Virus record (IMG/VR): IMGVR_UViG_3300020235_000546
Coordinates: 1-31,467 of that record
Length of the DNA: 31,467 nt
DNA from: a virus
Taxonomy: Duplodnaviria; Caudoviricetes
Strand: one strand, 5' to 3'
The notes beneath the pieces are model-generated. The model worked only from the letters and a program-made list of their open reading frames with translations. It did not search any database and was not told the origin of the DNA. Shown in pieces: positions 1 through 31,467 of this stretch; position 1 is the stretch's first letter; each line of letters opens with the position of its first letter. Both the position numbers and the translations under genes were made by a program.

Positions 1-1
1 C

Positions 2-217
2 ACCCATACAACCGATTCATTCCTAAAGGCAATTGAAGAAAGGCTAGAAATTAAGGTGTTCATTCCCGACAATTCTGATCTTCAAGTTAATGAGCCAAGT
101 AACTTGGATATCCAAGTGGACGAGCCTGATAATTCAGATATGAAAATCTTTGAACGTGACATTGAAAACATACCGATATACCTAAACGATGAGGAAAAAA
201 TAGAGGTATTAGGATAA
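2..217 (+). CDS. 3' end of an acidic virion-associated protein (partial)
   Basis: Open frame from the window edge (THTTDSFLKA...EKIEVLG*); TAA 215-217 overlaps the next ATG (TAATG). Confidence 0.6.
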   Translation, partial: THTTDSFLKAIEERLEIKVFIPDNSDLQVNEPSNLDIQVDEPDNSDMKIFERDIENIPIYLNDEEKIEVLG

Positions 218-549
218 TGGCTGGCTGGGACTACATAATCGGTGAAACTGGATATAATCGTCCATTCGTGGTATTTGATAAGGGAACGGGTGAGCCAGTG
301 GACGCTACGGGTATTACCTCAGCTCTTATGACAATCTTGGAAGCTGATCTTACAGCTACCACACCAGCTATCAGTGATATTGCATTAACCGTCGATACTG
401 CTAATCCACTTAGAGTTTTACTAGCTGTAAATGCTGGCACTCCAAATGTCCCTCAATCAACTGGAAGTTATCTTGTTCAACTAAAAATTACAATTGGTAG
501 TGAAATACGCAAAACCTATGAAGTAGATTTGAGGGTGTTTAACGGATGA
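217..549 (+). CDS. BppU N-terminal-like Ig-fold virion protein
   Basis: Pattern GET...PVDxTG...GSYxxQLKIT...TY resembles BppU_N-like domains; translationally coupled on both sides. Confidence 0.5.
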   Translation: MAGWDYIIGETGYNRPFVVFDKGTGEPVDATGITSALMTILEADLTATTPAISDIALTVDTANPLRVLLAVNAGTPNVPQSTGSYLVQLKITIGSEIRKTYEVDLRVFNG

Positions 550-926
550 GTAGTACCGAAGCTGGTCAAATTGCAAACTTGAGGGAAACCAAAAGACGAC
601 TCAATATTCCCGATTCCGTAAGTAGTAGTAATCTCAAAATTCAAGACTATATCCAGGAATCTGATAATTATGTGAATATTCAAGCTAGCCCACATACCAC
701 TACTCCAATTACAAACCCCTCCCCTGAATTGGTTTCACTATCTTCAAGCCTTGCCGCGGCATTATTCAATTACTGGCAAACTCCAACCAAGGATAGAAAC
801 CTCAGTGGAGTTACCGAATGGAAGAAGGCCATAGAAAAACACATTGACGGAGTGTATGCCCGTAAAAGTGCCAGTGGCTTGGGTGGAGGCAACCTATTTG
901 GAAAGACAAGTGGGTTTAAGCAATAA
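546..926 (+). CDS. head-tail connector/adaptor (HK97 gp6/SPP1 gp15-like)
   Basis: N-terminal LRETKRRLNI...IQDYIQESDNYVN helix pattern; 126 aa; first gene of the neck/tail module. Confidence 0.65.
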   Translation: MSSTEAGQIANLRETKRRLNIPDSVSSSNLKIQDYIQESDNYVNIQASPHTTTPITNPSPELVSLSSSLAAALFNYWQTPTKDRNLSGVTEWKKAIEKHIDGVYARKSASGLGGGNLFGKTSGFKQ

Positions 927-1825
927 TGGTTAGTCAGGCTGAGGTAATCAGAAATTTAATTGAAACCAATTGGAGTTTAACTGGTCAACTCAATAAAGTA
1001 GAAACTACTGCTATGAAAGAAGTTGTAAGATTCTTTGATCGCCAGGAAGTTGAGGGTAATGAGTGGCCTAAGGCGATTACAGTAGAAAAAATAAATGATG
1101 AGGCTGATGAGAACACAGTCAAACATCCTCATTTTACCGAGGTTCGTGACAAGTATATTATCTCATGTCATTTCAGAGTGACAGATAGTGATCCTACTCC
1201 CTACTCTGATGCACTTGACCAAGTGGAAGATATGGCTGAGGAAGTCCAATTGATATTATCTACTGCTTATGATCCTCACGCTGGCAACGGCATATTTTTC
1301 GTGGTTAATACCCAATGGAATAAGAACGACCATAGGGACGGGGCTCAGATTGATCTAGTGCGATACATGACATTTATCCTAACCAAAATATCCTCAGAAA
1401 ATCCAAACGTGGTTGAGGGCTTTGGAGGAGTTCTTAGAATAGACGGTGGAAAAATATATGCAGAAACTTACAACGTTCAATCAGTTCACGGTATGCCTCA
1501 ACTATCTGAGGTCATAGTTGGAAATACAAAACTGCCAGTCTATTTCACAGGTATTTTCCAAGGTAGGATTAACGCTGATATGTTCCTTACAACTGAGGAT
1601 ATTGGGGCTCTAGGTACTGACATTAACCATATTGGGACTGATCTCACGAATGGAGAGGTTGATGAAAATGTGTTTTTACAGCAATTCAGTAATTCCACTC
1701 AAACTGTGACAATTACGCATACAATAAAAATTATAAACTTTGAAGTTGTAGGTTTTGTTGAGGATTTAGTGAAATTAAAAATGATTGGAGAAATAATTAC
1801 TCAACCGACTATGGTGGTAGCTTAG
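926..1825 (+). CDS. putative tail terminator/completion domain fused to a tail-tube-like domain
   Basis: N-half looks terminator-like (IRNLIETNW...WPKAITVE...YIISCHFR...VEDMAEEVQLIL). C-half is beta-rich and shares a VYFxG motif and layout with the next gene. Confidence 0.45.
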   Translation: MVSQAEVIRNLIETNWSLTGQLNKVETTAMKEVVRFFDRQEVEGNEWPKAITVEKINDEADENTVKHPHFTEVRDKYIISCHFRVTDSDPTPYSDALDQVEDMAEEVQLILSTAYDPHAGNGIFFVVNTQWNKNDHRDGAQIDLVRYMTFILTKISSENPNVVEGFGGVLRIDGGKIYAETYNVQSVHGMPQLSEVIVGNTKLPVYFTGIFQGRINADMFLTTEDIGALGTDINHIGTDLTNGEVDENVFLQQFSNSTQTVTITHTIKIINFEVVGFVEDLVKLKMIGEIITQPTMVVA

Positions 1826-2254
1826 ATGCCTGATAAGGGATCTCTAACGAGCGTCATAAATGCAACCGAGGTTAAACTCTATCTTACTGATACTAATAAT
1901 GAATACGTCCTTTTACAAGAATTAGACTTGGTACTGGATAGGCCTGAAACTAGAGAGGCAGTAGCTCTCGGAGCTGTCTATTTTTTCGGTCAACATAACA
2001 ATATTTTCGATGCAACTATCCTAATGTCAGCTCCAGAGATGGATGAGTATTTGGATCTTAATGCTCTTACGTCAGGTGGACTCACAGGTGGTTCTTATCT
2101 TTTAGAATACACTCCAAAAACTGGTCCCGCACAAACTGTTACAGTTGACGCAGTAGTTCCTAGATTATCAATAGAGAAACTTCCAGAGGGTGGGACTAAA
2201 TTTAGAGCAAGATTCAGAATTACCGAAGAAGTTACGAGTGCTGACGTAACATAG
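1826..2254 (+). CDS. major tail tube protein
   Basis: 142 aa, acidic and beta-rich, C-terminal 'LSIEK..GGTKFRARFRIT' as in tube proteins; position in module. Confidence 0.55.
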   Translation: MPDKGSLTSVINATEVKLYLTDTNNEYVLLQELDLVLDRPETREAVALGAVYFFGQHNNIFDATILMSAPEMDEYLDLNALTSGGLTGGSYLLEYTPKTGPAQTVTVDAVVPRLSIEKLPEGGTKFRARFRITEEVTSADVT

Positions 2255-2263
2255 AGGGTAAAA

Positions 2264-2749
2264 ATGCCCGAAACGTCCTTATCGGTTTTAAGGTTGGAAG
2301 CCTCTCCGTCCAGAGTCAAACAGCACATTGAAAGAATAAAAATAGATACTGCAATTAGAGAAATTCTAAATCCACTCAAGGAGAGATATACAGAGCTTGG
2401 AGCAGCGCAAAGTTTTATTGATTTTATTGAAATAGAGAATGGCCCAGGTATTACTGTAAAACTTGTTTTTGCTCATCCTATTTGTAGATGGCTAGAGTAT
2501 GGTACTGATCCACACTACATTGATGCCGTGGAAGCTGAGTTTTTAATATTTGAATTTAGAAAAACAAGCAGTTGGTTTGATTCCAAAGCTGGAGATGATA
2601 GGGCTATCTTCAAGGGAGAGTCAGTCCTACACCCTGGTTTTCAAGGGTACAATCTCTTAGCAATAATGTTAGGTACGCTAACGCAAAACTATACTAGCGA
2701 AATAGTAAGACAAGTAACGGAGTATATGCAGAGGACGAAAATGAAATGA
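2264..2749 (+). CDS. HK97 gp10-like tail completion/neck protein
   Basis: WLEYGTxPHxI...VLHPG motifs characteristic of the gp10-like family. Confidence 0.65.
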   Translation: MPETSLSVLRLEASPSRVKQHIERIKIDTAIREILNPLKERYTELGAAQSFIDFIEIENGPGITVKLVFAHPICRWLEYGTDPHYIDAVEAEFLIFEFRKTSSWFDSKAGDDRAIFKGESVLHPGFQGYNLLAIMLGTLTQNYTSEIVRQVTEYMQRTKMK

Positions 2750-3729
2750 GCTCAAATTACGGAGAAGAAGATCAAAAGATTACCATTGACATTGAATTAG
2801 TTGTCAATACTGAGGACGTAGAAAAACAAGTCAGGGAGATGCACTCCAGGGAGCGAGGAGAAAGACGAATTAAAGAAAGTCAACGTGAGGATGTTTTACC
2901 AAGGGGGCTTCCAAAAGGGGGCATGGCTCCAGAGGATCTTGTAAAAGACATTAAGAGAATTAACTTGTTAGAGTTAGAGAGGATTCAAAGATTAGAGGGG
3001 ATCAATATGGCTAAAATTGTAGCCCCAGCTACGGCTGGAGGAATAGGGGCTATGAATGGAGCAGCCCAAGATTTACTCAAAGAAATAAAAGGAATTGATC
3101 TTGGAAAACTTAGACAGAAACTTTATGATGATTTGATAAAAGGTAAGGGGCTGGCTCAAGGGATTGCTCCAGGCACTTTTGAACATGACATCCCAAATTT
3201 CGGAATGGCTAGAGTCCCAAGAGGAGGTGATCGACCTGATGAGTTTATCAAGAAAGTGAAAAACCCCGACGCTGGTTTGCACATTTACGGAGAGAATGAC
3301 GGGCCTGGCACAGCAGAAAAAATAATGATAAAAGTGCTGGGTGGACCTCAACAAGCTCAGCAAGCTTTGGGTATGTTAAAGAATCCTCTAAAATTGGCAA
3401 AGTTTCTCGGACCAGTTGCCGCTCCCGTACTGGCAGGGCTAATCGCAGTTGAAATTACAAAAAAAATAATCAAAGATATGGTACGAAAAGGAAGTATATT
3501 TGACAGGACTTTCAAGAACGTGGTAGATAACAGAGTTGAAGTCCTCCGTACTAGGGAACAACAGCAACGTATTCTTGTAGGATTCGGACCAACAGCTCAA
3601 CTAATCACTACCACATCGGCTGGAACAACCAACCCCCGTGACTCTTTTAACACATACGCTATCATAAATGATGGGAATAAAGACATTGAAGAAATATTTG
3701 CAATACGTAACGATTCGGGGTATAACTAA
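2746..3729 (+). CDS. short tape-measure-like protein
   Basis: N-terminal ITIDIELVVNTEDVEKQ, helical Gly/Ala-rich body and hydrophobic segment LGPVAAPVLAGLIAV; lies before Dit/hub genes. Confidence 0.5.
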   Translation: MSSNYGEEDQKITIDIELVVNTEDVEKQVREMHSRERGERRIKESQREDVLPRGLPKGGMAPEDLVKDIKRINLLELERIQRLEGINMAKIVAPATAGGIGAMNGAAQDLLKEIKGIDLGKLRQKLYDDLIKGKGLAQGIAPGTFEHDIPNFGMARVPRGGDRPDEFIKKVKNPDAGLHIYGENDGPGTAEKIMIKVLGGPQQAQQALGMLKNPLKLAKFLGPVAAPVLAGLIAVEITKKIIKDMVRKGSIFDRTFKNVVDNRVEVLRTREQQQRILVGFGPTAQLITTTSAGTTNPRDSFNTYAIINDGNKDIEEIFAIRNDSGYN

Positions 3730-4242
3730 ATGACTCTAGTATTATTTCGAGTGAATACAGCTGGTCAAGGATTAGGAAATTTAGATGCCAATGAACAAAT
3801 TACATTTAATTCTACTGCTGATATTAACAACCATAATGGATTCATTACTCAGGTTGACATAACTAACACTACGGGAATCGGAAACAACCAAGCAGCAGAA
3901 CAAGACTTGGGCGATCACCAGGATTTAGGTCCAGTTGAGAAACTATACGTCATAACTGGATTTATTTCAGTTAGAGATGAAGCTGAGAGTAATTCTAATA
4001 TGATTAATATTATGAAAAAATGGGACGACGAGATTAAGACAAATACCAATTTCAAACATGGTAGGATGGGACTACTCCTAAGTGATTTTAGCCAATATGA
4101 CTTAGCTCCAGTGGGGACAGGTAGTGATCAGCAAGGGCTAATTTGGAAATCTATCCAGTGGGGGCCACTAACCTATGATATATTACCACTAAGAGCAGAT
4201 TTTAAAATTACCATGATAATTGATCTAGGGGATGACGAATGA
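3730..4242 (+). CDS. distal tail (Dit)-like protein
   Basis: 170 aa beta-rich; between TMP and hub; ends 'ADFKITMII'. Confidence 0.5.
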   Translation: MTLVLFRVNTAGQGLGNLDANEQITFNSTADINNHNGFITQVDITNTTGIGNNQAAEQDLGDHQDLGPVEKLYVITGFISVRDEAESNSNMINIMKKWDDEIKTNTNFKHGRMGLLLSDFSQYDLAPVGTGSDQQGLIWKSIQWGPLTYDILPLRADFKITMIIDLGDDE

Positions 4243-7211
4243 GTGATAGACTTTGGAGTGGTCTAGTAATTCTCAAAGACCACGGAGCTGACGTTGACCT
4301 CTCTAAGAAATGGTCGGTTATAGAATATGAAGATGCCAGTCCTCAAAGTGTTGTTATTACTCTTAATGCTGCTAGAGGGCGATTTATTACTCAGGGTACT
4401 AAGATCCAAAAATGGGACAGGATCTATGTAGAGTTAACCGACCAAGCTGGTAAAAAAGTCAAAGATGTGTTTTGGGTAAATACAATGAAACGACAGCGTA
4501 AGAAAGGTAAGGGACTTCAATTAATCTTACACTGTCCACACCAGTCCTCCAATCTTATGAAACAAACTATTGCCAAACCTGGCAGGCGTTCAAGTGGCAA
4601 GGATGCTATGAATGATCTTATAAATCAGATGAACGTCAATAGGGGCTCCAGTGATCCTAGTATTGAAACTGTAAGTCCGTTTGACATTACAAATAAACTT
4701 GGAAATAATCTTGATGAGGGTACAACCAATGATTACATATTTGAGGCTTACAAAGCTCGCACAGCAATTGACGAGATTATCCAAAGAGAGGGTACTCCAG
4801 TTGAAGTAGGTGGCTCTTTCCAGTTTCACTATTTCAGATTCAAGTCAAAGTACGATCACGATACAGATAGTTTCCTAGACGTTGTTCAACTGCAAGTGTT
4901 TCAACAAGGATTCATGGAAAATCAATCGTCACAATTTACTAACATACCACAAGTGACATTAACAAAACCACTTCTGTCAACTGGAGATAGAGCCAATGTA
5001 TTAGCATTAGATACCGACATGGAAGTTGAAAAGGGAACTAACCTTATAGCAATTGGTAACAAGGTTGGTGGTACTTATCCTATTGATTATTCACGATTCC
5101 TTGGAGCAAAGACTGTTTTTGAAAATGCGTTACCTTGGGAGGACGGAAAAGAGTATATCAGTGGAATTATTGTAACGTGGGCGATAGCTGGATCTATATC
5201 CACTTACCAATGTATTCAAGATAACCTCGCTAATGATGGTGTCAATGATCCCACTACGGGGTTAGGGACTTTTTGGATTGGACCTATAACTTTTGATATT
5301 CCTCCTACGTGGGTAGCCCAAGGTGGGGGTTATACTAACACGTTTGATGTAAAACATAACGAGATTGCATACCAAGCTATTGTAACTCACAGTCCCTCAG
5401 ATAGCTCCAACGAGCCTCCTAATACCGAGTTTTGGACTAGACTTTCATGGCTACCAACTACTGAATATTCCACTCTGACTAACAACAAATTCCGTCATTG
5501 GTTAAACGCTGGTGGTGGATCAAAGTATTACTCAACTTTTGGATTCAAGGATAATGTAGCAGTAGTTGATCCTAGTGTAATTATAAAAGACGCTATACAC
5601 CCTAGAACATGGGTTGACGCAGTAACCAATGACAGTGTGTTGTTATTACTCAAAACCGACCTTATGCAGAATGGACTGCCATTTGACGGATTTAGAGTGT
5701 TGTGTGTTGATCCTACTGACGGGACTTCGACAGGAGAGGGGGCTTTCGCTGGAAATGATCCAAACGGTGAGTCAATGGGTGGAAATATTTTGGAATGGCG
5801 TGATCCTCAGCTTACCAACCCCTCAACTACGGGAGATTGGTTTGTCTATAAAGTAACAGATAGTGATCAAGAGGTATATGATTTTGAGGATGGGTTCAGT
5901 TGGGTAAGAAGTCCATGTAATGCGACTTTATCAGCAGTTAACAATAATGGAGCTTGTGTTTTCATAATCGGTGGATCGCCAGCTACAAGGTCTAGCGTTT
6001 GGGAAAAAGGATCTTACAGATTAAGCGAACTCCCTAATGGTAAATTTGGTTTGTTTGTTGCAAATTCAAGTTTTGAGTGTGTCCATAACATAAGTTGGAA
6101 TACGGGGTTAGGTCATTCTGATATAGGTAACGAACAACTTGGAGAGCCAAACTCTAACGCATTATTTGAGGAATTAAACTCAGATACCTCAGCTGTGTTT
6201 GTTCACTTTAACCCACTTGATCTTACGCAGTTTGGTAACTTTGCTGGACTTAACTTTGCGTTCCCTTGGCCTCGTCAAAATACAGGAGGTCAAACTATTG
6301 GCTCAGAGATTAATCTTCCAATGTTTGACTTGGATAATATGCACTTGTCAAGAGATCGAGATCGAATATGGTATGGACCTGAGGTTGAGGACTATTTTCC
6401 AATCCAAGATTTTGCTTTCTTGGAATTTTTTAGAGAACAAGCATTATTAGACATTTACACAGGCCCAGGAGGACCGAAAAGACAAGCTGATTATTCTATG
6501 GCAGTATGGTTAGCTGACAGAAATGATACCGTTATCACAATGGATTATACTCATTCTCACAATAACAACGCGTTCCCACAAACAGCGAAAGTAGGGAAAC
6601 AAAAAATCTATCGAGCTATTCCTGGGACAAGTATATTTATCCCTGGTCAAGCTCCCGAAATCTTAGATATATTTGATTTTAGAAACGTGGTGCGAGGAGG
6701 CATATACACTAGAGATTCCTTTGATGCACAAAATAGATACAAAGGTGTCCTTAGCAGATTCCAAGTCCAAGGGGGCATAAGTGAGGACATTAAACTATCC
6801 ATTGACGCATTTAGAATGACAAAGCCTCTAGTATGCACAAACGCTGATGAGCCACTTGTTAAGAACGAGAGAAACATAGAGCCAGCTAAATTACAGTGGG
6901 ATCAGATTACTAATTATGCTCAACTCAAAAACTATGTGCTTGCTCAAGCGGCAATTACAGGATTCCGTACTGATAGATTTGAAGTCGAAACACCAGGTAG
7001 GTGTAATATTGCATGGGGAGATCCAGTATTCTATAACGATACGGAAGCTATCGACGTAACGTTTGATCCAAGTGGATTAGACCTAGATAATACTATACGA
7101 GCAACTGCCAACAAAATAACATACTCACTATCAAAAGGAGCTGACGGACCTGGTGGCTTTATCAGAACAATTGATTTAGTTACTAGATTATACCCAGATG
7201 ATACACCATGA
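4239..7211 (+). CDS. baseplate hub/tail tip protein with CBM5/12-like inserts
   Basis: 990 aa; hub-like ends (KWDRIYVEL; TPGRCNIAWGD...KITYS...FIRTIDL); two W..G..Y...V...Y.(C/A)...P...W modules at ~5136-5445. Confidence 0.6.
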   Translation: MSDRLWSGLVILKDHGADVDLSKKWSVIEYEDASPQSVVITLNAARGRFITQGTKIQKWDRIYVELTDQAGKKVKDVFWVNTMKRQRKKGKGLQLILHCPHQSSNLMKQTIAKPGRRSSGKDAMNDLINQMNVNRGSSDPSIETVSPFDITNKLGNNLDEGTTNDYIFEAYKARTAIDEIIQREGTPVEVGGSFQFHYFRFKSKYDHDTDSFLDVVQLQVFQQGFMENQSSQFTNIPQVTLTKPLLSTGDRANVLALDTDMEVEKGTNLIAIGNKVGGTYPIDYSRFLGAKTVFENALPWEDGKEYISGIIVTWAIAGSISTYQCIQDNLANDGVNDPTTGLGTFWIGPITFDIPPTWVAQGGGYTNTFDVKHNEIAYQAIVTHSPSDSSNEPPNTEFWTRLSWLPTTEYSTLTNNKFRHWLNAGGGSKYYSTFGFKDNVAVVDPSVIIKDAIHPRTWVDAVTNDSVLLLLKTDLMQNGLPFDGFRVLCVDPTDGTSTGEGAFAGNDPNGESMGGNILEWRDPQLTNPSTTGDWFVYKVTDSDQEVYDFEDGFSWVRSPCNATLSAVNNNGACVFIIGGSPATRSSVWEKGSYRLSELPNGKFGLFVANSSFECVHNISWNTGLGHSDIGNEQLGEPNSNALFEELNSDTSAVFVHFNPLDLTQFGNFAGLNFAFPWPRQNTGGQTIGSEINLPMFDLDNMHLSRDRDRIWYGPEVEDYFPIQDFAFLEFFREQALLDIYTGPGGPKRQADYSMAVWLADRNDTVITMDYTHSHNNNAFPQTAKVGKQKIYRAIPGTSIFIPGQAPEILDIFDFRNVVRGGIYTRDSFDAQNRYKGVLSRFQVQGGISEDIKLSIDAFRMTKPLVCTNADEPLVKNERNIEPAKLQWDQITNYAQLKNYVLAQAAITGFRTDRFEVETPGRCNIAWGDPVFYNDTEAIDVTFDPSGLDLDNTIRATANKITYSLSKGADGPGGFIRTIDLVTRLYPDDTP

Positions 7212-9931
7212 GCAGTAGCGGTATTAGAAAATTCAAGACTTTTGAAGATAGAACAATTGAACTTATTGTTAATCAAGAATCCAATTTTATCGGAGCTCTA
7301 AAAGTCACTGGAACTGAGTCCAGCTTTGGGGGAGTGGTAGGACTTGGAACTGCTACCAGTGGAGGTCCTGGGGCTCCAGTTGGTAATTTCCTAGAGGTCG
7401 CAGGGGGAAGTATGGCTGGCCCAATTGCATATTCCCCACAGCTCGTTACCGTGGACGTTGATAACAATGTCAACATAGGTTTTCAGCAAGGAGCTTTTTC
7501 CACTTACATCCGTGTAACTGCGACAGGAGCTACTGACGATTTAGAAAATATTATTGGAGCTCACTTTTCCGGCCAAGATATTATTCTGCAAGGAACTGAT
7601 ACGAAAACTATCACGCTAAAGACAACTGGTAACATCATCCCTCCAGGTGAAGCTGATTTTGATCTTGTTGATGATAAAATAATTAGAGGTGTCTTTGACG
7701 AGATTCAAAACAAGTGGGTTTTCTATACCAGTAGTGGAGGAGGTGGTGGATCAATCCCTGACGGGACATTAGAGAATCAGCATTTAGAATGGGACGATAC
7801 GGCTGGAGAATGGAAAGCTGTCAATGATATTGATATGTTTGTTGGCGTCAATGCACGAGCTATCCATAACCTAGATGGACTTGATTTTATCAGTGACACA
7901 GCTGTTGCTTTCGGTAATTTTTCTATTGATGAAACAAGTGGATTAGAGGCATTAAATCTCAATCTACCTGACACAACCGATTTTACAATTTCTGACGACG
8001 CAGTAATAAAATGGCGATTCATTCCAAGCACTTCTGAAATTACCTTTGACGGAGGTGGATCTGGGATCACAAATTTCGGTCATTTAGATTTCGTTAACAA
8101 CTTGGCGACACCCTCAGCCACGTTCTCAATTTATTCAAACGGTACTGATCTTATCGCAAGAACATCTAGTGGCAGTTCAAGAAACCTAGATCGTATAGTC
8201 GAAACCCCTATGACGAGAAACTTGGACGCTGGTGATAATGATCTAACCAATCTACAAAGTCTATTTTTCAATGAAACGAACAATGCTATTCTTGCTGATC
8301 CCGTAGGTATGTTATTCCGAACTGCTACAACGGACAGGTTTGATTGGGAAGTTGCTGGAACTGGTATCGTGATGACGTTAAACACAACTACTCTTGGTTT
8401 AGGAGTTGACCTTGCTATGCCTACTGGAGGTAACATTCTTGGTGGAGGTTCAGATAATGGAATGACAAACATCGGTCATTTAGATTTCATTGATAACTTA
8501 TCCTCTCCAGGCGCAACGTTTTCTATTTATTCTGACGGTACTGATCTATTTGCAAATACAGGTAGTAAGGTAGTCAACCTTGATGATATTCCACAGCTAG
8601 CTCTTAATGAAACCGTAACTGGTCTATGGACATTCGACGATATCATTAGAGCTGGTGGAGCTGGTTTTGGAATGGACACTATTGGTCATTTAGATTTCGT
8701 TGATAACTTAGCCACTCCAGGAGCTACGTTTTCTATTTATTCTGACGGTACTGATCTAGTTGCAAATACTGGAAGTCATGTAACCAATTTTGATAATTTA
8801 CCTGAGCTTACTATCGCTAACACATTTACCGCAATCAACACATTCAATGCCAATATTGTTGGAGGTGGGGCTGGTGAGGGATTAAGCAATATCGGTCAAC
8901 TTATTTTTGTCGATAACTTAGCCACTCCAGGTGGTATCGCTATCTATTCAGATGGCACAGATATTTTCACAACTGCTACTTGGAATTTCAATCTTAAAAA
9001 TTTAGAGAGTGTAACTGATATTATTTTACGTGATGGATTCAATACTTCAAAATTATTCTTTGACGGAGGTGTAGATACTTACATGACAGGTTCAGGTATA
9101 ACTGGAAGAATTAATTTTTTCATGGACGGAAATAACAAAGCGTCGTTTGATCCTACTGGATTGGTTCTTGCAATAGATACATACCTTACAGTGGACGAAA
9201 GAACGTCTAATCCAGCAGCATTGACAGCTAAAGGAATATTCTTTGTTAAAGAAGTAAGTGGTAACGCTGAGCCTTGGTTTGTTGGACAAGGTGTAACTGC
9301 TCAGTCATTACTTGGTGGAGGTGCTGGTGGTGCAACTATTGAGCTAGACAACTTAGGAACTACATCTATCAATGCACAACTTAATTTGCAAAACGGAGTT
9401 AACATAATACCTGAGGATTTCGGTAGTGTTTTGGGAGATTCAACACATACTTTTGGAACTTCGTACTTTACTCGAATTAACTTTGATTTGACTACACGGT
9501 TTATTGCTGGAACTGGAGCTCTTGATATGATCGTCGAAGTCCCAAGTGGAGGAAATATGTTTTTTAGAGAAGCTGGAACAAACTTTTGGGAACTAGATGG
9601 CGACTCAAACCAATGTGTATTTTATCGTGATATTGCTTTAACATCGGGTGAGGCCATTAGATCACACCAAGGGGCTGAAATTGGATTTTTTGTTACTAAC
9701 ACAACTGTCGCAGTTGGCTCAGCTGGTAGTATGCAAATACCCACAACTACAACCACGATCGGTAGTAATTCACAGTTGAATACAGCTTTTGGATCTGCAA
9801 TAGGTTGTATGGGGATATATGATACTGACACCTCAGTTCCCATACTTGCAATAAAGATTCAATCGAATAAATGGGCTTTGATTACATTCCCTGATAATGC
9901 TATCACGGTAGTAGGCGACCATGTAACCTAG
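7208..9931 (+). CDS. tail fibre/receptor-binding adhesin with internal repeats
   Basis: 907 aa, G/T/N/D-rich, poly-Gly hinges, four GHLDFVDNLATPGATFSIYSDGTDL-type repeats; last gene of the tail module. Confidence 0.7.
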   Translation: MSSSGIRKFKTFEDRTIELIVNQESNFIGALKVTGTESSFGGVVGLGTATSGGPGAPVGNFLEVAGGSMAGPIAYSPQLVTVDVDNNVNIGFQQGAFSTYIRVTATGATDDLENIIGAHFSGQDIILQGTDTKTITLKTTGNIIPPGEADFDLVDDKIIRGVFDEIQNKWVFYTSSGGGGGSIPDGTLENQHLEWDDTAGEWKAVNDIDMFVGVNARAIHNLDGLDFISDTAVAFGNFSIDETSGLEALNLNLPDTTDFTISDDAVIKWRFIPSTSEITFDGGGSGITNFGHLDFVNNLATPSATFSIYSNGTDLIARTSSGSSRNLDRIVETPMTRNLDAGDNDLTNLQSLFFNETNNAILADPVGMLFRTATTDRFDWEVAGTGIVMTLNTTTLGLGVDLAMPTGGNILGGGSDNGMTNIGHLDFIDNLSSPGATFSIYSDGTDLFANTGSKVVNLDDIPQLALNETVTGLWTFDDIIRAGGAGFGMDTIGHLDFVDNLATPGATFSIYSDGTDLVANTGSHVTNFDNLPELTIANTFTAINTFNANIVGGGAGEGLSNIGQLIFVDNLATPGGIAIYSDGTDIFTTATWNFNLKNLESVTDIILRDGFNTSKLFFDGGVDTYMTGSGITGRINFFMDGNNKASFDPTGLVLAIDTYLTVDERTSNPAALTAKGIFFVKEVSGNAEPWFVGQGVTAQSLLGGGAGGATIELDNLGTTSINAQLNLQNGVNIIPEDFGSVLGDSTHTFGTSYFTRINFDLTTRFIAGTGALDMIVEVPSGGNMFFREAGTNFWELDGDSNQCVFYRDIALTSGEAIRSHQGAEIGFFVTNTTVAVGSAGSMQIPTTTTTIGSNSQLNTAFGSAIGCMGIYDTDTSVPILAIKIQSNKWALITFPDNAITVVGDHVT
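8078..8965 (+). repeat. four intragenic ~75-90 bp repeats in the fibre gene
   Basis: Copies start at 8078, 8474, 8684 and 8894 (spacings 396, 210, 210 bp), e.g. ggtcatttagatttc...gataactta...ttctatttattctgacggtactgatct. Confidence 0.9.
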
Positions 9932-9969
9932 AGAAACCTATTATATTACCTTTCCAGTAGGTTATCTAT
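9932..9969 (+). promoter_or_regulatory. archaeal BRE/TATA promoter, probably leaderless, with GTAGGTTATCTA motif
   Basis: agaaacc-TATTATAT about 23-30 nt before ATG 9970; motif at 9957-9968. Confidence 0.6.
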
Positions 9970-10266
9970 ATGATGCCACCACAACAAATGCCACCATTGG
10001 ACAGTAAAAAGATAAGTGAAATTCTTACCAATATGAAGAAACAAATGAGTCAAGTTAAAGGCGAAATGGCTACTATGGAAAACGACGCTACAAGCTCCTT
10101 ATTTCACAACTTTGCTGGCATGATCAATCAAGTATATGCTGAGAAAGAACAAGCACAGAAAAAAGCCACTGATCTCCAAGCGACCATTGATAAAATCTAT
10201 CAGGGCCACCCTGACATTAAGATCGCTATGGAAAAAAAGCCTGACGATAAGCCTAAAAAGAAATAA
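9970..10266 (+). CDS. small coiled-coil protein, unknown function
   Basis: 98 aa helical heptads with Lys-rich tail; own promoter. Confidence 0.7.
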   Translation: MMPPQQMPPLDSKKISEILTNMKKQMSQVKGEMATMENDATSSLFHNFAGMINQVYAEKEQAQKKATDLQATIDKIYQGHPDIKIAMEKKPDDKPKKK

Positions 10267-10308
10267 ATAGGTAAGTTATCTAATTCATAATACAATGGAG
10301 GTGAAAGA

Positions 10309-10656
10309 ATGAAAGTTGATAAAGTAAGCGAGGGTGGAAATTATCTCAAGGCAAAATTTGTAGAGGACCATAGAATCACTGAGTTGCAAATTACAGATGC
10401 AAGAACAATCGAGATAGTTACATTCAAAGGAAAGGACGGAAAACCTGACCAAGATAAGATCCAATGTGAGATTAATTTTAAGGATCAAGGTAAGGAAGAT
10501 CCTAGCGTATGGACTATGAACAACAAATCCCGTAATGCACTAATCGAGGCATGGGGAGGCGACACTGACAAGTGGGTTAACAAAAAGATACCAATAACCC
10601 TAGGTGGTTCAGGCGAAATGCGACACATCCTAGTTGATGGAATGAGAATAGAATAG
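10309..10656 (+). CDS. putative OB-fold ssDNA-binding protein
   Basis: YLKA...WTMNNKSRNALIEAWGGDTDKWVNKKI pattern typical of viral SSB-like proteins; perfect SD GGAGGTGA at 10297-10304; replication context. Confidence 0.55.
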   Translation: MKVDKVSEGGNYLKAKFVEDHRITELQITDARTIEIVTFKGKDGKPDQDKIQCEINFKDQGKEDPSVWTMNNKSRNALIEAWGGDTDKWVNKKIPITLGGSGEMRHILVDGMRIE

Positions 10657-10665
10657 ATAACAACT

Positions 10666-10694
10666 ATTTTATTTCATTTTTCTTTTATTTTTTT
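10666..10694 (+). terminator. archaeal oligo-T terminator
   Basis: T-rich tract just after the stop codon. Confidence 0.6.
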
Positions 10695-10695
10695 A

Positions 10696-11124
10696 GTGAT
10701 AATAAAAAAACAATTAATCAATCTATTTTTGCCTACTACAAAATCAGTCATTAAGGCCAAAAAAGATATTGCCGTTGAATTTTATGCTGACAAATGTAGT
10801 GGATGCTTCAAGGAGTATGGAGAGGGAAAATGGTTTGCCTACCACCACATGGACTATGATCCAGAACGTAAAACTTCCAAGGAGTTTAGGAATACAATAT
10901 TATACAATCGCTACGTCCTGGGAGAAGTGTCCACTTTCCCTGAGAGGTTTGTGCTTGTTTGTAAATCATGCCACAACCGACTTGATAATTACAAGACTGG
11001 TATGGCTTTGGTCCCAAAAGATACTCTGACAAGACTATACATGATAGCATTTCTTTCTAAACCAAAATTAAGAAAGACTCGGACCGGAGGTGAATCCATA
11101 AAGTCCGAATCTACATCTCACTAG
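10696..11124 (+). CDS. HNH-type (Zn-binding) endonuclease; start uncertain (TTG 10729 possible)
   Basis: CxxC...YHH...LVCKSCHNR signature. Confidence 0.7.
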   Translation: MIIKKQLINLFLPTTKSVIKAKKDIAVEFYADKCSGCFKEYGEGKWFAYHHMDYDPERKTSKEFRNTILYNRYVLGEVSTFPERFVLVCKSCHNRLDNYKTGMALVPKDTLTRLYMIAFLSKPKLRKTRTGGESIKSESTSH

Positions 11125-11146
11125 AGTTAGGGCAATAGGAGAGTGA
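11060..11146 (-). ncRNA. candidate antisense sRNA with an anti-SD in a hairpin
   Basis: Minus-strand BRE/TATA (aataactc-TTTTAAG, 11183-11169); stem GAUUCGGAC/GUCCGAGUC fully pairs only on the minus strand (G-U); encloses UUCACCUCC; followed by a U-rich tail. Confidence 0.3.
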
Positions 11147-11233
11147 TGTCATTACTCAATATTTACAGCTTAAAAGAGTTATTAGTTCTATAAATTAACT
11201 AAATCTCTATGATGTTAGGGATCATTTACAAGA

Positions 11234-13291
11234 ATGAATATTATTGAATTTGCCGAGATTTTTGATGATCTTGGTTTCAACTGTTTTCCACTAAAACATC
11301 ATTCCAAGGAGCCTGCCGTACCAAGTTGGAAAGAATATCAAACTGAAAAATATACTGACGGCTTCAAGGAGGGACAAAATATTGCCGTGGTTTGTGGGGA
11401 AATATCAAAACTAATTGTAATTGATCTTGATGACAAGGCACTTGCCGAGATGGTATTTACAAAATGGGGCGACTTGTTACATCATACTTTTGTTGTAGAA
11501 ACCCACAGAGGCTATCACATTTACTGCCGGCCCAAGGACGGAAAATATCCTCCCAATGCAAAACTCCAAGACAACAAGGGACGAGGAATAGACATAAAAT
11601 CAGAGGGAGGATATGTGGTTGCTCCTCCAAGCATACACCCCGACGGAGGGAAATACCGTGTTGTTAGTTTCACAAAAGAAATTTCAGAGTTAGATATTCC
11701 AGGGTTTGTAAATGGACTTAACAAAAGATTTGGTTTTACTGGAGGATTAAAAAAAGCAAAACTAACTGATGTTCAAAAAGGAGGAGTTTCAGAGGGAGGA
11801 CGAAACGACTCTGCTTATGTGATGGCTAGATACCTCCTAAATCCTCTGGAGGGAGGGTATGATGAAATAAAAGCATGGGATGAACTAAAAACTTGGAATG
11901 AGTCGTTAAACCCTCCACTTGAGAGGGAGGAACTAGAAAGAGTCTTTGAATCTGCACACAATATTCCCTTTGAGGATAAGCCATTAGAGTTTGACCGTAA
12001 AAGTTTCAAAAGAAACTATGTTGCACGTCATGTTACCGTAACCTTACATCCTAAAACTCTACGGGAGAATGAGGAAGTTTATGTCTATAAGAATGGCTTG
12101 TACATTGATGGGGGCGAAACTCACATTAAAGAGATGCTTCACCGACTCTACTATGGAATACCTCGGAATGAGGTTAACGAGCTTTTGGCTACTATTAGGG
12201 CTACTACTTACGTTACTAACGAAGATTTTGATACTTACCCTGAACTTATCCACCTCAAAAACTGCATACTAAATGTAAAGAATATGAAAGTGTTTGAGCA
12301 AACACATGATCTACTGACAAGAAACCAAATACAAACTGCCTACCTCCCTGATGCCAAGTGTCCAAAAATATTGAAATTCCTAACTGAGATAATGCCTGAT
12401 GGGAAGGACCTAAAAACTCTCATAGAACTGCTTGCCTCAATTCTGCTGCACAAAATAAAATTAGAGAAAGCCATTATTTTTGTGGGAGATCAAGCCAACG
12501 GAAAATCCACACTGATTGAACTGATGATCTCCATACTTGGAGAACAAAATGTTTCAAATGTATCTCTCCAGCGTTTGTCGAAAAATAATTTTTCAACTTC
12601 CAATATGTTAGGGAAAATCCTTAACGCTTATGGAGATTTGGATATTGAGAGCATTGAGCAAACTGGAATGATCAAGCAGATTATTTCCCATGAGCATATT
12701 ATGGTTGAAAAGAAAAACAAACAAGCATTTTCAACAAAAATTCCTATAAGATTATTGTACTCTGCAAACAAGTTGCCTGAGTTTCCAAATGCTGATCAAG
12801 CTATATTCAGAAGATTTTGGGTTATTCAATTTCCTATTGTCATCCCTCCAGAGAAAAGGGATCTTGAACTTTTGGAAAAACTATCTGAGCCAAGTGAAAA
12901 ATCTGGATTCTTGAACATTCTCCTGGCTAATGCTCAGCAACTAATTAAGACCAAGTTCAAATTTACCCACTATCAACACTTGGAGGAAACAAAATCAATA
13001 TGGATGTCAAAATCAGAATCTATTAGTGCTTTTGTAGAAACAGAGGTTTTGGTAAGACCTGATGGTATGCTAAAAACCACACACATCTATGCAGAATATA
13101 AAAACTGGTGTGTAGAACACACAGAGAAAATAATGTCAGATAGGATGTTCTTTGCAAAACTGGAGGGCTTGGGCCCGTTTACCAAGGGATTCTCAAAAGA
13201 AAATAACAAAACTATCAGAGTTATCAGAGGATTGACTACGAGGAAAATAGTTGAGAAAGAAAATATTGAGAAAGGTCAAAGTGTACTCTAA
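11234..13291 (+). CDS. bifunctional primase-polymerase (Prim-Pol/AEP) fused to PriCT and D5/P4-type SF3 helicase
   Basis: NIAVVCG, VIDLD, GYHIY and GGYVVAPPSIHP prim-pol motifs; GGRND (PriCT); Walker A GDQANGKST; motif C YSAN; RRFWVIQF. Confidence 0.92.
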   Translation: MNIIEFAEIFDDLGFNCFPLKHHSKEPAVPSWKEYQTEKYTDGFKEGQNIAVVCGEISKLIVIDLDDKALAEMVFTKWGDLLHHTFVVETHRGYHIYCRPKDGKYPPNAKLQDNKGRGIDIKSEGGYVVAPPSIHPDGGKYRVVSFTKEISELDIPGFVNGLNKRFGFTGGLKKAKLTDVQKGGVSEGGRNDSAYVMARYLLNPLEGGYDEIKAWDELKTWNESLNPPLEREELERVFESAHNIPFEDKPLEFDRKSFKRNYVARHVTVTLHPKTLRENEEVYVYKNGLYIDGGETHIKEMLHRLYYGIPRNEVNELLATIRATTYVTNEDFDTYPELIHLKNCILNVKNMKVFEQTHDLLTRNQIQTAYLPDAKCPKILKFLTEIMPDGKDLKTLIELLASILLHKIKLEKAIIFVGDQANGKSTLIELMISILGEQNVSNVSLQRLSKNNFSTSNMLGKILNAYGDLDIESIEQTGMIKQIISHEHIMVEKKNKQAFSTKIPIRLLYSANKLPEFPNADQAIFRRFWVIQFPIVIPPEKRDLELLEKLSEPSEKSGFLNILLANAQQLIKTKFKFTHYQHLEETKSIWMSKSESISAFVETEVLVRPDGMLKTTHIYAEYKNWCVEHTEKIMSDRMFFAKLEGLGPFTKGFSKENNKTIRVIRGLTTRKIVEKENIEKGQSVL

Positions 13292-13374
13292 TGGGATCGT
13301 GTACTAAATGCAAACAATACGTTCATCATACACAGAAAAAATGTCTTAATTGTGGGAAAGAAAATGTCATTTAG
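13291..13374 (+). CDS. 27-aa Zn-ribbon microprotein
   Basis: MGSCTKCKQYVHHTQKKCLNCGKENVI*; TAATG-coupled to primase; absent from the ORF track. Confidence 0.55.
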   Translation: MGSCTKCKQYVHHTQKKCLNCGKENVI

Positions 13375-13507
13375 GTCCTACCACTGTAATAATTGTCAAA
13401 GGAGTTATGATAATTGGATTGACTGGTGTGACCACTTGTTGAACCGTCACAAAATAAAAATAATAAAAAATGAAAATGGAAAGTGGGTAAAAACACTACT
13501 TGCCTAG
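13364..13507 (+). CDS. 47-aa C2H2 zinc-finger protein
   Basis: YHCNNCQRSYDNWIDWCDHLLNRH = C-x2-C-x12-H-x4-H; absent from the ORF track. Confidence 0.7.
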   Translation: MSFRSYHCNNCQRSYDNWIDWCDHLLNRHKIKIIKNENGKWVKTLLA

Positions 13508-13637
13508 TTTTCACTTAGTTTTTCAATATGTGGTTTGTAAAATCTAATAACCTCATATTGATATTCACTCGATTCGGTTTTACGACTCATAATGTAGTTT
13601 GAAAAAATAACTATAAAAAATGGATAAAGGGGGACGG

Positions 13638-13835
13638 TTAAGTGGGACGGTTAAATCCCGTAACTTTACACCAAGAGTCAACTATGAAAAACTCTCTGAA
13701 AAGAGTGTCGCATTTTGTACAAGTTATATCTTGGTAAAGGCCCATTTCCCCGTGGTTTGCTATATCCCCGTACTCAAAGTCGTCGCCATTACACTCTGGA
13801 CAGTTAGCTGGTAGATATTTTGTTTTCTCAGCCAT
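13638..13835 (-). CDS. Zn-ribbon protein
   Basis: MAEKTKYLPANCPEC...CTKC; ATG 13835 overlaps the upstream TAA. Confidence 0.7.
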   Translation of the reverse strand: MAEKTKYLPANCPECNGDDFEYGDIANHGEMGLYQDITCTKCDTLFREFFIVDSWCKVTGFNRPT

Positions 13836-13963
13836 TAGTTGCAGTCTCCACAATAGCCGTCATCATTGGAGCAGTCAACTTTAATTTCCTTGCATCCTCG
13901 ACACCAAGCTCGATGAGTACCATGAGCTATGTCATAGTCCTCATCGTTTGGATTAGAGCTCAA
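13835..13963 (-). CDS. 42-aa Cys-rich microprotein (TTG start)
   Basis: (M)SSNPNDEDYDIAHGTHRAWCRGCKEIKVDCSNDDGYCGDCN*; GAGGAG SD; fills the gap exactly. Confidence 0.55.
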   Translation of the reverse strand: MSSNPNDEDYDIAHGTHRAWCRGCKEIKVDCSNDDGYCGDCN

Positions 13964-14450
13964 TGGTCATCTCCTCGACTCTCTTGCGTCGGAAAACTGC
14001 GTCGCCATTTGGTTTAAAGTCGAATCTCTGACCATACCCTAGGGTATTTTGACAAGTTTGTCTAGCATCTTGCCACATATCGGGTTCATCTGAGCCGTCA
14101 CTTGAGACTATAATATCTGTCGTGAATCTCTTTTTGGCAATAATCAAGGCAATACACACAACCACATCGTAGGGTTTTCTTGCAGTCTTGCAAAAACTGA
14201 AAATCTTATCCTTTCTTTTTTGGATAAAACCCTCATCTGTGTCAACTTTTTTCTCAAAGAAAAAAGTCTCATGTGCATTTTTTCCAATGCCATTGAAGTA
14301 TAGACTTGACTCTAGGGTTTTGTCATAATCTGTTATGATTGACTCAAGGCCTGGATTATCGTCCAAGACTTTTTTAAAGTCATTCAAGAACTGTTTAAAA
14401 TCCCAACAAGTCAATGTTGGAATTTTATACCAGTAATGCGTGTAACCCAT
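13953..14450 (-). CDS. conserved viral 'MGYTHYW...HETF...FCKTARKPYD...SSDG' family protein
   Basis: Motif series recognised from phage early-region hypotheticals; GGAGGT SD before ATG 14450. Confidence 0.75.
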   Translation of the reverse strand: MGYTHYWYKIPTLTCWDFKQFLNDFKKVLDDNPGLESIITDYDKTLESSLYFNGIGKNAHETFFFEKKVDTDEGFIQKRKDKIFSFCKTARKPYDVVVCIALIIAKKRFTTDIIVSSDGSDEPDMWQDARQTCQNTLGYGQRFDFKPNGDAVFRRKRVEEMTIEL

Positions 14451-15052
14451 TAGGCTATTACCTCCGTTATCTCTTGCCATTCATCCATTTTGAACTCTTG
14501 ATAAATTCCGTTTTCCTCTGGATCTCCAATAAACCCACTACACGAATCTATTGTTTCAGTATGCTCATGCTCCAAGTCACAGTTGAGAATCTTAGAATGG
14601 ATATATCCATAGACATTACCTCTTAGATAATCATCATAGGTTTTTACCTCATTTTTCAGATAGCCCGTGACTCTTTCTATGAGTTTGCTGCTAATCCTCT
14701 CAACAGAGTATTCCTCCATGAGTTTCTTTTTTGTGGCATAGATAACACCCACGCATCCAGAATCCCATTGATCGTCATATGGATAAACTCTATCTCCACA
14801 TGACATGGTTATTCCACTGTGATCATACAACCATAATGGTAACTGAATGGCAATATCATCTTGCGTCATATCATTTTTGTCTAAATATTCTTGGAATGAA
14901 CAGTCTATTTGTTCATCCCCTAGTGAATATTGACTATGAGAGCATACCATAACCCCAAGGTTATCGTACTCTCTAGGCGACTCTGGATTTTCATCAAAAA
15001 ATATCTCCAGTTTTTCGTCGCCTTTTTTGAACGTTTGAAATATGTTCATCAT
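14450..15052 (-). CDS. conserved acidic 'PRE.DNLG...LYDHSG...WDSG...GNVYGY' family protein
   Basis: Motif series seen in phage/ICE early-region hypotheticals; ATGA overlap at 15049-15052. Confidence 0.75.
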   Translation of the reverse strand: MMNIFQTFKKGDEKLEIFFDENPESPREYDNLGVMVCSHSQYSLGDEQIDCSFQEYLDKNDMTQDDIAIQLPLWLYDHSGITMSCGDRVYPYDDQWDSGCVGVIYATKKKLMEEYSVERISSKLIERVTGYLKNEVKTYDDYLRGNVYGYIHSKILNCDLEHEHTETIDSCSGFIGDPEENGIYQEFKMDEWQEITEVIA

Positions 15053-15216
15053 AATATTTTCCATGTTTTAAATTCTGCTTGAGCTTCCATATCCTCATGG
15101 CATTTGTGACAACAAAAACGAACTGTGATCCAATGCTCCCCCCATTCGTGATCTATTTGCTCAATGTCATCTGATCCACAGTGTACACATTTATCTGGAT
15201 AGCCGTTATCAGTCAA
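15049..15216 (-). CDS. 55-aa Zn-ribbon protein (TTG start), similar to 13638-13835
   Basis: (M)TDNGYPDKCVHCGSDDIE...FCCHKC...; coupled at both ends; absent from the ORF track. Confidence 0.6.
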   Translation of the reverse strand: MTDNGYPDKCVHCGSDDIEQIDHEWGEHWITVRFCCHKCHEDMEAQAEFKTWKIL

Positions 15217-15407
15217 TCTTTTTTCCAGTTTTTTCTACAATTTGTTTCAAAATCATAATCATAATAAAAAACATCCATGTTGTAACCCTCAACAAACATA
15301 AAATCAATTATTGACTCAAGAGTCGCATCTTGCATTGACTCAAAAAGAAAATCCTCCAATGCGTCGCTTGTTAATTCCATTTCTGTAAATGGCACAGAAA
15401 TATACAT
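15213..15407 (-). CDS. highly acidic 64-aa protein
   Basis: 15 D/E versus 4 K/R; coupled to neighbours. Confidence 0.65.
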   Translation of the reverse strand: MYISVPFTEMELTSDALEDFLFESMQDATLESIIDFMFVEGYNMDVFYYDYDFETNCRKNWKKD

Positions 15408-15619
15408 TATTTTTGGCTCCTCATGTGCATTTCAAAATGTTGCTCCAATGGTTGAAAACCTAAAACTGGAGTAAATTTTTCGAGGCATTTTTCACATTCT
15501 ACTTGACTGTCATTGATCCAACAAAAAGAATCTTGGATAATTTCAGTTTCAAAGCAGTCACATTTGACTCCTTTTGGAGAGTCACATGAAACACATGACT
15601 CTTTTGTATTTTCTTTCAT
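15407..15619 (-). CDS. Cys/His-rich protein with C-terminal C2H2-like finger
   Basis: CVSC...CDC...CEKC...HFEMH; AT-rich promoter-like region upstream. Confidence 0.65.
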   Translation of the reverse strand: MKENTKESCVSCDSPKGVKCDCFETEIIQDSFCWINDSQVECEKCLEKFTPVLGFQPLEQHFEMHMRSQK

Positions 15620-15720
15620 AGTTAGAATTAGTTAATACTTTGTTAATAACTTATCTAAATAATAAGAGTTAGGCATAGAAAAATATTATAGAATGGTAAA
15701 AGAGGGTAAAAATACCCTCC

Positions 15721-15921
15721 CTATTTGGATCTCTTTCTAAGATTTTTGCCATTCCAATAAGCTCTAACTGCTTTAGCTGAGCATTTATCGAAAATGCTGC
15801 TTGGAGGCATTTTTTCATCTGGACATGACATCGTGACATCGCATGGTATTTTTTTGCAAATTGTGTATTTTTCATCAAAAAGCACAAAGTCATCAGAATT
15901 TGGCCTATTTTGGGTTTTCAT
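15721..15921 (-). CDS. small hypothetical protein
   Basis: 66 aa; ATGA-coupled to the upstream micro-ORF. Confidence 0.55.
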   Translation of the reverse strand: MKTQNRPNSDDFVLFDEKYTICKKIPCDVTMSCPDEKMPPSSIFDKCSAKAVRAYWNGKNLRKRSK

Positions 15922-16067
15922 ACTGTATGGAGTCTTTTCTCAAAATTACAAAAACCACAGTGAGAATACCAAACTGATCCAAGTTGTTTTTCATAACATC
16001 CCTTTTCAAAGCTTGTATATTTATCCCAGATCATTTTATGGCATTTTTCACAATACACACTAGACAT
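15918..16067 (-). CDS. 49-aa Zn-ribbon microprotein
   Basis: MSSVYCEKC...HCGFC...; fills the gap with overlaps; absent from the ORF track. Confidence 0.6.
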   Translation of the reverse strand: MSSVYCEKCHKMIWDKYTSFEKGCYEKQLGSVWYSHCGFCNFEKRLHTV

Positions 16068-16353
16068 TTTTTGGAGCCTCCAAAATTTCAGATTCTAAAA
16101 CCTTAATACATTCCCATTTTGGAGGATCAGCCCAGCCAAAACTCACATTTTCCCAGTTTTTATCATGTGTCTTATGATGCTTATTCCATTCATCACAAAA
16201 TTCAATCAATTTTTGACATATCCCACATTGATAAATCATTGATTTTCTACCGTTTGAAAATGTAAAACCTCCCACTATTCCGTCAGTGGGTTTAGTTTCC
16301 CATTTTTTTCCGTCTTTGGATGACTTGGTATTGAATGGTTTGTTTAGATTCAT
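16060..16353 (-). CDS. C2H2-like zinc-finger protein
   Basis: YQCGICQKLIEFCDEWNKHHKTH. Confidence 0.7.
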   Translation of the reverse strand: MNLNKPFNTKSSKDGKKWETKPTDGIVGGFTFSNGRKSMIYQCGICQKLIEFCDEWNKHHKTHDKNWENVSFGWADPPKWECIKVLESEILEAPKNV

Positions 16354-16757
16354 TTCTTAAAAATCGCTGGATCTAAGTTGTATTTTCCATTTTTACCACA
16401 GATTGAACAAGCGTTATCAGTCCATGACCACATTTTGCCATGAATACAAACTGGTAGTATATTTTTCAATGACTCATCATTCGTATATTCTAGCTTGTAC
16501 CATAGAGTTTCACGGTTTTCTTGTATGTTTGGTAAAATATGCTCCAAGCATGATCCAAGTTTGTATTTTTCGTTGACCATGAAATAAGAGCCCATTTTTT
16601 GGCACTCCTCACACTCCAGATTTTCATCCCATTTTTCAAGGCTCCATAAAACCCCGTTTTCTCCGTCGTCAGAATACCACACTTTAAAAGATTGATGATT
16701 TTCATCAGATTTTGTGTTTTCTGTTTTGCCAGTTTTATAAAATTCTGTATTTTCCAT
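16350..16757 (-). CDS. Cys-rich hypothetical protein
   Basis: MENTEF... with CEEC, CLEH, CIH and CSIC; ATG start preferred over the track's longer start. Confidence 0.65.
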   Translation of the reverse strand: MENTEFYKTGKTENTKSDENHQSFKVWYSDDGENGVLWSLEKWDENLECEECQKMGSYFMVNEKYKLGSCLEHILPNIQENRETLWYKLEYTNDESLKNILPVCIHGKMWSWTDNACSICGKNGKYNLDPAIFKK

Positions 16758-16759
16758 GA

Positions 16760-16888
16760 TTATTTCCAAACACAGAGATACAACTTGACAAACAAGAAAT
16801 AACAAAACATAGAATTGTTTTGTATTTCTAATCCGTAATGATCAGATTTTCCAACTAAAACAGTATGACGTTTTATCCTTAGTTTCAT
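16760..16888 (-). CDS. 42-aa hypothetical micro-ORF
   Basis: MKLRIKRH...LYLCVWK*; ATGA overlap with the upstream gene. Confidence 0.45.
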   Translation of the reverse strand: MKLRIKRHTVLVGKSDHYGLEIQNNSMFCYFLFVKLYLCVWK

Positions 16889-17142
16889 AATGCTAAAGAC
16901 TCACTAAAACTATTTTTTGGATAGAGTCTATAATTATCATTCAAGTTGACAATATTTTTAGGATTGAAAACTTGGATAAAATTATCTATCTGACGGTTTG
17001 ATGTTGGACTGCATCCTCTGATCATCTGCAATAATCCCGATTTAGTGTTAAATCGGATTATATCAACTTTATAGTGCTTGATATAGATTATTTCTTTCTC
17101 TGATCTTAGAGTCGCCATTTTAACCAGTTTTAACTCAGTCAA
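16885..17142 (-). CDS. hypothetical protein
   Basis: 85 aa; coupled operon member. Confidence 0.65.
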   Translation of the reverse strand: MTELKLVKMATLRSEKEIIYIKHYKVDIIRFNTKSGLLQMIRGCSPTSNRQIDNFIQVFNPKNIVNLNDNYRLYPKNSFSESLAL

Positions 17143-17597
17143 TTTTTAAAATCCTCAACTAAGGCGTAAAACTCTTTTCTAGTTCTTGGAATTTGACAAA
17201 ACTCTGCCATTTTCTTACTCACTTGTTTTTTACAAGTTATGCAAGTATAGACAAATTTCCCGTCTAAATCCGTACTCTCTCTAATGTGTGACATTTCCCT
17301 TTTTTCATCATCTTTGAATGAATGAAGATTAAATGTGTCCATGTGCAAACAGTTTTTAACAAAGTCGATTTTGTTTCTTTTCTCACTTGATCGTACACTT
17401 AGCAGAGTTTGTAATTGATAATATAATTCTGCTTTTGTGTTTCCCATGCTAACGGATGAAATTCCTGTGGTTTGCATACTGCATTTCTCTAAATTCATGC
17501 GTCCATAACTGGAGCCTATTTGATAACGGCATTTTGAACCGTCATTTAATGCCTCTAGTTGATATTGGAGCATTTTTTCCGTTACTCTAAAAGTCAT
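17139..17597 (-). CDS. hypothetical protein with C-terminal Zn-binding motif
   Basis: 152 aa; GGAGG SD; CLH...CITC. Confidence 0.7.
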   Translation of the reverse strand: MTFRVTEKMLQYQLEALNDGSKCRYQIGSSYGRMNLEKCSMQTTGISSVSMGNTKAELYYQLQTLLSVRSSEKRNKIDFVKNCLHMDTFNLHSFKDDEKREMSHIRESTDLDGKFVYTCITCKKQVSKKMAEFCQIPRTRKEFYALVEDFKN

Positions 17598-17920
17598 TGT
17601 TCGTAATCCTCCAATGGGAATAAATGATCTGTACTCTCAAAGGCATCTAAGACTTTCTTAAACTCCTTGAGTTTTTGCATCGTTTCCATCAGTGATGAAT
17701 AGTCATCCATTCTATAATCTTGGAGTAAATAATCCATGTTTGACTCTGCATCCATAAAATAATCTGTCTTTTCTGTTTGGTTATTTATTGTGGATATGTC
17801 ACTAATTTCTGCTTGGATGATTTGCACGTTTTCCAATGAATGTCTAAATTGTGCCTCTAATTCATTCATAATTTTCTCTAAGTTCTCAACTTTGGGAATT
17901 TCTGATCTTACAAAAGACAT
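17594..17920 (-). CDS. acidic helical protein
   Basis: MSFVRSEIP...; AGGAG SD; TAATG-coupled. Confidence 0.7.
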   Translation of the reverse strand: MSFVRSEIPKVENLEKIMNELEAQFRHSLENVQIIQAEISDISTINNQTEKTDYFMDAESNMDYLLQDYRMDDYSSLMETMQKLKEFKKVLDAFESTDHLFPLEDYEQ

Positions 17921-18141
17921 TAGTTTGTGATCTCCTTGGCTTTGATGATGTCTAAGGCTTTGTCGCAAACTCTCATTCTAAATACATCATCCTCAAATGC
18001 GTTTGCATCCGTACCGATAAAGGTTAATGACTGCATGACTTGAGGGTTTGTAATTAACTGAGATATTTCATCCTCTGTTAAGCATCCACTACAAGTCTCG
18101 TCATTTAAGAAATACAAGACTTGATAGGTTTTGAGAGTCAT
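17920..18141 (-). CDS. hypothetical protein
   Basis: 73 aa; GGAGGAG SD. Confidence 0.65.
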   Translation of the reverse strand: MTLKTYQVLYFLNDETCSGCLTEDEISQLITNPQVMQSLTFIGTDANAFEDDVFRMRVCDKALDIIKAKEITN

Positions 18142-18350
18142 TTTAAATTAACTCCTCCATGTCTAATTTTAAATCCTACTTCATTGTTCATACGAATTAA
18201 AAAGCCGTATTTACAATTAATAGATTCTTTCTGTATTATGGGTACAGATTTTCCTTTGTTGCTAATGATTTGCATTAGTTCTTTACGTGAATTACCTTTG
18301 AATATCACGTTTGAATTATTGCTTATCATCTGCATTAATGTGCTTTTCAT
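18138..18350 (-). CDS. basic 70-aa protein, first gene of the leftward operon
   Basis: Internal repeat LMQMISN/LMQIISN; ATGA overlap downstream. Confidence 0.55.
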   Translation of the reverse strand: MKSTLMQMISNNSNVIFKGNSRKELMQIISNKGKSVPIIQKESINCKYGFLIRMNNEVGFKIRHGGVNLK

Positions 18351-18403
18351 TAACTTAGATTAGGCTATTACTTATTAATTAACTTAATGGATGATTAAGA
18401 TAT

Positions 18404-18526
18404 TAACTCAATAGTCACGCCTTATACCTTGCATCTATCAAACTATTTTATTATATAGTGTATGATGACGCTTAATTCATTCTATGGAGTCTTTGATGTA
18501 TTCAATTAAGCGTGACTATTGAGTTA
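18404..18526. repeat. perfect 17-bp inverted repeat with a nested alternative 10-bp inverted repeat
   Basis: taactcaatagtcacgc (18404-18420)/gcgtgactattgagtta (18510-18526); acgcttaatt (18468-18477)/aattaagcgt (18504-18513). Confidence 0.9.
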
Positions 18527-18718
18527 TTATGTTATCTAATTGATTATTATGGCGTACCCTCCCTAATTCATCCCATTGGTTAAGTCAATAGTTTGATAAG
18601 GTTAAGACTGCCTTTTTTTCAGAGCGTGATCAAAAGTAAAACAGATTCACAAACTTGGAAACAAACACGCCAAGCACAAAACAAACTGAAAACCTAAAAG
18701 CAAAGTGTAGTGACTGGG

Positions 18719-18849
18719 CCTGGGCCCAGGAGCCCAAGATGAGCCCCGTTGCCCGATTGAATACCCATATCATGCCCCGTTGCCCGAACGGAGCCCATTC
18801 TTCAAAGTTGAGGCTCCAAGCGTCAAAACCTAGCCAGGGTACGCACCCT
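18719..18849. repeat. GC-rich island: 12-bp palindrome, 14-bp direct repeat, phased CCC motifs
   Basis: cctgggcccagg 18719-18730; gccccgttgcccga at 18743 and 18774; agggt-acgc-accct 18836-18849. Confidence 0.85.
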
Positions 18850-18913
18850 CCGACCTAGACACAGAAACAAAAAGTACAAAAAAATTTTTATACCAAACAA
18901 GTAAGTTATCTAC

Positions 18914-19117
18914 GTGGGGATAATGGCTATAAGGAATAGTATGGATTTGTTGCCAGGCTCAGATCCTAACAGCCCGTTTTGGGAATGTGATAGGTGTAAG
19001 GAAAAGAACTCAAACTTGCGTGATGTATGTGTATTTTGTGATAAGGGCATAAAATTAAATTCTAGGCGTAAAACTAAGACAGCCCATAAGACAGGGCGTT
19101 ATGCTGATGACATTTAA
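18914..19117 (+). CDS. RanBP2-type zinc-finger protein
   Basis: WECDRCKEKNSNLRDVCVFC = W-x-C-x2-C-x3-N-x6-C-x2-C; TATA-like TTTTTATA at ~18885-18892. Confidence 0.7.
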   Translation: MGIMAIRNSMDLLPGSDPNSPFWECDRCKEKNSNLRDVCVFCDKGIKLNSRRKTKTAHKTGRYADDI

Positions 19118-19154
19118 CAATCTTAATATATTACCAAGTTATTAAATAGATAAT

Positions 19155-19328
19155 ATGCAGAATCAAAAAACGTCGCTTCGCGACTTACGAGTAACTATTA
19201 TGCTCAGCCCACTTTTAAATCAGGCAATCAGAAAGTTACAAGCAGATACCATAAAAAAGACACAACGCTCATGGTCATTTTCAGCACAACTCAGTGAAGT
19301 GCTAAGAGAGGGGTTGAGGAATATATGA
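19155..19328 (+). CDS. ribbon-helix-helix-like regulator 1 (57 aa)
   Basis: RVTIML...AIRKLQADTIKKTQRSWSFSAQLSEVLREGL; TATA upstream; absent from the ORF track. Confidence 0.7.
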   Translation: MQNQKTSLRDLRVTIMLSPLLNQAIRKLQADTIKKTQRSWSFSAQLSEVLREGLRNI

Positions 19329-19480
19329 CAGTAGTTACCAAGTGCATCACGATCACAGAGGAGCAAGATAAGAAAATCAGAGTCATCCAACTTAGGCGAA
19401 TGACTGCCGAACAAAAGACGGTTAGTTATTCCAGCGTACTACACCAGGCAATTAATGAGGGGCTCCAGAGAATAGCATGA
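19325..19480 (+). CDS. ribbon-helix-helix-like regulator 2 (51 aa), paralog of 1
   Basis: KCITITEEQDKKIRVIQLRRMTAEQKTVSYSSVLHQAINEGL; ATGA overlaps. Confidence 0.7.
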   Translation: MTVVTKCITITEEQDKKIRVIQLRRMTAEQKTVSYSSVLHQAINEGLQRIA

Positions 19481-19629
19481 CTGATCACGTTGATTGGAAA
19501 TTTGACGTTAAAATAAGCAACGACAACGCCAAGAACGAAAAACGAGTTACCGTCCACGCCAGGAGTGATGAATCGCTCAAGGAGGCAGTTGACGACGCAG
19601 AGGCATTATTCAAGGACTCTATGAAATGA
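19477..19629 (+). CDS. 50-aa hypothetical protein
   Basis: MTDHVDWKFDVKISND...FKDSMK*; ATGA-coupled on both sides. Confidence 0.6.
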   Translation: MTDHVDWKFDVKISNDNAKNEKRVTVHARSDESLKEAVDDAEALFKDSMK

Positions 19630-19721
19630 GCGATAATACCTACAAGGCATTATTTACAGGAATCACGATTGGCTTAGTTTTTGCACTTGTAATATTTTCC
19701 GTGGGATTTTACGCGAAATGA
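19626..19721 (+). CDS. 31-aa single-TM micropeptide
   Basis: MSDNTYKALFTGITIGLVFALVIFSVGFYAK*; coupled on both sides. Confidence 0.6.
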   Translation: MSDNTYKALFTGITIGLVFALVIFSVGFYAK

Positions 19722-19933
19722 ACTGTCCATCGTGTGACAAATCAATAAAGCCCCTAATTCAAAAACCTCATCTAAATACAATAACTACAACAAGTACGGT
19801 TGACTTTGGAATAACTGGAGCCGATGGTTTTGCAGTTGCGAGTTCTACGAATATTGAAACCAAGTCCGTGTTCAAGTGTTGCAACCCTGAGTGCTGGGTA
19901 ACAAGAGTCGAGGTTGATTGGGGACAGTCTTAG
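19718..19933 (+). CDS. Zn-ribbon protein
   Basis: CPSC...CCNPEC. Confidence 0.65.
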   Translation: MNCPSCDKSIKPLIQKPHLNTITTTSTVDFGITGADGFAVASSTNIETKSVFKCCNPECWVTRVEVDWGQS

Positions 19934-19935
19934 AA

Positions 19936-20124
19936 ATGAGTGACGAACATGAAATGGGAATGAGTTTGATTAAACAAGAAATGGAAATCAAAGCACTCAA
20001 GGACAAACTCGACAAGATTAAGGAATTTGTTAATTTCCAACTAAAAGAGATTCCAGAACACTATGATTTTGAATGTGATGAAAAACGAGAACTAATGGAT
20101 GGAATTAAGGAGATCCTAAAATGA
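19936..20124 (+). CDS. small coiled-coil protein
   Basis: MSDEHEMG...IKALKDKLDKIKE; GAGGTTGA SD-like site upstream. Confidence 0.65.
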   Translation: MSDEHEMGMSLIKQEMEIKALKDKLDKIKEFVNFQLKEIPEHYDFECDEKRELMDGIKEILK

Positions 20125-20285
20125 CCGACGTTTGGATAAAATCACCTACTTGCGAGTGTGAGTATCTAGGACCACCTGGCAAAAACAAATTAGTTCTCGT
20201 TGAGGGAAACACAGCGATTTGGACTTGTCCCCATGTAGATCCCTATATTCAAGAAAGAAAGAAAGAGTGGGTATTGCAAGAATGA
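20121..20285 (+). CDS. 54-aa Cys/His micro-ORF
   Basis: MTDVWIKSPTCEC...WTCPH...*; ATGA-coupled on both sides. Confidence 0.55.
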   Translation: MTDVWIKSPTCECEYLGPPGKNKLVLVEGNTAIWTCPHVDPYIQERKKEWVLQE

Positions 20286-20671
20286 GTCTTATACAAAAAG
20301 CCGAGGAGTTTGTCGAATTACACGGTGGCAAGGTCACAGGAACTATTCAAGGTCGAGATGGGGCGATTGCCTACAAAGTTGTAAATGGCGAGAGAACTTT
20401 CCATATTTACTATTCACGACGTTGGTATTACCAACCTGATGGTATCTCGATTCCCGAACACGCTTTAGAGGTCGGACTTAAAGAAAACGCCACAATTGTC
20501 GTTTATGTGATTAATGAGTGCGTTTGGCAGTATGCTACCGAATGGTACAAACTTTCTACCAATATTAAAAATACCACTCACGGTGGCACAACTGAAAAAC
20601 TAATACTAAAGGAGGACCTATTAGTTGGCTCGTTCAACAAACCACGAAAAGGGATGGATGAATTTTTCTAA
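20282..20671 (+). CDS. hypothetical protein (129 aa)
   Basis: MSLIQKAEEF...; ATG coupled to the upstream stop. Confidence 0.7.
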   Translation: MSLIQKAEEFVELHGGKVTGTIQGRDGAIAYKVVNGERTFHIYYSRRWYYQPDGISIPEHALEVGLKENATIVVYVINECVWQYATEWYKLSTNIKNTTHGGTTEKLILKEDLLVGSFNKPRKGMDEFF

Positions 20672-20805
20672 TGAATAAAGCACGATTGGATGCTCGCAAG
20701 CGAATGATGAACAAAAATGCTAAAAATCCAGAATACCTAAAAACCAGTTATGAGAAACAGAGAGTAAAAAGAGATGAATATGTAGATGACAGAAAGAGAA
20801 TCTAG
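20671..20805 (+). CDS. 44-aa basic micro-ORF
   Basis: MNKARLDARKR...DDRKRI*; TAATG-coupled. Confidence 0.45.
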   Translation: MNKARLDARKRMMNKNAKNPEYLKTSYEKQRVKRDEYVDDRKRI

Positions 20806-20855
20806 CTGTCCAGATTGCGGATGTGCTGGAGATGACCACGACGAGGATTGTGAAA

Positions 20856-21245
20856 ATGAGTAGCTATATGCCCGAATCCAAGTCGGACACCCATGTTACT
20901 CCAGATAGGGTTTTTGAACTAATCAAGGATAAATGGAATTACGAGTACGATGAGTTTTATGATCCATGTCCAGTTAACGGAACTGAGGGCTTGACCACAC
21001 CTTGGGGAAAACTTAACTTTGTCAACCCACCTTACACTTTGCTAAAACAGTTCGTTTGGAACGCGATGGGAGAAACAAATAACGGAAATGTTACAATTAT
21101 GCTATTGCCGGCCAAAACTGACCAAGAGTGGTTCCATGACATACTTGATAAGGGATATGAGATAAAATGGATTCGTAAGAGATTGAAGTTTAAAAACAAT
21201 AAATGGAGTGCAACTCAACCCCACTTCCTGGTAAGGATAAAATGA
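20856..21245 (+). CDS. phage-type DNA N6-adenine methyltransferase (Dam-like, minimal)
   Basis: TP...DPC...W...FVNPPY...MLLPAKTDQEWFH...RLKF motifs. Confidence 0.88.
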   Translation: MSSYMPESKSDTHVTPDRVFELIKDKWNYEYDEFYDPCPVNGTEGLTTPWGKLNFVNPPYTLLKQFVWNAMGETNNGNVTIMLLPAKTDQEWFHDILDKGYEIKWIRKRLKFKNNKWSATQPHFLVRIK

Positions 21246-22516
21246 AATGGTTAAGTCTATTTTCAGGGGTGGGGGGATTCGACTTGGCGTTACAGAATCT
21301 CGGAGAGGAAGTAATTGGAGCTTGCGAGATAGATGACTTCGCTAGATCAGTTTATGCCAAGCGATTCCCAGGGACAAAAATCTACAAAGACGCAACAAAA
21401 ATCGACGCAGAGCAACTCCCCGACTTTGACGGTATCGTTGCAGGATTCCCTTGTCAAACTTTCTCAATTGCGGGAAACAGGCTCGGATTTGAGGAGTCAA
21501 GAGGCACTCTATTTTTTGAAATTGTTAGGATTGCACGACAAAAACGACCTAGATACTTGCTACTTGAAAACGTTAAGGGCCTACTATCTCACGATAACGG
21601 GAGAACGTTCGCAATCATTCTCTCAACGCTGGATGAGCTCGGGTACGATGCGGAGTGGCAAGTGTGCAATAGCAAATACTTCGTTCCGCAAAACAGGGAG
21701 CGGATCTTCATTATTGCATATCTTAGAGGAGAACCCCGACCAAAAGTATTTCCTATCCGAGAAGTCGATCAGCTATCTGCAACGGAGAAACGTGGAAAAC
21801 GAAAAAAAGGGGAGGGGATTCGGAGCGAAGATATTGCAAGTACCGTCGGATCAAGATATGGCTCTCTCCAAAACTCAGGGGAAACCTACCTCAAACAAGT
21901 CGGAAACATAGACCGATCAGGTCATAACTCCCTTTGGGGTAGAGTGTATGATCCAAATCGTACTGATGTAATTGGCAAGATAAATGACTCCCAATCGGGT
22001 ATTGTATATTCTGTCGGTGGCCTGGCTCCAAACCTCAACGCCAATGGAGGGGGTATGGGGGCAAAAACTGGATTGTTTGCCGTGGCTTGGTCAAAATCCC
22101 ATAGGACTGGAAATGGCAAGTATGACAAGAACCGTCATAATTATGGCAAGGTTGAGGAGCGAATCAAAATTGGAGAGTTCAACACCCTAAACACTGGAGA
22201 TGGATGTCGAACTCAATCAAGTGCAAATTATGTCGTTGACAAGCCAATTTTCACTCAATACACAGATCATGCTGGCAGTAGGGTTTATGATCCAAAAGGC
22301 CCATCATCATCCCTAATGGCTGACAATGGTACGGGTTCAAGGCTGAAAATCGAGGATGGTACAAGAATTAGAAAATTAACCCCGTTAGAGTGCGAAAGAC
22401 TGCAAGGATTCCCTGATGGGTGGACCGAGGGACTTTCAGATACCCAAAGATACAAGTGCATGGGAAATGCAGTTACCGTCCCACTCGTTCAGTTCATACT
22501 TTCAAAACTCCTTTAA
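21242..22516 (+). CDS. DNA cytosine-C5 methyltransferase
   Basis: FSGVGG (I), GFPCQ (IV), LENVKG (VI), QNRER (VIII), RKLTPLECERLQGFPD (IX), MGNAV (X). Confidence 0.95.
   Translation: MKWLSLFSGVGGFDLALQNLGEEVIGACEIDDFARSVYAKRFPGTKIYKDATKIDAEQLPDFDGIVAGFPCQTFSIAGNRLGFEESRGTLFFEIVRIARQKRPRYLLLENVKGLLSHDNGRTFAIILSTLDELGYDAEWQVCNSKYFVPQNRERIFIIAYLRGEPRPKVFPIREVDQLSATEKRGKRKKGEGIRSEDIASTVGSRYGSLQNSGETYLKQVGNIDRSGHNSLWGRVYDPNRTDVIGKINDSQSGIVYSVGGLAPNLNANGGGMGAKTGLFAVAWSKSHRTGNGKYDKNRHNYGKVEERIKIGEFNTLNTGDGCRTQSSANYVVDKPIFTQYTDHAGSRVYDPKGPSSSLMADNGTGSRLKIEDGTRIRKLTPLECERLQGFPDGWTEGLSDTQRYKCMGNAVTVPLVQFILSKLL
21333..21911 (+). CDS. overprinted +1-frame ORF, EcoHK31I-beta-like MTase partner subunit
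   Basis: ATG-initiated 192-codon alternative frame with WMSSGTM..G...SSLLHILEENPDQKYFLSEK...YLQRR. Confidence 0.6.
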   Translation: MTSLDQFMPSDSQGQKSTKTQQKSTQSNSPTLTVSLQDSLVKLSQLRETGSDLRSQEALYFLKLLGLHDKNDLDTCYLKTLRAYYLTITGERSQSFSQRWMSSGTMRSGKCAIANTSFRKTGSGSSLLHILEENPDQKYFLSEKSISYLQRRNVENEKKGRGFGAKILQVPSDQDMALSKTQGKPTSNKSET

Positions 22517-22538
22517 GGTATTACTCCAACCTATTTTA

Positions 22539-22676
22539 TTGGAAAATGAAATTGCCGCTATGATAGGAGCTGTGGTAGTCGGAACTCTTGCCATGCAATT
22601 CAAAATTAACAGGTGTGTAGGCCGTTTAGAGGGTATGTTAACCACTCATTTAGCAGAATACGACAAAAAGAAATAA
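22539..22676 (+). CDS. 45-aa TM plus coiled-coil protein (TTG start)
   Basis: (M)ENEIAAMIGAVVVGTLAMQFKINRCVGRLEGML...; BRE/TATA aaaactc-CTTTAAG at 22504-22517. Confidence 0.55.
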   Translation: MENEIAAMIGAVVVGTLAMQFKINRCVGRLEGMLTTHLAEYDKKK

Positions 22677-22704
22677 TTTTAAGTCATTGTATTCGAGAAC
22701 AGTT

Positions 22705-23019
22705 ATGAAGATTTGGACTGACGACGATCACGTTGGCAAGGTAGTAGTATCATTATTGGATGAATTAACAGCAGCTTTTCACATTTATAACAACAAACCC
22801 GAAGATGAAAAGGACTATGACTTAATTATCAAACTTTCATCGGCTGCTGGCTACCAAGCCCAGCTGTATTCAGGTTTGAAAAAATCTCACGAATTTGCAA
22901 GGAGGTTACAAGCAATAGAAAAAGCACTACGCAGAGCAACCCCCGAAGATTTTGCGATGGCTCACAATCCGGTCCTACTTGCAGAATCAGAGTCACAAGT
23001 CCAAACAGAGTTCAAATAG
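22705..23019 (+). CDS. putative terminase small subunit
   Basis: Helical 104-aa protein directly before TerL; TTTTAAG box 22677-22683 favours ATG 22705. Call is positional. Confidence 0.45.
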   Translation: MKIWTDDDHVGKVVVSLLDELTAAFHIYNNKPEDEKDYDLIIKLSSAAGYQAQLYSGLKKSHEFARRLQAIEKALRRATPEDFAMAHNPVLLAESESQVQTEFK

Positions 23020-23022
23020 GCT

Positions 23023-24822
23023 TTGGTTCACTCCGATTCGTTTCGGTTAGGAAATATCGAAAAACAACTTTCTGAATTACAAGCAAAAGCGTTACCTGAT
23101 AATGTTCCCGACAATATGCTAGAATTTATCCGAGAGTTCCGGCCAATGATTGGTAGAAAGCCGCTAAACTTCAAAAAAGATCCATTTTGGATTGAACCGT
23201 TACTTGATCCACATCCACACCAAATGTTTGTCAATGGACGGCAAACTTACAAGACAACCAATTGCAGTTCGCTTATTGCGAAAATAGCTTTGCAGAAACC
23301 AGGGTGCGAAGTTACATACGTCGTGGATGACGAAAACCACAGGTCAGCATTTTCAGAACAGAGATTGCGTCACGAAACTTTTATTTCAAATCCAAAGTTA
23401 GAGCGATACCTACCCAACGGAAAAGCAAACGTCGGGAGGATCAAGCTACTTAACGGTTCGGTAATATATTTAGTTACCGACGAAAATAAGTACCACGCTG
23501 TTGAGGGTAAATCTAATGAGGCTCTCATTCTGGACGAAGCCCAAGCTCAAGATATTGGATTTTTACCGATCGCTATGTATTCGCTCTCTAAAACTCACGG
23601 ACGAGTCTATATGTTTGGAATTGGAGGGGAGGCTGGAAGTGAGTATCACCGAATGTGGAAAAGAACTGACCAGCGTGAATGGGTTTATGATGACCTCAAG
23701 TGGAGGGAAAGATTGGAGTTTGACGCTTTCGGAACAATTACTAATTCCGACAATGACTTGGCGAAAATACTTGCTGGTAAATGGGTTGCACAAAATCCTA
23801 CGAATGTAGATTACAGAGGCTACCACTTTCCCCAGGAAATGTTCCCACACGTCCCATTGACAATTCACGATGCCGTTACGAAATACCATGTACAACCTGA
23901 GCTTTCAATAGAGTACCAAAAAAAACACTATCCAATGAGTATGTATCTTTCACACTGTCGAGCAGAATTTTACAAAGCAGAAAGACGACCTATCACTCCA
24001 GAAATGGTAGAGGCTTGTTATGTAAATTATTTGAAACTTTTACTGCCACATGAAGTCATTGAACTGAAAGCCATGTATGGTAACGAGATACGGGTGCTTG
24101 GCGGAGTTGACTTTGGATCTGGACCTTCTGCGTCAAAAACTGTCGCATCAATTATTATTCATTGGCGTAAGAGCAATCGGTATCAGCTTGTATGGGTTGA
24201 TCCAAGGCCAGCCGAACATCCTATGGATCAAGCACGATATATTGCAGAGCTCTTTCGTAACTATGAAATTGACTTTGGCGTTGGCGATTGGGGATATGGA
24301 CAGGATCAGATACCTCTCATCCAAGGAGGGGGACGAGATGCCAACGATAACAAATTCGAGGGCCTGGGCCGACATAAGTTTAGAGGATGCCAAACAATTG
24401 GAAATGAAGTTAAACCAATATCAGAATATGGTCAAAACACTGACGAACATGGAATCGAACAAGATAAGATCCAAATTGACAAAACAACTGTAATTCAAAA
24501 CTTTATTGATTTTATTGGAATGAAAGTATCTCATCCGTTATATCCCAACGAGGAAAAATTCAAACAAATGATGTTTATGATCCCACACTTTTACGATTGG
24601 CAAACTGACTTTTTGATGGACGAGATGACAAACATTACAAGAAAAGATTTGGACGAAGTACAAGAAGTAATTACCGAAGATCCCCGTCAAAGGGCTATGA
24701 AGCTCTTTAACCACCCTCAAGATGCTGTCATGTCGATAATTTACTGTCTAGTAGGAGCCCAAAATTATAACCCCTCGGCCTATGAAATTACACCAATTAG
24801 GCGAAAGGCACGAAGAAAGTGA
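23023..24822 (+). CDS. terL: terminase large subunit
   Basis: Walker A GRQTYKT, Walker B LILDEAQ, RNase H-fold GGVDFG...GVGDWGYG...DAVMS. Confidence 0.9.
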   Translation: MVHSDSFRLGNIEKQLSELQAKALPDNVPDNMLEFIREFRPMIGRKPLNFKKDPFWIEPLLDPHPHQMFVNGRQTYKTTNCSSLIAKIALQKPGCEVTYVVDDENHRSAFSEQRLRHETFISNPKLERYLPNGKANVGRIKLLNGSVIYLVTDENKYHAVEGKSNEALILDEAQAQDIGFLPIAMYSLSKTHGRVYMFGIGGEAGSEYHRMWKRTDQREWVYDDLKWRERLEFDAFGTITNSDNDLAKILAGKWVAQNPTNVDYRGYHFPQEMFPHVPLTIHDAVTKYHVQPELSIEYQKKHYPMSMYLSHCRAEFYKAERRPITPEMVEACYVNYLKLLLPHEVIELKAMYGNEIRVLGGVDFGSGPSASKTVASIIIHWRKSNRYQLVWVDPRPAEHPMDQARYIAELFRNYEIDFGVGDWGYGQDQIPLIQGGGRDANDNKFEGLGRHKFRGCQTIGNEVKPISEYGQNTDEHGIEQDKIQIDKTTVIQNFIDFIGMKVSHPLYPNEEKFKQMMFMIPHFYDWQTDFLMDEMTNITRKDLDEVQEVITEDPRQRAMKLFNHPQDAVMSIIYCLVGAQNYNPSAYEITPIRRKARRK

Positions 24823-24857
24823 GTTTATAAGTTATTTAACTACTTATATAATACGTA

Positions 24858-25058
24858 GTGGCCACTTGCTTAGGACATAAATTCGGGACTGAATGTTATA
24901 AGAACTCAAAGTCGCCCAAAGCCAAAAACTGGAAATTACACCAATTATGTCATTCATGCTTTTGTATTCTAATTCTCAAAATTAAACCCCGAAAAGGTCA
25001 CGGAGGCAAATATCTCAACGAAAACCGTCAGCGTGGTATGTCGTTAATCGAAACGTAA
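24858..25058 (+). CDS. small basic Cys-rich protein
   Basis: C..C..CHSC; TATA-like sequence upstream. Confidence 0.5.
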   Translation: MATCLGHKFGTECYKNSKSPKAKNWKLHQLCHSCFCILILKIKPRKGHGGKYLNENRQRGMSLIET

Positions 25059-25089
25059 TAACTAAGTAGGAGCCCGTGAGAGTTATTTT

Positions 25090-26748
25090 ATGACTTGGAG
25101 AAGTAGGCTAACAAACGGGTTAGCCAATATTGGAGTTATAGATTCTAATCACTCAGAAATTTTTACCAAACCAGCGACAAAGAATAGGATGCCTTTGGGA
25201 GAATTACAAACCCTGATGGAAATGACACCAGGACTTTCTCAACCAGTTTGGGGACCTGAAATTTCTACCGTTGGAGCTTACAGTAGAGAGGGTTATACTT
25301 CAAAAACTTTCGACACGCCAGCTATTTCTTTTAGAACTCAAAAAGTTGGATTACAAATTGATGAAGATACACAGCTTGCAATTAATCACCTGTCATCTCA
25401 AGTAACTGGTGGAGCCCACTATGTTAAAGCAGAGAAAACTTTTGTCGTAGATTATTTTCACAAGCTCACAAAAGATTTACACTTCGATACACTGGACACA
25501 GAAATTATCAAAGAGCTGTTATGGTATGGTAATTCTGTTTGGAAACCAAGAATGGGAATTGCTAATGTAAGAACATTCAAAGACTTGATGCACATCCCAA
25601 TTTCATCTTTCGCTAGAATTTGGTGGGACCGACAAAGGATTCCATACAAGTATGAATTTAGGGGAGCAGAATACCAGGGCTATCACAATCCAGGAGAGGT
25701 AATACATTTCACTTGGAATAAAGTTGATGCTAGTGCTTTCGGAACTGGTTTTGCAGTTTCAATGACAAGTCCACGGATGTTTGAAATGCCAATCAACGGT
25801 GGGGAAACCGAACAAAGAGAATTACAAAGTTTGTTAGATAGAAAATATGCAACTCAATACACTATGCAGTTAGCAGAGCAACGCTATGTTTCACATAACT
25901 TATGGACCGTAGAATCTGGAGATGAGGTTTCAAGACAAGCTCTACAAACTCAAGTTGAAAACCTAGACATCGGGCAAGATGTAGTAGCTGGAACAAAAGT
26001 TGAAGTCCAAGAACTTGGAAGTCAAGCCCGTAACTTTAACCCTGAACAATTTACCGATTTAACTATTGGACCTATATTCAAAGCTCTCAATGATTTTAGA
26101 GGCAAACAAGGAAGTAGCGAATCACACCAGTTTGCTAATGCTCGTAGCTCTGCTGCCCTTGACGAGATTGGATTAAGTGCTTTCCCAATCTCGGTCAAGG
26201 AGCAACTTGAGGAGAAATTGTTTAGGCCAATCTATGAGGCAAACCCCCTCCCTGATCCCGAAACTGGTGGCATGACATGGATGTCATGGGATCAACTCAA
26301 GTTTGAAATTGAATTTGGAAAGGTAGAGAAAAAAGACATACCAGTACAAGATCAAATCAAACTACTTGAATTATACATGAACTCCCCACTACCAAAAGAT
26401 CCAGTTGTATTGAACAACTTGTTTGTACAAGCCGGCCTAGGAATTACAAAAAACATGGATGAGCAATTAGAGGCTATGTATGATCCAGCCGTGTTAGCCG
26501 CTCAACAAGCTATGGCACAGCCACAGGGATTTGAACAATCACAGCCACAGGATAATCCTCAACAAGATTACGTTGACAACGGTGGAGGAGAAATACCATT
26601 TAGTTTTGATAATCAGAATATGGGAAGTCCACCTATGGATAACCCAATTTACGACTCTATGGCAATTCAGCCAAGGGGTGATTTCCAAAATAACTATAAA
26701 CGTGGAAACCAATCTCAAGCATGGGGAATCGGGAATTATGTCGGCTGA
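25090..26748 (+). CDS. portal protein
   Basis: ELLWYGNSVW, EVIHFTWN...FGTG motifs; follows TerL; Q/P-rich disordered C-tail. Confidence 0.85.
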   Translation: MTWRSRLTNGLANIGVIDSNHSEIFTKPATKNRMPLGELQTLMEMTPGLSQPVWGPEISTVGAYSREGYTSKTFDTPAISFRTQKVGLQIDEDTQLAINHLSSQVTGGAHYVKAEKTFVVDYFHKLTKDLHFDTLDTEIIKELLWYGNSVWKPRMGIANVRTFKDLMHIPISSFARIWWDRQRIPYKYEFRGAEYQGYHNPGEVIHFTWNKVDASAFGTGFAVSMTSPRMFEMPINGGETEQRELQSLLDRKYATQYTMQLAEQRYVSHNLWTVESGDEVSRQALQTQVENLDIGQDVVAGTKVEVQELGSQARNFNPEQFTDLTIGPIFKALNDFRGKQGSSESHQFANARSSAALDEIGLSAFPISVKEQLEEKLFRPIYEANPLPDPETGGMTWMSWDQLKFEIEFGKVEKKDIPVQDQIKLLELYMNSPLPKDPVVLNNLFVQAGLGITKNMDEQLEAMYDPAVLAAQQAMAQPQGFEQSQPQDNPQQDYVDNGGGEIPFSFDNQNMGSPPMDNPIYDSMAIQPRGDFQNNYKRGNQSQAWGIGNYVG

Positions 26749-27094
26749 TCCAATAGACGATTTGATAACAGAGGTGTCGGCACTTAGTATCGCTGGCGTT
26801 GGAAAATTACAAGAACATCATAATCCATTAGATATTCCATTCGGACATGAAGTTACCGAAGTTAATAATAATATCAAAGATGTCGATGAGGGTGGATTCG
26901 GCTCTGGACGACATAAAGGAGGTGGAGGAGGCCAAGGTGGAGGAATGTCAGGTGGAGGCGATTCTGGAGGTAGTGGATTCGGAGGTAGCGGAGGAGTTCA
27001 ACCAGGTCCGTTAATTTCTTTTGGCGAAACTATTTTGAAAGAACTAATGGATGTAAAAATAAGAGAGAGCTGTCCATGTCACAAGAAGAAATAA
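26738..27094 (+). CDS. Gly-rich head-associated protein (GGxGSGR motif)
   Basis: MSADPIDD...EGGFGSGRHKGGGGG...; ATG 26738 overlaps the portal end. Confidence 0.6.
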   Translation: MSADPIDDLITEVSALSIAGVGKLQEHHNPLDIPFGHEVTEVNNNIKDVDEGGFGSGRHKGGGGGQGGGMSGGGDSGGSGFGGSGGVQPGPLISFGETILKELMDVKIRESCPCHKKK

Positions 27095-28230
27095 TTACTA
27101 AAATTTTACAGATGAAAGAATTTTTGATTGGTCGAGGTTTTTCCTACGTGGAAGCTGAACGCGCTGCACAGGCATATTACAGCGAACCTGAGCCTCCATA
27201 CGCTAAGCCTTGGCCACCAACGGGTATGGGTATGGACTTGATGCCACAGCTTAATCTCCTACAAGTCTTTGACAGTGGCAGTCCTCCATACTTTCAACCA
27301 AACACAGAGGGTACAACTGAACCTTATCCTACATTTCCTACACCTGATCCACTTGGAGCTGTGAAAACAAATGAGCCAATCTACGATCCAAGTGGCAGTA
27401 ACATAGGACACACTTATCAAATTGCAAACCACGTGGCCCAGGGGGATCAAACCAACTGGCTAGGGTTACAAACCCATATTCCAGCTCAACCACCTACTCT
27501 GAATGTAATCCCTTGGAATACAGCTTTAACGATCCAGCCTTGGAGATATGATATTGAACAATCTCAGATGCAACCAAACACCAGGCCAATCTCAATTTAC
27601 CCAAGTGGCCAATTGAATGAAACTAAGAATATGCAAGAAATAATTGGTCAAGTCCGACAAGAATTTACATGGCTTTCTGAGGATTACATTTTCAGGGCGA
27701 AAGGATTAGCTGAGCAAGCTGGAGGAGTTCTATATCTTATAAGAGCCAGTCAAGAAGCTATCACAGATCACAGATCCGAGGGAGAGCCATACAGGAGATT
27801 ACTCTCAGCTGATGAATTATTGCCAATGGCTCGCACAGCTATCGGACATGGTATGGACATTAACCACAATCCAGAATGGCAAACTGGAGCGAAAATAATA
27901 GATAGTGAGTTTGATATTGCTACAAAGTCAATTCAAATGTTAGTCTTAGAAACTGATCCAGAAATTAATCAAGCAATAAGTAACCAACAAATAACAGCTG
28001 TTTCAATCAACGGAGGATCGCCAAGGGAGGAAGCAGTACAACCTTGCGATCATAATTGTTCGCATGGGGAGTGCGAACTCTGTTTAGTACCTAGGGGAGT
28101 GGTTCTTGCAGAAAATGATGATATTGCTTTGACTTGGGTTGTAACTGATCCTAGAGGAATTGTTTGGAAAGGCAACGTAATTCCTTATGCAGAGCCAGGA
28201 GTTAAGACGACTATTATACAGCCTCTTTAA
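27076..28230 (+). CDS. prohead maturation protease (assemblin-like) with Pro-rich N-terminal extension
   Basis: DINHN...DSEF...AVSING...IALT...PG motif order; between portal and scaffold/MCP. Confidence 0.6.
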   Translation: MSQEEIITKILQMKEFLIGRGFSYVEAERAAQAYYSEPEPPYAKPWPPTGMGMDLMPQLNLLQVFDSGSPPYFQPNTEGTTEPYPTFPTPDPLGAVKTNEPIYDPSGSNIGHTYQIANHVAQGDQTNWLGLQTHIPAQPPTLNVIPWNTALTIQPWRYDIEQSQMQPNTRPISIYPSGQLNETKNMQEIIGQVRQEFTWLSEDYIFRAKGLAEQAGGVLYLIRASQEAITDHRSEGEPYRRLLSADELLPMARTAIGHGMDINHNPEWQTGAKIIDSEFDIATKSIQMLVLETDPEINQAISNQQITAVSINGGSPREEAVQPCDHNCSHGECELCLVPRGVVLAENDDIALTWVVTDPRGIVWKGNVIPYAEPGVKTTIIQPL

Positions 28231-28264
28231 CAAAACAACTTTAAACTATACCTTTCGAGTGCGA
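28230..28264 (+). promoter_or_regulatory. late promoter copy 1 (BRE/TATA, leaderless)
   Basis: acaaaacaactttaaactatacctttcgagtgcga, 33/35 identical to 29137-29171. Confidence 0.8.
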
Positions 28265-28267
28265 ATA

Positions 28268-29110
28268 ATGAAGTTACAAGAATGTAAGTCCTTGGCAGAT
28301 GCTCAATCAATTCTACGAGGTACTACACCAACATTCCGAAAAACTGTTGAAACTGCTTTTGCATTAATAAGCAATCGAGATCCATCTCAGCAAGCACTTG
28401 GCCAAGGTTTTATGGCAACTGCTATCCAAGAATTGGATGCAGCCGAAGAACCAACTCCAAAGGAATCTCCAGGCCTAAAAACCAAAGGAGATCACTTCGT
28501 AAAAGAAGAACTCTTAGCTGGTGGGGATAAAAGCGGAACTGACGGAAGTGAACAATCAACTGACAATACTGAGCCTTACAAACAAGAGGGTACAGAAGAA
28601 CCAGTTGGAGATTTAGGTAATCCAGAAATGGCAACCGAAAATCAAATGAAAGAGGGCTTTGGTCAACCACCCATGATGGGAGGTCAGATGCCAGGACCAC
28701 CAGGACTTGATCCACAATTGGCTCAACAAATGGCTCCTAGTATGCCACAGATTCCTCCAATGAACACTCCACAACAGATCCAACAAATGCAATATACAGT
28801 CAAAAAATACATGGAAGCTTATGTCGCTCCAATGAGGGATCAAATCATTAAACAAAATAGAGCTATCAAAAGTCTTGCTACGCAAGTACAAGAAACTAAG
28901 ACAGCCTCATTAGGATTGGATCTTCATAACGTGAGAGATAAGAAACATCCAGTGGTTAGAGAAACAATGCCAAAAGTTGTTACCAATGTTGTTATCCCTG
29001 GTCAAACTGGTCCTCGTATTTATGAGAAACACTACAATCTTGAAGAAGCTAAACAGCAAATCCGAGATTTGGATAAGTTGATTTCAAACAGTCCAACCCC
29101 TTACCAATAG
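28268..29110 (+). CDS. capsid scaffolding protein
   Basis: Acidic and P/Q/M low-complexity middle plus coiled coil; position; ATG right after the promoter. Confidence 0.6.
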   Translation: MKLQECKSLADAQSILRGTTPTFRKTVETAFALISNRDPSQQALGQGFMATAIQELDAAEEPTPKESPGLKTKGDHFVKEELLAGGDKSGTDGSEQSTDNTEPYKQEGTEEPVGDLGNPEMATENQMKEGFGQPPMMGGQMPGPPGLDPQLAQQMAPSMPQIPPMNTPQQIQQMQYTVKKYMEAYVAPMRDQIIKQNRAIKSLATQVQETKTASLGLDLHNVRDKKHPVVRETMPKVVTNVVIPGQTGPRIYEKHYNLEEAKQQIRDLDKLISNSPTPYQ

Positions 29111-29117
29111 TAAGGAA

Positions 29118-29135
29118 TTTCCTTTTTTATTTTTT
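29118..29135 (+). terminator. oligo-T terminator
   Basis: tttccttttttattttttt after the scaffold stop. Confidence 0.6.
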
Positions 29136-29136
29136 C

Positions 29137-29171
29137 ACAAAACAACTATAAACTATCCCTTTCGAGTGCGA
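29137..29171 (+). promoter_or_regulatory. late promoter copy 2
   Basis: acaaaacaactataaactatccctttcgagtgcga, 2 nt before ATG 29174. Confidence 0.8.
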
Positions 29172-29173
29172 TT

Positions 29174-29653
29174 ATGACAAATCTTTATCCAGGTCTAGCA
29201 CGTGGTCCAATCGATCACAAGTCTAGTTCCGTGATAAATATTATCGCAAACGAAACGAATATGGAAATGGGAGGCTGTGTTAAATTAGCAGCCCCACCCA
29301 GCACAGAACTATTACCAAGAGCCGACAAAGTTGACACGGCTGGTGAGGATTCCTATGGAATTACCATCGGTGGCGACAACGACGGAATTTATGGTGATGG
29401 TGGTGCAAGTCCAGCTGATAACACAACTAAAGCAACCCTACTCGTAGGTGATGCTGTTGTATTGTGTACCCAAGGTAGATGCCTTGCTAGAATTTCTGAA
29501 AACGTTATACTTGGTGACGAACTAGGTGCTGACGGTACAGGAGATATGGCAAAAGCTGATGCTGCTGGTAACATGATACTTGCAACTGCTTTACAAGCTG
29601 GATCTGCTGGTGACATAATCGCAGTTGACGTACAAAGGGAGGGACAGTTCTAA
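29174..29653 (+). CDS. capsid decoration/cement protein (DUF2190-like)
   Basis: GD.V.L...G......V..GD.L.AD..G....A......A.AL.A...GDII.V pattern; directly before MCP. Confidence 0.7.
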   Translation: MTNLYPGLARGPIDHKSSSVINIIANETNMEMGGCVKLAAPPSTELLPRADKVDTAGEDSYGITIGGDNDGIYGDGGASPADNTTKATLLVGDAVVLCTQGRCLARISENVILGDELGADGTGDMAKADAAGNMILATALQAGSAGDIIAVDVQREGQF

Positions 29654-29654
29654 A

Positions 29655-30854
29655 ATGGCAGGCTCTAAACCAAAACACAATAGATCCAGTATCTTAGCAC
29701 TCCCTGAAATGGCACACATTAGAGAAGCTCTAATGTTAGGAGCAGAAGCTTCACAGGCCAACGGTAGAGGATTTGATATTTTCAAACCAATCCGTGAAAC
29801 TCCATTGGGAGTATTCTTTGATCGTCATAGTGCTAATGGTTTCGAGGACGGTAAGCTAAACCCTAACCTAGACAAAGTTTGGTTCTCACAATATGGAATA
29901 AGAATCGGAGATATGGCAACCACCAATCCAACAATCGGTGGGCAAGCACTCCGAGAAACTGTGTCCATACCAAATACACTATCTGCTTTGAAAATTGCAG
30001 ATGAAATTTTGGAAGGAGCTGAGCCTTGGTCAGATTGGAAACAGTATTTTAGATTGATTGACATGGACACTCCAAAAGTGAATGTCCCAATCACAAAATA
30101 TACTGACACAGTCGGTGGTAGTGTGGACGACCAAAAAGGTATAGAAATATACAAAGAGGCCGGAGGAACACCCCCAGCAATAGGCGGAAAAGTTACAACC
30201 GTAGAACTCGATACAAGTGGTACAAACAACTCTTACAGAGGTACACTATCTGTCAACAGAAACGATGTGAAAGACAATAATTTCCTTGCAGTTGAGCAAT
30301 CGCTCAAAAACGCTGGAAACGAGTTTTATTACATGGTTGGTGAAAAACTAATCAGAACGTTACTAGCTGACTCAAATGTACCAACTGATACAAAAGCAAA
30401 CCTAGCTATTAGCACTCCAATACAAGCAGAGTTTGAAGCATTGATCAACGTTATCAGAGGTATCTTTCCAGGTACTCAAAGAAATCGTGCAGATACAATG
30501 TTCATTCATCCAACTGATGCTATGGAATCTGTTAGAAACGCTGGTACAAATGGCGAGTGGCCATTCCTCAGTAGATTCATCGTTGGACCTACTGACAACA
30601 CTGATGTTATCAACAACAGTGGATTAGCCGCGGCACTAGGCCTCAGAAATGTTTGGGAAACTCCCCAGATAGAACAAGGCAAGGTACTCATCGTGAAAAG
30701 AGATATTGCTCAAGTAGTCGGTCTAAGAGAAGATTTGACCATTGAAAACTTCGACCTAAGCGTAGGTGGATTGTATGAATCTGATCTCTTGATTAGATTC
30801 CACGCAAAACCAGCTCATGCTGACGTTGGTGCGTTCATAATCAATACGTTCTAA
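29655..30854 (+). CDS. major capsid protein (HK97 fold)
   Basis: 399 aa; IADEILEGAE...EAGGTPP...ADTMFIHP...LGLRNVWETPQIEQGKVLIV...; strong terminator after. Confidence 0.85.
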   Translation: MAGSKPKHNRSSILALPEMAHIREALMLGAEASQANGRGFDIFKPIRETPLGVFFDRHSANGFEDGKLNPNLDKVWFSQYGIRIGDMATTNPTIGGQALRETVSIPNTLSALKIADEILEGAEPWSDWKQYFRLIDMDTPKVNVPITKYTDTVGGSVDDQKGIEIYKEAGGTPPAIGGKVTTVELDTSGTNNSYRGTLSVNRNDVKDNNFLAVEQSLKNAGNEFYYMVGEKLIRTLLADSNVPTDTKANLAISTPIQAEFEALINVIRGIFPGTQRNRADTMFIHPTDAMESVRNAGTNGEWPFLSRFIVGPTDNTDVINNSGLAAALGLRNVWETPQIEQGKVLIVKRDIAQVVGLREDLTIENFDLSVGGLYESDLLIRFHAKPAHADVGAFIINTF

Positions 30855-30861
30855 GCGACAA

Positions 30862-30884
30862 TTTTCCTTTTTTTCTTTTTTTTT
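30862..30884 (+). terminator. oligo-T terminator
   Basis: Long T-rich tract starting ttttcctttt after the MCP stop. Confidence 0.7.
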
Positions 30885-30928
30885 CTACTAATCAAAATAC
30901 CTTTAAATCATATTTCTAAGAGAATTGT

Positions 30929-31204
30929 ATGACTATTGCTTGTACGCGATGCGGGGCTACGGAAGATGGCGACATTATTTTACCTCCTATTGCGTTCAAA
31001 TTCAAGCATAATTTAGGGTGTGGTCACGGAGTCGGACCACTAGCCGTATTACCAGGGAGCTCTAAAAAGAAACCTGATACTTCAATTGTAGAATCTGTAA
31101 AACAGGTTTTTACAGATACTAAAAAAGAAGTAAAAGTTGAGGAAAAGCTTGAGAAAGCCAAACATAAATCAGAAAAGACTAAAGTGTTTGGTAAAAAAGA
31201 CTAA
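30929..31204 (+). CDS. Zn-binding, Lys-rich small protein
   Basis: CTRC...H..GC, K/E-rich tail; BRE/TATA aaaatac-CTTTAAAT 30894-30908. Confidence 0.65.
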   Translation: MTIACTRCGATEDGDIILPPIAFKFKHNLGCGHGVGPLAVLPGSSKKKPDTSIVESVKQVFTDTKKEVKVEEKLEKAKHKSEKTKVFGKKD

Positions 31205-31216
31205 TCTAATATAATT

Positions 31217-31243
31217 TACTACTACCACCACTACCACCACTAC
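31217..31243 (+). repeat. (YAC)9 trinucleotide tract
   Basis: tac tac tac cac cac tac cac cac tac between a TATA-like box and ATG 31246. Confidence 0.85.
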
Positions 31244-31245
31244 CA

Positions 31246-31359
31246 ATGACGAAACAAGAAGCAGCAGTTTGCAAACATTGTAAACATATTTGGAAAACTA
31301 AATCCAAAGCAAAACAAGTCACTTGTCCCTCATGTGGTAGGAAAACACCTAATGACTAA
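31246..31359 (+). CDS. 37-aa Zn-ribbon protein
   Basis: CKHCKHIWKTKSKAKQVTCPSCG, typical archaeal CxxC..W..CPxCG microprotein. Confidence 0.7.
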   Translation: MTKQEAAVCKHCKHIWKTKSKAKQVTCPSCGRKTPND

Positions 31360-31361
31360 GA

Positions 31362-31467
31362 ATGAAAAAATCACCTTAATCATTATTGGTGTTACGGTAC
31401 TAACCATATTTGGTATAGGTGCAAGTAATGTATTTGCTGAAACCATAGCCGACGCAGTTCCAACCGA
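31362..31467 (+). CDS. secreted/membrane protein with Sec signal peptide (partial)
   Basis: MKKITLIIIGVTVLTIFGIGASNVFA|ETIA...; runs off the window. Confidence 0.6.

Follow-up and report, generated by a model that had tools for sequence, protein, structure and literature searches.

Does the C5 cytosine methyltransferase gene of this virus encode one protein or two? The gene lies in a linear virus record of 31.5 kb that is 77% complete (IMG/VR record IMGVR_UViG_3300020235_000546, positions 1 to 31,467, analysed at full length and referred to here as the window), and a long open reading frame (ORF) runs through its catalytic motifs in the +1 frame. A preliminary description of this DNA had proposed that the two frames encode the parts of a split enzyme, brought together either as a heterodimer or by a programmed frameshift. 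We find two open frames that are each under selection, with the segment expected after motif VIII in the +1 frame and not in the main frame. We consider it likely, with a probability of roughly 0.77, that the gene specifies a two-chain C5 methyltransferase in which the main product (alpha) carries motifs I-X together with the variable region, and a nested product (beta) with its own start supplies the missing segment.

A second open frame is nested in the C5 methyltransferase gene

The main ORF (21242..22516, + strand) encodes a 424-residue C5 cytosine methyltransferase (PF00145, E 4e-81) in which a single frame runs from motifs I-VIII through the variable/TRD region to motifs IX and X, with the catalytic Pro-Cys, ENV, and QxRxR of the PF00145 enzymes present. 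The catalytic Pro-Cys of motif IV is at 21449..21454 (+) in the sequence and is invariant in 37 of 37 alignment rows, motif VIII (QNRER) is placed at 21689..21703 (+) by its sequence and by alignment with M.HhaI, and motifs IX (RKLTPLECERLQGFPD) and X (YKCMGNAV) occupy 22370..22474 (+), where their presence in the main frame is a point of difference from M.EcoHK31I. The ATG at 21242 is favoured over the ATG at 21203 as the start of alpha because the alignments with homologues begin there. Alpha aligns to residues 13-172 and 270-315 of M.HhaI, which is also its top fold match in Foldseek. When alpha is modelled alone with AlphaFold2, 150 residues reach a pLDDT of at least 90, giving an M.HhaI-like core and a variable region without resolved structure.

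The nested +1 ORF (21333..21911, + strand) extends from an ATG at 21333 to a TAG at 21911, contains SSLLHILEENPDQKYFLSEK, and encodes 192 residues that match PHROG 16143 (E 3.5e-19) and likely form a small subunit. It begins at alpha codon 31, in motif II (E-I-D-D), and ends near codon 223, ~70 codons beyond motif VIII; a second candidate start, the ATG at 21354, would give 185 residues. An ATG-started ORF of 192 codons across motifs II-VIII is thus present at 21333-21911, as had been claimed, and it is not a chance opening. When the main protein was recoded synonymously 20,000 times with the codon usage of the window, the beta span held a mean of 8.3 stops and was stop-free in none (0/20,000; analytic P = 10^-4.5), and a +1 open run of at least 192 codons anywhere in the methyltransferase gene arose in 0.03% of recodings. 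The longest +1 runs in 18 other ORFs of the window span 23-141 codons. The best of these, a 138-residue ORF nested in the terminase gene (window 24077-24493), is closed in 17/17 homologues; we therefore regard it as a chance opening and use it as a negative control. The contigs of four runs from one other study cover the methyltransferase gene piecewise, with zero insertions or deletions listed. Fusion of beta to the upstream Dam-family ORF, which is in the same frame, was considered separately and is ruled out by stops at 21243, 21252, 21312, and 21330.

The +1 frame is open in relatives and constrained as a protein

A search with the main protein returned 89 viral and 458 GTDB loci, and one with beta returned 197 viral loci; from each of these three sets the 80 best-ranked were retained. 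Two records of phage MM1 and the window brought the total to 243 records, of which 214 were left after removal of four that were cut or partial and of exact duplicates. The loci were sorted by the presence of a main-frame 'VFP' signature after motif VIII, and +1 stops were counted from motif IV to motif VIII+25. No +1 stop occurs in 45/45 viral VFP loci (a set that includes the window itself, as L001), where 327 are expected, and the frame is likewise stop-free in 3/3 GTDB VFP loci (18.3 expected). Stop absence in homologues had been suggested earlier as a check on the second gene, and among these best-ranked VFP loci found through the main protein the frame is open in 48/48, with 345 stops expected. 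It is also stop-free in 68/69 loci found through beta and in MM1. Ordinary methyltransferases carry close to the expected number: loci that lack the signature have 167 +1 stops in 23 viral sequences (189.5 expected) and 597 in 73 GTDB sequences (655.5 expected). Only three of these 96 loci are stop-free, and two of them (L002 and L007) carry the +1 segment described below and were reassigned to the class with two open frames, here called dual. All these counts include many close kin and are not independent, and they do not measure prevalence because the search words favour the dual class.

A tblastn search with beta matched 222 phage records (146 from Streptococcus) and 103 plasmid records, with no enterobacterial record among 40 of the 103 plasmid records. 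An archaeal instance is found on plasmid pMETHO01 of Methanomethylovorans hollandica (L294, NC_019972.1, 2342-2995), where a 217-residue +1 ORF with the same segment lies inside an annotated dcm gene; RefSeq lists the main ORF only.

Selection on the second frame was assessed from pairwise divergence at fourfold sites at which a change cannot create a +1 stop, in 30 dual representatives (<85% identity) and 32 single-chain representatives. In the dual set, divergence is 0.72 at alpha codons 1-30 and 0.66 at codons 374-420, both outside the overlap. It is 0.48, 0.52, 0.63, and 0.51 in successive blocks of codons 31-150, and 0.15 at codons 151-175, the region of the segment, where the single-chain set gives 0.71. 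Divergence in the single-chain set is 0.70-0.74 everywhere. Because divergence is reduced across the overlap and lowest at the segment, the +1 product is constrained as a protein throughout the overlap. Selection in the +1 frame of homologues was another check proposed in advance, and its outcome is a fourfold-site constraint confined to the overlap.

These results bear on the reading that the +1 ORF opened by chance, or is a shadow cast by the conserved main frame and not translated. The beta profile does match the stop-ridden wrong frame of ordinary methyltransferases (E 1.3e-8 and 3.5e-12), so the likeness of beta among relatives is partly forced by alpha. Neither the single beta sequence nor a 79-row profile matches anything in Pfam or among PDB sequences, and the leads in the ESM Atlas all score below 0.9 (best 0.83, a lead only), as a shadow reading would allow. 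Against this reading, +1 stops are near expectation in ordinary methyltransferases and almost absent from the dual class, synonymous constraint is limited to the overlap, and the chance ORF nested in the terminase gene is closed in every homologue. The shadow or chance explanation is largely refuted by these observations, and we consider it very improbable.

The segment that follows motif VIII is encoded in the +1 frame

Many C5 methyltransferases carry, in-frame after motif VIII, a segment of the form 'L.DILE..D.KY.LS'. In the window the corresponding stretch, L..ILEE..D.KYFLS, is found at beta residues 127-146 (21711..21770, + strand), and it is here that constraint on the overlap is strongest. 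Across 79 rows L127 is invariant, and I130, L131, E132, K138, Y139, F140, L141, and S142 are each present in at least 90%. We built a hidden Markov model of the segment from the in-frame stretch after motif VIII in 89 of 94 single-chain loci; the remaining five were too short, had main-frame stops, or were open in the +1 frame. Applied to dual loci, this model scores above 8 bits in the +1 frame of 120/120, and in the main and +2 frames of 0/120 each. For the window itself, the score is 18.7 bits in the +1 frame and -1.5 bits in the main frame, which bears out the earlier observation that the main frame lacks the segment. Beta residues 126-171 also weakly match positions 311-356 of an E. coli Dcm model (E 0.022), and alpha's own match to it stops at position 305. 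By these profile matches, the segment of beta is homologous to that of single-chain C5 methyltransferases.

A predicted complex of alpha and beta

The structure of the complex was predicted from alpha and beta residues 22-165. The pass mark for such predictions is reached by 116/157 solved complexes and by 2/215 mismatched pairs, counts that hold roughly here since we used alignments of our own making. The pair scores 0.81, compared with 0.00 for the best of three controls; at least 49% of contacts are common to the runs, and the pLDDT of the partner is at least 50. Beta folded alone is modelled poorly (pTM 0.31). The contacts with the lowest predicted error involve beta residues 95-109, around the RW..SG motif (21615..21659, + strand), which are predicted to add an edge strand by pairing with alpha residues 136-143, with the best contacts between beta 102-108 and alpha 136-141. 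This extra strand would anchor beta on alpha. At alpha codons 121-150, which cover the region of beta 95-109, fourfold divergence is 0.51 in the dual set and 0.73 in the single-chain set. The post-motif-VIII segment itself (beta 127-146) is predicted to pack onto alpha residues 170-176 and motif IX (375-387), with beta 129-141 in contact with motif IX.

The score of 0.81 should be read with two features of the system in mind. It may come partly from likeness to solved single-chain methyltransferases, and the alignments of alpha and beta co-vary by construction because the same bases code both chains; the best predicted contacts fall where the codon series of alpha and beta coincide. With these caveats, the model supports binding of beta to alpha; a prediction of the complex was among the checks suggested earlier. 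Together with the segment model and the selection on the second frame, it also supports the earlier proposal of a split enzyme, in its heterodimer form, with the overlapping frame providing what the main frame lacks.

Relation to known split methyltransferases

A nested two-ORF layout for C5 methyltransferases is already known: it is annotated in Streptococcus pneumoniae phage MM1 and proven for M.EcoHK31I. For MM1 (GenBank DQ113772.1 and AJ302074.2), record DQ113772.1 annotates ORF13 as 'C5 methyltransferase alpha subunit' and ORF14 as 'beta subunit', and our comparison is with these annotations. As in the window, the MM1 beta ORF is nested in alpha and covers its catalytic motifs in the +1 frame (7631-8056 within 7480-8637), with motifs IX and X on alpha and the post-motif-VIII segment on beta. 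Over 131 residues, window beta and ORF14 share 41% identity, a likeness partly forced by alpha; window alpha and ORF13 share 38% over 449 columns. In contrast, MM1 belongs to another virus group, probably infects another host, and has a different variable region, and its beta has 141 residues compared with 192.

M.EcoHK31I from E. coli HK31 (recognition sequence YGGCCR) also encodes beta wholly inside alpha in another frame, and both chains are needed for activity, according to two reports (PMC2836561, PMC3404938). The same reports place motif IX on beta and describe it as absent from alpha, whereas motif IX of the window is on alpha. The analogy with M.EcoHK31I drawn in the preliminary description therefore stands for the nesting of beta in alpha and fails for the position of motif IX: we do not class the window with the EcoHK31I type, and because its motifs IX and X sit in the main frame, MM1 ORF13/ORF14 is the closer precedent. 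In M.AquI (CYCGRG), which also consists of two polypeptides, the small chain carries motifs IX-X along with the distal part of the variable region (PMC3404938). The window enzyme would likewise be split; unlike M.AquI, it has the distal variable region and IX-X on alpha, and the second chain is encoded inside the region of motifs II-VIII. Single-chain enzymes such as M.HhaI and Dcm share with it the catalytic core, the fold, and a homologous segment, but in them the segment is in-frame and the +1 frame is closed.

What is reported of M.EcoHK31I suggests which parts of beta matter. In PMC2836561, activity declines once 37 residues of beta are deleted and drops steeply as the deletion grows from 65 to 70 residues. 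Supplementary primers of that article encode the same order of motifs as window beta (RW..SG, NT, L..[VI]LE), and the deletion points that these primers place at RW..SG and L..VLE match the two predicted contact regions of the window; both matches were made by eye and are unscored. By analogy, the window enzyme likely works as M.EcoHK31I does, with alpha alone expected to be weak or inactive, and the comparison suggests where the essential part of beta lies in natural split C5 methyltransferases.

A different role for beta would be accessory or regulatory, with the protein made but serving as a stabiliser, specificity modulator, or inhibitor of an alpha chain that is active by itself. The ten motifs of alpha in one frame are compatible with this, as is the confident modelling of its M.HhaI-fold core without beta. 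Yet the in-frame segment is missing from alpha and present in the +1 frame in 120/120 members examined, a stop interrupts the frame in only 1/69 beta-found loci, and M.EcoHK31I activity is abolished without the starts of beta and drops sharply on deletion of residues 65-70 (PMC2836561). We therefore consider an accessory role unlikely, and favour beta as the carrier of a required segment.

Our literature search found no family-wide description of nested-frame C5 methyltransferases, although one could still be in print, and the available parts of PMC3711429, PMC6755750, and PMC6563490 do not describe the layout. The overlapping gene in the window, on the same strand and ~190 codons long, is well supported and of a kind that annotation usually misses. 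Cloning, recoding, or codon-optimising such methyltransferases is likely to destroy the second subunit, so that the enzyme would be wrongly called inactive.

How beta could be made

Beta would be translated from its own start within the alpha gene. In 117/117 open loci, the stretch from the upstream +1 stop to motif IV contains a start codon (ATG, GTG, or TTG), and in 97/117 it contains an ATG. A +1-frame ATG or GTG with an SD-like word is found in 17/30 dual representatives compared with 6/32 single-chain representatives. The position of the start is not conserved: an ATG occurs at the window's first site in 3/30 representatives and at its second in 5/30. In the window, neither ATG 21333 nor ATG 21354 has a well-spaced SD. 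A five-codon +1 mini-ORF (TTG...TAG, 21315..21332, + strand) is preceded by GGAGAGG and abuts ATG 21333, an arrangement that could offer a re-initiation route. The mini-ORF is not a conserved signal, because its TAG is found in 13/30 representatives and the ATG next to it in only 3/30. A scan for sigma-70 promoters returned five sites where 3.8 are expected, with none on the + strand upstream of beta. Among the sequencing runs listed for the sequence none is of RNA, a result that is uninformative for expression. In M.EcoHK31I, beta was restarted at internal Met codons (PMC2836561).

Instead of an own start, recoding could join the two frames: ribosomal frameshifting or transcriptional slippage from main to +1, and possibly back, would place the segment in cis on one chain. 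The segment is indeed located exactly where it is in a single-chain enzyme, a database protein (P0006) reads main to +1 to main with the first switch at a T run, and a single shift in loci L007 and L169 would yield a whole enzyme. In the window layout, however, a chain made by one shift would terminate at the beta stop and lack the TRD and motifs IX and X, so two shifts would be required, and a shift near motif VIII does not account for the ~120 open and constrained +1 codons upstream of it. P0006 lacks motifs VI and VIII, is one member on one contig, and may reflect an indel error, and the contigs of the four runs mentioned above list no indels. The T run at F91-F92, considered as a conserved slippery site, was rejected, as it is interrupted by C in 12/30 representatives. 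Because two shifts are needed and constraint extends upstream of motif VIII, the programmed frameshift suggested earlier is a worse fit than a subunit with its own start, and we regard recoding as distinctly improbable.

Modules on either chain among relatives

Translation of the beta frame as a subunit is also indicated by relatives in which parts of the enzyme sit on the other chain. In L007 and L169 (2/120 dual loci), alpha breaks off early, after motif VIII, and the variable region and motifs IX-X are found in the beta frame, an arrangement that reflects either a frame switch or an assembly indel. Among longer beta homologues, 18/41 end in motifs IX and X and lack motifs IV or VIII; these are gene-caller products seen without their context. 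Both groups resemble M.AquI in having IX-X on the second chain. That the IX-X block can sit on either chain argues that the beta frame is a translated one. Across the dual loci, the motif IX pattern is in alpha in 107/120 and in beta in 2/120.

Five other loci (L197, L198, L014, L186, and L223) have long insertions between motifs I and IV that are open in both frames, and the +1 frame of these insertions reads as TRD-like repeats before the beta core.

A broader scheme can be sketched tentatively, and as a whole it is rather less probable than not. In it, the nested subunit would universally supply the post-motif-VIII segment through the edge strand, and not motif IX. As both frames would already be translated, single indels in the variable region would move TRD-IX-X between chains, so that MM1-, EcoHK31I-, and AquI-like enzymes would be states of one two-frame chassis in which specificity modules are reshuffled. 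The family would be large and for the most part unannotated, with members in Bacillota phages, in marine viruses, and on an archaeal plasmid. The present virus would probably infect ammonia-oxidising archaea, with beta initiated internally without a good SD.

Genomic setting and host

The window contains terminase and primase-polymerase/helicase genes. A Dam-family N6-adenine methyltransferase gene (20856..21245, + strand; PF05869, E 2.6e-13) lies directly 5' of the C5 methyltransferase gene and overlaps the start of alpha in the sequence ATGA. M.EcoHK31I is part of a restriction-modification system; no restriction gene was recognised beside the C5 gene in the Pfam and PHROG annotation of the window. 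The assembled enzyme may be an orphan methyltransferase beside a Dam-type one, methylating viral DNA against host restriction. The further suggestion of the preliminary description, that the two frames give control over viral DNA methylation, is conjectural. A pair of Dam-type and C5 methyltransferase genes is also seen in the relative L248.

The host is a separate question. Two neighbouring small ORFs of 57 and 51 residues lie at 19155-19480 of the window, and the 57-residue ORF scores 0.93 against one Atlas cluster (82% RHH_1) and 0.94 against an archaeal cluster. One of the three top Atlas clusters for this protein is archaeal, with the phylum known for one member. The protein cluster related to a capsid-like ORF (29625-30854) has one member labelled as a Nitrosopumilus MAG and another labelled as a Methylococcaceae MAG. 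An archaeal host, which would make this a Nitrososphaerota virus and agree with the 'archaeal-type virus' of the preliminary description, is only weakly supported, by two weak leads. A tblastn search with the terminase matched Bacillota phages at only 22-25%, and the ORF at the portal position had no tblastn match. A small protein of the window had no match in 61 genomes of one phylum, a result that is uninformative for the host. Among 51 loci found with the capsid-like ORF, a methyltransferase lies within the fetched flanks in three, and all three match beta in the next frame.

The 4-base palindromes most depleted in the window (1-31467) are GCGC, seen 3 times where 16.4 are expected, and CCGG, seen 8 times where 32.2 are expected. 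Alpha residues 242-281 weakly resemble the recognition region of M.HhaI, which recognises GCGC (domain E 3.6). The depletion and this resemblance may reflect either restriction sites of the host or the target of the enzyme.
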